Shown here piece after piece: positions 1 through 64,000 of a DNA stretch of 64,000 bases. Made by a program: the position numbers and the translations under genes. Every line of letters begins with the position of its first letter. Within the stretch, counting starts at the first letter, position 1. The DNA comes from Octopus sinensis (taxonomy: Eukaryota): contig NW_021836139.1 of assembly GCF_006345805.1 (NCBI RefSeq), positions 62,001 to 126,000 on the forward strand, in the 5' to 3' direction. The notes beneath the pieces were generated by a model. That model saw only the letters and a program-made list of their open reading frames with translations. It searched no databases and had not been told where the DNA came from.

Positions 1-817
1 AGCATCATCCCTAAATGATAACTGCAAACAATTTCTACTGTATGCATGTGACTGCGTACGATTATGTGTGTGTTTGTTTATATATATATATATATGTCTG
101 TTTTTCTGTTTGTCTGGGTGTTGAGTTACATATCTTTAAGTTACTGAATCAATAAACAGAATTTGATAGAACAAGAACCAAAGTAAGATACGTACTGAGA
201 GCAATATGACAGACTAAAGCGCCTTGTAGGTGTTCCTTTAATCCTGTGATTGCAACCAGTAAAAGAATATAAGAGTTGCATAAACATATAAATAGATAGA
301 CCAATAAAAAAAATAGCACGTAAATATCTTTCTAAATTCTATCCATTCTCAACATATTCGCAGTTCATGAGCTACCTGTGTATTTTGATTTGAAGTCTAT
401 CATGAAATATCTTCCTAATTATAAAACAGTAAGTGTTGTTGTTGTATCACATAGACTTAGAATATTTGAAGTTATCATATTACCACTGAGAATTTAAATT
501 AAAGTCTATTATTTTTTTCTCTTTATTCATTGTTATTCAATCCATTGTTCTGTGTTGGCATATATTCTTTTGGAATTGTAAATATGCATCAAAATGAACA
601 GCAGGGTACAAATCTTGTCGACGCAGCAACCGTTACTACATTACTTAGCATTTAGCATTTAAGAAGAACATGGACTAGAAACTGCATACGTTTATTTAAA
701 ACCCAGCCCAATTAACTGCGTGTCTGTTAAACTTGTCATTGAAAGAGGTGGCATACTATAGGTAACTCTCTCAGCTTGCACCAACTAGTAGTACTCAAGC
801 ATTCATCTACAGAACAG

Positions 818-851
<34 letters not shown>

Positions 852-2252
852 GTTTACCCATCCATCCATTCACCTATGTATGTATCTATACAAACATATA
901 TATATGTATGTATGTATGTATTAATGAGTGAGAGAGAGATGAGGGTAGAGGGGAAGAGAGAGAGGAAGAGAGTAAATTTTGTTTATGTTTTCTTTTATAT
1001 GATCTCCCTGTAGTTTAACTCATTGACAACAAAATGATTTTATTTAATATGGCATATCTTTAAGCTTGATTCTCTTATAAGCACTGAAATTTAAAAAAAA
1101 TCTTTTATATTTCTTCTTTGTTATCATTTAGTAGAGTAATTACCTTCCTGTGTTCCAAAATTAGGTTTCAGTACAATATAATACTACCTTTGCTTTGCAC
1201 TTTAACTTCTGTTCCAACACTTGAACACGTTGTTATGTAATACAATACTGGAGCAAAACATTCATCTTACTATTAATCATTCAAATAGGAAACAAATTTC
1301 ATAATTATTCATAAGCTGATTGAATAGTTTAGAAAATATCATTTCTCACTGCATGCCATCATTCAATTTTTAATTATTTCTATTAATTCAGAGCACCCTC
1401 CTTTGTTTCAGCAAAAATTAATGTTTAGGATTTTGTTTGATATAGGTATGATTTTAGCTGATAATACTTTTGCTAACAACTTTAAGTCTATTCCCCTCTC
1501 TGACTTCTAAGTCTATGCTTTTCATGGAGAAGGTATTCTCAGTAAACTTTCCTATGCTATTATTGTCCCATTGTTATTGCCTCCTTTGCTTGGTGGATTA
1601 ACCTTCATCAGGCCTGGTTACACAGAAATGATGAAGGTTACTGTAATAAGAAACTGCTAGATAAAATAATTACAGAAGCATAACAAATTTAAACATGATA
1701 CATTACAAGAATATATTTACATATACTCTATGGAGTTGTACACTGGAATGCTGAAATATTAAGTTATCAAAAGAAAGGTTTCAATGTAGTACATTACAAG
1801 TCAATTTTACATTCATTAATTACTTAACCTAGTTTGTACTTCTGAGAGCTTCTCTTTCTAATTCTCAGTAAGATAGGCTATGGATTGTAAACTATGATGT
1901 CCGGTTAATGGGGATAATATTATGTTGTAAAATTTGAAGCTGTATAATATAATCCAGGATTCCAGATTCCAGACATACTTAACTAGATTGGTACCGTTTC
2001 TGCAGGACAAAATGGCCATTTGCTTGTCTCATTACATAGCTCTTGACTACAAAAGATCTAAAGAAATTGATCATCAAAAGAAAATTTCTTCAAATATGGG
2101 TGACGGCTTACTGTGAAAATGTATTCAACGTTTTCTGGGGTATTTGAGGTTTCTTCAAAATATTTCAACAGTCATAGCACACACATACGTGACACATACA
2201 TACACACACAATTAGAATCTCTCAGTCTCTTTTTCTTTTGTTCTCTCTCTTT

Positions 2253-2265
2253 ACACACACACACA

Positions 2266-2326
<61 letters not shown>

Positions 2327-2372
2327 AACACACACACAAACACACACACACACACACCACACACACACGCAC
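2253..2372. repeat. (CA)n microsatellite
   Basis: Direct reading; explains the His/Thr and Cys/Val ORFs at 2113-2429. Confidence 0.95.
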
Positions 2373-3455
2373 ATTATCAATGTATTCTTAATCACATACA
2401 ATATCCGTTTCTCTCAGATACATATGTAAAGCATTTACACAATGTTTTACAGTCACACACATTTTCACACGTACAAACATACACAGTCATTTATATTCAT
2501 ACACACACATACACAATCACATAATACTAGAAATCATATATATATATATATGTATATATATCCACATAAAATATACATATATATATATAGATATATATAT
2601 ATATATATTCCACATAAAATGTACATAGCTTATTAAGTTTTCAACTTATCTGATAACTTTGTTTCAGATTTAAGCTTGCCATTTTGAAGGAATGTGCCAG
2701 AATAATCTCATTGTGAGCTGATACTTTGCCTAATATAATGAAACATTAGGCTCCAGTGTTCCTGGTTGTTCTACAAATTTCTAATATTGGTTTATCTCTT
2801 TCAATGAACTTTCATTCAATTGGATACATTGTCAGCTTTGAAATCTTACTCAAGTAAGCTTTGACAATAAGTACAACCTGATTAACCTATTCTTAAAATT
2901 CCTTTAATGCTTCCCAAAAAACAAATTTACAAATCTTATTTCAGATCTTATATAAAAAAAAAGAGAAAGAGAGAGAAAGGGAGAAAGTGAAATGAAGAGC
3001 AAATTTTTTTCAAAACTTATATGTCTTCTAAGAGCCATGCAATCAGTAAGACACATTCTACAACACTGTACACATGTTAACACTTTATAATGCATAAATA
3101 CCCAGAAACAAAAGGATAATGATTTGGTGAAGTGGTTCCTTATACTTTTTAACCTCTTAATTTTAAAACTGTTGTCAATTCAATAGACTGAATAGCATTC
3201 ATATCAATTTTACTAAGCCCTGTTTTATATTCATATATCTCTTATAAAGAGCATTTCATAATCAATGATATAATTGACAACAGGTCGCATTTATGATAGT
3301 GTAAATGTTATGGGATTGTAAATATCACAAATGTCATGAATATTTTTTGAAAGTATCAGATTTCCTGATAATATTTGCATCATCCACTGATACATATATA
3401 TATGTATAATGCCTGATAGTCTGGTCAATCATGTGATCACATGACCATGTGATAT

Positions 3456-3487
<32 letters not shown>

Positions 3488-3798
3488 TTAACGTCCGCTT
3501 TCCATGCTGGCATGGGTTGGACGGTTCAACTGGGGTCTGGGAAGCCAGAAGGCTGCACTGGGCCCAGTCTGATCTGGCAGTGTTTCTACAGCTGGATGCC
3601 CTTCCTAATGCCAACCACTCCGTGAGTGTAGTGGGTGCTTTTTACGTGCCACCGGCACAGGTGCTAGACGAGGCTGGAAAACGGCCACGATCGGATGGTG
3701 CTTTTTACGTGCCACCGGCACGGGGACCAGTGGCACGTAAAAAGTACCATTCGATTGTGGCCATTTGCCAGCCTCGTCTGGCACATGTGCCAGTGGCA
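3456..3798 (-). mobile_element. RTE-tailed SINE/non-autonomous retroelement (family 2), 5'-truncated with inverted 5' piece
   Basis: Minus strand ends GCATGGAAAGCGGACGTTAAA(TGA)n. Shares the GGAAGGGCATCCAGCTGTAGAAAC body with copies at 8.4, 12.9 and 17.3 kb. Confidence 0.85.
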
Positions 3799-4136
3799 TG
3801 AGGGTTTTAGTTCACTGGTGGTCTAAATGAATAGGTCTACTGAGTGAGTGCTCTAATTAGTTTGTCTCTGCAAACAAACTTTTGTGTCCTTTTACCGCGA
3901 AGGGCTTTGATCCAACGTTGCTGATGTTTTTCTCTCCATTAAAGTGTTAAACTAACTCTAGATTAATCATAGTTCTTTCTGTTTTAGCCATTTTAATGTT
4001 CGTCTTCTCATCCTTTCATTTTGCATATGTTTATATATATATGTGTGTGTGTCTGTGTGTGCATATATACATATATAAACACACACATATATACATACAT
4101 ACATACATACATACATACATACATTGATACATACCC

Positions 4137-4245
4137 TTTACTCTTTTACTCTTTTACTTGTTTCAGTCATTTGACTGTGGCTTAGTCGAGCAAATCAACC
4201 CAAGGACTTACTATTTGTAAGCCTAGTACTTATTCTATCGGTCTC
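4137..4245 (-). mobile_element. SINE family 1, 3' fragment inverted relative to the adjacent copy
   Basis: Reverse complement of the family-1 tail (GACTGAAACAAGTAAAAGAGTAAAAGAG). Confidence 0.85.
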
Positions 4246-4428
4246 TAGGAGTGGCTATAGGTGTAGGAGTGGCTGTGTGGTAAGTAGCTTGGTTACCAAC
4301 CACATAGTTCCGGGTTCACTCCCACTGCGTGGCCCTTTGGGCAAGTGTCTTCTACTATAGCCTTGGGCTGACCAAAGCCTTGTGAGTGGATTTGGTAGAT
4401 GGAAACTGAAAGAAACCCATCATATATA

Positions 4429-4459
<31 letters not shown>

Positions 4460-4668
4460 TTGTGTGTCTGTGTTTGTCCACCCAACATCACTTGACAACT
4501 GATCCTGGTGTTTCTACATCCCCGTAACTTAGCGGTTTGGCAAAAGAGACTCATAGAATAAGTACTAGGCTTACAAAGAATAAGTCCTGGGGTCGATTTG
4601 CTCGACTAAAGGCAGTGCTCCAGCATGGTCACAGTCAAATGACTGAAACAAGTAAAAGAGTAAAAGAG
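4246..4668 (+). mobile_element. tRNA-derived SINE family 1, full length
   Basis: A-box-like TGGCTGTGTGG and B-box-like GGTTCACTCCC, internal (TA)/(TG) tract, (GTAAAAGA)n tail; more than 12 copies in the window. Confidence 0.9.
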
Positions 4669-5109
4669 AAAGAAAGAGAGTATATCAATGTGTGAATGCA
4701 TGTATTTATGTTTGTATGCTAATTTGAACAAGCAGTTGTATACAAGAAATAAATTAAGTTGAAAATGCAGATAATAGATATACATACATAGATGCACACA
4801 CTTAACAGCTTCACATTTTCTGATTTCAAAAGTGTATGCTATGTGGAGCTGTGTCACAAATTGTAACTTTTCCGGCTTTCGTTCTAAAAGTTGTTTGTTT
4901 CTATAGAAGGAATGTGACTCAGATTGCTGTCAGTTGGCTGATAATTGTCTGACAGCCCCACATAATGTAGACTTTTGAAAATCAACAATTGTGAAAACCG
5001 GTCAAGTGTATCTATGTAAGTGTGTGTTTGTCTGTGTGTGTGTGTCTGTCTCTCTGTGTGCATGTTTATATGAATATCTACCTATCTATCTATGAGTATA
5101 TATATATGT

Positions 5110-5303
5110 GACCTTGTGTGTACCGTTGGCAATTTTTTTTCCTCTGTCTTCCCTTCTCTGGATCTTTCCTTCTCCTAAGTTTCCGACAAAGAGCTCCGCT
5201 CGAAACATTAAAACCCTCCTTCTTTCCTGAGCGTCCAATAATACTATATTTGTTCCATGTCCTCGCGTTGTGTTTTTTTGTGCTTTCTTGTTTGGATTAA
5301 CTT
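5110..5303 (+). mobile_element. Short (TA)n-inserted repeat family B with decayed hammerhead motif
   Basis: Homologous to 28390-28585, 35627-35782 and 37740-37935. GTTT-CCGACAA-A-GAGC-TCC-GCTC-GAAAC-ATT-AAAAC at 5179-5214. Confidence 0.75.
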
Positions 5304-6124
5304 TACATATATATGTGTGTGTGTGTATGTATGTATTCATATCACTTATATGAGATGGTTTTTAGATAAGCACTGTCAATTTTTACAATTTTGTAAATAA
5401 TGATAATAGTAATTAATAAACTTAATTACGTTGCATCTTGTACTCTGACTTTGTCACTAGGCACCTTTTATCAGCTTTATAATCCATATAAGGTAAATAG
5501 TAATCACCAAAGAACTACATAAATTCATTTCCAGAGAAAAGGAGTTGACTTTCTTACAACCACTCTCCATTCTGCTTCACCGAAGTTATTTGCAAAAGAG
5601 GCCCACGAGTGGCTACTTCATGAATTCCTATTGGCATTCACTTTTAACTTATGAAATGTAGAAATATTTTTCCTGAATCTACTTGGTGAATTCATTACAG
5701 CATAGGATTTTCAGTAGGTAAAAAATAGCTGATGAGAAAGAACACTGCAGAGTTACGAAGTATCTTAAAAGTTTCATGATATGCTTTCGGTGCTGTTTAT
5801 TCCATTCCTCTCATTCACGGACATAATTATTGCAACATACTGGAGTTGTAGTAGTCATCTTATCAGAATTTCTCCCTTATTTTGATATGGGCCCACATGT
5901 ATTGGATACAATGATTGATAAAATTCTAATGATCGATTATCATCTCCTCTTATGTTATCTGTACAAGCCTTGTCTATGCTAGAGGTTAAGAAACTGTTTT
6001 TATCATTACCATTTTTATTTCACTGCTTTATTATATATATATATATATATATACATGCATAAATATAAAAGCGGGAGTGAGAGGGAAACAGAGACAGAGC
6101 TATAGAGACAGACAGCTATGTATA

Positions 6125-6686
<562 letters not shown>

Positions 6687-8429
6687 ATTTGAGGAAACTG
6701 TTGGTGGTCTACATCATCAAAATTTGTATTTATTAGATATGTAATTTGGAGTGGAAAATTCCAACATTTTAGTCATAAGTCCTTCATTGGGGTACAGGAT
6801 AGATTAAATAGAAAAGAAATGGTTGCAGGACGTTTCAGAGGGTTGTGGGGTTATTGAGGAGGATGTAATCAGAGAAAAAGAGATAAGAGATGTCAGAGAA
6901 AGTAAGAATATCTGCTTGGTTGAAGTAGGGAGACAGAACAGAAAATTCTTGTTGTAATGATGTGGTGGTGGTGGTGGAGGTTAAAGCAGGAAAGAATGGT
7001 TGTAAGAAGGAAGAGAGAAAGGAATGGCGGTAAGAAGAAAGAGAGAAAGGAATGGTTGAATAAAAGAACAAAGTAAACAGGAAAACTTACAGAAAGATTA
7101 ACAGCAAATTGAAGTAGTCCCAACTTAGATCATAAATCATATTTAGTCAAAGCTCGGCTGGGTTAACCTGGGGCTAAAAAACAACAACATTCGTGAAGAA
7201 CCAGCTACGAGTTTCTAAATTAAATTTAAAAACATTTAATCAAATTCTTGCTAAGGATATCTTATCATGCCAACAACCAAATCATAATGCTAGCAGAATA
7301 ACTATTTTAACAATAAAATTTCAATTACAAGGACTATTTTCTTCTTTTACGTTATTTTTTCCTTCTTAAATCTTTCATAAATTTTGTTTCTTACATTTAT
7401 TTTTGTTTATATTTTATTTATTTTTTCTGTTGAGACTTCTTTTTGTCAATTATTTATTCTCTTTCTTTTTTTTTTCTTTCTTTCATCTTGTTTTTTTTTT
7501 TTTTTTTTTTTATTATAATCTTTCCCTTTATTGTTCTTATCTTTATACAATAAATATCATATTGGTGATAATTTGTCATCTGCATAATCCACTTGTCGTC
7601 TACAAGTGTATTAACTTGAAGTCTGTTTTCAAAATGTATCTACTATGAAATTAGTATCTAAAAGCAAAAAAAAAAAAAAAAAAAAAGAAAAATGAAAAAA
7701 AAAAGCACAGAAACAAAACTAGAAAATGAAATAAAAGGAAACGGAAGTATAGTGACAAAAATGGAAGGCGATTAATTCAAATGTAATTATATTGGCTTGA
7801 ATAGAATTTCTATTGGAAAATATTTTAAAAGATAAAGCAAACAACAACAAATATAATATCAATCAAATCAAAGAATGTTTAATTTTTTTTCCTTCTCTAA
7901 CAGATGTCAATGACATTGATGATGATTATGATGATGATGATGATGATAATGATAATGATGATGATGACAGTGATCATGACAAAGATGATGATGATGGTGT
8001 TATTGGTGGTAACGGCATTGGTGATGGCATTGGTGATGGTGTAGATTAAACTGATAATATTGATGGTGAAAATATGTGAACGAAGATGAAAGTATTAAAG
8101 AAAATGATAATGATAATGATGATGATGATCATCATCATCATCATCGTGAATATGATGATGGAAGAGGAGGATGACAATGTAAAAGTTGTATGGCAACAGC
8201 TGAGAAGATTATTATAGGGTGGCAAAGAGACAAAATGTTTAATAATATGACAAAATAATATGCCATAAACATTCGGATTATGATATTGTATCAATTATTT
8301 AACAACGCACTTTATCTCATTGCGTATAAACACTTTCATATATAAGTAAATCAGTTGCTTGAAAGACGATGCAAAGAGAACCTCTTCCTTTTAAATTGTG
8401 AATTCATTTATTATTAGTCTATATTACTC

Positions 8430-8834
8430 CATGAGCATGATCGTTGCCAGAGCAACAAGCTGGCCTCCATGCCGGTGGCACGTAAAAAACACCATTCGAG
8501 TATGATCGTTACCATACTGGCACTTGTGCTGGTGGCACGTGAAAAAAAATTTGAGCAAGGTTGTTGCCAGTGTTATTGGAATGGCTCCTGTGCAGGTGGC
8601 ACATAAAAAGCAGTATTTGAGCATGGCCATTGCCAGCACCATCTGACTGGCCCTCATGCCGGTGGCACATAAAAGCACTCACTACACTCTTGGAGTGGTT
8701 GGTGTTAGGAAGGGCATCCAGCTGGAGAAACTCTGCCAGATCTGATTGAAGCCTGGTGCAGCCATCTGGTTCACCGGACCTCAGTTAAATCGTCCAACCC
8801 ATGCTAGAATGGAAAGCAGACGTTAAACGATGAT
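8430..8834 (+). mobile_element. RTE-tailed family 2 element with four internal ~60-bp subrepeats
   Basis: Repeated RTGCNGGTGGCACRTAAAAAGCAC motif at ~8469, 8526, 8590 and 8656; tail GACGTTAAACGATGAT. Confidence 0.85.
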
Positions 8835-8835
8835 C

Positions 8836-9065
8836 CTGAAGGAGCATAGGGCTGGTTTCTCAGTTATCCTGGTGTATATATTTCTCCCTTGATGGGATGC
8901 CAGTCCAGCACAAGATCACAAATTTTTATCAGCTGAGTGGACTGGAGCAACATGAAAAGAAATGTTTTTACTCAAGAGCACGACACATCACTCAGTTCAG
9001 GAATCGAAACCATGATTTAATGATTATGAATCCAGCACCCTAACAACTATGCCATGAACCTCCAC
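8836..9065 (-). mobile_element. Decayed tRNA-derived SINE (family 5)
   Basis: Minus-strand head with B-box-like TTTCGATTCC; homologous to 14110-14350. Confidence 0.7.
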
Positions 9066-9110
9066 CAATTAGCTTATGGAGTAATATTTTAAAGAAAACA
9101 GATCTTTATA

Positions 9111-9676
9111 TTGGGTTGTCCAGAAAGTTCGTGCCAATTTATAGTAGCTTACATTTTGACTTATTTTAGAACATGGTTGAGTCCATAAAATAGGATTTGA
9201 CTACACCTCCATTTAGAGCACAGTTTAAGCTATCTTTTCGTAGAAGAAGGTTTATGTTTCTATAACCTGTGTTAATTCTGTAATCCTTTAAAATGGAAGA
9301 TAATAAAGTTCATTTTCGGCACTTGATTCTTTGGGAACCAGACAAAAATTGCTGCAGCTTGGCTGGGATGTGTTACCCCACCCTCCATATTCACCAGATA
9401 TTGCTCCTTCGGATTTTCCACTAATTCAGGTCTCTGCAGAATAGTCTTAATGGTAAAATTTCAATTCCTTGGATGACATATAAAGATACCTTGATGAATT
9501 CTTTGCCATGAAACCACCTGAATTCTGGAAAGAGGGTATTTTCAAGTTAAAGGAAAGATGGAGACACATTGTGCTACAAAATGGTTCATATTTGATTGAT
9601 TTAAAATGTAATGGCAAGTATTTACTGGCCTTTTTCTTTCCTTTAAAAATTGGCACGAACTTTCTGGACAACAGAG
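9111..9676 (+). mobile_element. Internally deleted mariner (Tc1/mariner) DNA transposon
   Basis: TIRs TTGGGTTGTCCAGAAAGTTCGTGCCAATTT / AAATTGGCACGAACTTTCTGGACAAC, flanked by TA. Transposase N-terminus MEDNKVHFRHLILWE is fused to the C-terminal GWDVLPHPPYSPDIAPSDF...ERWRHIVLQNGSY, with frameshift and stop. Confidence 0.93.
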
Positions 9677-10996
9677 TAAAATAGATGAGCAATTGCAATG
9701 AAGATCAAAATAAGGATCTTGTTTTAAAATATATGCACAGAAGCTTCTGGTATTCAGTGGCCTTTCGTATCACTAGCTTTGGTAGATAAGCTACTGGAAA
9801 ACAAAAGCTCTCTGGAAGTTACATTTATAAACGTTCACACATAATTTTGAAGAAAAATTTTAGAATTACATTAATTTTTGAGAATTTTCTCTTTCAATTT
9901 TGAATTTGCCCACAATATATTGTGCATATCTCTATTCATCATCATCGTTTAACGTCCGCTTTCCATGCTAGCATGGGTTAAGATTTGAAATTATTGCAAT
10001 GATTTAACCCCCCAAATAGCCTTACATGCATTTTTGTTTTCAGAATACTATTCAAATATATATTGAATGTAATTATCACAGCCTCAATCTCTCTCTCTCT
10101 CTCTCTTTCTCTCTTTCTCTCTCACTATTTATCTACCTAGCTACCTACCTACCTATTTATCTATCTATCTCTCTATCTCTCTATCTCTCTATCTACCTAT
10201 CTATCTACCTGTCTGTCTGTCTGTCTGTCATCTACCTATCTATCTACCTGTCTGTCTGTCTGTCTTTTTCTATGTATGTTAATTTATCTATTTCTATACA
10301 AAAATACATATTCATACTATTAGAGTTATTGCTTCAATCTATACACATTAAATTTATAAACATTAAACTACCTCACAAATTGAAATTCTCTGACCATGTT
10401 CTCTTTCTCATAAAACAACATCCCATCTTATTCTTCATTTCTTTTGCAAGAATTCAAATATCAAACCCAACACACTCAGTAACAAACTAAAAGAGTAAGC
10501 CCTACAGTGTGAACAACAAATGATAATTTTCATACTTTTATCTATTTTTTGCCTGTATTTCTTTATTAGAGTTGAATATTGCTGATGCTAAATTTTTTTC
10601 ACTGGTGTTGAATAAATAACTAAAATATTATTGAAAACAGAACATCAACTAACAGCTGGAATAAATGTAATTTAAGACTGGATTGCTAAGTTACATAATA
10701 TAATATAATTTATGCTTTCTGGATTACATATTGTGTATCTATAAACAGTGGTTTCAGAAAGCTTCAGAAAATTCTCAACAGCAGGATTCTCATGTATAAT
10801 CATAGATTACAAAGATGTTGGCAATACTTTATGGAAAGAAGTGAGCTGATGTATGCTCATAAGTAGTTGTTGCTGTTCAACTCAAAGTCAACTCGGACCA
10901 AGCAGATATGATCAAAGGTATTTCAGCTTTGCAACTGAATCTTTCCACATAAGCAGTTTGTCTATCTAAGCTTGAGTTTTTCTATCTCTCTTTCTC

Positions 10997-11481
10997 TCTT
11001 TTACTCTTTTGCTCTTTTACTTGTTTCAGTCATTTGACTGTGGTCTTCAGTCGAGCAAATCGACCCCAGGACTTATTCTTTGTAAGCCTAGTACTTATTC
11101 TCTTGGTCTCTTTTGCTGAACCACTAAGTTACAGGGACATAAACACACCAGCATCGGTTGTCAAGCAATGTTGGGGAGAAAAACACAGACACACAAACAT
11201 ATTCAAACATACATATATATATATATATATATATACAACCCATGCTAGCATGGAGAATGGACGTTAAACGATGATGATGATGATGATAATGATATACGAC
11301 GGTCTTCTTTCAGTTTCTGTCTACCAAATCAACTCACAAGGCTTTGGTCAGCCCAAGGTTATAGTAGAAGACACTTGCGCAAGGTGCCACACAGTGGAAC
11401 TGAACCCAGAACCATGTGGTTCGTAAGCAAGCTACTTACCACACAGCCACACCTATGCCTATTACAGCCACTCCTATGCCT
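10997..11481 (-). mobile_element. SINE family 1 with an RTE-tail stub (11236-11292, +) nested in its microsatellite
   Basis: Family-1 halves flank AACCCATGCTAGCATGGAGAATGGACGTTAAAC(GAT)n. Confidence 0.85.
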
Positions 11482-12084
11482 ATGAATTTCTCTATGAATT
11501 TCTCTTGTTATATATATATATCTTTTTAATTCAATATTAGTTATCTTTAGCAAATGCAGAAATTCTCCTTTAAAGCATCTACAACTAGATTCCCTCTCTT
11601 TGGATAGTATTATATTTCATATGATATTTCTAATGGTACAGTTTAGCACTTTCAATTGTAGACTTAGATCAGTTTTCAAACTGGAAAGCCAATGTATCTT
11701 GGTCTGTTGCTATTTAGAATTTTTGTGCTGATAAGTAACATCAGATTTTTTACAACTTTATTTACTATTGCAAGGGTATTATTATTCACTTTATATGATC
11801 TATGTGAACAGAACAAATTGGTTGGCTACTTTGCATATTAAGACTGACCAATTGATGATATAGTCACATCTGTTTTATGTTCAGGTAATGAACCTGGTGT
11901 CTGAACAGATAATGAAACTGCTGCAACAATCTCAGTCATTTTTATAATTGCATTAAGTATTTGGCGAATAATAGAAAACATTGATATTGCTTAACTTCAA
12001 ACAAAAGTGTTGCAATTTTAGCAAATTTTTCTTCATTTTATATAATATACAATTAATCCTATTAATATACAATTAATCCTATAT

Positions 12085-12330
12085 AGGTGCGAGAGTGGCT
12101 GTGTGTTAAGTGGCTTGCTTCCCAACCACATTGTTCTGGGTTCAGTCCCGCTGCGTGGCACCTTGGGCAAGTGTATTCTACCATAGCCTCTGGTCAACCA
12201 AAGCCTTGTGAGTGGATTTGGTAGATGGAAACTGAAAGAAGCCCGTCGTATATATGTACATGTATATATATATGTGCGTGTGTGTTTGTATGCCTGTGTT
12301 TGTCCCCCCCCCCCGCCCAACATCACTTGA
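12085..12330 (+). mobile_element. SINE family 1, 3'-truncated
   Basis: Head and central tract match the family consensus. Confidence 0.85.
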
Positions 12331-12558
12331 ACCGATATCTAAAAATATCGCCTAGAAACAACAAATCAGTTTCAGTGGCTTCATATTTTTTTGCATTTCA
12401 GTGGGAGATCAATGTCTTAACCATAGATAAGAAGGCATGCAAATCTTCAACTTGGATGATTCTATTTTTGCAGTCCTCAGTCAAATCGACCAACCCAAGC
12501 TAGCATGGAAAGTGGATGTTAAAGGATGATGATAATGATGATTATATATATACACACA

Positions 12559-12876
12559 CTGTGCTTGAGGAGACCCTGTGCTTGAGGAGACCCTGTGCTT
12601 GAGGAGACCCTGTGCTTGAGGAGACCCTGTGCTTGAGGAGACCCTGTGCTTGAGGAGACCCTGTGCTTGAGGAGACCCTGTGCTTGAGGAGACCTGTGCT
12701 TGAGGAGACCCTGTGCTTGAGGAGACCTGTGCTTGAGGAGACCCTGTGCTGAGGAGACCCTGTGCTTGAGGAGACCCTGTGCTTGAGGAGACCTTGTGCT
12801 TGAGGAGACCTGTGCTTGAGGAGACCTGTGCTTGAGGAGACCTTGTGCTTGAGGAGACCCTGTGCTTGAGGAGACC
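12559..12876 (+). repeat. 17-bp minisatellite (CTGTGCTTGAGGAGACC) x ~19
   Basis: Near-perfect tandem array with occasional 1-nt variants. Confidence 0.97.
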
Positions 12877-13257
12877 TATTGAGTCAAGTACATCAACATC
12901 AAAAAATCAAATGGGAATTGTAGTTGTGATACTTGTGCCGGTGGCACGTAAGAAGCACCATCCAAATGTGGCTGATGCCAGCGCCGCCTTGACTGGCTTC
13001 CATGCTGGTGGCACATAAAAAGCACCAACTGATTGCGGCCATTGCCAACCTTGCCTGGTACCTGTGCTGGTGGCATGTAAAAAGCACCCACTACACTCAT
13101 GGAGTGGTTGGCATTAGGAAGGGCATCCAGCTGTAGAAACACTGCCAGATCAGACGGGAGCCTGGTGCAGCCTTCTGGCTTCCCAGACCCCGGTCGAACC
13201 GTCCAACCCATGCTAGCATGGAAAACGAACGTTAAACGATGATGATGATGATGATGA
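12877..13257 (+). mobile_element. RTE-tailed family 2 element
   Basis: Three hairpin-motif subrepeats (12935, 13002, 13064), conserved body, (GAT)n tail. Confidence 0.88.
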
Positions 13258-14109
13258 TCACAGAGCATCAGAATAATGAACTCCATTTAAGTCTTTGATA
13301 ATTTCTCTCATTGCTCCTGATAAACATTGCCTATCTAAGAGACATTCACATAAAATGTCACGATTCCTTATTTGCATCAAAGGCTATTAAATGTTACTCT
13401 GGGATGACTAAAGAAATAGACAGAATGTAAAACAAGTTCAACTGAGGGGTATTGAGAATTTCTATGAATTCAGCTTCATGAGTCACTAATGAGTAGGTGA
13501 GAAATGCATTTAGCTATGTGTATCTGCAGAGTCCATCACTTTTGTTGACTACAGTTTGAGGATGTTATGGTAACAGTAAAAATCTATAGTTATTTCCTAA
13601 AACTGAAGATCCTTAATTTCAAATTTAATAACATTGCCTAAAGAAAAATCCCATTTGGAGCAATATAACGGCATTACTTTCACAAAAATTCCTGAGCATA
13701 TTCTAAGTTTTGAAGATTTTCTAAACATGTTATTATCTTTCAGATTAACACATGTAATGAATGCAGTTAAAGGAAAGAGTTTACCTTTAAATTCAAATAT
13801 GAATTTTATTGCATTGTGATAAAGCAGTATTTCATACAGTGACAAACTAAGAGAATAAGCCCTACAGTGTGAACAACAAATGGAAGTATTCCTAAGGTGG
13901 CAGAATCACATATTCAAGACAACAAAATTTCTGGTTGCCATTTTCTCTTTTAGTATTACAAATCATACAAATCATCTTTCCAGTTATATGAAGTTTGGTT
14001 CCATGAATAGATGGTGCTTTATGAGATAATTTGGAGTATGGTTTAATATCAAGCTCTTTTATATCTTTATGAAACAAAGACAGTTCAGTTCAAGATAAAT
14101 GAATAAATA

Positions 14110-14350
14110 AATGCACCCTTTTAAAGCCTGGCCAGGCTCATGGGCCCGGTTTCCCAGTTTCTATGGCACATATGTTCCCCAGCTGGATAGGACGCCAGTC
14201 CATCGCAGTGTTACTCATTTTTGCCAGCTGAGTGTACCGGAGCAATGTGAAATGAAGTGTTTTGCTCAAGAACACAACGCGTTGCCTGGTCCAGGAATCA
14301 AAACCATAATCTTACAATCATGATGCTGACACCCTAACCACTAAGCTTCC
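14110..14350 (-). mobile_element. tRNA-derived SINE family 5
   Basis: tRNA-like head on the minus strand; 3' region shared with family 4 (GAAACTGGGAAACCGGGCCC ATGAGCC). Confidence 0.75.
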
Positions 14351-14574
14351 ACTCAGTTCAAGATACTTTCAATAAACTACAATTGACTGTGTCCATTTAC
14401 TGTGGAAAAAAGGAATGCCCACTTAGGGTTTTAGCAGGTACTGTTGGTCTTTAATACACCTTAGCAAATGGTTTCTAACATACCGATGCAAAATATCAGT
14501 TATTTTAAGACATTGTTTATCAAAAACAGAGCATTTCCTACAACCATGTAAAAAAGAGTAAAGACCCCCTTCGG

Positions 14575-14850
14575 TCATGAATGACCATGGGATTGCACCT
14601 ACAAAGTTCCCCCTCCAAGGCACAAGTCCAAGCAAGGTTGTTTTTGTGGAAGGCCAGCAGATATTATCCAAGGGAAAAGCAAAGGCTGATACAGCTTGAC
14701 ACCAGTGACATTGCAACTCATTTCTGTGAACTGGAGTAATGTAAGCTAAAGTGTCTTGCTCAAGAACACAACACAGCCTGGTCCAGGAATCAAATTCACT
14801 ACCCCATGATTGTGAGCTCAACACTCTAACCACTGAGTCATGTACCTTCA
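14575..14850 (-). mobile_element. SINE with family-5 head and a different 3' body
   Basis: Head (TGTGTTCTTGAGCAAGACAC) matches 14260-14340; downstream body differs. Confidence 0.6.
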
Positions 14851-15155
14851 CACAAAATGTAAGGGCTACCAAAAAACAAGTCCCTGATATAGAACATAGG
14901 GCTGAGGGTATTTATAGTTGTGTCTTCCATGACACTAATAGTGGGTCTTTCCACCAGAACTGATGAAATACCCATCCTGCAAAGTAAAGGTTTACTCAAC
15001 TTTATCAAACAAAACAATGCCACAGCAAACTGAGTTTTTATCAGTTTTCTTGTTTGGTTATTAATAGAAAGGAGCTTTAACAGCCTCTTTCAAAAATGAT
15101 ATCAGAAACTTACAATATTTTGATATTCATCTGAGGCAACTGATTAAGTTTTCAC

Positions 15156-15555
15156 AGGCGTAGGAGTGGCTGTGTGGTAAGTAGCTTGCATACCAACCAC
15201 ATGGTTCCGGGTTCAGTCCCACTGCGTGGCACTTTGGGCAAGTGTCTTCTACTATAGCCTCGGGCCGACCAAAGCCTTGTGAGTGAATTTGGTAGACGGA
15301 AACTGAAAGAATCCCGTCGTATATATGTATATGTGTATATATGTATATATATGTGTGTGTTTGTCCCCCCCCCCCCAACATCGCTTGACAACCGATGCTG
15401 GTGTGTTTACGCCCCCGTGACTTAGCGGTTCAGCAAAAGGGACCGATAGAATAAGGACTAGGCTTACAAACAATAAGTCCTGGGATCGATTTGCTCGGCT
15501 AAAGGCGGTGCTCCAGCATGGCCACAGTCAAATGACTGAAACAAGTAAAAGAGTA
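15156..15555 (+). mobile_element. SINE family 1, full length
   Basis: Complete head-to-tail match to other copies. Confidence 0.92.
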
Positions 15556-17329
15556 ATAGGTTGTGTAAACAATTGTTTCAATGTATATGGTCGTATTCAT
15601 TCACTGAATATGTTTTTGTTCCCAATAACTTCTGATGAGATAGAACAATATTTTCTCTTGAATAGTAATGCTATTTTCGGTTATCTGCTCATGTAATTTC
15701 AACCCATACTTTTAAATTGGAATGCTGCTGTATCTCCCAGCTTTAATACAAACAAATCCAATTTATCATTTGGCTTCATCAATCTAACATATCTTTGAAA
15801 CTAAATAATAGATTTACCAAAGGCCTTTGCAGAATTATGCTTTAACACAAGAGGTTTGATTCTTAATAATGATATATTTGATTATAGTTATTTCTAAAGT
15901 ATGGAAAGTGTTGTAATTTGTAATTTTAAGGAGTCAATATCTACCCATAGGCATATATCACACTTCAGAAGTTGTTCGCTAATGGAGTAGTTTATCCATC
16001 TTTTTCATATAAATGGAAAACGTCACAATAAGCAAGTACGCATGAACACGGATCTTGTAAGCTCACATAATAATTCTTGCTGTTAGTAATTAACATAACA
16101 CTATAAGACAGTTATAGACTATCCAAGACTACAATTTTTATGTCATTATATTTCTTTCGACCAATTTATCTTTATCTTCCACAATCTTTTAGTTTGAAGC
16201 AAAAACAATAAAGTTTAAATAACTGACATATTATATATATATATACATATATATATGTATACCACAATTAGATTTTAGCTTATTTTGGTACGTTCATATA
16301 CATCTACTAAATCTTTTTGGCTTTTCTCAGAGAAACAAAGAGTACATTTCACTGCTGAATATTCTGTATGATTTCCAATGTTATTCATTTTTATTAATAT
16401 TTATTTATAAGTAGAGCAAACAAACAATAAAACAAACTAAAACAAAACAAAAATAATGAAAGAACAAAAATTGGAGGCATAATATCATAGATTCAATTGT
16501 GTCTAATTGTCTTCAGTAAAGCTGTAAATGAAGTAATTATTGACAGAAATAGTTATCTGAATATTTATTAATACATAACTCCCTATTCTGCTAAGCTGCT
16601 AAAATTCTAACAATTTTCATGGCTGATCACTAATTCACTCTAACAGTAATCAAGTTATTCAATTTAGTCAGCAGCCTGTCAGAAAAGTCTAGAATTTGTG
16701 AATATTAACAGTTCGAACATTATATATTTATGTTACTTTTGCTCTTATTGGAGAGAACTTTGGGGCAAAATCAAGAATTCTTTGATGCTCTGCAAATTAG
16801 AACAGTGACACATTGCAATGCTGTTACAAATATTATTGCTTATATATGCAATACTCAGTGCATTTCTCCTCTAATTAAGTGAAAAATAATTAAAAGTTGT
16901 TAATCTCAATGAATAATTTCATCTATTTATTGTTATTCATAAATCTGATATGATAAAATATATATGAACGTATATCTTTGTGTTAGTGTGTGTGAATGTG
17001 TGTGAGTGTGTGTGCATATGCTTGTGTGTGTGTGTATGCTTTTTTTTGCATGAGTACACATATTTGTGCATGCCTGTGCATGTCTGTGTATGCATGCATG
17101 TATGTGTGCATTAGAATGTGTGAATATGAGTGCTTTTGTTTATAAATGTGTCTTTGCAAACAGCATAAAATAGTTGTGAATGCATGGAGATTTTATTCAA
17201 TATTACTATTAAGAATATTATCCGTTGATTGAAAACTGCGTCTTTGGATTCCTGCTGATAAAACGGTTATTGTTAAACCAGACAGATCATCTACATAATT
17301 GAAAGCAGAGGAACCAACTATTTATGTTG

Positions 17330-17615
17330 AAGCCAGTGCCGCCTCGACTGGCTTCCATGCCGGTGGCACGTAAAATGCACCAATCCGACCGTGGCCGATG
17401 CCAGCCTCGCCTGGCACCTGTGCAGGTGGCACGTAAAAAGCACCCACTACACTCACGGAGTGGTTGGCGTTAGGAAGGGCATCCAGCTGTAGAAACATTG
17501 CCAGATAAGACTGGAGCCTGGTGCAGCCTTCTGGCTTCCCAGATCCCCGGTTGAACCGTCCAACCCATGCTGGCATGGAGAACGGACGTTAAACGATGAT
17601 GATGATGATGATGAT
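17330..17615 (+). mobile_element. RTE-tailed family 2 element
   Basis: Two subrepeats, body and (GAT)n tail. Confidence 0.88.
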
Positions 17616-17779
17616 ATGAAGGTAGGAAAGTAGCTGAACATTTAGGAATAGCTTACAGAGCTGTAAAAGATACCAGGTGATGTAGGACATACACTGGACA
17701 CTCAGTCAAGTAATACAAGGAGTATTTATACCAAATGACCAGCATAGGAATATGATCACCATTAATTGCTAATAGAGTA

Positions 17780-18080
17780 ATAAATTTTCAGGAAAGATGC
17801 TGCTACAAAGGCCTAAAATTGATGGTTTAGTGTACGAAGAGTTATAGCACAACTGATTAGGAATTTAATTTGTGTAGATGTGATGAAGTAAATTTGTGCT
17901 TCAATGGGGTACTACTGATATACTGTGGGAAACTATAGAGGTTCTGATAGTGAGCCACTATATCAGGAATTCATCAACAGAAAGACCTTCAACAGAATAC
18001 CAGACTTTAAAGTCTAGCAGCTACAAAGAAATCCATGTGTAGGTGAATGGTTTGTAAAAACTCATCCAGTTATGGGCAGT
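17780..18080 (+). pseudogene. Decayed RTE-clade reverse transcriptase fragment
   Basis: Broken translation YKGLKLM...RRVIAQLIRNLICVDVM...GTTD...VGEWFVK parallels the RTE RT relic at 61-62 kb. Confidence 0.6.
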
Positions 18081-18432
18081 TCAATTTTCAGTCATCTCCA
18101 TCTTATTATAGGTTTTCAGACTACAACAAAAGAATTTAAAACTAGCTTTTTTTTTATAGTAACTCATCTGTTCCATGTCCCAGGAAAAACTGAAGACATA
18201 GGAAAGAAATTCCAGACTTGGCAGTAAAACTAGTGAAAAACAAATTAAACCTAGTAAAGACAAAAATTTCAGTGATGAAACTAGGATCTACTTTTATCAG
18301 AAAAGTGGTCTGGCTCAATACACAGAAAGGGAGGTGATAGGTATTTATATAGTGTATTAATTGTAATATGAGTGCACAAATAATGCAGAGTGATCACAGA
18401 ACAGCTGAAAAAAGGTGGGGAAAAAGAGACTT

Positions 18433-18875
18433 CACTTCATGGTATATGCACAGAAATAGTCAAAAGTATAAATACCCATGAAATGATACTTTTAAAGGCT
18501 TAGAATGCACCCCAGAAATAGTGGGTAAGATTCTGTCATCTAAGACTTAATTAGCAATGAAGGTGTTCTTCCCAAACAACAGCTAGAATAAAATGAGGTG
18601 CAGGAAAAACTTCAGGGAATGATTAATTCTGTTGGCTAAATAGGGGTTTTATTTCTGATTGAAAAGTTGGGTTCTTGCAAATTAGGTGCACCAATGCATA
18701 GTAGGTGCACCATGCATACACTCATGCACGAGAACATATTTACATGCATATATATTTTCTTAACACTATTTTGTGTTACATGCACACTATTTCTGGGGTG
18801 CATTCTAAGCCTTTAAAAGTATCGTTTCATGAGTATTTATACTTTTGACTATTTCTGTATATATACCATGACGTG
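18433..18875. repeat. ~90-bp inverted repeat pair (18433-18523 / 18785-18875)
   Basis: Arms are near-exact reverse complements with only a few substitutions. Confidence 0.9.
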
Positions 18876-19324
18876 GATGTGCAAAAGCTTGGAAGAAAGG
18901 AAGTAATCATGCTTTGTTGGATATATAATGTCTTTGTACAGTATGATATAGCACAAATGAACTAAGAAAAGTACTATGTGTAAGCAGAAATAGATGCAGT
19001 ATGCAATCTTTCACACAAATGTTATATGTATGGAATTTCAAAGTAAGAGAAATATGTGCCAAACAACTGAGGAGAAAAAATCATATGGAAGTGACAAGAG
19101 AAACAAGGGAAAGGTGAGAGAATGAAAATTTGAGCAATTGAGACAAATGGTGAGAACTAAGGAAGACATGTCCAACCTCTGTCAGTAAGGGAATGTAGTC
19201 ACAAAATAAGGATAATAGAATATATTTGTATGTATGTAATACAAAATAGTGTTAGGGAAATATATATATGTATGTAAATGTGTTATTGTGCATAATAATA
19301 ACAACAACAACAACAATAATAATA

Positions 19325-19505
19325 AAAGAAACATAAAACAAACATTTTTTTTTAGACATCTACTAGTACAACAAAAAAAAAAGAACCAAATATATGGCAC
19401 ACTAGGCATAACAACAACGTGAACTTCCAACCTGTTGTCTCTTGAGGTCTCTGGGTGAGACTTGGAGCCAACTTGTACAAATATAAAACAAAAGTCAAAC
19501 ATAGA
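19325..19505 (+). mobile_element. Possible 3' end of a (TAA)n-targeting non-LTR element
   Basis: Unique ~180 bp bounded by (AAT)n on both sides. GAGGTCTCTGGGTGAGACTTGG resembles R4/Dong-type 3' UTRs, from recollection. Confidence 0.35.
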
Positions 19506-19519
19506 ATAATAATAATAAT

Positions 19520-19835
19520 AATAATGAAATTATTGTATACAGTGCTCAGGTGCACCACAACTTGTCAAAAGTGCATATAAAGCATATGCAGTAATGTACA
19601 AATGTCTGGGAAGTGAACAGTGTATGAGTCAGATACATGCTTGTGCATGTATGGAGGGGAGAAAATCAGGTGTAGTGTTGGCAAATCTCAGGAAGCATGG
19701 AAGTTTTGAAGGATGCAGTGCTCCAACAACTAACAACTGATGCCGGCAGTTTGTTCCATGCTTCAGCAATTCTAAGCGTGAAAAAATGTTTCCGAAAGTC
19801 ATGGAAGCTGTGCTGTTTTCTGACTTTGTAGTGTA
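19520..19835 (-). pseudogene. CR1-clade LINE 3' end (RT C-terminus + 3' UTR)
   Basis: RKHFFTLRIAEAWNKLPASVVSC...SFK matches the CR1 ORF2 terminal FF..R....WN.LP..VV......FK motif. Confidence 0.85.
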
Positions 19836-20320
19836 TATAATATGGCTGTACATATGCACACACTTAAGCAAACAGAGCTCCAGTAAGCTCCACTCTTGGC
19901 ATGCAGCTATTGAGGAAAACAGCAGTTACAGCTAGGATAGAACCTCACCATTATTTTGACAATCCAGGAATCACAATGGTGGAAAGACTGTATAAAAACC
20001 TTACCAGATAAGAGAAGTGAGAGTATAGTTGTTCATTCTATTTATTGAAAGCTATTTCATAATTTACGTTACTTACATTAGTGACACTACATCATCCACC
20101 ACACACACAACAAGCACACACACACACAGACACACACATGTAATTAACATATCAGAACATGTATATTTATACATATATAATGATTAATATGTGTGGTAGC
20201 TGATATAGTGTTGCTTATGTAACTAACACAGATTATGAAATAGATGTCAACAAATGGAATAAACATGTATCCTCTCATTTCTCATATATATGTATATATA
20301 TATACATATATATATATATT

Positions 20321-20509
20321 CTTTTACTTGTTTCAGTCATTGGACTGTGGCCATGCTAGAGCACTGCCTTTTGTCGAGCAGGACTTATTCTTTGTAAGCC
20401 TAGTACTTATTCTAGTGGTCTCTTTGCCGAGACATAAACACACCAGCATCGGTTGTCAAGTGATGTTGGGGGGGGACCAACATAGACGCACAAACATATA
20501 CACACACAC

Positions 20510-20558
<49 letters not shown>

Positions 20559-20726
20559 TACGACGGGCTTCTTTCAGTTTCTCTCTACCAAATCCACTCA
20601 CAAGGCTTTGGTCAGCCCGAGGCCATAGTAGAAGACGCTTGGCCAAGGTGCCACACAATGGGACTGAACCCGGAACTATGTCGTTGGGAAGCAAGCTACT
20701 TACCACACAGCCACTACTACACCTAC

Positions 20727-20727
<1 letters not shown>
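20321..20727 (-). mobile_element. SINE family 1
   Basis: Family match with small internal deletions. Confidence 0.88.
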
Positions 20728-20764
<37 letters not shown>

Positions 20765-21351
20765 TAGAATAGCACTCAATTGCCTAAGAAAGTAAAGAGA
20801 TAATGTCATAATAAAATCCACAAGTCTTAAGGGTTGCAGTTTTTCTTTTAACATTTTACACACACACAAACACATAATTATTATCATCATCGTCATTTGA
20901 CATCTTTTGTCCATGCAGGCATGAGATGGACAGTTTGACACAAGAGCTGGCTAGTCAGAGAGCTGCACCAGACTCCAGGCTGGCACTGGCTCAGTACTCT
21001 TGTAGGCCAGTTGTCTTCACTAGGGTGAGTGGCCTCATCACTTCTGCTGTGGAGTATGAGTCATGTGTGTGTGTGTGTGTGTGTGTGTATACACATACAT
21101 TATTTATCAGATGACTTTCATTACATCTAAAAAGAGATCTTTCTTATTCACATTTTGTGAATGTCACATTCATCTAGAAAAATTGATGTCATCAGCCAGT
21201 GTCTGATGACCCAGTTACATGGGTGTTTCATACATGAAACCCAGAACCATTAACACTAACCGCTTGTTGGTCAGTCATCAGCAGTGGTGGCAAATAACTG
21301 CTTATTATCCCTTCTTGACTTCCATGTCCTAGAAAATCATGCACAGTGATT

Positions 21352-21657
21352 TGTTGTTTGTTCCTTCTTCAGCCATGCTTGGCTCATAGAGCCGGTTTCC
21401 CAGTTTCCTTGGATGTATAGGTTCCCCACATGGAAGGAACACCAGTCTGTCGTAGATGAGCTGCAAGATGCAGGAGGAAAAAGTGAGAGAAAGTTGTGGT
21501 GAAAAAGTCAGCAGAAGTTCGCCATTACCTTCTGCCAGAGCCGTGTGGAGCTTAGGTGTTTCGCTCATAAACACACACATTGCCCGGTTTAAGATTCAAA
21601 CCCGCAATCCCTTGACCATGAGTCTGCTGCTCTAACCACTAGGCCATGCGCCTCCAC
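21352..21657 (-). mobile_element. tRNA-derived SINE family 4
   Basis: A box TGGCCTAGTGG; homologous to 33090-33392. Confidence 0.85.
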
Positions 21658-21774
21658 TGCACAGTGATTTGCTTATATCTATATCTATCTAGCAATTGCC
21701 TTATGGAAGACTTAAGTTAGCCATCCAGAAACACCCAAAGATTGTCAGCTTCACTAAACCATTTATTTGTGATA

Positions 21775-22480
21775 TGAAATATATATAACAATAAACTTGT
21801 ATACAGTGCTCAGGTGCACTACAGCTAAAGAAAAAAAAAGGAGAGGACAGGGGCACCAGGTATACTGTTGGGGAAATTTCAGGAAGCATGTAAATTTTGA
21901 AGAATATATAGTGTCTTGACAGCTAGCAACTGATGCAGGTAGTTTATTCTGTGCTTCAAGAATTCTGAGTATGAAAAAATATTTATGAAAGTCACAGGTT
22001 CTGTGTTGTTTTTTGATTTTGTAAACATGTCCACGAGTGTTTGACATATGAAATTCAAAAAGGCATTAGGTATACTGTTGGCGAGCTGGCAGAATCGGTA
22101 GCATGCTGGGTGAAATGCTGAGCGGTATTTCGTCTGCCGCTACGTTCTGAGTTCAAATTCCGCCAAGGTCGACTTTGCCTTTCATCCTTTTGGGGTCGAT
22201 TAAATAAGTACCAGTTACGCACTGGGGTCGAATTATCGACTTAACCCGTTTGTCTGTCCTTGTTTGTTCTCTCTGTGTTTAGCCCCTTGTGGTTAGTAAA
22301 GAAATATGTTGGTGAATTTCAGGAAGCATGGAAGTCTTGAAGGATGTAGTGTCTTGACAGCTAACAACTGATGCAAGTAGTTTATTCCATGCTTCAGGAA
22401 TTCTGAGCATGAAAAGATATTTCCAAAAGTCATGGGTGCTGTGTTGTCTTTTGAATTTGTTGTCAACATTTTTGAAGTGC
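21775..22480 (-). pseudogene. Two tandem CR1 3' fragments, the second interrupted by a SINE
   Basis: TRGHVYKI...KYFFILRILEAQNKLPASV and KYLFMLRIPEAWNKLLASVV. Confidence 0.8.
22080..22306 (+). mobile_element. tRNA-derived SINE family 3
   Basis: GAGCTGGCAGAATCGG head, GAGTTCAAATTCC B box, GCCTTTCATCCTTT.GGGGTCGAT core. TGTTGG is repeated on both flanks (possible TSD). Confidence 0.88.
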
Positions 22481-22791
22481 AAAACTGCTACCTGTTCACT
22501 TACAAAAAATTTCTGCTGAATCTGAAAATTCTCGAAACTATTGTGATGTATATATTGCTTGGGATGTTTCTTTTGTTGTTGTTTTGGTTTTTGTTGATAT
22601 AGGTAAATTGTCCTGGTTGGGTGCCCATAGCTGGTCAATAATTACTGATTTGTGATATCAGCTGTCTTTCATGTATTCCCTTATTCCTCATCTCTTCATT
22701 ATCTCTTCCTTCGGGGCCCATTTTTCAAAGATTACAAAATGTGTTGGAGGACTGAAGGTTTCAAGGGGTGACCCAATGGACTGAGCAAGTT

Positions 22792-22793
<2 letters not shown>

Positions 22794-22870
<77 letters not shown>

Positions 22871-22885
22871 TAGTAGTAGTAGTTA
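22794..22885. repeat. Compound (TAG)n(CAG)n(TAG)n microsatellite
   Basis: Direct reading. Confidence 0.95.
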
Positions 22886-23164
22886 TTGTTGTCATAGTAG
22901 TGGAGATAGTGGCAGTTGTTGTAGTTGTGGTAGTGGCAGGAGTGGTAGTAAAAGTAATTGCTAAGGCGAGTTGGCAGTAGATGTAGCATTGGTAATAGTA
23001 CATTTCTCATGGCACCAGCAGGCAAAATGGAAAAGGTGTTGCCCTGGAGGATAGTGAGGGAAGCAATGCCAGTATTTATACTGATATTGACAACAATAGA
23101 GCTGGCAAAGACAGTAATTACATTATTAAAACATTAAGGATATGTCTGTCTATCTATCTATCTT

Positions 23165-23557
23165 CTTTTATTCTTTTATTCTTTTACTTGTTTCAGTCAT
23201 TTGACTACAACCATGCTGGAGCACTGCCTTTAGTTGAGCAAATCAACCCCAGGACTTATTCTTTGTAAGCCTATTACTTATTCTATTGGCCTCTTTTGCC
23301 GAACTGCTAAGTTACAGGGAAGTAAATACACCTGCATCAGTTGTCAAGTGATGTTGGGAGGACAAACACAGACACACAAGCATAATCACACATATACATA
23401 TATATATATAATTCATATAAATACAGTGTATGTGTATATGAATAATATATAGTCTATTGACTAAATTTTTACATGCTGGACCACTGGTAATGGAAATTTC
23501 TAATATTTCCGACTACCCTTTGATAATATTGATTATATATGTATATATATATATATG

Positions 23558-23589
<32 letters not shown>

Positions 23590-23785
23590 TATATGTATAT
23601 GTATATATATATAAATATATATATATACGATGAGCTTCTTTCAGTTTCCATCTACCAAATCCACTCACAAGGCTTTGGTTGGACCAAGGCTATAGTAGAA
23701 GACACTTGTCCAAGGTGCCATGCAGTGGGACTGAAACTGGAACTAGGTGGTTGGTAAGCAAGCTACTTACCACACATTCACTCCT
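23165..23785 (-). mobile_element. SINE family 1 split by an expanded (TA)n tract and an ~85-bp insert
   Basis: 3' half 23165-23390; 5' half 23627-23785. Confidence 0.8.
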
Positions 23786-23794
23786 CTGTGTGTG

Positions 23795-23829
<35 letters not shown>

Positions 23830-23877
23830 TTCTATCTGTCTATCTATCTGTCTGTCTATCTATCTGTATATAAATGA

Positions 23878-23922
<45 letters not shown>

Positions 23923-24819
23923 TATCTATCCATCTGTCTGTCTATCCATCTGTATATAAATGAGTGTGTATGTGCGTATATATACACTATATATGCTTAT
24001 GTACGCATTTGAATGCAAACATATGTGTGTGTGTCTTTGTGTATATTTTTAACATTTATATAAATACATATATATATGCTGACACATATTCATAAGAATG
24101 AAAGATAATGCAATTTCTTGTGATATTAGTGTTTCCTTATTAATGCACCTGTGTTGTAGATTCTTCATTATACTTTCAAGATTTACTTTCATATAGAAAC
24201 AAAGATGTAAAATGAAATAATTTGAGAAGTAATCTTTAATTCTACTTCTGTTCTGGGAAATATTTTCTAAAATGTATTGAATATCAAATTGATATCATAT
24301 TAATGTAAATGAAATAAAACCAACAGAAAAAAAAAATACTATGTTTATGTAAATTCCAAATAATAATAATAATAATAATAATAATATAATAGCAATAATA
24401 ATAACACCAATAACAACAACAACAACAACAACAATAAAAAGAATAATAATAACTACTACAATAACAATAAACATAATAATGATAATGATGATGATGATGA
24501 TGATGATATGTTTAGACAACAGTTACATTGTTTCAATTAAATTTTGCTTTTATACTTAGTTTATTTTATTTGGAAATCATGCATACACTCAAAGAATGTT
24601 AGATTTTTTTATCCCCATCGCCTCCATAATCAATTACAATTTTATTGTTATGGTCTCTTTTGCTGGTGGAATGTGTATGTGTCCGCATCCATTGCGTGTT
24701 TTTTTTAATGTTTTCCATATGTTCCTTCATAATCTTTCTGTGCAAAATTTTCCTATTGTTTACACACCCTCTTTTTGTTTCCTACTCTCAGTGACACCTT
24801 AGATATCAAGGAATATCTG

Positions 24820-25030
24820 GTGGTGGGCTGGCAGAATCGTTAGCATGCCAGGAAAAAATGCTTAGTGACATTTCATCTGTGTTTATGTTCTGAGTTCAAA
24901 TTCTGCTAAGGCCGACTTTACCTTTCATCCTTTCAGGGTTGATAAAAGAAGCACCAATTGAGCACAGGGGGAAGGAACTGATCTAATTAACTCTCCTAAA
25001 ACTGCTGGCCTTGTGCCAAAATTTGAAATC
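24820..25030 (+). mobile_element. Older SINE family 3 variant
   Basis: Same head and core as 22080, different tail. Confidence 0.7.
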
Positions 25031-25071
25031 AATATTTGATACAACATCCTCTATCTAACTATCTTTTTTTT

Positions 25072-25290
25072 CTCTTTTACTCTTTTACTTGTTTCAGTCA
25101 TTTGACTGCGGCCATGCTGGAGCACCGCCTTTAGTCGAGCAACTCGACCCCGGGACTTATTCTTTGTAAGCCCAGTACTTATTCTATCGGTCTCTTTTGC
25201 TGAACCGCTAAGTGATGGGGACGTAAACACACCAGCATCGGTTGTCAAGCAATGCTAGGGAGACAAACGCAAACACACAAACACATACAC
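25072..25290 (-). mobile_element. SINE family 1, 3' half
   Basis: Near-consensus tail. Confidence 0.88.
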
Positions 25291-26085
25291 ACACATGCAT
25301 ATACATATATACATCTATCTATCTATCTATCCATCTGTCTGTCTTCTCTACTCATTTTACTTCTCATTTGCTTTTTCTATCTACCCTTCTCACTTTATTG
25401 TTCCTCCATCATTCTCCTTTCTTGTTTTGCACAACACTCCTGTATCCCCTTTCACTCCTTTATTCCCTTCTCCATCAGCATTTCTTTCTATCTTTCCATC
25501 TGCCTCTTATTTCACTTTACTTACCTTTCATTTCTTTTTCTGGCTATCTTTGTCAACTATTCACAATCCATTCTTTTTCCTTTCCCACTCCACACTCCCT
25601 TTTTCTTCATATTTATTCCTCTCCAACCTTCTCTTGTTTCATTTCCTTTTAATTCTCTGCCTGGCCACTGACCTGGTCAGTTTGACTTTTTCACCTCCTC
25701 ACTACTGCATTTACTTCAGCCCCTGGTTTGTCTTTTACTTCTCTTCTCAACTCCTAAAGGACCACATGCTTTCCACATGCATTATTTTCATACATGTCTT
25801 ATTTTATTTCCGTCTTACAGCTGAGTAAAGCATTCTATGTAATATAATATAATATATAATACTAGCTGGGCCTGTGCTGTCAAAAATGACGAGTTTTATA
25901 CTATTTTATATATAAATAAGGTTCAAAAGCAACGTTTTAGTTTAATAATTTTTTTATTACCAAATTTATAATATATCTTTCAACTGCAGTCGTTTTATAT
26001 TCTTGATATACTCAGGCAATAATAATTTTCTCTAATGAGTTTATATATGTATATGTTTGTGTAGGCGTGTGTGATTGTAATAATT

Positions 26086-26557
26086 TAATAGTTATCGAGA
26101 AGCTAACATGGCAGTCCAGGAAAATAGGGTGAACACTGCCATTGATTAGCTCCAAGTGGCCATTGCCTCTAGCTAGCTATGTGACACACAAACCAGTATC
26201 CACTACAACCTTTGAACAGAGGAGGTCAGCAGCTTCCCCTTGCTGGTTCAACATCCATAGACTAGTTTCAGGGTGATTGTCCCTTTTCAATGTGGAGTAG
26301 ATGAACCCAGCAGGTATCACCGCTGACTGTCTGTTTGAAGGTTTATTTACCTATACTCAGTGGAACACATCCACTGGTTTTCAAAAATCTCTCTAAAGGA
26401 GACTACAGTAGCAGTACTGGATATTAATAGTTATCGCCATGCTAACATGGCAATCCAGGACAATAGGACGAATGCTGCCTTTGATTAGCTCCAAGAGGCC
26501 ATCGCCTCTAGCTAGCTATGTGGCACACAAACCTGTGTCCATTACAACCTTCGAACA
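26086..26557 (-). mobile_element. Non-coding partial-tandem (pseudo-LTR-like) element with hammerhead motif
   Basis: ~133-bp direct repeats (26086-26218 / 26424-26557) bracket a hammerhead fold. Confidence 0.6.
26255..26295 (-). ncRNA. Minimal type-I hammerhead ribozyme-like motif, U3-A8 core
   Basis: CCACA-TTGAAAA-GGG-ACAATCAC-CCT-GAAAC-TA-GTC-TATGG: three stems, palindromic ACTAGT helix III, GUC triplet. Confidence 0.65.
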
Positions 26558-26759
26558 TGTTTACCTTACTTTGAAACTCCATACACATCACATGCATGTG
26601 AAAAATTTCATACTGCATCTATTTCTGCTTACACATGGTACTTTTCTTTGTACAAAACGTCAAAAGAACTACTTCATTTTAATTACATTTTTCCAATCCT
26701 ATGTCGGCCTAAAACAGGCCATAAATCGTAGTCATTTCCGACTCCTGCATTGAAATCTC

Positions 26760-27700
26760 CCAATATGACCAGCTTGTCAGAAATTGGTACTTTCCTCAAT
26801 AATTGTGCTAGATCACCATAAAACTGTCCTATACTTTCATAAGAATGAGACATTGATGGTGCATAAATACTGAATACGAAACCTACCTTTAGTCAGTTTT
26901 ATACGGCATGACATGGTTCGTTCAGTTGTACTACTTAGGAGCTCTGCAATGGAGGATATTAAGGAATTCATTCTCTCAAGAATGAATTTTTGGGAGCAAA
27001 TACAACACCAGATTCTCTACGCTGACCCTCAGGTAGGCCTCTCCAAAAGATAATGTATTCGTAAATAAGTTCATTTATTTGTCCCTCACCAGGGAGACTA
27101 GTTTCAGAGAGCACAACTATATCAAGGGAATATTTTTTAAGCTCACATGCAATAAGTGCAGTTTGCCCTTCTGGTCTCTTGTTGAAATTATCATCAAGAA
27201 GCGTGCACACATTCCAATAGCCAAAATTCAAAGGATGTTTATTTTACTTTCTCTTGAAGATTGTTTGACCACAGTGGAAGGATGGCTACCGGGCCCAGCC
27301 TGTGATACACCGGGACACCTGCCGAACCAGGCCTGTTACTCTGACGTTCCCAAGCATTTTTTGACATTTACTGAATCTGAGACATTTTAGAGTGAGTTAC
27401 AAGTACATTTTTAGGTTTCTGCCAATGAACTAATTTAATGACTTTACTAAGATTTCTTGTACAGGAAGTACCTGTGCAGATGAATAATTTCCAGTGGGTG
27501 TAGCTTGCACTGCACTACCCCCACCTATTTGCGCAAGAAGTCTTTCGCCGGTGTGACATAAAAATTGACAAAACCAGGAACTTCCAAGGCCTCAGGTTTT
27601 ATTTCGGAGATTTCATTCTCCTAGGTAGGTTACCAACCAAGCTTAAAGAGCTTATACCTGCCCATTCCAGACACCAAACCGACACTTAAACACTCTATAA
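26760..27700 (-). pseudogene. RTE-clade LINE 5' UTR + APE endonuclease relic
   Basis: ORF 26968-27231 WNVCTLLD...PEGQTALIACELKKYSLDIVVLSET...GEGQ...IFWRG...ESGVVFA matches the RTE APE N-terminus. Confidence 0.85.
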
Positions 27701-27894
27701 AGTGATCAAATATCACTCCGGTGTCCAATGCAGAGTAGCTCATTCATAAAAAAAACAGAAGAATGATATGTGATTTGCAAATATAAATAAGAATAAAATA
27801 TAAATAATATATATAAATATAAAAGTAAAAGATATGCAATTTGAAAATATAAATAAAGTAAGATTTAAATATAAATAATGTATATATAAAAGTA

Positions 27895-27925
<31 letters not shown>

Positions 27926-28345
27926 AAAATTTGACATGGGTGATTCTTTCTTGTATATTTTTTTGTAGACGTATAAGAATAAAAAATGAAAAGAAAAGGT
28001 ATATACATATTTACAGATATTTTGTTGGATGGTCATTGACTGCTCATGAGTTCCTCCATCCTTTCACAAGTCTTATTTTTCATCCCGCAGGGTGTCCAAA
28101 TAACACCCTCCTCACCAAGCAAGCCTGGTGGGGTTGCCAGTTTAGTCGCCCACGACCCGACCATGCAACAGGTGGTACTGGATTACATGTTATCAGTAGC
28201 ACACAAGAGTGACCTGACTTTATATATAATCAGCCGAAATTGCGAGGATGATGCGGTTTTTGACTGAAGATTAGAGGCTTCGAATGACCCGTCCGTTTTC
28301 GTATCGTCTATTTGAATGTTTTGCGTTCTTGACCCATTTGGTATT

Positions 28346-28378
<33 letters not shown>

Positions 28379-28389
28379 ACTTCGTAAAC

Positions 28390-28585
28390 ACCAGTCGCGT
28401 TTTTTTCCCTCTTTCGCCCACTTCGGGATCTTTCTTCTTTCCTCCTTCTCTTATGTTTCCGACGAAGAGCTCCGCTCGAAACGTCATACCCTCCTTCTTC
28501 CATTTTCCTGAGCGCCTAATAATAATAATACTGTAATTGTTTCACGTGTTGTTGTTTTTTCTGTTTTCCCGTTTGGATTAACCTT
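28390..28585 (+). mobile_element. Short repeat family B with hammerhead motif (28455-28489)
   Basis: GTTT-CCGACGA-A-GAGC-TCC-GCTC-GAAAC-GTC-ATAC; flanked by (TA)n. Confidence 0.75.
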
Positions 28586-28606
28586 ATATATATATATATA
28601 TATGTG

Positions 28607-28655
<49 letters not shown>

Positions 28656-28683
28656 TGTGTGTGTGTATATATATATATACACA

Positions 28684-28715
<32 letters not shown>

Positions 28716-29964
28716 CATACAAATATATATATATATTTATACAAAGGCTTTTGCAAAAATTCTTGATGTACTCACAAAGTTTGAAGAAAGATTTTCTGAA
28801 ATTATAAATATTTATTATATAAAAAATCTGTAAGAAACCGGAATTTGTAACCACTGCTACTTAAAACATCTTCCTCTCTATATCTATTACCCTACAAAAC
28901 ATGATTTTAAAGAAAACAAACAGTGAAAGCGTTTAGAGAAAATACGGAAACATTCTCTCAAAATAAGGTTCGTCTCATTCTTCGTTTTTAATATTATAAG
29001 TAACTTACAATTTACAATTAAAAAAATTATCAGTGTGTGTGTGTGTGCGTGTGTTGTTTATGTCATAGCAATTGATAAATTTCAACAGAACATGAAATAA
29101 TTATTTTCTGGAAAGCTGGATACTGGCGTAGGTATATTACAAATAACTGCTTGTAAATATCTGCTTCAAAAATTCAACTCACACAACGAAAAAAAAATTA
29201 CATATATGTATGTGTGTTTGTATGTGTATGTGTGCGTATGTGTGTGTATGTGTGTATGCATTTGTGTATCTTTCTGTGTGAGTATGTACGTATACCTTCA
29301 TACATTCATATGCATCTATACAAATATATAAATATATTATATATAGTAATATTTCGTGATAGTCATTTTTTGTCACATAAACACACGCACTATATATTCG
29401 TTCTTCATTTGAGTTTTTCCATTGTTCTTATTTAAGTGTTCGTTATCTGAAATCATTCGTCACACCTCCTGTGACCTCTTCTGTGACTCTTCATCCTACA
29501 TATCTCTTCCTATTCTGTTTAGCCCATCGTCATTAGGAATTTTGCAAAACAAATACATAAATATCATATATATTTATATATTTATTAAAGAACAACTGAT
29601 GAATGTGTACAAGTTTTATGCAAATAATGTATAAATACTTGCACAGGTAAAAAAGAATTATCTGTTAAAAGCATTATTATATTCTAATCTAATTTTTTAA
29701 AGTTTTTCCCACCAATATATTCGACCTTGTGACTGTGTAGTTCAGTAGTTTGCTTTCTATTCACATAGTTTCGATTCACGACTTAGTCCCGCTTCGAGGC
29801 ACTTTGGCCAATGGCTTTCATTTAGCACAACCAAAAGCTTGTGAGTGGATTTCGTAATGATAATAAAGATATTATATAGTTTTGTACAAAATACGTTTTG
29901 TTCTTTCAACATAATTGAAGTTAGAATCGGTTTCGCATTGCTCGTCAATCTGAGAGTTGAAAGA

Positions 29965-30445
29965 AATAAATTGCTAAGGGAAAAAAATCTCCAAAGGCAT
30001 ACATACATACATCAGCACCAGGAGAACTAAAATTACGCCCTATTGTTGCTGGACCTTCCTGTGAAAAACATCGATTAAGTTACTTCATGGACATTCTCCT
30101 GAAACCATTTCTAAAACAAATCAAGAATCATATTAGAGATGACTTAGATATGTTAAATCCCCTTCCAGAAAGATGCATATAAGGTGCTTCTAAAGACATG
30201 AACATGACATACATAGGGGAGACATCTAGGAGCATTGCGGAACGACTAAATGAACATCTGAGACAACATGACAACAAAATGCAGTTCTCCATACTCTACC
30301 AACATGCCAAAGACCAACATGGAGGAAGCTTGGGTTAACTTGACATCCGCATCTTATCCAAGAACCCAAAAGATACAACACTCAAACAAATACGGGAGTA
30401 CGTCCTTATAAATGAAACTTCAACAATACTAAATAGGAAATATAC
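29965..30445 (+). pseudogene. Internally deleted Penelope-like element (RT motif fused to GIY-YIG C-terminus)
   Basis: One frame with stops: LKLRPIVAGPSCEKHRLSYFMDILLKPFL... then YIGETSRSIAERLNEHL...HAKDQHGG...IREYVLINE...LNRK. Confidence 0.85.
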
Positions 30446-30934
30446 ATAGTTGATATCATACACCCCATACCCACAGTTTACACAGGTAGAGTAGAATAGT
30501 TTGTGGGCTATTATGTAGATAGATATATGTATGTATATGTGGTTGGGTGAGTGTATGTATATATGTGTATATGCACATGTATGTAAGCATATAGATGTAC
30601 ATAGGTTACATGAACAGACATGCACACATATGCAAATGGAGACTGAAACACATGACCTTATACACACACACACTTTACTTCACACAAGGACACATATGGA
30701 GACACATGTCCACATATATGGAGATGCACATCCATACATACAAACACAGTACATAGTTGCAAAACACACACACGCAGGGAGACAGAGATGCATACATATA
30801 CAAACACACGCATACACACATACATAAAAAATACACAAACACAGACATACAAGCACATGAATATGCAGAATACATACAGATGCACACATATACATATATA
30901 CATATGCATACAAACACAAATATGCATACTCACA

Positions 30935-31198
30935 CATACATGCATACATACATACATGCATACATCCATCCATCCATCCATCCATCCATACATACATACA
31001 TACATAATACATACATACATACATACATACATGCATGCATGCATGCATACATACATACATACATACATACATACATACATACATACAACATACATACATA
31101 CAACATACATACATACATACATGCATGCATGCATGCATACATACATACATACATACATACATACATACATACATACATACATACATACATACATGCAT
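30935..31198. repeat. (TACA)n/(TCCA)n microsatellite
   Basis: Direct reading; source of the many MYVC/HTYI ORFs. Confidence 0.95.
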
Positions 31199-31249
31199 TC
31201 ATAGGCACACACAGACCCACACACATGCGCACAAACAAGCAAAAAATAA

Positions 31250-31468
31250 CGTACTGTAAATAACGGACAGAGTCAAGACTATTGAAAAGGTTGCGAGACG
31301 CAACGAAAATTTTATGAAAATAAAAATGAGAAATAAGTGGAAATTTTACCGGTGAGTGTGTTAAATTATAAGGCACAAAAAGAAAATGACTCTCCCCAGA
31401 CACAACAGAATATGCTTCAATACACGAACTCATATAAAGAATCTTGCAAACCAAATCCTAAAACGAAA
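31250..31468 (+). mobile_element. Short repeat family C with U3-A8 hammerhead-like motif (31279-31315)
   Basis: Homologous to 63622-63881. CTA-TTGAAAA-G-GTTGCG-AGA-CGCAAC-GAAAA-TTT-TAT. Confidence 0.7.
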
Positions 31469-31701
31469 TATATATACATAAATATAATTTGAATAGAGGA
31501 TATGTTAACTTCGTGAAGGGATGGTTGCATCCAAGGAAATATTGGTTCAATACCTAGCATTTTGGGGTAATGAAATTCCTTTACAACAATAGGTATATAT
31601 AAAGCATACATTTAATATCCATTTAAAAGAAGAAAATAGAGTTTAGGAAGTTAATAATTGTTTATTCTTAACTTCCTTATCGCCATTTTCTTTTCTCCTT
31701 T

Positions 31702-31757
<56 letters not shown>

Positions 31758-32345
31758 CCCATACATACTCACATGCACACACACTCACACACACGTATAT
31801 AAAGAACTGGAGTCGGTTCCTTTGGCTAAAATTCTTCAAGGCGGGGCACCTGTATGGCCGCAATGTAAATCAACAGCTTTAAAGTATAAGCAGGTAAACA
31901 ATTGGTTTCGGGTCAGATTATGATACTTACATATTTAAATATTGACACAACTTGAGGGCAGAATTAAATGTTATAGAAGTTTACATCAGAGGGAGTCGAT
32001 AAAAGATCAGTTGAAGAATGTTCGTAATGGTTCAGGTGTATGCTGGTATTCTTCCAAGTAGTAACAATAATAATTTGAGTTTTAACAATAATACTCGCAG
32101 TAATAATAAAATGTGCACTTCAAAGAAATAGGAATGCGTATCCTTTAAGCAATATCTACTTCACAGAAATATATATAAATGCTCAGACCAAATGAAGATA
32201 ATGTATACAGATTATACGGCAGTAACCGCCGATTGCATAAAACATAGATGAAGGAACCATACCGCCTCATTTAAAAACGAAAACAAGATGCATAATACCT
32301 CCCTGGGAAAACTAATTTAGTAACAAACTGAAAATAAAATAAAAT

Positions 32346-32767
32346 AGGCGCAGGAGTGGTTGTGTGGTAAGTAGCTTGCTTACCAACCACATGGTTCCGA
32401 GTTCAGTCCCACTGCGTGGCACCTTGGGCAAATGTCTTCTACTATAGCCTCCGGCCGACCAAAGCCTTGTGAGTGGATTTGGTAGACGGAAACTGAAAGA
32501 AGCCCGAAGCCCGTCGAATATATGTATATATATGTATGTGCATGTATGTTTGTGTGTCTGTGTTTGTCCCCCTAGCATTGCTTGACAACCGATGCTGGTG
32601 TGTTTAGGTCCCCGTAACTTAGCGGTTCGGCAAAAGAGACCGATAGAATAAGTACTGGGCTTACAAAGAATAAGTCCCGGGGTCGAGTTGCTCGACTAAA
32701 GGCGGTGCTCCAGCATGGCCGCAGTTAAATGACTGAAACAAGTAAAAGAGTAAAAGAGTAAGAGTAT
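32346..32767 (+). mobile_element. SINE family 1, full length, young
   Basis: CpG-rich near-consensus copy. Confidence 0.92.
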
Positions 32768-33089
32768 TTCCTCATTTGTACTACACATCGTGTTTCCATT
32801 TGACGGTGGGGATGAAAATTGCGATTTGCGTATCGAGGAAACATTCTGGATATATTGTCAAAAGAGAAGCTAATTAATGAGCATTCGGAACTTATCAAAA
32901 GATGCTAACATTTATTTCGAAAAATCTTCAAAAGGTATCATCTCCAGCCGGTTTTCAGTAAAGTGCTTAATGGTCTGGTAGCTATCTTGATTCAAGGTTC
33001 TGTATGTCTGCGGAAATATTTTTATGATCTATGGAATTTACCATCTAAAATTTATACGCAACAAGTTCTCCTGAGCGACACACTCGGAC

Positions 33090-33392
33090 TTGTTTGTTTG
33101 TTCCTTCTCGAGCCACGCCTGGCTCATAAAGGCCGGTTTCCCGGTTTCCTTGGCGTGTAGGTTCCCCACCTAGATAGGACGCTGGTCCCTCGCAGCCGAG
33201 CTGCAAGATGCAGGAGGAAAGAGTGAGAGAAAGTTGTGGTGAAAGAGTCAGTTCGTCATTACCTTCTGCCGGAGCCGCGTGGAGCTTAGGTGTTTCGCTC
33301 ATAAACACACACATCGCCCGGTCTGAGATTCGAACCCGCGAGCCCTCGACCGCGAGCCCGCTGCTCTAACCACTAGGCCATGTGCCTCCACT
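33090..33392 (-). mobile_element. tRNA-derived SINE family 4, young
   Basis: A box TGGCCTAGTGG, B box GGTTCGAATCT, (AAAC)n tail. Confidence 0.9.
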
Positions 33393-35626
33393 CGGACTTT
33401 AATGGACTACATCTATTAAATATCCTGGAAAATATTAATACAGTGGCTTCTGTAGTTCATGGATTCAACTTTCTATATTTGGTCATATTTGCATAATCAA
33501 TACATCCTGAATCTTGCTTTCGGTTGCATTCGACTATGAAATTTGGATTTTCCTCTATAAATCGATCAAAGGGGGACAATGAACTTCTGTTGCATAACAT
33601 TATCAATTTTCTCCTGTCTGTGTGAAACTATGTAATAAGGGCATTTATGCACAAATACTGTTGCAGGGTTGACAATGTTATCATGTGTGATATGCTGGAA
33701 TTAAAGGTAGATATGTTCGTCAAGCAGTAGTGTTTAGCCTGCTTATATATGTATGAGGGGGAATATGTAAACCCATGGATATTTTACTCCAAGCGTGTAG
33801 AACATGTATATGTATTAATCATAAATGCTTATGCAACGCACGTATTTAATTTTGCGTGTGGAAATGTAAGAGAAGAGAAGAATATATTTAGGTGGAGGTA
33901 TTCATGAATATGTGTGTCGACAGATAAATTTTTTAAATGTGTGCATGAATGAACATTTAAAATTATTAGTCTGAGAGAGAGAGAGAGGCGGTAGAGATGG
34001 AGGGAGAGAGATGGGGAAGGGAGTGTGTGTGTATGTCTACGTGCGTGTGCACTTGTGATAATCATTTTTCTCTGAAAGGGTGTATAAAATAGAATGAATG
34101 CATGGTGAATGCATGGGCACAGCTAGACACGCACAAAAATATGAACAGGGCAGATAATTATTTCGTCAAAATATAATCACCCCTCCTTAATCCGCTTGAT
34201 CGCTTGCATTCATTTGTTTCTATAACATAAATGTATTCATGTGGACGACTCCAACTTTTATATATATTTTGATTTCAGAATTATTCGGTATAATATTTTT
34301 ACAAAATTCTGAAGAAGTATGTGCAACGTGCTAAAGGAGATGTCGTGCATAACACATGAACATTTATCAATAGTCGCAGGACTGATCACGGCATTACGCT
34401 AGATTAGTTACATCGTAATATGATGAAACGATTGTAAATGAAGAATTAAAACTATTTGCTAACCCCATTCTTTCGAATGTGTTATAATTACTCTACGGAT
34501 ATTTGTGGATCCTCGGATAATTCGTGTGGTAAAATAGAAAAGTTCCTGTCTTTTTAATTTTCTGACAGCTATCTGTGGAAGTGTTTCATGTGGTCAACAC
34601 CATATTATATACCCCAACTCATCGTATATATATATATATATATATATGCGTGTGCATATATATTATATATATATAAACCAGCAGTATATCCCGGCGTTGC
34701 CCGCGATTAAGTTAGGATTATTAAGCTAATCAAGTGCTTTGTTTCAAACCAAACTAGGTAACGCCTACGTCTAATTTGAGTGAAATCCGTTGAAATTGGT
34801 AAACGTTTGGCTGAAAATGGCTTCCAGACAATTTGATTGGGAAATCCAATAAGGTATCGGTTTATCGATTTTTCCACTCACCGTTTGTTTTTTTTTTGTC
34901 TTTTTTTTTGGAGAACCTAAAGCATTCAAAGTTTCCACGAGTCCTAAAGTAACGCCAGCATCAAGTTTGAACAAAATACGTCAAAATTGGTAAAAGTTAT
35001 GGTTGGAAATGGGGTGTAGCCAATTTTAGTGGGAAATCCTATAAGGAATCGGTTTATCGATTTTCAGCTTGATTGAATGGAAAACCTCATAAAGAATCAG
35101 TTTATTGTTGATTCAAAAGAACTTATATTTATACATTACAGTTGGTTTTCACACTCAACCCAGTTCTTCAGAATCAGTGTCACGACAGGAACGCATGGGT
35201 TGGGAGTTTGACCAGCAGAGATGATCAGGTGGCACATGCCAGCCCTTTCGAAACCACCACCCCATCATCTAACCCTCCTTAGCCCATGGGTTTGGAACCC
35301 TTCCGGCAAGGAAAATAAAAACGCCCAAAAGGGCTCCCGATCCTCTGTGTCAGAAGAGGTTATGTTCGGATCACAACTAAGCCTTAGCCTAAGACTAAGC
35401 TAACCTAGCGAAATGGGGCTCGGGAGCCTCTAGAAGACAACAACTAATACCAATCTAGTCCTAACCCCTCCTAGGGATACTATCGGTCAAGGCTGCATCG
35501 AAGATATGCATAGGACAAGGTTGCCTCAGAGATCTGCAGCGAAGATCTGCTTTGGAGAAGGTTGCATCGCAGGTTTGCACGCTATTATACACACACACAC
35601 GTATATATATATATATTTATATATAG

Positions 35627-35782
35627 TTAATCGAAACAAGAAAACACAAATAAACACAACAACGCGAGGACGTGGAACAAATATAGTATTATTGGACGCT
35701 CAGGAAAGAAGGAGGGTTTAACGTTTCGAGCGGAGCTCTTCGTCGGAAACATAGGTGAAGGAAAGATCCAGAGAAGGGAAGA
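35627..35782 (-). mobile_element. Short repeat family B with best-preserved hammerhead (35716-35750)
   Basis: GTTT-CCGACGA-A-GAGC-TCC-GCTC-GAAAC-GTT-AAAC with perfect stems I and II. Confidence 0.78.
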
Positions 35783-35793
35783 CATATATATAT

Positions 35794-35912
35794 TGGCCTG
35801 CTCGCTTAGCCAGCGGGGTGGCGTCATTTGAAGGCTAAAACAATGCGAACGCATTGTGACCAGCGATGTGTAACCACATCTGATGGACTGGTCAGTCACG
35901 TGATCACGTGAT
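35794..35912 (+). other. ~120-nt highly structured element ending in (TCACGTGA)2
   Basis: Several helices and a loop-downstream pairing; a 3' stub homologue at ~3410-3453. Confidence 0.5.
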
Positions 35913-36486
35913 ATATATATACATATATATATATATATATTTAATAACGAACCATATAATTCACGCTCTGGAAAATTTTTTTCTGTAACATTTTGGGAGT
36001 GGGTAAAATTTCTGAGGCTTCCACCTCACCCCATCCTGATTTTTGACCCCCAGGTTTTGTAGCATATTAGGAGGTCACAGAAATTCATTCAACGAAAAAT
36101 AAATTTCCAGATGATTCCGGGAGGATTTCCCCCTTGCCCCACCCCCTTTTTTCCGAACGAAAAAAGGGATTTGCAGCATATTAGGTCAGGGTATTTTATT
36201 CCACGCAAAAAAATCTGATTTTTGTTTTGTTTATCTAAAATTTACCCTGTTTTTCTTTTTCGCCATTGATAGACGGGGGACTTAATTCTTGTTAGCAAAG
36301 TTAAGGATTTCACTGACGTGGAAATTGGTAAAAGTTATGGTTGAAAATCGATTTTTACCGCTATCCTTCGGGAAGATAAGTTGACAAAAACACAGCTATG
36401 GTCGTGACCAACATCCTCCTAAAATTGGAGCGACATGCATGCAAATTTGTGGACGTGCATAAATTACATTCATGTACACACACACA

Positions 36487-36538
<52 letters not shown>

Positions 36539-36899
36539 CCTTTAATAGATGTAGATATAGTAGAAGATGTGACATTTATATTGTGTAATTCACTAACAAA
36601 TTGTTACCTACCTGCTTGTTTCTTTGTTGTTAAATAAATGGATTCTCCAGAAAACACTTTTTTCCTCGACGTAAAATAAAAACAAAACTATTTCGCGCCC
36701 AAAGTAATGTGTGTGAGATGGGGTGGAGAAAGATGAATAATGTAAAATAAATAATTAAGTGATTTAGAATAAATGTATTTTAATTGTTGTGTGAGAAAAT
36801 ATATGTAATCTGATTATAAAATATAGCGTCTTTTAAAAAATCCTATATTTGAAGACTCTATCCCGTGTTTAAGAAAAAATAACATTTTACATTTTTATT

Positions 36900-37248
36900 T
36901 TTGATGAGCGCTGTCATTTATTCTCTTTACCTCACACACACTTTCTCTTTACATTTTTTGTTAGACGCTGTCAAACTCGTTCTCCCCCCTCTCTCACACA
37001 CACACACACACATTCACTTCGGTATGGCAAAAACGGGTCTTAACTTATGTTGGTAAACTTCACAATTGATAAACGTTATGGTTGAAAATCGATTTTTACC
37101 GCTATCCGCGGGGGCCTCGGGGAAAATAAGTTGACAAAACCCAACTAGGATCATGACGAATGTCCTCCTAAAATTGAAGCGACATGCGTGCTAATTTGTG
37201 GACATTCACGTACACACACACACATCCTGCCTTTTATAGATATACAGA
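36900..37248 (-). mobile_element. Second Helitron 5' end, paralogous to 36320-36556
   Basis: A|TCTGTATATCTATAAAAGGCAGG start; 37065-37215 aligns with 36322-36480. Confidence 0.6.
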
Positions 37249-37368
37249 TTTATGTATATTTGTCTGTTTATCTATCTATCTATTTCTCTCTTTCTCTCTC
37301 TCTCTCTATGTGAGTGTGTGTAGAGAGAAAGAATGAAAGGTAGGTAGGTAGGTAGATAGATAGATAGT

Positions 37369-37425
<57 letters not shown>

Positions 37426-37739
37426 GAGATGTTTGTAAATTTGGATGTATGTATATAACGCATATCACAGCATGAATAAATATAAAGCTAAAATAAAAAT
37501 ATGAATGTTATATAGATCTTATTGTACGTGAAATAACAATATAAACACATTCTTTCGTGCTTTTGATGTGTGAAAAAATAAGAGAGTAGATTTTTGGCCA
37601 ATCTTTTCATCGCTTGTTGACTAGTTCCCACAGAAAATATGTGCTAGGTTTACCTTCCTCGACCAATTTCATAGAAGATTTAGCTAGTATATACATGCCA
37701 GTTATAAATTAGCCTTGCAGTAGAACAGCTAACATAATA

Positions 37740-37935
37740 TAAACAATTAAAAAAAACAGAAAGAAAACAAGAAAAGAAAAAGAATGTGAGGTTGTACACA
37801 AGAAATTTATTAATTTGACGCTCGGTGAAAGAAGAGAGTTGTAAAAGTTTCGAGCATAGGTCTTTGTCGGAAAAAGGAAAGTCTGGATAGAAATAAGGGT
37901 AAGAAAAGGATCTTTTGGGTGTTTTTGATAGCTCA
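37740..37935 (-). mobile_element. Decayed family B repeat
   Basis: CCGACAAAGACCTATGCTCGAAAC remnant at 37838-37874. Confidence 0.55.
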
Positions 37936-38410
37936 TAGTTTATGAAGCTCTATATATTTTATGTACAACACCAATATGATTTTGAAGAACATATAAATAT
38001 TTATACATTACAAATCTTCATTGGGTAAAATAATAATGTAAATATGTTATTTCAATAGAGTTGGTATGCAGGAAAAAGATGAGAAGCACTTTTAACGGAT
38101 TGTTTTAGGGCGTTGATTGCTGCTCCTCCCAGTTAATATGCCTGATTTCCTTTCTCCTCGTTTCCACAAATCAAAAGCGTAAAAGTAATTTGTACCTTTA
38201 TATTTTTCCCTCACACACATACACCCACGTACATATGCATATGTGTGTGTGTGTGTGGTGTGGTGTGTGTGTGTGTGTATGTATGTATATATATATATAT
38301 ATACTTGCACACATACATCACACACATACATATATACATATACATGTATATATATATATAGAGAGAGAGAGTGACAGATAGACAGACAACAAATCGATAG
38401 ACAGACAGAC

Positions 38411-38479
<69 letters not shown>

Positions 38480-38845
38480 TAGAGAGAGATAGATAACTAC
38501 CTACGCATTGAATTACCATGTATGTGACTGAGCATTTTATAGGCAGCCGTACTTTTAATGTAATTCTGAGACAGAATCAGCCTTCACAGCGTAAAAATGC
38601 AGGATATAAATTCAATATTATTTATTCACCAATGTTAATCTACCCAGTTTCCGTGGCAAGTTTTGGGTCAAATCAAAGCTATGGTAAAATATATTTCCTC
38701 AAATTACCACACTGGCATTGAATTGTGAAGCAATCTTCATAACTACTCCTCCATAACCGTATCCGGTTTTTAATCACTGCGTCATGCTATGTAGATGGCA
38801 CAAACAAAATACACAAACATATACTGTGACGCGCATACTGTGAGA

Positions 38846-38985
38846 ATTTCACGTTACAGATTTTCAGTCACAAGAGGAACTGCAACGCGAAACTCCGAGT
38901 AGTAACTCACGTTTTGACATTCATTAGTTTCTCCTGGTTCATTGCGTTTCCCATCCGTGGGATGCCTTAAAACTATCATGTGTGT

Positions 38986-38988
<3 letters not shown>
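38846..38988 (+). repeat. ~140-bp direct duplication (partner 42116-42260), each followed by (GATA)n
   Basis: ATTTCACGTTACAGATTTTCAGTCACAAGAGGAACTG.AACGCGAAACTCCGAGTAG is shared. Confidence 0.9.
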
Positions 38989-39054
<66 letters not shown>

Positions 39055-39059
39055 GAGAG

Positions 39060-39228
<169 letters not shown>

Positions 39229-39456
39229 CAGATAGATAGATAGAGGATCTTTTCTTTTTGAAAGCCAGATTTTCCTAGTTAACTAAACAATTTGAAACTT
39301 CGTATAAAATCTGACTTTCAAAAAGAAAAGATCCGCCTAATATTTATTCTATCGGTCTTTTTTGCCGAACCACCAAGTTACGGAGACGTAACACACCAGC
39401 ATCGTTTGTCAGGCGATATTTGGGGAACAAACACAGACACACACACACACACACAC

Positions 39457-39487
<31 letters not shown>

Positions 39488-40235
39488 GAAAAAACAAGTC
39501 AAAATAGAAAATGCTAAAATAATTTTATAAAGAACATTTCAGTACCGGTTTCGGTCATTTTGAGACCTTTCAACTGTAACGATTAAATAATTAAATTTAG
39601 AAAAATTAAAAGAAAAGTTTTTTTAAAGGAATATTGTATAGTGTTCAAATATAAGTGGCATTCTGCCTTTCTCTGTCTCCCTTGTTTGCACTTGTGTGTT
39701 CGAGGCCGTTGTGAATTCTTGGTAGGGTAGAAGAAGAAGAAGGTTGATGAGGAGAGGGGGTGGGAAAATTTGGGAGTGCCTTGATGGTCGTATTTTGAAT
39801 GGTTAGTGACGGCTAGCAGTTGCAGTTCAATTCAGGAGAATATTTCTATTGAAAGGTTTGTTTATGGAATTTGCGTAGGTGTTATACTAAAAAGCATTAG
39901 TGATAAAGTTAAGAGGTAGAAGGTGGAGAAGCAGAAGAAGAAGAAGAAGATGACGATGTTGATGATGATGATGATGAAGAAGAAGAAGAAGAAGAAGGAG
40001 AAGGAGAAGAAGAAGATGATGATGATGGTGATGATGATGATAATGATGATGAAGAAGAAGAGGAAGAAGAAGAAAAAAGAGAAGGGAGAATATGAATGGG
40101 TGAAAGTAGTGAGGTGTTGTATGACTTGAAGTTGGCACGTTATGGATTATAGCTGTGATTGGGGCTGATTTGTAATGGATTCTTTGGAATGTAATATTTG
40201 TGTGTGTATTTCTTTTATTCTAAAGTTGAGGTATA

Positions 40236-41445
40236 TTAATCGTTTGTTGTAGACCCGTTAGGAAGTGGCCTGTATTTTGTAATAAAGAGAGTTTCTTTAC
40301 TTATTCGTTGTCTCGAGGTTGTATCGTCCCTAAATTGGTAGAGGGGGAAAATCCTGAAGCCTGGTGTTTTGTTGTTGGCGCAAGTATCTATGTATTGGTT
40401 GAAAGCTATTTTTCTGTTTTGGGGAATTTTTATCTGGGATCTGTGCAGGGCCATTCTTTTACGCAAACTACTTTTTGTTTGGCCTATGTACTGCTCTTGA
40501 CACCCGGAGCAGGTTAGTGAGTATATTAGGTTCTCCGAAGCACATGTGAAGTTGCTTTTCACTGTAAACCGTTGTCCCTGTTTGAAGGAGAACTCTGATC
40601 CATCAATTAGATAATCGCATATCCCGCAATTGGGTCTTCCACATTTTTTTACTGTCGGCTTCTGTGTTGAAGAGTGTATTCGGGCTTGTGTTAGGAGATT
40701 TTTCATAGATTTAGGCTGTCTCTTGCTTTTTATGATCGTGTGTGTTTGGAGGAGTGTGTTCATTCTGTGGTCTTTTTTTTAGGAGGGGTATGTTGTGGAC
40801 GATGGTGCCAAAGGCTTCATTATTGAGAGGGTTGTGCGTGGAGATGTATGGTAAGGCTTTTGGTCGTAAGTTTTTCTTTGATTTGGGATGTCTCAGTTCC
40901 TTGATGTTAAGTTGAAGGGCACGTTGAATGCACATGTCAATAAGTGAAGGTGGGTAGTTCTTGGTGATAAGGGTATTTTTTAGTTCTTGTAGTCGTGTGT
41001 CTCTGGTGTTTGCATTAGAAACTATAGTGCATATCCTTTTTGCTAGATTGAAGGGGATATTCATCCTGGTGTGTCTGGGGTGGCATGAATTGAATGGAAG
41101 ATATTGCTTAGAATCTGTAGGCTTATAATATATGTCTGTTTCTATTACATTATTAGCTTTCTTAATGAGGATATCGAGGAAGGGGAGTTGTTGCTGGCTA
41201 TATTCCATCGTGAATTGGATGTTTACGTCCAGTCCGTTTAAAATTTCTTGGAATTCTATGAGTTTTTCTATATTTTTATGCCAAAGAATGAAACAGTCAT
41301 CTAGATATCTCTTCCAGTTGTTTTCTATGTAGATGGAGAAAGGGCTGCCATATCTTTCTAGAACCTTACGATACAGACTGATCTCTAGATATCCTATGAC
41401 TAGGTTGGCAAAGGAGGGGCCATTCGTGTACTCATCGCAGTCCCC
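40236..41445 (-). pseudogene. PLE reverse transcriptase (C-terminal half) + GIY-YIG endonuclease, frameshifted
   Basis: GTAM..RMAP/SFANL, WKRYLDDCF, LPFLDI, YYKPTD..QYL...SCHP; Cys linker KCGRPNCGIC; NLIY..TC..C..QYIGQT...R...H. Frameshifts near 41418 and 40770. Confidence 0.93.
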
Positions 41446-41753
41446 GATAACACCTACGCAAATTCCATAAACAAACCTTTCAATAGAAATATTCTCCTGA
41501 ATTGAACTGCAACTGCTAGCCGTCACTGACCATTCAAAATACGACCATCAAGGCAATCCCAAATTTTTCCACCCCCTCTCCTCATCAACCTTCTTCTTCT
41601 ACCCTACCAAGAATTCACAACGGCCTCGAACACACAAGTGCAAACAAGGGAGACAGAGAAAGGCAGAATGCCACTTATATTTGAACACTATACAAATATT
41701 CCTTTAAAAAAACTTTTCTTTTAATTTTTCTAAATTTAATTATTTAATCGTTA

Positions 41754-41791
41754 CAGTTGAAAAGGTCTCAAAATGACCGAAACCGGTACTG
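41754..41791 (+). ncRNA. Minimal type-I hammerhead ribozyme-like motif in PLE pseudo-LTR, U3-A8 core
   Basis: CAG-TTGAAAA-GGTC-TCAAAAT-GACC-GAAAC-CG-GTA-CTG. The mirror copy at 39540-39576 (-) lacks one core A. Confidence 0.75.
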
Positions 41792-42257
41792 AAATGTTCT
41801 TTATAAAATTATTTTAGCATTTTCTATTTTGACTTGTTTTTTCATATATATCAACTCGTGTGTTCCTTTTCACCCATATATATATATATATATACATATA
41901 TACGACGGGCTTCTTTCAGTTTCCGTCTACCAAATCCACTCACAAAGCCTTGGTCGGCCCGAGGCTATAGTAGAAGACACTTGCCCAAGGTGCCAAGCAG
42001 TGGGACTGAACCCGGAACTATGGGGTTCGTAAGCTAGCTACTTACCACACAGCTACTCCTATGCCTATATATTCATATATACACACATACATAATTTTAT
42101 TACAATGTTACTATTATTTCACGTTACAGATTTTCAGTCACAAGAGGAACTGGAACGCGAAACTCCGAGTAGCAACTCACTTTTGATATTTATTAGTTTC
42201 TCCCTGTTCATTGTGTTTCCCATCTGTGGACGCCTCAAGACCATCATATGCGTGTGT

Positions 42258-42314
<57 letters not shown>

Positions 42315-42346
42315 TGGATAGATAGATAGATAGATAGATAGATAAG

Positions 42347-42417
<71 letters not shown>

Positions 42418-42758
42418 GTAGATAGATAGATAGATATATATATAGATAGATAGATAGATATTGACATAAAAGGCAGATTTTATCTGCCTCCCTTTGGGAG
42501 TTATACAATCTACAATATAGGATTTCTTCAATTACAATTTACCTAGCATTTTTAAGAGTACAATGCATCGCGTCATGCCAGGTCCAGTTTTTAAAATTTA
42601 AACTCCAATTAAGCAAAATTTACAGAAAACTCACATTCTGGTGTGTGTGTCAAATGCTTTTCTTAGTCTGGTTTACAGCACACGCAAACGCACACACACA
42701 GTGTGCAATGAATAAACTGAAACTAATTCACTGTGTGTTGACAGGTAGAAAATAGAAT

Positions 42759-42866
42759 GCGATGGCGATGGCTATGGCGATGGCGATGGCTATGGCGATG
42801 GCGATGGCTATGGCAATGGCTATGGCGATGGCTATGGCGATGGCGATGGCTATAGCGATGGCGATG
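42759..42866. repeat. (GCGATG/GCTATG)n hexamer repeat
   Basis: Direct reading, ~18 units. Confidence 0.9.
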
Positions 42867-43267
42867 TAATATTTGTTTCTCTCTATGACGCTCATAAAAG
42901 CATTGATGTACATGTGTGCGTGCGTGAGTGTGTGTGTGTCATTCCTCACACACACGCATACACATACTATATGAGAGTGGCAAACACAACGTTTCAAACA
43001 ACTACATACAAACACGTGTGTGTTTGTTATTAGTAAAAAAAGGCGCCAAAACACAACTCACTTATCATTCCAACACATTTGCAAAGACCACGGACGGTCG
43101 AATAACAATACAGAAAAGGTAAATTGGTTTTTATTTTACTCTGTATATTTTTATTATATAATATTATATATAGATATATGTATATATAATTGCAGTATGA
43201 AACAGTGTTTATGTATAAACAGACGACACTTATATATAGTTATTAATAAATGTATGCATCCGTTTAA

Positions 43268-44085
43268 CCTTTCGTTACCAAACCGCCCGAAAAAATTTTG
43301 GTTAATGTGACCAAGCCGCCCGAATTTACCTATTCATATTTAAATGAGAATATCAGAGTAAATCTCTTTAGAACATTCGTGAAAACACGCATTATACTTC
43401 ATAAACAGTTCAACTACAGTTTTGTACAAAAATCGAAGTGTAATTTTAATTCCGTGAATTATGGGAGATTTTTTTTCCGAAATTTGTTCCTGACAAAAAA
43501 TTTGTAATTCTGACAAAAAAGGATACGAATTTCATTATATCAAGCAGCGAGTCAGAATTCGAAGGATTTTCTACTGAAGACCTTCATAAATCTAACTCTA
43601 TGACTGAAAAAAAAAAGCATGTGGTATTTGATCTCAACCTAAACAAAGCGAAAGAAACGATAGTTTGTTATTTCCCACAACCTTAAATGAAATTAAGGCC
43701 TATTTTTGCCATAAATATTATTATGGGTATTAGAAAGTTACCCAGAATAACAAATTCTATCGTAAAATTTTGTTGTATACCCAATTGAATATTAGCTAAT
43801 AACCCATTTTCTATAGCGATGTTTGAACAAAATTTTAATAATTTTATATATTGTTGAATTTACCTGTATCTACCTGCAATTAGAGTCACTTTGTGACAAA
43901 AATTATAGTATAGAATTGGTTGAGAACATTTCACTAAATTATCTTCTTCAAAAATCAGATTAATGTATTCATAAATAAAAAAGTTATAGTTGTTTAATGA
44001 AACCAGACTAAATTTATGATTACGTTAGAAATTAATTGAAACACATAAGGGGTGTATTTTGGTCAGAAATATAGTAACGAAAGGG
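43268..44085 (+). mobile_element. piggyBac-type MITE/deletion derivative
   Basis: TTAA|CCTTTCGTTACCA ... TAGTAACGAAAGGG|TTAA; acidic SSESEFEGFSTEDL remnant near 43540. Confidence 0.85.
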
Positions 44086-44197
44086 TTAAGAAAAACCAAA
44101 AAATATTTTATTCTTTGTAAATGTCGTGTTCAAAATAACATTTTCTTTTAAGAATGTGTATATAACAAAGTATGTGTATATAACTACGTGGCTTATA

Positions 44198-44590
44198 TCT
44201 TATATATAAGAGTGAAGTTGTGTGTCTGTCTCCTACGATTTAGATTCGTAACTACTCCCACATTTTGCGGTGTAGTTTAACCAAAAGCGGGTATCTTATA
44301 GTCGTGATTCATATCGAGCCCTTCTGGGTATTAGCGCGCGTCTACGATGAGTCTACGATTTAAAAAAATTTACCATCATATTTTTCCATTTTAATGCATA
44401 TTTTTCGTTATTATATAAGGGAAGTAACTCTCTAAAAATATCTACGATGTGTCAACGATTTAAAAAAAAATTACCTTAATTTTTTTTCCATTTTAATGCA
44501 TTTTTTTGCTATTTTTTGGCTATAACTCTCTAAAAATGCTTATATAGTTATTTCCCTTACAAACCCGAGCAACGCCCGGCGATACTGCTA

Positions 44591-44591
<1 letters not shown>
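44198..44591 (+). mobile_element. Complete non-autonomous Helitron (394 bp)
   Basis: A|TC 5' end, subterminal CCCGAGCAACGCCCGG hairpin, CTAG|T 3' end, no TSD, internal tandem duplication. Confidence 0.88.
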
Positions 44592-44650
<59 letters not shown>

Positions 44651-45009
44651 CACACATATATAATTTTATTACAACGTTACTATTATTATTACTTGAGTTA
44701 TCATGTTTCTAATAAGAGCATCTTCCTTTATTTCATCTCTGCTGTTTTTACCCACCACCTATATTCACCAACATCATCATCATCAACCGCGATACTTCAC
44801 CTTAATCTCATCACGGTCTTGGTTATTATTACTATTATCAACCATGTCAATACTATTACAGTACTTATTGATGAAAGAAAAAATCAACAAACTCCTGCCA
44901 GGAACAAACATATGAGACGTTGGAAAGTAACACATAATAATGTAATATATTTTGTAGATTAGATCTTATATTAAACAGAACAAATGGCAAACAACTGCTT
45001 GTATTCATC

Positions 45010-45600
<591 letters not shown>

Positions 45601-45821
45601 TGCGTGTGTGTGCGTGCGTGCGTTTGTGCGTGGGTGTATCCATATATTACTAGGCGTAAGTTTATGTGTGTGTATATGTAGACGCAGACGTTGCTGTAAT
45701 GTTTAAGAAATTTGCTTCTCAAGCACATGGCTGCACAATAGAAGAAACTTGTCTTCTACAATAGCCTCAGTCCTATCAAAGGCTTGTGAGTGGCTTTGGC
45801 TGACAAAAGCTGAAAGATGCC

Positions 45822-46334
<513 letters not shown>

Positions 46335-46994
46335 ATATAATATGTGTGTGTAATTGTAGGTGTGTGTGCGACTGAGTATTTTTGTCTCCTTTGATATTGC
46401 ATGATTGTGATAAATGAAGGTCACTGACATACGAACAGTGTCATTCGTATTCGATATTCTGCCAAATCTTGTCAGACTATGGGTTGATATTACCTTACAG
46501 TGAAATAGGCATGGTTTGGAGGCAGGAAGGGAATTCGGCAGTGGAAAATTTGTTCTAATAAAACATATCTCACCGATGCAAGCATGGGAAAAGTGAATGT
46601 TGAGTCACTGATGATGTTAACGATGAATTATGCTTGCATACATACACGTGAGTGCGTTCGAGCGTGCGCGAGCTGTGAGTGTGTGTATGTGTGTGTGTGT
46701 ATTTAGTTTCTAATTATTTAAATTCTTCCTCTGAAGAAAGTGCAGGTTTCTGATAAGATCCAAAGCTCCATCGTCGGAATTTAGAAAACATCGTCACATT
46801 CTAAAAAGTTGCATATTTTCTCTTTCCACTCACAGATTGTATTTGTAATGTGTGAGTTAGTTCATTTCTTTTTCTGAAAATCCAAGCTTATCCAGACTGT
46901 CACTTAGGCATCTACTCACAAATCTAAGTGTGCACCAATTATTATTGGTGTAAATGTGAATTTGTATTCTAGATATAAAAGCTGGAGGTTTCGA

Positions 46995-47458
46995 AACAGT
47001 TGTCCATAGTTATACTCTTTCTCTTTGATTTTCAGAGATATTCACAACAGGCTGACCTCTATGACGATACATACCTTTTCCTGTTTCGCAATATCCGGTC
47101 TGTTATTTTTACCCTTGACTGATGTTTTCATAGGAATGTTCCTCGCGCATTCCTTATGTAGTTGTTTGTGTACGTAGTCAATAACAGAAGGATACGCTAT
47201 ATTCATTCCAGGACAGTATTATTTTTTTTCGGACGGCATTGCATATAGTTTTTGCAACAATGTCGTGTCACATAGAGAGGTCGTATCTTAATGATATTTT
47301 GGGGCAGATGCTAATCACATGTGTGATGTCTTCCACAGAAATATGATATAATCTACATTTTCGGTTACATCTTGCAACTTCAAGGGTTTCACTATGTATA
47401 TCGGGTATTTAGTAGCAGTCTCCTCTCCTTATATTGCAAATGTATAGCCTTCAAAGTG
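46995..47458 (-). pseudogene. REL-type non-LTR retrotransposon C-terminus (CCHC + restriction-like endonuclease)
   Basis: HFEGYTFAI*GEETATKY...CRLY...EDITHVISICPK...*HDIVAK...NRPDI...VIEVS...KEKEYNY. Confidence 0.75.
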
Positions 47459-47920
47459 CTTGGAATCTTGGCCAGTTGATGGCAATAGTTTCTTCACTGA
47501 CTTTGAAGGTTAGGGGATTGCAGGGAGTTTATCCTTCTCACCATTGCAACACAGTGCAGATGTCTCTCTAGGCTACTTCCTTGCTTTACAATGTATGCAC
47601 TCAGTTGTGACTGTACCAATGGAAACTCTAGTGTCATCTGCATAATGAACTGTTGGATCGTAATCGAGAGCTGTTTCATGGAAGTTGCTTCTCTGAGCTG
47701 TTGCAACTGTTCTTCGTTCTGCAGTGGAGATCCTATTCCTTGTCAGACGTGCATACCTCTGTTCATCACTTTAAGATGCTCTAGCTTTTGGAGTGCACAG
47801 TCTGTTCGTTTCTTGGTATGCTTCCATTTCTCCAGTTGTCTCTCTTTCACTGGACAGAGACATTCTTTTGGCTGACCTTTATACTGTAGACAAATTTGTC
47901 ATTTTCCTTCTAGGTGTAGT
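47455..47920 (-). pseudogene. Helitron Rep/Hel N-terminal zinc-finger relic
   Basis: ALDYDPTVHY...SIGTVTTECIHCKARK*PRETSALCCNGEK.KLP.IP...LL...SKHF matches the Helitron C..C.A.K...E....CC..GK..LP pattern. Confidence 0.8.
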
Positions 47921-48583
47921 TATATACATATACGGAAATACACAGGTGCAGAAGATAGTAAACAATGAAAATAACCAGGTAACGGAAATTTTATTTCTTA
48001 ATACGACGGGCAGAATGTAAATATGAAATTTTTACGGAAAATAAAGAATTGTACGGGTTGAAGCGAAATTAGTCAATTAGTGAACCAAAGAGCCAGTATT
48101 GAAGGAATCTGAAAAAAGCCGTTAACAACAGAAAAACACAAAATCGCTGCAAAAGTAAAATTTTAGGGAAATTAACTAAGTTTACGGATTGAAGTAAAAT
48201 TTATGAAGTTACTTCTATCAGTAAATTATGAACTTAATTTTAGTAGTAATTCCATTAACAACAAAAGTGTACAGAATGAAGGGAAATTTTTGAAGTTATT
48301 TCTGTCCGTAATTTATGTATGAAATAACTTTCATCAGTAATTGTGAACTTCTTTCTGTCAGTAGTTTGTAGTTGTTGTTTGTAAACAGCGATTGAAAACT
48401 TACAGTGAAAACAATAGCGATTGAACTTAAAGTGAAAACAATAGCATCTGAAAAATGAAAATGAAAACACTAGAGCGTGAGTGAAATATATATATATATA
48501 GAGAGAGAGAAAGAGAGCTAGCTAGTTAGAAAAATAAGATAGACATAGGTAGATATGATATGATATAGACAGATAGATACAGG

Positions 48584-48627
<44 letters not shown>

Positions 48628-48759
48628 GAGATAGATAGATAGATAGATAGATAGAGAGATAGATAGATAGAGAAATATAGATAGAGAGATATAGAGTGCT
48701 AGAGATAGAAAGAAATGGTTAGTGAGATATAAATAGAGCGATATAGACATCACTGACGC

Positions 48760-49090
48760 TAGAAAACTGGAAGTAAATATTTAAAAAACTTTCAATGACG
48801 TGAATCTAATATGAAAAGAATATTTTTGCTTTTTTATGACCAATGGATGTAAGGGAGACAATCAACTTCTGAAAGTTACTTCGCACAGTTACCTCCCTTT
48901 TCCACATAACCCAGGGACGGGGTTGTTCTTCCCCCAGGGGGCCTGATAGCATTATGTGAAAACTTTTAAATGTCTAAAACCATCGCTGGAACATAAGTAA
49001 TGTATGTTCCCAGTTTGGAGAAAATAAGATGATAAATCCAGCCGTTATAATATTTTACACACACATACACAGGACGGGATTTATATTATA
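48760..49090 (-). mobile_element. Probable Helitron 5' non-coding end
   Basis: Minus strand begins TATAATATAAATCCCGTCCTGTGTATGTGTG next to (TA)n, upstream of and co-oriented with the Rep relic. Confidence 0.35.
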
Positions 49091-49131
49091 TTCTGTTATA
49101 TTATATTATATTATATTATATTATATTATAT

Positions 49132-49180
<49 letters not shown>

Positions 49181-50337
49181 AGTGGATAAATGAATTATCT
49201 TATTACGGATAATTCGAAAGATAACCGATACCTGGGTAGCAAACTCACAACAGAAAGAGCACGGTTGAAGTTACGACCATAGGGCATATACTCCGTGCCT
49301 TAGTGCGGAAATTTGAAGTTAATTTAATATAATAAGTATAGGAAAGAATGGAGCTGACTTATTATATTAAATATATATATATTATATATATAATATATAC
49401 TTACAAATGCACAAAAAAGAATATACATTCAGACATTGTAGCAAAGATCAAAAATACATCTGAATTGTTATCACTATTCGCTGGTATCATCAAAATTTCC
49501 TCATTGCGTTATTATTTCTAGCTATTTCTAGTAATGCTGCCTGCATTAGATATTTTAAGAGTAACTTGACTATTCTTTTTTAACGCAATTTGAATTACTC
49601 GAGGTATTCATTCTCTAAATAATTGTTTACTTACAAACTATTCTTTCTCCATTATTTTGGCACGTCTAGACTCTATTGATGAGATCAGTATAATGCCAAA
49701 GCATGTCCAGCGTTGTCTCCCATAATAAAAATAATCACTCAATGAATGATATTCTTTTTTCCTAATCACATTATTATTTTCGAGAAACATATTGAATGCT
49801 TTTTGCATTAAATGCTTTTTGCATTAAATATAGTAACATTAATGTGTTTGTTGTCTTACTCTTATTGTTGTCTTATTTCTTAGTGTCAACCTGGAAATTC
49901 TTTTGGAAATAGCATAAATATCAAAATTATTGATTTGGGAATCATTAGCCATTAGGATACTTAATCTTGGAAGTTTGAAAATAATGGTAACAAGACTTAC
50001 AGCAAACTTTCAACTGGTCATGATTAGAATGCTGGGCCGTGACTTTCTGTCTATTCAAGGCTTGGAATCAATGATGAAAATAAGGTGAAATTCTAAGTTA
50101 GAATCAATAGAAAGCGAGTGAACATGTTTTAATTTACTGCAGTTTCGTTTCGACCTAAGCAATGATACTAAAGTGAAATAGAAACAACTTATGGTGAAAT
50201 GAATAATTTTCTCTTGCTGTTGGCTTTCTAATTTTTTTTTTGTGACAAATTTTTTCTTTTACCTTAGTATGCTTTTGCTACATATTTTATGTGTAGTTGC
50301 GAACTAACATAGACAATATTCTTATCAACCATCTTAC

Positions 50338-50370
50338 CCTTGGCTCTAAGGAACATTATGGATGTGATTA
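50338..50370 (-). CDS. Candidate 33-nt exon of an unknown gene
   Basis: Acceptor TTTGTTTTCTCGCACTTCAG, donor AGG|GTAAGA; only the phase-1 frame is open (VITSIMFLRAK). Confidence 0.3.
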
Positions 50371-51247
50371 CTGAAGTGCGAGAAAACAAATAGTAGGCGG
50401 CATCACCACTTAGTTGCTACGCATTTTCAGCTGTATAGCCTGAAGCAGTGCAAGTTAAAATGAATTTCTGAGGTACATATCGTGCTGTCCAGTCTAAGAA
50501 TCGAACCTACGATCTTATGATTGTGAGTTCAACATCCTAATCACTAGGTCAAGCACAACTACAAATATACTTCATTATACTGAATCACTTACTTTCCGTG
50601 TATATACTTTAGTATACTGAATGTTTCAATATTCATGCTGTGATTTGTGAAAAGTGAAATTTTAACAGTTGCCAACTAGAAACGAATTCGAAAAGTACGC
50701 TTTAAATAAAGCAGCCTTTCTACGAACTATAATCTATAGTCGCTCAGTAGATTGGTGAGAATAAATGGAACTTGATAACAGCTAATGATTTAGGCAACCA
50801 ATTGTTCTAATTCGTGCCTAAATCATTACAGCATTTATGCCGAGAAATTAGTAGTGGTGGGTTGGGGGCGATTTAAATGTATCAGCAATATTGTGTTTGT
50901 TTTAGATAACTGAATTTGGTTACGAGTCTTGCAAAATATTCTGATCTTAAATATATGTACATTGCCTCCATTTCACAAATAACAAAAAAAAAAAAAAGCT
51001 TCTGTATGATTCCCCGATCTATCAAATTATTCAGTCAACGGATCATATAGCATTAGATAAATGATGCCTGGCAAAAAAGATGATGATTATCATTGGGATG
51101 ATTTTAATCATACGTTTGCTCAAGCAGAGACAACTTTGTGCTAAAATACTAAAATTAACTAGCACCCTTCAGTACAGAAATGGCGGTCTGGTTTCTGTTA
51201 CTAGAAGCTAGTTTAGTGAAACTTCTTGCGCTGGCTTTTTAGTGGTT

Positions 51248-51662
51248 CCGGGCCGCGCTGGATTAACCATTAAGCAAAATAAGTACTTACTTAGGGCATC
51301 AAGGGAAGGGAGGCACCGCAGAAATAGTAAATGGTATACGGCACAAAACAAATCACTTTAAACTAGCTAAAATAGTATTCGGGATAACTTATCTCTACTA
51401 AGTATAGAAACAGATGTGTTACGTGTGATTATTTTGAGGATCTGATCAAAGACTTAGCATTTAAAACTAGTAGGAAAAACTTTTAGACTAAATATAAATT
51501 TGAAGCATACAAAAATAAACCTTATTTCCATCTTACTGCTGCTTTCGTTTCATTTTGAAAAATAAAAATTTATTTTATGTTTTATATTTTGAATTGCGTA
51601 CATATGGAGATACCAAAAGCTTTTAAGTGCTTAAGGCCTTTATAGCTCTTGATCCGGGCCTG
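51248..51662. mobile_element. Decayed hAT-like MITE
   Basis: Ends resemble CAGGGCCGGATTAA / TTAATCCGGCCCTG TIRs with GCTTAGGGC subterminal motifs. Confidence 0.45.
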
Positions 51663-52009
51663 AGTCTTGGGAAACAGCTTTCCTAATTGTTGTCTGCGTC
51701 CCTGATATCATGAATTGGACAATACTTGACAGTGAAATGGGTGCAAACATAACAAAGTATAAAGAGGTATGAAGGCAAATGTTTTAATCTAGATCTGATC
51801 AACATCGTTCGGGATTTGAACGATTGTTTTTACTATATCACCTGACTGACCTAATCTTTGTGAGTGAAACTGAGTAAACAAAAATTATGTGGTAAGTTCG
51901 TCAGTGTAGACCGGCTGGTGGGTAATGGGCATTGTTCATCATCCAATTTAAAGTATCTGTTTAGCTCACTCCGTTCTGCACCATGGTTTAATCTGAGGAT
52001 CATTCTTAC

Positions 52010-52067
52010 CTTTTCTCCTAGAAATCTCAGAGATTTTACAAAACATCGTATCCAACAGTGTTAAGCA
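52010..52067 (-). CDS. Candidate 58-nt exon of an unknown gene
   Basis: Acceptor TGTATTCTCCTCTTTTAG, donor AAG|GTAAGA; single open frame CLTLLDTMFCKISEISRRK ending in phase 1. Confidence 0.33.
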
Positions 52068-52321
52068 CTAAAAGAGGAGAATACATAAACACATACATAG
52101 ATGCAAACATTTACACACGCACACAAAATTTTACTTTGTCTGTGTGTAACAATAAGTTTGTTTATGATAGGTTACTACGATCTCCCAATCAGGATTTTTC
52201 ATATTTATGTGTGTAAGTGAATAGGAACCCACGCCCCCACCTACGCACACACACACACATACACACATACAAACACGCATGCACATACGCAAACGCATTG
52301 ACATATTTTATATACATTTAC

Positions 52322-52362
<41 letters not shown>

Positions 52363-52733
52363 TACATAAAAGTACATAAAAGCAAAGAGTACATGTTTGT
52401 TATATTCAAGTTGACAGTTATGTAAGATCAAAGCAATCTGGTAGAACATATGGCCACTAGGCTTGTCATGCCAGAGTGGCATTTAATCTATTGTCCAATA
52501 TGAAACTGAGAAACTAAAAAAAAAATCATTCTTTTCTTTTTCTCTGAAGAAATCAATAGACCATTGATTTGGCTCCTTTAACATTTTTCTTTTTACATTT
52601 AACACCAAAAAGATTATCATTATCATTATTATTATTATCATTACTATTATTGTTGTTCTCATCATTATCATCATCATCATCATCGTCATTGTTTTTGTTA
52701 TTATTATTATTATTGTTGTTGTTATTGTTGTTG

Positions 52734-52768
<35 letters not shown>

Positions 52769-52825
52769 GTTATAATAATAAAAATAATAATAATTATTAT
52801 TATTATTTTAATTTTTTTTATTATT

Positions 52826-53381
52826 GAGTGGGAGGGCAGTGAATGCTATCAGAGTGACACTGGGGTAAAATATACGAAACCCAGTATACCCATCATAACT
52901 ACCCATCTGATAAGGGTAGGTCAGGCACATACATTACAGCTATATGTGCGCGACATGGTGATCTCATATCAAGATAAACAGCGCATGACCTTGCAAGTGG
53001 GGCCCAGTGAGAATTTTCTTCAGGTTGAGTAACACAACCCGCTTAAAAGGTCCCTGAGTAAGGGTTGTTTAAGGATGTTGAACGAAAAACCCATGTTTCC
53101 AAATGTGAATTATCCAAACCCCAAATAATTCCTCTAAACACATGGTTATGATGCTCTTCCACTACTTCTACTCGTGATCAGAGATGCACATATCGTCAGT
53201 CACTAAGGGACATGCTCAACTGGTTAAGGTCAAACAACTGACAAGCAAATCTGTGGTATTGAGCAGAATATTTGCTGTAGCCCATCTTTTATACCAAGAC
53301 AAAATAATATACATAACAACACTTCCAATTAGTTAAGATCAGAAGCCATGAGAACCACTGCCTGGTACTGCATCAGGGCAT
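52826..53381 (-). mobile_element. ~555-bp non-coding element inserted in (TAA)n; further copies 53691-54333 and 55060-55296
   Basis: Three co-oriented homologous copies; the two long ones are bounded by (TTA)n. Strand assignment is inferred. Confidence 0.8.
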
Positions 53382-53415
53382 AATTATTATATTATTATTA
53401 TTATTATTATTATTA

Positions 53416-53460
<45 letters not shown>

Positions 53461-53468
53461 CATCACCA

Positions 53469-53506
<38 letters not shown>

Positions 53507-54380
53507 TTATTATTATTATATATTATTATTATTATTATTATCGCATCATTATTATGATTATTATTATTATTATTATTATTATTTTATTATTATCATCATC
53601 ATCATTTATTATATTATTATTATTATCATCATCATCATCATCATTATTATTATTATATTATTATTATGGTATTATTATTATATTATTATTGATGAGCTGC
53701 ATAGCATGCCACAAAGTGACACTGGGGTAAAATATACGAAACCCGTATACCCATCATGACTACCCGTCTGATAAGGGTACACCAGGCACTGCATCACAAC
53801 CATATTGCGTGACATGTTATCTCATATCAAGATAAACAGCCATACCTTGCAGGTGGACCCAGTTAGGATTTCTTCAGATCGAGTAACCCATCCCGCTTAA
53901 AAGGTCCCTGAATAAGGGTTGTTTAAGGACGTTGAACGAAACCCCATGTTTCCAGAGGTGAATTATTCAAACCCCAAAGAATCCTTCTCACACATGGCTA
54001 TGATGCTCCCCCACTACTTCTTTCTGCTCGTGATCAGAGATGCACATCCGTCAGCCACTAGGGACATGCTCAACTGGTTAGAGTCAAACACTGACAAGCA
54101 AATCTGTGTATTGAAGAATATTTGCTGTAGCCCATCTTTTATACCAGACAAAACATGTACATGATAACACTTCAATCAGTTAAGATCAGAAGCCATGAGA
54201 GCCACTGTCCTGGTACTGCATCATGGCATGTTACCTGGTACTGCTCAGGGCATGTTACCTGGTACTGCATCAGGGCATGTGCCTGGTACTGAGATGGGCA
54301 CTGTACTACTGGTCTTTCTTTCTGATGGGCATGTTATTATATTATTATTATTATTATTATTATTATTATCATCATCATCA

Positions 54381-54441
<61 letters not shown>

Positions 54442-54455
54442 CATCATCATTAATA

Positions 54456-55450
54456 TAAAGAATAAAAGTTTTGAATGGTACAACAATGCACTATAATACA
54501 GACAATGGACTATATACCTGTTGTAATTTAATCATCCATAGTCTGATATGATATTCGGAATAAAACTATTATTATTGAGGCAGAAACGTTAGCGCACCGG
54601 GCGAAATGGTTAGCCGTCTGTCGAAAAAAAGAAAAGGCGGCGAGCTGGCAGAATCGTTAGCATGCCGGGCGAAATGCGTAGCCGCATTTCGTCTGCCGCC
54701 ACGTTCTGAGTTCAAATTCCGCCGAGGTCGACTTTGCCTTTCATCCTTTCGGGGTCGATAAACTAAGTACCAGTTACGCACTGGGGTCGATGTAATCGAC
54801 TTAATCCGTTTGTCTGTCCTTGTTTGTCCTGTCTGTGTTTAGCCCCTTGTGGGTAGTAAAGAAATAGGTATTTCGTCTGTCGTTACGTTCTGAGTTCAAA
54901 TTCCGCCGAGTTCGACTTTGTCTTTCATCCTTTCGGAGTCGATAAATAAAGTGTCAGTTTCGCACTGGGGTCGATGTAATCGACTTAATCCCATTGTCTG
55001 TCCTAGTTTGTCCTCTCTATGTTTAGCCCCTTGTGGGCAGTAAAGAAAAAAAATATTATTGAGTGAAAGGGCAGTGCATGCCATTATAGCGACACTGGGG
55101 TAAAATATACGAAGCCAAGTATACCCATCATGACTACCCAACTGATAAAGGTACACCAGGCACATGCATCACAAACTTATGTGCGCGACATGGTAATCTC
55201 ATATCAAGATAAACAGCGCATGACCTTGCAGGTGGGACCCAGTTAGAATTTTCTTCAGGTTGAGTAGCCCATCCCACTCAAAAGGTCCCTGAATAAGAGA
55301 TGTATAAAAAGATATACTAAAAATATCTGAAGAAAGAATTTTATTCCGAAATATCATATCAGAATATGGATAACTAAATTAGAACAGGTATATAGCCCAT
55401 TGTTTGTATTCTAGTGCATTGTTGTACCATTCAAAACTTTTTATTCTTTA
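54456..55450. repeat. ~110-bp inverted duplication (54456-54565 / 55339-55450)
   Basis: Arms are reverse complements with scattered substitutions. Confidence 0.88.
54578..55050 (+). mobile_element. SINE family 3, head stub + full copy + tandem partial copy
   Basis: Consensus match; dimeric arrangement mirrored at 60072-60486. Confidence 0.88.
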
Positions 55451-55491
55451 CAAACAATACACAATGCTCCAAGCGAACTATAGTACTCTTC

Positions 55492-55628
<137 letters not shown>

Positions 55629-55633
55629 TATTA

Positions 55634-55661
<28 letters not shown>

Positions 55662-55664
<3 letters not shown>

Positions 55665-56422
55665 TGGTTTTATTTTTATAACGTGCTTTCACTACCGAGC
55701 GCAGCTCTGTGTGCCTTGGGTATGTGCGGTGGTTTGCTGTGATGCTCTTATGGTTAATGTGTTATAAGTGTTTTATGTAGGATGTGTGCGGTGACTAGTA
55801 GTGCTATTTTCTGTATGTTATATTTATTTGTAAGTCCTGGTGTTTTTGTTATGTATTTATCTGAATATCTTTTATCATACCCACTATGACAGGAATTGTT
55901 TGTTTTTAAACCCCACATTCAATTTACCTCTATTTCTAGGCCAGTGTGTTTTGAAAGTTTCTCCATTTCTTTTAGAGAAACGTCATCTGTTGGTATTGAT
56001 ACATCAATGAGAAAGCATTTTTTTCTTCATGATCTCTGACAACTACATCTGGCTTATTGGCCTTAATTTCTCTATCTGTGTGTATTGGCATATCCCATAG
56101 TATGGTTACTTTCTCATTTTCTGTTACCTCTTCTGGTGCGTGCTTAAGCTATCTTTTTTTCTGTTGTTATTCCATAGTGTTGGCATAGTTTCCAGTGTAT
56201 GTATGTCCCAACATTGTCGTGTCTGTGAATATATTCCTTCTTAGCCAGGAATGGGCAACCAGAGGTAATATGATTTATTGTTTCTTATCCATCTCCACAT
56301 ATTCTGTAGTTACTTGTTATGTTTCTTTTCATTATATGTTTTTGGTAATTTCTGGTGGGTAGGCTTTGGTCTTGTTCTGCAATTAAAAATCATTCAGTCT
56401 CTGCTTTGAGTCCTGAGCTTCA
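55662..56422 (-). pseudogene. R4/Dong-like non-LTR retrotransposon 3' end
   Basis: GLKAETE..LIAEQDQSLPTRNY...RICG...ETINHITSGCP.LA..EY..RHDNV...ILWD.PIHTD....NKPDVV...LIDVSIP; the 3' end abuts (TAA)n, the established Dong target. Confidence 0.9.
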
Positions 56423-56574
56423 AGTAAACAGTACATACATGTTTGTTATATTCAAATTGCGGGATAAAAATTATAAAATTCCATATAGAATTTCGATAAC
56501 ATAAGAAGGAATTATGGGATGTATACAGATTGTCCATTGAAAATTAATTAATGATTAATAGTGGATCATACAGC

Positions 56575-56780
56575 TAATCCTTTATTATTTAGATAATTCT
56601 GCCAAATGTCGTTTGTTTATTTATGTTGTTTTAAATTAAGTATTCATTATCTTGTGGTTTAGAGATTTCGATGATGTGAGTGCTTAGAATGGCATTGCAA
56701 AGGCTGGAACTGGTCAGTTTGAACATAAACATGTAAAATATTTTAGCCTAATATGGCCGGTTTGAATGTGAAAGGTTCAA
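56575..56780. mobile_element. Old piggyBac-type MITE remnant
   Basis: Degenerate TAATCCTTTA...TGAAAGGTTCAA termini. Confidence 0.35.
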
Positions 56781-57608
56781 ATCATATTTGCTGTAGCATA
56801 GCTAGGAAGCGAGGAAACGATTCTCTCCGGTTTATGCTTTTATAGTAGCGATACTTTTGGGTCTACTGTTAAAACTGTATAGGAGCAGGGAGCAGAAACC
56901 TTAAGGGGTACCCTGGGGATCACACACTCTAGACACGCCTCTGTATTTTTGTGAATATTTAAAATATAAATTATCTTAAAATTCTCACATTGATAGCTAG
57001 TACAAAATGTCACGATAGTTTAATCAATCATACAACCGTGTTGTTTTGTATTAATGAAGTTCCGATTCCATCTTGAATAAAATGCTCCTTTATCGAAGAT
57101 GGCACCAAGACCTCAATTTTTCTAACGAAATATTTTTCATCAAGTAAAGTTATAGTGTAGAACTTTATCATATATTGATCTTTTTACAAGTTCAATCCTC
57201 AACAGCAGTTAATTTTTAAATTGACTTTTCTGTCCGTGAGTAATAAAATATTGTCTCACCCATAAACAGTTAAAAAAGAAAAAAATATATATATATGTAA
57301 CTTAGTAGATACAGACTCGATAAACATCATAACATTCTGTTTTTGAAAGCGAAACTTCATCACAAGATATTTTCTTTGAAACAGATAATAACCAAAACCT
57401 CAATTTCCTTATCATATATATATACATACATACACATATATGCGTGTGTGTGTGTGTGTATGTGTGTATACATATATACATACATATACACACACATACA
57501 CACACACATATATGTATATTGATATATATATATATTAAAAATATATGTGCTTTTGTGTGCATATATGTACATAATATATATATATATATATATATAAATG
57601 TATGTATG

Positions 57609-57642
<34 letters not shown>

Positions 57643-57858
57643 TGTATGTATGTATGTATGTATGTATGTATGAGTGTATGCATGTATGACGTGGGAAAAT
57701 TCTACACACTCTACAGCATGTAGCAGAAGGACACACACGTGCTTCGAATAGGTATCGTTCCTTTTCTTGTTTCTTTTATCGTGTTTCTTATTCTATTTTC
57801 ATAAATAGTTCAGTCGAAATATGGGCCTACTTTTTTCTGTTTCCTATTTTCGCAGTAA

Positions 57859-57900
<42 letters not shown>

Positions 57901-58085
57901 CGCGTTGCTACATCCATCATTTATTAGTGATTTCCTACTCGTGACGGATGGAACTTTGGATTCGGTTGGTTTGGCTACCACCATTTCAAAAATTGAAGTG
58001 TATCGAAAATTTTAGCATTTGGCACAGTAATATACTTTTCCAAGCTGAATTGCTGGAGTTGTTTCACTTTTTCCAGAAGAATGTT

Positions 58086-58238
58086 GTGGCTGTGTGGTAA
58101 GTATCTTTCTTACCAACCACATGGTTCCGGGTTCAGTCCCACCGCGTGACACCTTGGGCTAGTGTCTTCTACTATAGCCTCGGGCCGACCAAAGCTTTGT
58201 GAGTGGATTTGGTAGACGGAAACTGAAAGAAACCCGTC

Positions 58239-58277
<39 letters not shown>

Positions 58278-58550
58278 TATATGCGTGTTTATGTGTGTGT
58301 GTGTGTGTGTGCGTGCGTGCGTGTGTGTGTGTGTCTGTGTTTGTGTCGGTGTGCGTCCCCTCAACATCGCTTGACAACCGATGCTGGTGTGTTTACGTCC
58401 CCGTAACCTAGCGGTTTGGCTAGAGAGATCGATAAAGTAAGTACTAGGCTTACAAAAAATAAGTCCTGGGGTATATTTGCTCGACTAAAGTCGGTGCTCC
58501 AGCATGGCCGCAGTCAAATGACTGAAACAAATAAAAGAATAAAAAGAAAG
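58086..58550 (+). mobile_element. SINE family 1
   Basis: Consensus match. Confidence 0.9.
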
Positions 58551-58638
58551 AATATAAAAGAGGTTTAAAGTTTGATCATTTTCACCCAGTCAGGATACAG
58601 GATTTGGAAGCTGTCATTTTGTGCGTGACTGCACATCT

Positions 58639-58720
58639 TGTCGTCAATATCCTGAAAATAGCACGTGACGTCAATATCCGGAAAATGGCACGTGTCGTCA
58701 ATATTTGTAAACAACACGTC
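58639..58720. repeat. Three ~27-bp tandem units containing CACGTG and TGACGTCA
   Basis: TGWCGTCAATATCCKGAAAATRGCACG repeated; the third unit is degenerate. Confidence 0.8.
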
Positions 58721-59007
58721 TTTTGTAGTTTTAAGCATTCAATATGTATTTAATGCGATAGCACGAACTTAAAAGATTTATTTAAAAACAAAATAGCACA
58801 TTACAAATTAAATATTTTTAAAAAAGCAAACATTTTGTTGACCAGTTCATTGAAAACGAAAGTTAAAAATGCATTCACTCAAGTTGCATATCTCCTGTGC
58901 TAGATAAATTCACATGTTCAGTTGTAATCAGATAGGTAAAACAAGTGGTTTCAATGTATTTGTCAACACATGCTTTCTCGCCGACAAAAGGGTTCTCATG
59001 TTCCGCT

Positions 59008-59023
59008 TGTTACCATGGTAACA
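59008..59023. promoter_or_regulatory. Perfect RFX X-box palindrome
   Basis: TGTTACCATGGTAACA; the core GTTACCATGGTAAC fits the GTNRCCATGGYAAC consensus. Function is inferred. Confidence 0.5.
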
Positions 59024-59558
59024 GGTATGAATGTGTCTGTGGCTTACAATTGGCTAAAATTACCAAAATTTTCAAACTTTAATTGCGAATAGCTCTTTAT
59101 ATGTTGATTTATAGAGAAAATGATTTTCACGTCATTCATTAGCTGATAAAAGTGTATCATTACACCGAATATGAAATCAATTCGAACAGAATTGATGCTG
59201 GCATCCAAACCGACTAAACCCGGAACCGTTGCCGCACTCAAGCGAACGTCTTCCAGCCCATAGTCTGTTTAGGTTTTACGCGGTCGGAGTTCAGAATGCA
59301 AATCCTACCTCAACCTCTTTAGGTCGTCTTTTACGACATGCATAGGAAATGTTGGGGCTATTCTTTGATATGCCGCTCCCAATACAATACAACTTTTATT
59401 ATTATTTTCTGTGGCCACATTTTATCCATCACTTTTTGATCAGCCTTTCATCTTGCCCATCGCTCTTTTTTACTTCACCTATACATGTATGTATGTATGT
59501 ATGTATGTATGTATGTATGTATGTATGTAGTATGTATGTATGTATGTATGTACGAATG

Positions 59559-59598
<40 letters not shown>

Positions 59599-59610
59599 TA
59601 TATAACTTTT

Positions 59611-59812
59611 TATTTGTTTCGGTCATTGAACTGCGGCCAAGCAAGGGTATCACCTTGAAGAATATTTAGTTGAATGTATCAATCTCCTTACTTATTTTTT
59701 TAAAAGCCTGGTAATACTCTATCAGTTTCTTTTAGCCGAAACGCTATGTTACGGGGGCATAAATATACTATCACAGGTTATCGAGCGGTGGGGTTGGGAC
59801 AAAGACAGACAC

Positions 59813-59895
<83 letters not shown>

Positions 59896-60050
59896 AAAGG
59901 GCTGGCATAACTGTGTGGTAACAAGTTTGCTTCTCGGTCGCATGGTTCTGGGTTCATTCCCACTACGTAGTACCTTTGGCAAGTGTCTTCTAATGTAGCC
60001 TTCTGAGCCTTCTGAGTGGGTTTGGTAGACGGAGCCTAACAGTTTCCCGC
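59611..60050. mobile_element. Old family-1-like SINE halves in opposite orientation around (CA)n
   Basis: 3' half on minus (59611-59812), 5' half on plus (59899-60050). Confidence 0.65.
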
Positions 60051-60071
60051 TGTATCTATCTATCTATCTTC

Positions 60072-60486
60072 TTTCTTTATTGTCCACAAGGAGCTAAACA
60101 TAGAGGGGACAAACAAGGACAGACAAACTGATTATGTTGGTTATATCGACCGCAGTGCGTAACTGGTACTTATTTTATCGACCCCGAAAGGATGAAAGGC
60201 AAAGTCGACCTCGGCGGAATTTGAACTCACAACGTAACGGCATACGAAATACATATTTCTTTATTACCCACAAGGGGCTAAACACAGAGTGGACAAACAA
60301 GGACAGACATAGCTATTAAGTCGATTACATCGACCCCAGTGCGTAACTGGTACTTATTTTATCGACCCCGAAAGGATGAAAGGAAAAGTCGACCTCGGCG
60401 GAATTTGAACTCACAACGTAACGGCAGACGAAATACCGCTAAGCATTTCACCCGGCGCGCTAACGTTTCTGCCAGCTCGCCGCCTT
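60072..60486 (-). mobile_element. SINE family 3 dimer
   Basis: Full copy 60255-60486 plus tandem partial copy. Confidence 0.9.
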
Positions 60487-60979
60487 TCTATGTGTCTATC
60501 TATATGTCTGTCTGTCTCAGTGAATGAGGAAAAAGGAAGAAAACAATATTAACAAAGAAGTGCCTCGAAACAAGAGATTTTCTAATAGTGTAGCTAAGTA
60601 ACAAGATACCAATTGTAATACAAAGTGGAGTCATGTAGTCAACATGAGAACGTGGGAAAAAAGAAAACAAATTAGAAACTGTCATAGAGAGGGGCGTGGG
60701 GTGAAAAGGAATGACAGAAATTTGTTTCATTCTGGCTTTTGATTTTTACAATAAAATATCTTGTAGTCGCATCCTTTGAAATGGATGACAAAATACGCAA
60801 AACAAAAATGGGAGATTTCAAAGAGCTTTTCTTCACATGGGGATCTAAGGAACTTAACAAAGTTATAGGGCTTGTGTATATGAGTGTATGCACATGCACG
60901 AGTATGTACGTGTATGTGAAAGATCATCGTCATTACCATCATCATCATTGCTTTATTCCATCTCTCTAACTCTACTTAG

Positions 60980-61945
60980 ATCTTATGTGTCTTCTGCACA
61001 GTATTTCATCACATACTGTATACAAGAGTCATGTCTCACAAACCTTCGAAATTCTACACACTTAATATCCGTGTTGTGGCCATGTAAGATCGCATTTTGT
61101 ACTCAAGCCTCCGACATTTTTCACTTAAAGACACCCACCTTTTTTTTATGCTAGCAGATGAAAGAAATGCTCGAAATCTAATACTTTTATCACTTATATA
61201 ACATAAGCTGTCACCTATTTTGGAGAACACTTGAAAATCAAAAACAATTAATTTTATTGGTGCTCTTACTAGTAACTTCTGCGCATCTACTGCTTAGCTT
61301 TCATGAGATCCCACTAGATTTCTTGAGTAGCCATATTTTATATAAGATCCCATGGATAACTTACTTTTTTCTGTACATTAAGCATAATGCGTCCCTGATG
61401 ACAAAAAGTTTGTCTTTACTTGGTTTATTTTGAAACTCGCGAGTTCTACGTTTTGTTTCTACATTTGAAATTTCTTTAACGCTTCTAGAGATTCTGCTAT
61501 GAGGAATAGGACAGTGACAGACAGCTGGTCTTAAACTCCCCTGTCAAGGCAAAGAGAACTATAATGAACAGGTGCGAGTTGATGACCAAGTCGTGGACTA
61601 CTCCTTGCATTCTAGGCTCCTAGCTGAACTTGTTATTAACTATGTCCTTGCCGACAGTAACTCTGCATAAGCTTTGGATGGCAAAGTTCTGACAAGCCGT
61701 TCATTTACAGTTATTTTTAATGCCCAATAGAATACATAATGTGGTAACGTATGGAAGGATTTCACCAAGTCAACAAACTACTGCACTTTGCAAGAGCTTC
61801 TCCTGTAGCTGTTTCACTAGGAAGAGGATATCAGTTGTATCTAATGCTAGCATAATCTCAAACTGCACCTCACACAAGCTAATTTTCTTCCTAATTAGTT
61901 GTGCTTTAGCTCTTTCCGTCACTTTCATAGCTTGGTCATGAGTTT
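60980..61945 (-). pseudogene. Decayed RTE-clade reverse transcriptase
   Basis: DQAMKVTER..AQLIRKKISL.EVQF....TTDILFLVKQLQEK; LFIIVL.ALTGEFKT; LIAESLE.LKKF....N..KT. Confidence 0.8.
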
Positions 61946-62289
61946 GATTTCTCTTTCTAAACTATTCTTTTTTCCCTTTATTGAAGATGATGCTTAATAC
62001 ATATGTTATTGAGATGGGTTTCTTGCTGACTACGTGATGGGCTGTACAAGTCCCTAATGTGTGTTGTTTGCAGAATATTTTTAGTATTTCAGCGACTATA
62101 CCTGATGGCCGGGCTGGCTAAAGACCATATGTACTGCATAGCCGTATATTTCAATAGCTGGTCCTGTTGTTGAGTTTACATGGTGTAGTCTCTCCCTCTT
62201 TCATGCATTATCCTCATCCACAGACATATTATTAGAGAATTTCCAAACCATGTCCCTAAATTTTTAGTATCATGAGAGGCGAGTGTGTC

Positions 62290-62560
62290 GCTATCATCAA
62301 ATACACATCTTACTAAAGATATCCTGGTTAATATTTCCACTGATATGCTGGATCGTAATACGGAACAGCTCATCTTTGTTATCTTTACGTAAAAGAATAT
62401 TGGCAAACTTCTTTCCAATTGTCTCTTTGCTGGCGTCTGGCTTCTCTTCAATGTGTTGGATACTTTTCTGTCTTCTCCAGCCTTTTTCGCCTTCCACTTA
62501 TACAATCAGGTCTCTTTCTTTTTTTGGTTGTATTCAATTTGTACAAGTAAAATCCTCTAA
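62290..62560 (-). pseudogene. Fragment of an uncharacterised transposon-associated protein
   Basis: RKVSNT...NILLRKDNKDELF resembles a recalled RRKV...W.NFL....NK.ELF motif of invertebrate TE proteins. Confidence 0.3.
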
Positions 62561-62721
62561 GAAGCATGTGGTGGATATATAAATTGCTTGACACAAGCAA
62601 CATTGGAATAATTCTTTCGGTAGCACAAGGAGTTGTCACACCCAGTGACTGTTGCAATATAAATTAACTGTTACTAGAGCAAAAGAAATGTTTTGACTTC
62701 AGGGCCATCAAATCACAGGAC

Positions 62722-63082
62722 TCTCTTTACTCTTTTACTCTTTTACTTGTTTCAGTCATTTGACTGCGGCCATGCTGGAGCACCGCCTTTAGTCGAGCAA
62801 ATCGACCCCGGGACTTATTCTTTGTAAGCCCAGTACTATCGGTCTCTTTTGCCGAAACGCTAAGTTACGGGGACTTAAACACACCAGCATCGGTTGTCAA
62901 GCAATGCTTGGGGGACAAACACAAACACACACACACACACATATATATATATACGACAGGCTTCTTTCAGTTTCCGTCTACCAAATCCACTCACAAGGCT
63001 TTGGTCGGCCCGGGGCTATAGCAGAAGACACTTGCCCAAGATGCCACGCAGTGGGACTGAACCCGGAACCATGTGGTTGGTT
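62722..63082 (-). mobile_element. SINE family 1, 5'-clipped
   Basis: Consensus match. Confidence 0.9.
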
Positions 63083-63621
63083 AAAACAGAAAATTATAGT
63101 GCGACTGGATTACATTCATTCGCACGTCCTATAGTCTAGGAAAAGCTAAGAAAGCCTGATTTAGATGAACGAATGGTTTATGTGAGTCATGCTAACCCTG
63201 TACAGGGATTCCATTTGCAAGATGATTATAACTGAGTTATAATCAAGACCCAGTTCTCTGTCCCACTTGTAGATTATAGTTCTGAAGGGAGTTTAAGAGC
63301 TCACAAATGAATGCTTTTCCCTGCCATCAGGGAATTGTCTATGCTCAAATCGGAGAAAAGTAGTTGATCAGAGCAATTCACAATATACCAAAAGTAAAAT
63401 TATGGATACACAAGAGATGCAGTAGATCACAAGCGGGTTGTCAGGAAAATAAATATTTGTATTTAGCAGATGCACAGGAGAGGTTTGATGAAGCAGCATC
63501 AATGAAATAGATCTTTTCAACTGGTGTAAGTGTTCTCTCGAAGTAGTTGATAGCATCTATTACTTTGGTGACTAGATAGAAATGGAGGTAGTTTCTTTTT
63601 TGATATCATAGAAGGTAAAAT

Positions 63622-63881
63622 TCTGTTGTGTCTGGGGAGAGTCAATTTCTTTTTGTGCCTTATAATGTAACACACTCACCGGTACGGTAAAACTTCCATT
63701 TATTTCTTATTATTATTTTCCTAAAATTTTCGTTGCGTCTTGCAACCTTTTCAATAGTAAGTGTATTAAATTATAAGGCACAAAAAGAAAATGACTCCCC
63801 CCTCCGCCCCCAGACACAACAGAATATGCTTCAACACACGAACTCACATAAAGAATCTTGCAAACCAAATCCAAAAACGAA
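63622..63881 (+). mobile_element. Family C insertion with inverted 5' part and 12-bp TSD
   Basis: AGAAGGTAAAAT at 63610-63621 and 63882-63893; hammerhead-like motif at 63721-63757 (-). Confidence 0.8.
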
Positions 63882-64000
63882 AGAAGGTAAAATGTTATTA
63901 CTTCTATTGGCAACAAAGGGATTTTTCTCTTTGAGTGGAAGGTACGAAGGCACAACATGGATAGTGATTGCATAGGATTTATGGATTTTGAAAAAGATAA

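What the first reader, a model, noticed from the sequence alone, without database searches (positions are those of the whole stretch)
41754..41791. Penelope pseudo-LTR carries a hammerhead with a compensatory U3-A8 core
Seen: CAG-TTGAAAA-GGTC(TCAAAAT)GACC-GAAAC-CG-GTA-CTG, in the sense orientation of the pseudo-LTR. Established: PLE pseudo-LTRs encode minimal type-I hammerheads with palindromic helix III, and C3 pairs with G8 in the active fold. Inference: UUGAAAA is a U3-A8 covariant that keeps this pair, so CUGANGA-pattern searches would miss it. The 39540-39576 copy has one A fewer.
Basis: partly seen in the sequence, partly recalled or inferred. Interest (0 to 1): 0.75.

Follow-up and report, generated by a model that had tools for sequence, protein, structure and literature searches.

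The report
Penelope-element hammerhead with U3-A8 core
A young Penelope-like retrotransposon family of about 1,700 copies carries in its terminal repeat a minimal hammerhead ribozyme motif whose core reads UUGAAAA instead of CUGANGA; this paired change is already described in other Penelope-like elements and is predicted, not shown, to leave the ribozyme able to cut.

Summary
The motif is at 41754-41791 (+) exactly as described. Its partner at 39540-39576 lies on the minus strand and has one A fewer. Both sit in 405-nt inverted arms around a 5'-truncated Penelope-like element: RT fragment plus GIY-YIG nuclease, minus strand, inserted in (TA)n.

The refutation test fails. UUGAAAA is the family state, found in 1673 of 1751 flank-matched copies in the 2.72-Gb genome. 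No CTGAAGA copy has this family's loop. A 508-copy subfamily shares the core.

A second, older and unrelated-looking repeat family (63721-63757, minus; 1957 copies) has the same UUGAAAA core with different but still pairing helices I, II and III. A hammerhead descriptor hit 0 of 200 simulated windows, so this is a real hammerhead-type motif and not a mutated copy.

It is not new. Natural U3-A8 hammerheads were reported in 2011 (PMC3088659), and U3-A8 minimal hammerheads in Penelope-like elements in 2014 (PMC4209133).

Cleavage is untested. No RNA run was on record, helix I is short, and in monomer folds U3 pairs with A17 (P about 0.7).

Verdict: observation confirmed, reading supported, a new member of a known kind, low-to-moderate interest.

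The parts
41754..41791 (+). Minimal type-I hammerhead motif, family 1. Helix I is CAG/CUG. The core is U3 U4 G5 A6 A7 A8 A9. Helix II is GGUC/GACC with loop UCAAAAU. Then follow G12 A13 A14 and helix III A15.1-C-[CG]-G-U16.1 (palindrome ACCGGU), then A17. The predicted cut is between 41788 and 41789.
   Evidence: Rfam HH9 sub-threshold match, 20.9 bits.
39540..39576 (-). Second copy of the same motif, in sense with the element's ORF and 3' of it. The core is shortened to UUGAAA by loss of one A. This is a rare form, 1 of the first 100 listed genome copies.
41447..41877 (+). Inverted copy of the element's 3'-terminal region (right arm). It includes a stretch of about 26 nt (41852-41877) that the left arm lacks, and it ends in (TA)n.
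   Evidence: Inverted repeats I1-I4 at 98-100% identity.
39480..39885 (-). 3'-terminal repeat region (pseudo-LTR part) of the element, left arm. It ends in (TA)n/(CA)n.
40711..41547 (-). Open frame holding the C-terminal part of the reverse transcriptase (YLDD motif). It is 5'-truncated at about 41446, where the inverted arm begins.
   Evidence: The matching part of a longer copy hits Pfam RVT_1 at E 6.1e-9. The window fragment alone has no Pfam hit.
40236..40778 (-). Open frame with a CX4CxxC linker and the GIY-YIG endonuclease domain.
   Evidence: Pfam PF01541, E 5.1e-5, 23.9 bits against a cut-off of 22.6.
63721..63757 (-). Second, unrelated-looking U3-A8 minimal hammerhead motif, family 2: CUA-UUGAAAA-G(bulge)-GUUGC(AAGAC)GCAAC-GAAA-AU-U-U-UAG. 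It sits inside a repeat unit of about 250 nt that has inverted ends of about 45 nt.

Best explanation
The 38-base motif is the terminal-repeat hammerhead of a young Penelope-like retrotransposon family whose family-wide core is UUGAAAA (U3-A8 in place of C3-G8). It is predicted to cut its own RNA after GUA (between 41788 and 41789), likely only when two copies pair through the palindrome ACCGGU or with help from the element's protein.

Shown:
- The window holds one 5'-truncated insertion on the minus strand (RT fragment, GIY-YIG nuclease, 3' region). An inverted copy of its own 3' end of about 430 nt lies upstream, and the whole insertion sits in a (TA)n tract.
- A near-full copy elsewhere is a 4325-nt tandem unit, with the motif about 50-80 nt upstream of the long open frame.
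- All core positions except 3 and 8 are canonical, and U3/A8 can form the same Watson-Crick pair.
- Two subfamilies and a second, older family share this core while their helices differ yet still pair.

Inferred:
- The ribozyme trims read-through or tandem transcripts at the upstream repeat to give the element RNA its 5' end. This is the role proposed for hammerheads of Penelope-like elements in PMC4209133.
- Activity is probably weak, as measured for other minimal hammerheads of these elements.
- The 3'-proximal copy is mostly left uncut, because every insertion keeps about 63 to about 110 nt beyond the cut site.
For: Identity and context:
- RT (RVT_1, E 6.1e-9) is followed by GIY-YIG (E about 2e-5 to 6e-5) on one strand.
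- The window has 405-nt inverted arms.
- A tandem unit shows motifs 4325 nt apart.
- Among the first 100 listed copies there are 26 neighbour pairs within 6 kb: 22 head-to-head (-/+), 3 direct and 1 +/-. This matches the arrangements described in PMC8557442.

Family state:
- 1673 of 1751 flank-matched copies read TTGAAAA; the reversed-pattern control gave 0.
- In the 508-copy subfamily with a different 3' flank, 30 of 32 sampled instances read TTGAAAA and 2 are truncated inside helix II.
- Single-change forms are rare: 9 CTGAAAA and 6 TTGAAGA in family-1 context.
- In contigs of four organism labels, no variant reaching 10% of depth was listed at 41757 or 41762.

Fold conservation:
- Family 2 has 1957 flank-matched copies. 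78 of the first 100 listed read TTGAAAA and none reads CTGAAGA. 17 of 18 diverged copies (81-94% identity) read TTGAAAA.
- Family 2 keeps the 12 fixed core letters identical to family 1 but differs on both sides of 4 of the 7 comparable stem pairs: 2.1-1.1 G-C/A-U, 2.2-1.2 A-U/U-A, 10.2-11.2 G-C/U-A, 10.4-11.4 C-G/G-C. It also has another helix III palindrome, AAUU.
- It carries the bulged base between A9 and G10.1 that PMC4209133 lists as typical.

Chance: 0 descriptor hits in 200 simulated windows.

Folding:
- The minimum-energy folds of the 38-, 54- and 76-nt stretches form helices I and II.
- The two-copy cofold forms a double hammerhead with a 6-bp ACCGGU helix III.

Literature read:
- U3-A8 covaries in natural hammerheads, and such cores were already shown to be active in vitro (passages of PMC3088659).
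- A U3-A8 variant occurs in the Cercyon Penelope-like element, with about 1300 hits (PMC4209133, parts 1-2).
Against: - No cleavage data exist. No RNA run is on record for this stretch, and contigs cannot show RNA ends.
- The dimer's energy gain (-7.5 kcal/mol) is no better than that of shuffled sequences: mean -7.28, and 77 of 200 shuffles reach it.
- In the 152-nt context the minimum-energy fold is not the hammerhead.
- In monomer ensembles U3 pairs with A17 at P 0.67-0.73. This resembles the C3-G17 trap described in PMC3884650 and may hold the core inactive.
- Helix I has only 3 bp, plus 2 more beyond an A-A mismatch. The more distal pairs of helix I are lost in the 508-copy subfamily.
- Most insertions carry only one sense copy, with an antisense copy upstream, so a dimer in cis is possible in a minority of copies.
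- Copies are 98-100% alike, so the family count shows descent from one master, not repeated selection.
- Variation in family 2's core is spread over all seven positions, as in neutral decay.
- In the one element of this class tested in vitro, hammerhead mutants did not impair insertion (PMC11167929). Naiad elements thrive without hammerheads (PMC8557442).
Confidence: 0.6

Rival explanations
1. The motif is a hammerhead by descent but is catalytically dead or nearly so. It is carried along because cleavage is dispensable for copying, and UUGAAAA is just what the successful master copy happened to have.
For: - Hammerhead mutants did not affect in vitro insertion of the Anolis element, and no RNA-seq reads began at its cut site (PMC11167929).
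- Naiad elements proliferate without hammerheads (PMC8557442).
- Family 1 copies are 98-100% identical, so they trace to one founder.
- U3-A17 pairing is favoured in monomer folds.
- Helix I is short.
- The dimer gain is not above shuffles.
- The core of family 2 decays evenly across positions.
Against: - Exactly the two pairing partners changed, and both by transitions, while the other fixed core letters stayed canonical. This holds in two families whose helices differ on both strands yet still pair.
- The state persisted through the split into two subfamilies.
- U3-A8 cores are reported active in vitro (passage of PMC3088659).
Confidence: 0.3
2. The conserved stem-loops serve mainly as a binding or positioning signal for the element's RT/endonuclease near the 3' end, where reverse transcription starts, and not as a ribozyme. 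The hammerhead-like core is retained for its shape.
For: - The motif lies about 63 nt, and in other copies up to about 110 nt, upstream of the insertion ends. The two end classes recall the tail and the two internal RT start sites described in PMC8557442 and PMC11167929.
- The Anolis hammerhead cleaved only with protein present.
Against: - Nothing here tests protein binding.
- Conservation of the exact catalytic letters G5, A6, G12, A13 and A14 and of a U-H cut site in two families is more than a binding hairpin would need.
Confidence: 0.08
3. The motif is a chance look-alike in A+T-rich repeat DNA.
For: - Rfam gives no match at gathering score.
- The region is A+T-rich, and the variant core UUGAAAA is of low complexity.
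Against: - There were 0 descriptor hits in 200 simulated windows against 2 observed.
- The motif lies where hammerheads of Penelope-like elements are expected, in the terminal repeat near the 3' end (PMC4209133).
- A second family shows compensating helices.
Confidence: 0.02

Closest known systems
U3-A8 minimal hammerhead of the Cercyon Penelope-like element of Schistosoma mansoni (Cervera and De la Pena 2014, PMC4209133; parts 1-2 read, supplement file 2 searched by terms)
   Same: It is a minimal type-I hammerhead in the terminal repeat of a Penelope-like element. U3-A8 replaces C3-G8. It was missed by the CUGANGA descriptor. Copy numbers reach the thousands, many copies are solo, and pairs occur on opposite strands 100-700 bp apart. 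Helix III is palindromic and implies action as a dimer.
   Different: The host genome and element family differ. Here helix II has 4 bp without the bulged base (family 2 has the bulge), helix III is the 6-nt palindrome ACCGGU, and the cut-site base is A17, which can pair with U3. Copies are nearly identical rather than highly heterogeneous. The mollusc examples found in the supplement (Lottia, Crassostrea) have CUGANGA cores.
Natural U3-A8 hammerheads reported by Perreault et al. 2011 (PMC3088659; passages read)
   Same: They show the same covariation of the 3-8 tertiary pair. The authors state that such cores had already been shown to be active in vitro.
   Different: Those examples are not described there as belonging to Penelope-like elements. 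I did not see their sequences or figures.
Penelope hammerhead of Drosophila virilis (PMC4209133)
   Same: It has a small palindromic helix III with a 2-nt insertion and a very short helix I. Its copies are highly uniform (97 of 130 identical), which the authors attribute to an ongoing invasion. That parallels 1673 of 1751 identical here.
   Different: The D. virilis core is canonical at positions 3 and 8, helix II has 6 bp with bulges, and an intron abuts helix I.
Hammerhead of the Anolis Poseidon element PAc (PMC11167929; passages read)
   Same: It is a terminal-repeat hammerhead lying just upstream of or overlapping the ORF start. Genomic insertions end at a tail beyond it. Its 3-8 pair was tested by compensatory mutants.
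   Different: PAc has C3-G8, and the compensatory pair tested was G3-C8, not U3-A8. Its ORF starts inside stem II, whereas here the long open frame starts about 50-80 nt downstream.

Membership tests
Hammerhead ribozyme (type I, minimal form of Penelope-like elements) | Fixed core letters U4 G5 A6 N7 A9, G12 A13 A14, the A15.1-U16.1 pair, and H17 at the cut site | tested here: met
   All are present at 41758-41763 and 41779-41788. They are also present in family 2.
Hammerhead ribozyme (type I, minimal form of Penelope-like elements) | C3 and G8 as in the consensus CUGANGA | tested here: not met
   Position 41757 is T and 41762 is A. This is the family state in 1673 of 1751 copies.
Hammerhead ribozyme (type I, minimal form of Penelope-like elements) | Positions 3 and 8 able to form a Watson-Crick pair | tested here: met
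   The pair is U3-A8. The same pair occurs in a second family. It is reported as a natural covariation in PMC3088659 and PMC4209133.
Hammerhead ribozyme (type I, minimal form of Penelope-like elements) | Three helices: an open helix I, helix II closed by G10.1-C11.1, and a short palindromic helix III | tested here: met
   The descriptor hit. The minimum-energy folds of the 38-76-nt stretches form helices I and II, and the cofold forms the ACCGGU helix III. The dimer's energy gain is not above that of shuffles.
Hammerhead ribozyme (type I, minimal form of Penelope-like elements) | Score at or above the gathering score of an Rfam hammerhead model | tested here: not met
   There were 0 matches at gathering score. 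HH9 scored 20.9 bits against 52. Family 2 had no hammerhead match at E up to 10.
Hammerhead ribozyme (type I, minimal form of Penelope-like elements) | Site-specific self-cleavage | not testable with these tools
   No RNA run is on record, and only contigs could be laid.
Penelope-like element (endonuclease-bearing) | Reverse transcriptase followed by a C-terminal GIY-YIG endonuclease in one reading direction | tested here: met
   RVT_1 at E 6.1e-9 and GIY-YIG at E 1.8e-5 to 5.9e-5 in copies L034 and L035. GIY-YIG at E 5.1e-5 in the window.
Penelope-like element (endonuclease-bearing) | Terminal repeats formed by partial tandems, often with an inverted 5'-truncated copy upstream | tested here: met
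   The window has 405-nt inverted arms. A tandem unit measures 4325 nt. Of 26 neighbour pairs, 22 are head-to-head and 3 direct.
Penelope-like element (endonuclease-bearing) | A tail at one end and a preference for microsatellite targets | tested here: met
   Both window ends abut (TA)n, and only the right arm has the extra stretch of about 26 nt. In the sampled copies the insertion ends cluster near +64, with others at about +87 to +110, and are followed by (TA)n.
Penelope-like element (endonuclease-bearing) | RT groups with Penelope-like and telomerase RTs in a phylogeny; assignment to a clade | not tested
   Only a marker was seen: a CX4CxxC motif upstream of GIY-YIG. PMC8557442 describes this motif for the Neptune and Nematis clades.

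The most novel reading that the evidence does not exclude
U3 acts as a built-in toggle. In a lone copy it pairs with the cut-site base A17 and extends helix I (P about 0.7 in monomer folds), which keeps the 3'-proximal ribozyme off so that template RNA keeps its 3' end. When two copies pair through ACCGGU, or when the element's protein binds, U3 shifts to A8 and the upstream ribozyme fires. On this reading the U3-A8/A17 combination is an adaptive switch that helped this family reach about 1,700 near-identical copies.
Probability: 0.08. Interest if true: 0.55.

Novelty: new member of a known kind. Interest (0 to 1): 0.25.

Why it matters
- The result adds a second, well-counted case in which the 3-8 tertiary pair of the hammerhead core covaries in nature inside Penelope-like elements. 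Here it occurs in a family young enough (98-100% identical copies) that its master was recently able to copy itself.
- It shows that standard annotation misses thousands of such motifs per genome, whether by CUGANGA patterns or by Rfam gathering scores.
- The genome holds natural single-change copies (CTGAAAA, TTGAAGA), which offer a ready-made panel for testing the pair.
- It does not change what is known about how these ribozymes work.

Tried and rejected
- RNA evidence: no RNA holder is listed for 41450-41880. The four runs laid were contigs only, which cannot show RNA ends.
- Dimer energetics: the cofold gives a double hammerhead, but its gain of -7.5 kcal/mol is matched by 77 of 200 shuffles, so it does not count as support.
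- Search for a canonical-core sister with the same helix III (CTGANGA...CGAAACCGGTA): only 3 hits, none clearly related.
- The 23 CTGANGA hits with a GGTC/GACC helix II: of these, 3 loci were inspected (L040, L044, L046). They have flanks unlike family 1, and none matched my descriptor. They appear to belong to another, heterogeneous family that I did not characterise.
- tblastn of family-1 ORF pieces against the 20 family-2 loci: no hits. No Penelope-like ORF was seen within 1.5 kb, so the autonomous partner of family 2 is unknown.
- Rfam on family 2: only hairpin-type matches to plant microRNA families, caused by its inverted ends.
- ARAGORN on 41850-42120: no tRNA.
- Earlier notes on this genome: none.
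- Przybilski and Hammann 2007 (PMC1986816), on exchanges of the 3-8 pair, is not held. I saw only its title in a reference list.
- The 2026 preprint on animal retrozymes returned no occurrence of my search terms octopus, cephalopod, mollus, covaria, catalytic core or min-HHR.
- Literature searches: 'U3-A8' with 'hammerhead' found only PMC4209133. 'C3U'/'G8A' and 'C3-G8' added nothing on U3-A8.
- Supplement file 1 of PMC4209133 could not be searched and may hold further U3-A8 examples.

Full report
**Observation.** In hammerhead numbering:
- U3 is 41757 and A8 is 41762.
- G10.1-C11.1 closes a 4-bp helix II.
- G12 A13 A14 follow.
- Helix III is A15.1-C/G-U16.1 around CG, giving the palindrome ACCGGU.
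- The cut-site base is A17 (41788).
- Helix I is CAG/CUG.

The second copy at 39540-39576 does have one A fewer (core TTGAAA). It lies on the minus strand, so the two copies are inverted.

I wrote a descriptor requiring helix I of at least 3 bp, either core, helix II of at least 4 bp closed by G-C, GAAA, a palindromic helix III, and U followed by H. It hit twice in the window and never in 200 Markov simulations of it. Rfam does not call the motif at gathering score. The best sub-threshold match is Hammerhead_HH9, at 20.9 bits against a gathering score of 52.

**Surroundings.**
- The two copies sit in inverted arms, 39480-39885 and 41447-41851, that are 98-100% complementary.
- Between the arms, on the minus strand, lie two open frames. 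One holds the C-terminal part of a reverse transcriptase (YLDD; 41547 to 40711). The other has a CX4CxxC linker and a GIY-YIG nuclease (40778 to 40236; Pfam E 5.1e-5).
- Longer copies elsewhere give RVT_1 (E 6.1e-9) followed by GIY-YIG.
- One locus, L035, is a direct tandem with motifs 4325 nt apart. The motif there lies about 50-80 nt upstream of the long open frame.

The window therefore holds a 5'-truncated Penelope-like element on the minus strand. The 39540 copy is in sense with the ORF and 3' of it. The focal 41754 copy belongs to an inverted copy of the element's own 3' end, placed upstream. Both ends abut (TA)n. The right arm runs about 26 nt further (to 41877) than the left. In the sampled copies, insertion ends cluster near +64 nt, with others at about +87 to +110 nt beyond the cut site, and they are followed by (TA)n. 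These features match the published anatomy of such elements: an inverted 5'-truncated copy upstream, a tail at one end, and microsatellite targets (PMC8557442 passages; PMC11167929 passages).

**Is UUGAAAA the family state?**
- A pattern that fixes only the flanks (ACAG, 6-8 free bases, GGTCTCAAAATGACCGAAACCGGTA) finds 1751 places in the 2.72-Gb genome, and 0 for the reversed control. Of these, 1673 read TTGAAAA.
- Among the first 100 listed, 98 are TTGAAAA, 1 is TTGAAA and 1 is CTGAAAA.
- Copies found with a 171-nt query are 98-100% identical (45 matches listed; 40 of 879 candidates scored). The family is very young.
- A subfamily with a different 3' flank has 508 copies. In 32 instances from 30 loci, 30 read TTGAAAA and 2 are truncated inside helix II. 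Some loci overlap, so a few of these instances are duplicates.
- Forms with C3 are rare. Of 42 hits to CTGANRA-GGTC...GACC-GAAAC, 9 are family-1 copies reading CTGAAAA. The 23 with CTGANGA all carry other loops. The 3 of these 23 that I inspected have unrelated flanks.
- TTGANGA gives 9 hits, 6 of them in family-1 context.
- CTGANGA followed by this family's helix III gives only 3 hits.
- In contigs from runs with four organism labels, no variant reaching 10% of depth was listed at 41757 or 41762, with depth present in every bin.

**A second family.**
- The other descriptor hit, 63721-63757 (minus), reads CTA TTGAAAA G GTTGC(AAGAC)GCAAC GAAA AT T T TAG.
- It belongs to an older repeat with a unit of about 250 nt and copies 77-100% identical to the window copy.
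- It has 1957 flank-matched places. Of the first 100 listed, 78 read TTGAAAA, none reads CTGAAGA, and the other 22 are scattered over all seven core positions.
- In an alignment of 18 diverged loci, 17 read TTGAAAA.
- Compared with family 1, the fixed core letters are the same. Four of the seven comparable stem pairs differ on both sides and still pair. Helix III is another palindrome (AAUU), and the cut-site base is U.
- The extra G between A9 and G10.1 is the bulge that the 2014 paper lists as typical of these minimal hammerheads.
- No Penelope-like ORF lies within 1.5 kb of the 20 loci sampled. Rfam sees only the hairpin made by the unit's inverted ends.

This second family is the best argument that the hammerhead fold with a U3-A8 pair is what is conserved, and not one lucky master copy. 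Within each family, however, I found no sign of selection beyond descent.

**How it probably works.** Three things are shown: the sequence has every hammerhead requirement except the identity of the 3-8 pair; U and A can make the same pair; and the motif lies where Penelope-like elements carry their ribozyme.

The rest is inferred. As proposed for these elements (PMC4209133), the upstream repeat's ribozyme would cut tandem or read-through transcripts after GUA, leaving RNA that starts with CUGAAAUG.

Short stretches fold into helices I and II. Two copies cofold into a double hammerhead with a 6-bp ACCGGU helix III (-27.1 against 2 x -9.8 kcal/mol).

Against a strong claim:
- That gain is no better than for shuffled sequences (77 of 200 reach it).
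- The 152-nt context folds otherwise.
- Helix I is short, and its outer pairs are lost in the 508-copy subfamily.
- Only 3 of 26 neighbour pairs among the first 100 copies are direct, against 22 head-to-head. Few loci can therefore form a dimer in cis.
- In monomer ensembles U3 pairs with A17 at P 0.67-0.73. This recalls the C3-G17 trap discussed in PMC3884650. Family 2, with U17, lacks this pair.
- Every insertion keeps sequence beyond the cut site, so the 3'-proximal ribozyme was not cut in the templates that were copied.
- This fits the Anolis element, where catalytic mutants did not impair insertion in vitro and the ribozyme needed protein.

I put the identity of the motif as a U3-A8 hammerhead of a Penelope-like element at about 0.9. 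I put real cleavage in vivo at about 0.5.

**Comparison with what is known.**
- Perreault et al. 2011 state that C3 and G8 covary to U3 and A8 in several natural hammerheads, and that such cores had already been shown to be active in vitro (passages).
- Cervera and De la Pena 2014 report a U3-A8 variant in the Cercyon Penelope-like element of Schistosoma mansoni. It was missed by their descriptor, and a new descriptor then retrieved about 1300 hits. They measured only low in vitro activity for dimeric constructs of these minimal motifs.
- Their supplement file 2 lists mollusc, nematode, echinoderm and vertebrate examples with CUGANGA cores. It has no occurrence of 'U3-A8' or 'Octopus'. File 1 could not be searched.

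The present case is thus a new member of a known kind. What differs is the host genome, the helix sequences, A17, the near-identity of about 1,700 copies, and the presence of two separate U3-A8 families in one genome.

**Verdict.** The reading is supported at the sequence level, and cleavage is untested. Novelty is low because both the covariation and its occurrence in Penelope-like elements are in print. Interest: 0.25.

Noticed in passing
window 63721-63757 (minus); unit about 63620-63830: A second U3-A8 minimal hammerhead motif sits in an older repeat of about 250 nt with inverted ends of about 45 nt. It has 1957 flank-matched genome copies, often in head-to-head pairs 38-65 nt apart. No Penelope-like ORF lies nearby, so it may be a non-autonomous derivative.
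   Followed up: partly
window 38846-39260 and 42116-42510: A direct repeat flanks the Penelope-like insertion and the neighbouring repeat. It consists of a unique part of about 135 nt (69 nt at 96% identity) followed by long (GATA)n tracts. It looks like another repeat family rather than a target duplication.
   Followed up: partly
G000 contig C12609 (for example 157092-157262 and 179088-179248): Both window motifs recur at 100% identity on contig C12609, with nearly the same spacing as in the window's contig C12610. C12609 is probably an alternative haplotype or a duplicate assembly of the same region.
   Followed up: no
loci L040, L044, L046, L049, L050 (genome G000): A heterogeneous family carries canonical CTGANGA cores, a GGTC/GACC helix II and a shared 3' flank (GAGTTGTCTCCCA-like). 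There are 23 canonical hits genome-wide. The copies did not fit my strict descriptor.
   Followed up: partly
two instances among loci L058-L087 (subfamily with 3' flank CTGAAAGATTCAC): Two instances share a junction inside helix II: unrelated sequence abuts GTCTCAAAATGACC. They may be one place seen twice in overlapping loci (L070/L071). The junction suggests a truncation or rearrangement point within the ribozyme.
   Followed up: no
window 41900-42060: A G+C-richer repeat of about 160 nt lies just outside the right arm. Similar text recurs near 45900-46100 in the ORF listing. ARAGORN finds no tRNA in 41850-42120. From memory it resembles a tRNA-derived SINE, which I did not test.
   Followed up: partly
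window 39902-40081: (GAA/GAT)n triplet repeats on the + strand, which read (CTT/ATC)n on the element's strand, lie in the element's 3' untranslated region between the nuclease stop and the terminal repeat (family D5).
   Followed up: no

What the first reader, a model, noticed from the sequence alone, without database searches (positions are those of the whole stretch)
63610..63893. Third U3-A8 family: ~260-bp ORF-less insertion with 12-bp TSD and 5' inversion
Seen: AGAAGGTAAAAT flanks both sides. Relative to the 31250-31468 copy, 63760-63881 is the 3' part in sense and 63622-63759 is the 5' part inverted, with ~60 nt present in both arms as a fold-back. The inverted part holds CTA-TTGAAAA-G-GTTGC(AAGAC)GCAAC-GAAAA-TTT-TAG. 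Inference: one target-primed reverse-transcription event of a short ribozyme-bearing RNA.
Basis: partly seen in the sequence, partly recalled or inferred. Interest (0 to 1): 0.72.

Follow-up and report, generated by a model that had tools for sequence, protein, structure and literature searches.

The report
Truncated Penelope-like insertion with inverted arm
This 260-base stretch is an ordinary broken-off end piece of a Penelope-like jumping gene in what is probably an octopus genome, sitting as two head-to-head arms between a duplicated 12-base target that a related species still carries uninterrupted, and its hammerhead-like RNA motif is a published core variant that is only predicted to cut.

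Summary
An exact 12-nt repeat, AGAAGGTAAAAT, flanks 260 bp made of an inverted arm (63622-63759) and a direct arm (63757-63881) that share about 60 nt.

The empty-site test succeeded. In three runs of a related organism, one contig each joins window 63609 to 63882. It skips exactly 272 nt, and 12 letters fit either side.

The family is not a short ORF-less RNA. It is the 3' end of an abundant autonomous Penelope-like element (PLE: reverse transcriptase plus C-terminal GIY-YIG endonuclease).

This architecture is the published PLE insertion footprint: variable 5' truncation, an adjacent inverted arm, a short target-site duplication (TSD) and a "tail" on one arm only. It recurs here. In 16 of 18 composite insertions the tail-less arm ends at family position 150-164.

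The motif fits the published minimal PLE hammerhead descriptor with the known U3-A8 core variant. However, Rfam finds no ribozyme, covariation inside the family is weak, and cleavage is untested.

Verdict: a real single PLE insertion event and a new member of a known kind. Interest is low to moderate.

The parts
63610..63621 (.). Left copy of the 12-bp target-site duplication, AGAAGGTAAAAT
   Evidence: D2 (100% repeat); organism C contigs hold this 12-mer once (joint 'skips 272, both 12').
63622..63759 (-). Inverted, tail-less arm, corresponding to family positions about 29-160/162 of the PLE 3' terminal 219 nt. Its outer end shares a 2-nt (AT) microhomology with the TSD.
63721..63757 (-). Minimal hammerhead-like motif with U3-A8 core: CUA / UUGAAAA / G / GUUGC-AAGAC-GCAAC / GAAA / AUUU / UAG. 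It lies only in the inverted arm.
   Evidence: Sequence. The minimum-free-energy fold gives the two-helix layout, z = -2.2. Descriptor scan: 3 hits in the window, 0 in 50 shuffles. No Rfam hit.
63757..63881 (+). Direct arm, corresponding to family positions about 103-219, reaching the element's 3' end ...AAAACGAA(A). It carries a 9-nt C-rich insertion near 63799-63807 relative to other copies.
63826..63881 (+). The 56-nt 'tail': the 3'-terminal segment present in the direct arm but absent from the inverted arm
   Evidence: (I2 ends at 63825). The published PLE 'tail' is described in PMC3846280 and PMC8557442.
63882..63893 (.). Right copy of the 12-bp target-site duplication
30170..31470 (+). 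It holds the last 92 codons of the GIY-YIG ORF (30171-30446), a CA/CATA-rich 3' UTR with an (ATAC)n array at 30890-31203, and the 219-nt terminus with the same motif at about 31278-31314.
   Evidence: (tblastn 77% identity, E = 1.5e-42; blastn to the L012 and L019 UTRs)

Best explanation
Window 63622-63881 is a heavily 5'-truncated copy of the 3' end of an autonomous Penelope-like retroelement, present as an inverted arm plus a direct arm between a 12-bp target-site duplication, and it was likely made in one integration event by two target-primed reverse transcriptions. Shown: the family identity, the architecture, the TSD, and an uninterrupted site in a related organism. Inferred: the element's GIY-YIG endonuclease would nick the two target strands about 12 bp apart. 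The bottom-strand 3' end would prime cDNA at the RNA's 3' end (...ACGAAA/UA, family position 219), and that cDNA stopped at about position 103. The top-strand 3' end (...AAAAT) would anneal by 2 nt to an internal site (...CAGAAUAU, about position 160) and prime a second cDNA, which ran to about position 29. The two cDNA ends were then joined with at most 2 nt of overlap. The internal start site would explain why the inverted arm lacks the last 56 nt (the 'tail'). The hammerhead-like U3-A8 motif was carried along as part of the 3' UTR and lies in only one arm. It is predicted, not shown, to be a weak dimer-dependent ribozyme, and nothing indicates it acted in this event.
For: Identity:
- Long copies run without a break from the 219-nt terminus through about 600-700 nt of UTR into an ORF with YVDD, a CX4CxxC linker and GIY-YIG.
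- Pfam GIY-YIG scores 28.8 bits against a cut-off of 22.6.
- The window's own second copy holds 92 endonuclease codons.
- The best named relative is an Octopus vulgaris RT-domain protein at 60% identity.

Single event:
- Exact 12-nt TSD.
- In 3 runs from 3 studies of organism C, one contig each of 1914-1919 nt joins L054 1228 to 1501 (window 63609 to 63882). It skips 272 nt, with 12 letters fitting both sides and 255 or more nt on the shorter side.
- Contigs of organisms A and B cross both junctions into the insert.

Recurrence:
- 8 of 30 BLAST-chosen loci have an inverted partial copy at the 5' side.
- 9 (-,+) motif pairs less than 70 nt apart, and no (+,-) pair, appear among the first 100 listed motif places.
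- Of 18 composites, 11 have exact flanking repeats of 9-14 nt. In 16 the tail-less arm ends at position 150-164. In 10 of the 11 the repeat overlaps the arm by 2-6 nt.

Two independent cDNAs rather than a copy of one arm:
- The tail-less arm is the longer one in the window, L084 and L089.
- 4 of 13 ORF-linked copies end directly at position 156-164.
- Both start sites read GAA(A)UA.

Literature passages read:
- An inverted 5'-truncated copy, a tail at one end, short TSDs and (TA)n bias are typical of PLEs (PMC8557442; PMC3846280).
Against: - No step of the mechanism was observed. Nick positions, priming and joining are all inferred from footprints.
- The two arms of the window copy are no more alike (90.9% over 55 nt) than random family members (mean about 90%). 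This gives no positive sign of a shared template.
- Arkhipova et al. 2013 interpret such inverted structures as self-priming at palindromes, possibly on antisense templates. Here 7 of 18 composites do join at the palindrome AGTCAAGACT (position 20-24). That sample was partly selected for short spacing.
- The window TSD starts with AG, not the TA seen after the 3' end in 28 of 30 loci.
- 7 of 18 composites lacked an exact repeat of 9 nt or more.
- The RT domain itself did not reach Pfam's cut-off in the fragments tested.
Confidence: 0.7

Rival explanations
1. One cDNA with a template switch or snap-back. A single first-strand cDNA primed at the 3' end turns round, by self-priming at a palindrome or by jumping to an antisense or second template. 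It then copies back toward the 3' region and stops about 56-66 nt short, which gives the inverted arm and the one-sided tail.
For: Arkhipova et al. 2013 propose self-priming from palindromes at inverted junctions (PMC3846280). In this family 7 of 18 composites join at position 20-24 inside the near-palindrome AGTCAAGACT. Identical motif spacings of 22 nt (3 of 9 pairs) and 31 nt (2 of 9 pairs) recur.
Against: In the window copy the inverted arm holds positions 29-102, which the direct arm lacks. It therefore cannot be a copy of that arm unless 74 bp were deleted later. The same holds for L084. ORF-linked copies end at position 156-164 without any partner. The TSD overlaps the arm's outer end by 2-6 nt, as expected for priming by the target end.
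Confidence: 0.2
2. One reading: a short, ORF-less, ribozyme-bearing RNA (retrozyme- or SINE-like) was the template, mobilised in trans by a PLE.
For: This copy is ORF-less. It carries a min-HHR-like motif. Earlier notes of this scan report retrozyme-like U3-A8 families elsewhere in the genome (unchecked leads).
Against: 5' ends of copies are scattered rather than fixed. Copies run continuously into the PLE ORF, including the reference copy in this window. No unit-length tandem or defined short master was seen among 30 + 12 + 12 loci.
Confidence: 0.07
3. Two independent events: one family copy inserted, then a second copy landed head to head beside or inside it. Alternatively, a DNA-level fold-back (MITE-like) transposon.
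For: The family is very abundant (at least 5150 motif copies), so nested hits do occur. The structure is a strong hairpin.
Against: A single 12-bp TSD brackets the whole composite, and the empty site lacks both arms at once. The same tailed plus tail-less pairing recurs in 16 of 18 composites. The inverted repeat does not reach the right end, because the 56-nt tail is unpaired. The family is also continuous with a retroelement ORF.
Confidence: 0.03

Closest known systems
Inverted-pLTR insertions of endonuclease-containing Penelope-like elements, e.g. Pen2a_Av of Adineta vaga (Arkhipova et al. 2013, PMC3846280; passages read) and the general PLE layout in Craig et al. 2021 (PMC8557442; passages read)
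   Same: 5' truncation. An inverted 5'-truncated copy directly at the 5' side. A short TSD around the whole unit (8-10 bp there, 9-14 bp here). A 'tail' present on one arm only, with the inverted repeat correspondingly shorter. Validation by an empty site. TA-rich targets. A C-terminal GIY-YIG domain with a CX2-5CxxC linker.
   Different: The tail here is about 56-66 nt, against 31 bp or 30-40 bp in the papers. No direct (tandem) pLTR was seen in the three long copies examined. This copy is an extreme miniature (260 bp, no ORF). The PLE clade (Neptune, Nematis or other) was not determined.
Minimal type I hammerheads (min-HHR) of metazoan PLEs, U3-A8 variant of Schistosoma mansoni Cercyon elements (Cervera and De la Pena 2014, PMC4209133; passages read)
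   Same: Core UUGAAAA ... GAAA with U3-A8 in place of C3-G8. [quoted passage not shown] A G10.1-C11.1 pair. A short helix I. No real helix III, with palindromic AAUU at 15.1-16.1. Location in the terminal repeat region of a PLE. Frequent occurrence as pairs on opposite strands.
   Different: Helix II is 5 bp, against 7-8 bp in the main S. mansoni families. Helix I is only 3 bp. No Rfam model detects the motif. Cleavage is untested here, and was low even for the published examples.
L1 'twin priming' 5' inversions
   Same: One retrotransposition event gives an inverted 5' part and a direct 3' part inside one TSD. The second primer is the other target strand, annealing by microhomology.
   Different: In L1 the internal priming site varies and the two parts barely overlap. 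Here the internal site is confined to about 15 nt (position 150-164), and the arms overlap by 60 to about 200 nt. The enzyme is a GIY-YIG PLE, not an APE-type LINE.
[quoted passage not shown]
   Same: Both carry a type I hammerhead-like motif and are suspected to be mobilised by PLE enzymes.
   Different: This family has no fixed non-coding unit or tandem units. It is the 3' UTR of the autonomous element itself.

Membership tests
Penelope-like element (EN+, C-terminal GIY-YIG) | GIY-YIG endonuclease domain at the C-terminus of the single ORF | tested here: met
   Pfam PF01541 scores 28.8 bits (cut-off 22.6) at residues 331-424 of a 428-aa open frame that ends at the 3' UTR. It scores 22.6 and 23.3 bits in two other copies. 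There are 8017 first-look candidates in the genome.
Penelope-like element (EN+, C-terminal GIY-YIG) | PLE-type reverse transcriptase upstream of the endonuclease | tested here: inconclusive
   A YVDD-containing frame lies directly upstream. Relatives of 770-1100 aa match at E down to 1e-142, and some carry PF00078. Pfam RVT_1 did not reach its cut-off in the fragments or in the nearest homolog. No clade phylogeny was made.
Penelope-like element (EN+, C-terminal GIY-YIG) | [quoted passage not shown] | tested here: met
   Read directly in the translations: C-TNDN-C-MV-C before VVYSIRC...GAC...YIGET. The criterion is taken from PMC8557442 passages.
Penelope-like element (EN+, C-terminal GIY-YIG) | Insertion footprint: variable 5' truncation, adjacent inverted 5'-truncated copy, one-sided tail, short TSD | tested here: met
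   For this copy.
Penelope-like element (EN+, C-terminal GIY-YIG) | Bias for TA or (TA)n targets | tested here: met
   TA follows the ...GAAA end in 28 of 30 loci, and several run on as (TA)n (read by eye). The window copy itself is an exception: its TSD starts with AG.
Hammerhead ribozyme, minimal PLE type (min-HHR), U3-A8 variant | Core sequence (C/U)3-U-G-A-N-(G/A)8-A ... G12-A-A with a 3-8 Watson-Crick pair, G10.1-C11.1, helix II, H17 | tested here: met
   The sequence reads UUGAAAA-G-GUUGC/GCAAC-GAAA-AUUU-UAG. My descriptor scan gives 3 hits in 64 kb against 0 in 50 shuffles. The features are listed in PMC4209133.
Hammerhead ribozyme, minimal PLE type (min-HHR), U3-A8 variant | Match to curated hammerhead covariance models | tested here: not met
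   No Rfam family at gathering score in the window. No ribozyme at E up to 10 in 63500-64000. None at E up to 1 in 17.5 kb of long copies. Minimal and variant-core forms are expected to escape these models.
Hammerhead ribozyme, minimal PLE type (min-HHR), U3-A8 variant | Evolutionary maintenance of pairing (covariation at 3-8 and in helices) | tested here: inconclusive
   Genome counts of the 16-mer: U3-A8 5150, U3-G8 211, C3-A8 256, C3-G8 18, against about 9.6 doubles expected if the positions were independent. Diverged subfamily copies keep the stem GUUGC/GCAAC and vary the loop, but show no compensatory stem change. An unrelated repeat at 41756 has the same core with a different helix II.
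Hammerhead ribozyme, minimal PLE type (min-HHR), U3-A8 variant | Self-cleavage at H17 | not testable with these tools
In vitro activity of the published min-HHRs was low and dimer-dependent.
Retrozyme or short non-autonomous ribozyme repeat | Fixed-length non-coding unit with its own 5' end, often tandem, without ORF-linked members | tested here: not met
   5' ends are scattered. Copies are continuous with the PLE ORF.
Fold-back or MITE-type DNA transposon | Terminal inverted repeats reaching both ends of the insert | tested here: not met
   The right arm extends 56 nt beyond the inverted repeat. The family is a retroelement terminus.

The most novel reading that the evidence does not exclude
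The footprints of this family amount to a rule for the still undefined Penelope integration cycle. There are two staggered nicks about 11-12 bp apart. Each nick primes its own cDNA: one at the RNA 3' end, the other at a fixed internal GAAUAU site about 56-66 nt upstream, through 2-6 nt of target microhomology. The two cDNAs preferentially join at a palindrome. This would explain at sequence level both the one-sided 'tail' and the inverted pseudo-LTRs of PLEs, and it would make a genome with thousands of young copies plus sister-species empty sites a natural test bed.
Probability: 0.25. Interest if true: 0.5.

Novelty: new member of a known kind. Interest (0 to 1): 0.27.

Why it matters
It settles what this stretch is: an ordinary truncated Penelope-like insertion, not a new class of short ribozyme RNA. 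The cross-species empty site shows that the inverted-plus-direct PLE structure here arose in a single event.

Its wider value is modest. Specialists describe the PLE transposition cycle as still undefined (Craig et al. 2021). Families like this one are abundant and fairly young, have a confined internal start site, and can be checked against sister species. They could be mined to constrain that mechanism.

The U3-A8 hammerhead-like motif adds a probable cephalopod example to a variant already published in flatworm PLEs.

Tried and rejected
- Rfam found nothing useful. The gathering-score scan of the whole window gave 0 hits. The permissive scan of 63500-64000 gave only sub-threshold miRNA-hairpin and thermometer matches that reflect the fold-back. 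The permissive scan of three long copies gave only low-complexity miRNA-like hits.
- I first judged the motif not to be a hammerhead, because C3 and G8 are missing. I revised this after earlier notes pointed to the U3-A8 variant and I read the passages in PMC4209133.
- The own genome holds no empty site. Contig C12609 is an identical duplicate of the window's contig and also carries the insert, so there is no empty allele in the assembly.
- Organism D (run X19) could not be scored. Its contigs stop before both junctions, so the state of the site is undetermined. For organism E (X20) only the right junction is covered.
- Arm-to-arm identity as a test for a shared template was uninformative for the window copy (90.9% against about 90% background).
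- Looking up earlier findings near this window and by sequence returned nothing.
- Literature searches for hammerhead + octopus + Penelope and for Penelope-like + twin priming found no paper describing this family or this mechanism in cephalopods. These searches cover only the held library.
- ORF listing around the insert showed nothing that looks coding. I did not test whether the site lies in an intron.

Full report
**1. Observation**

The sequence is as described. AGAAGGTAAAAT occurs at 63610-63621 and at 63882-63893, 100% identical (D2).

The 260 bp between the two copies have two parts. BLAST against the copy at 31230-31480 places 63620-63758 in inverted orientation (90.6% over 139 nt). 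It places 63757-63882 in direct orientation (88.1% over 126 nt) (alignment). The arms share about 60-65 nt: I1 is 46 nt at 89%, and I2 is 18 nt at 100%. As single-stranded DNA the insert folds back with z = -8.9. The quoted motif lies on the minus strand, 63757 down to 63721.

**2. What the family is**

The 219-nt query has at least 2198 first-look candidates in the window's own 2.72-Gb genome. The 40 scored matches are 94-100% identical. The motif's exact 16-mer occurs 5150 times, against 0 for the reversed control.

The 5' ends of 30 fetched copies are scattered, as expected for 5' truncation. The 3' end is fixed at ...CCAAAAACGAAA and is followed by TA in 28 of 30 loci.

Long copies run upstream through a CA/CATA-rich UTR of about 600-700 nt into an ORF. 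The ORF ends with a CX4CxxC linker and a GIY-YIG domain:
- translations;
- Pfam PF01541 at 22.6-28.8 bits against a cut-off of 22.6.

A YVDD reverse-transcriptase frame lies further upstream, broken by frameshifts in the three long copies examined. The nearest named relative is an Octopus vulgaris RT-domain protein at 60% identity, so the host is probably an octopus.

It contains the last 92 endonuclease codons. The (ATAC)n array before it is part of the element's UTR. The family is therefore the 3' terminus of an autonomous Penelope-like element (PLE), not a short ORF-less RNA.

**3. Empty site**

The own assembly gives no empty allele. Contig C12609 is an identical duplicate that also carries the insert.

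Public runs gave the answer (runs found).
- **Organism C (empty).** Three runs from three studies were laid. In each, one contig of 1914-1919 nt aligns to L054 900-1228 and continues directly at 1501-1984. The joint reads "skips 272, both 12" with 255 or more nt on the shorter side.
- **Coordinates.** L054 position 1229 is window 63610 and position 1501 is window 63882. The skipped piece is exactly the 260-bp insert plus one copy of the 12-mer.
- **Divergence.** The flanks differ by about 7% in substitutions: 24 of 329 letters on one side and 36 of 484 on the other.
- **Organisms A and B (filled).** Contigs cross both junctions into the insert with 0-1 differences. Organism A may be the assembly's own source.
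- **Organism E.** Only the right junction is covered.
- **Organism D.** Undetermined.

This shows a single insertion that brought both arms and duplicated 12 bp. It happened after the split from organism C.

**4. The architecture is the family's habit and matches the published PLE footprint**

- Eight of 30 BLAST-chosen loci have an inverted partial copy at the 5' side.
- Among the first 100 listed motif places, 9 pairs lie less than 70 nt apart. All are in (-,+) order.
- Two near-full-length copies have an inverted 600-700-nt piece of their own 3' UTR directly upstream of the ORF.

I analysed 18 composites: 7 from the first set, 10 fetched because two motifs lay close together, and the window copy. 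Three rows were dropped:
- L023, because its arm is too short;
- L090, because both arms reach the 3' end and are 100% identical;
- L091, because of odd arm ends.

Results for the 18:
- 11 have exact flanking repeats of 9-14 nt. Others have imperfect repeats by eye.
- In 16 the shorter-ended arm stops at family position 150-164, which is 56-66 nt before the true 3' end.
- In 10 of the 11 the repeat overlaps that arm's end by 2-6 nt.

Passages read in Craig et al. 2021 (PMC8557442) and Arkhipova et al. 2013 (PMC3846280) describe the same features for PLEs:
- 5' truncation;
- an inverted 5'-truncated copy adjacent at the 5' end;
- TSDs of 8-10 bp;
- a 30-40-bp "tail" at one end only, with the inverted repeat correspondingly shorter;
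- (TA)n bias.

They also call the underlying mechanism undefined.

**5. Mechanism (inferred)**

I favour two primers, for four reasons.
- The tail-less arm is longer than the tailed arm in the window copy (position 29 against 103), in L084 and in L089.
- ORF-linked copies end directly at position 156-164 in 4 of 13 cases.
- Both start sites read GAA(A)UA.
- Microhomology with the TSD's 3' end is what priming by the target end predicts.

In this model the bottom-strand nick primes at the RNA 3' end. The top-strand nick, about 12 bp away, primes at the internal site. The two cDNAs are then joined.

The rival is a single cDNA that turns round at a palindrome, which is the self-priming idea of Arkhipova et al. 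2013. It has support: 7 of 18 composites join at position 20-24 within the near-palindrome AGTCAAGACT, and motif spacings of 22 and 31 nt recur. That sample was partly selected for short spacing. A palindrome would equally favour annealing of two independent cDNA ends.

The rival cannot produce the window copy without a later 74-bp deletion. Arm-to-arm identity (93.2% within composites against 89.8% between them; window 90.9%) does not discriminate between the models.

**6. The hammerhead question**

"U3-A8" denotes replacement of the C3-G8 core pair. I learned this from earlier notes of this scan and checked it in Cervera and De la Pena 2014 (PMC4209133, passages).

That paper describes:
- a conserved G10.1-C11.1 pair;
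- a short helix I;
- palindromic positions 15.2-16.2;
- dimer-dependent and low activity in vitro;
- a U3-A8 variant in S. mansoni Cercyon elements with about 1300 hits;
- pairs of motifs on opposite strands.

The motif here fits point by point: CUA / U3UGAAA8A / G / G10.1UUGC-AAGAC-GCAAC11.1 / GAAA / AUU-U17 / UAG. Supporting results:
- RNAfold returns the corresponding two-helix layout, z = -2.2.
- My descriptor finds 3 hits in the window against 0 in 50 shuffles. One of the three is in an unrelated repeat at 41756, with a different helix II and an ACCGGU palindrome.

Results against a functional ribozyme:
- No Rfam model matches.
- Helix I is only 3 bp.
- Maintenance of pairing is weak. Genome counts are U3-A8 5150, U3-G8 211, C3-A8 256 and C3-G8 18, against about 9.6 doubles expected.
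- Diverged subfamily copies keep the stem and vary the loop but show no compensatory change.

Cleavage is untested. In this insertion the motif sits only in the inverted arm, and nothing links it to the event.

**7. Comparison, novelty and verdict**

The stretch works like, and passes the tested membership features of, an EN+ PLE insertion with an inverted arm. Its motif is a member-by-descriptor of the published U3-A8 min-HHR class.

It fails the tests for a retrozyme-type short repeat and for a fold-back DNA transposon. It resembles L1 twin priming (recalled, not read) in logic. It differs in having a confined internal start site and long arm overlap.

Searches of the held library found no description of this family or of a PLE two-primer model in cephalopods. 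PLEs in Octopus are annotated in general terms (PMC13282606, passages).

The finding is real but ordinary: a new member of a known kind. It has some value as a clean, empty-site-verified example and as raw material for working out PLE integration.

Noticed in passing
window 41748-41795 (+): A second min-HHR-like motif with the same U3-A8 core (UUGAAAA) but a different helix II (GGUC/GACC) and an ACCGGU palindrome at helix III.
   Followed up: partly
G000 contigs C12609 (145146-180928) and C12610 (window): Two contigs are 100% identical over every stretch compared (the 31250 copy, both flanks of the 63610 insert, and the same spacing). This looks like a duplicated contig or haplotig in the assembly.
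   Followed up: partly
L090 (G000:C1:261900-263400): A composite whose two arms both reach the 3' end (position 14-219). The arms are 100% identical to each other but only about 82% identical to the query, and lie about 195 nt apart. This is an exception to the tailed plus tail-less rule. It could be a recent inverted duplication, gene conversion or an assembly artefact.
   Followed up: no
L007 oriented 1-1191 and 1718-2098; also L001, L003, L004, L013, L023, L026: Next to several PLE copies lie a tandem repeat of about 183 bp and another abundant repeat of about 380 bp, which recurs downstream of the PLE 3' end in several loci at 85-90% identity. Its family was not identified.
   Followed up: no
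window 63524-63577 and 63389-63442: Parts of the left flank of the insert are themselves repeats. Contig depth there is hundreds of times that of neighbouring sequence, and there are about 30 weak matches elsewhere in the genome.
   Followed up: no
P0034: A 1392-aa Octopus bimaculoides 'cadherin domain-containing protein' matches 11% of the PLE query at 74% identity. This is probably a gene model that absorbed a PLE fragment.
   Followed up: no
L045, L058, L060, L061: ORF-linked copies of the PLE whose direct 3' end stops at family position 156-164, so they lack the 56-nt tail, and are followed by unrelated, often TA-rich DNA. The family therefore has two alternative 3' termini.
   Followed up: partly
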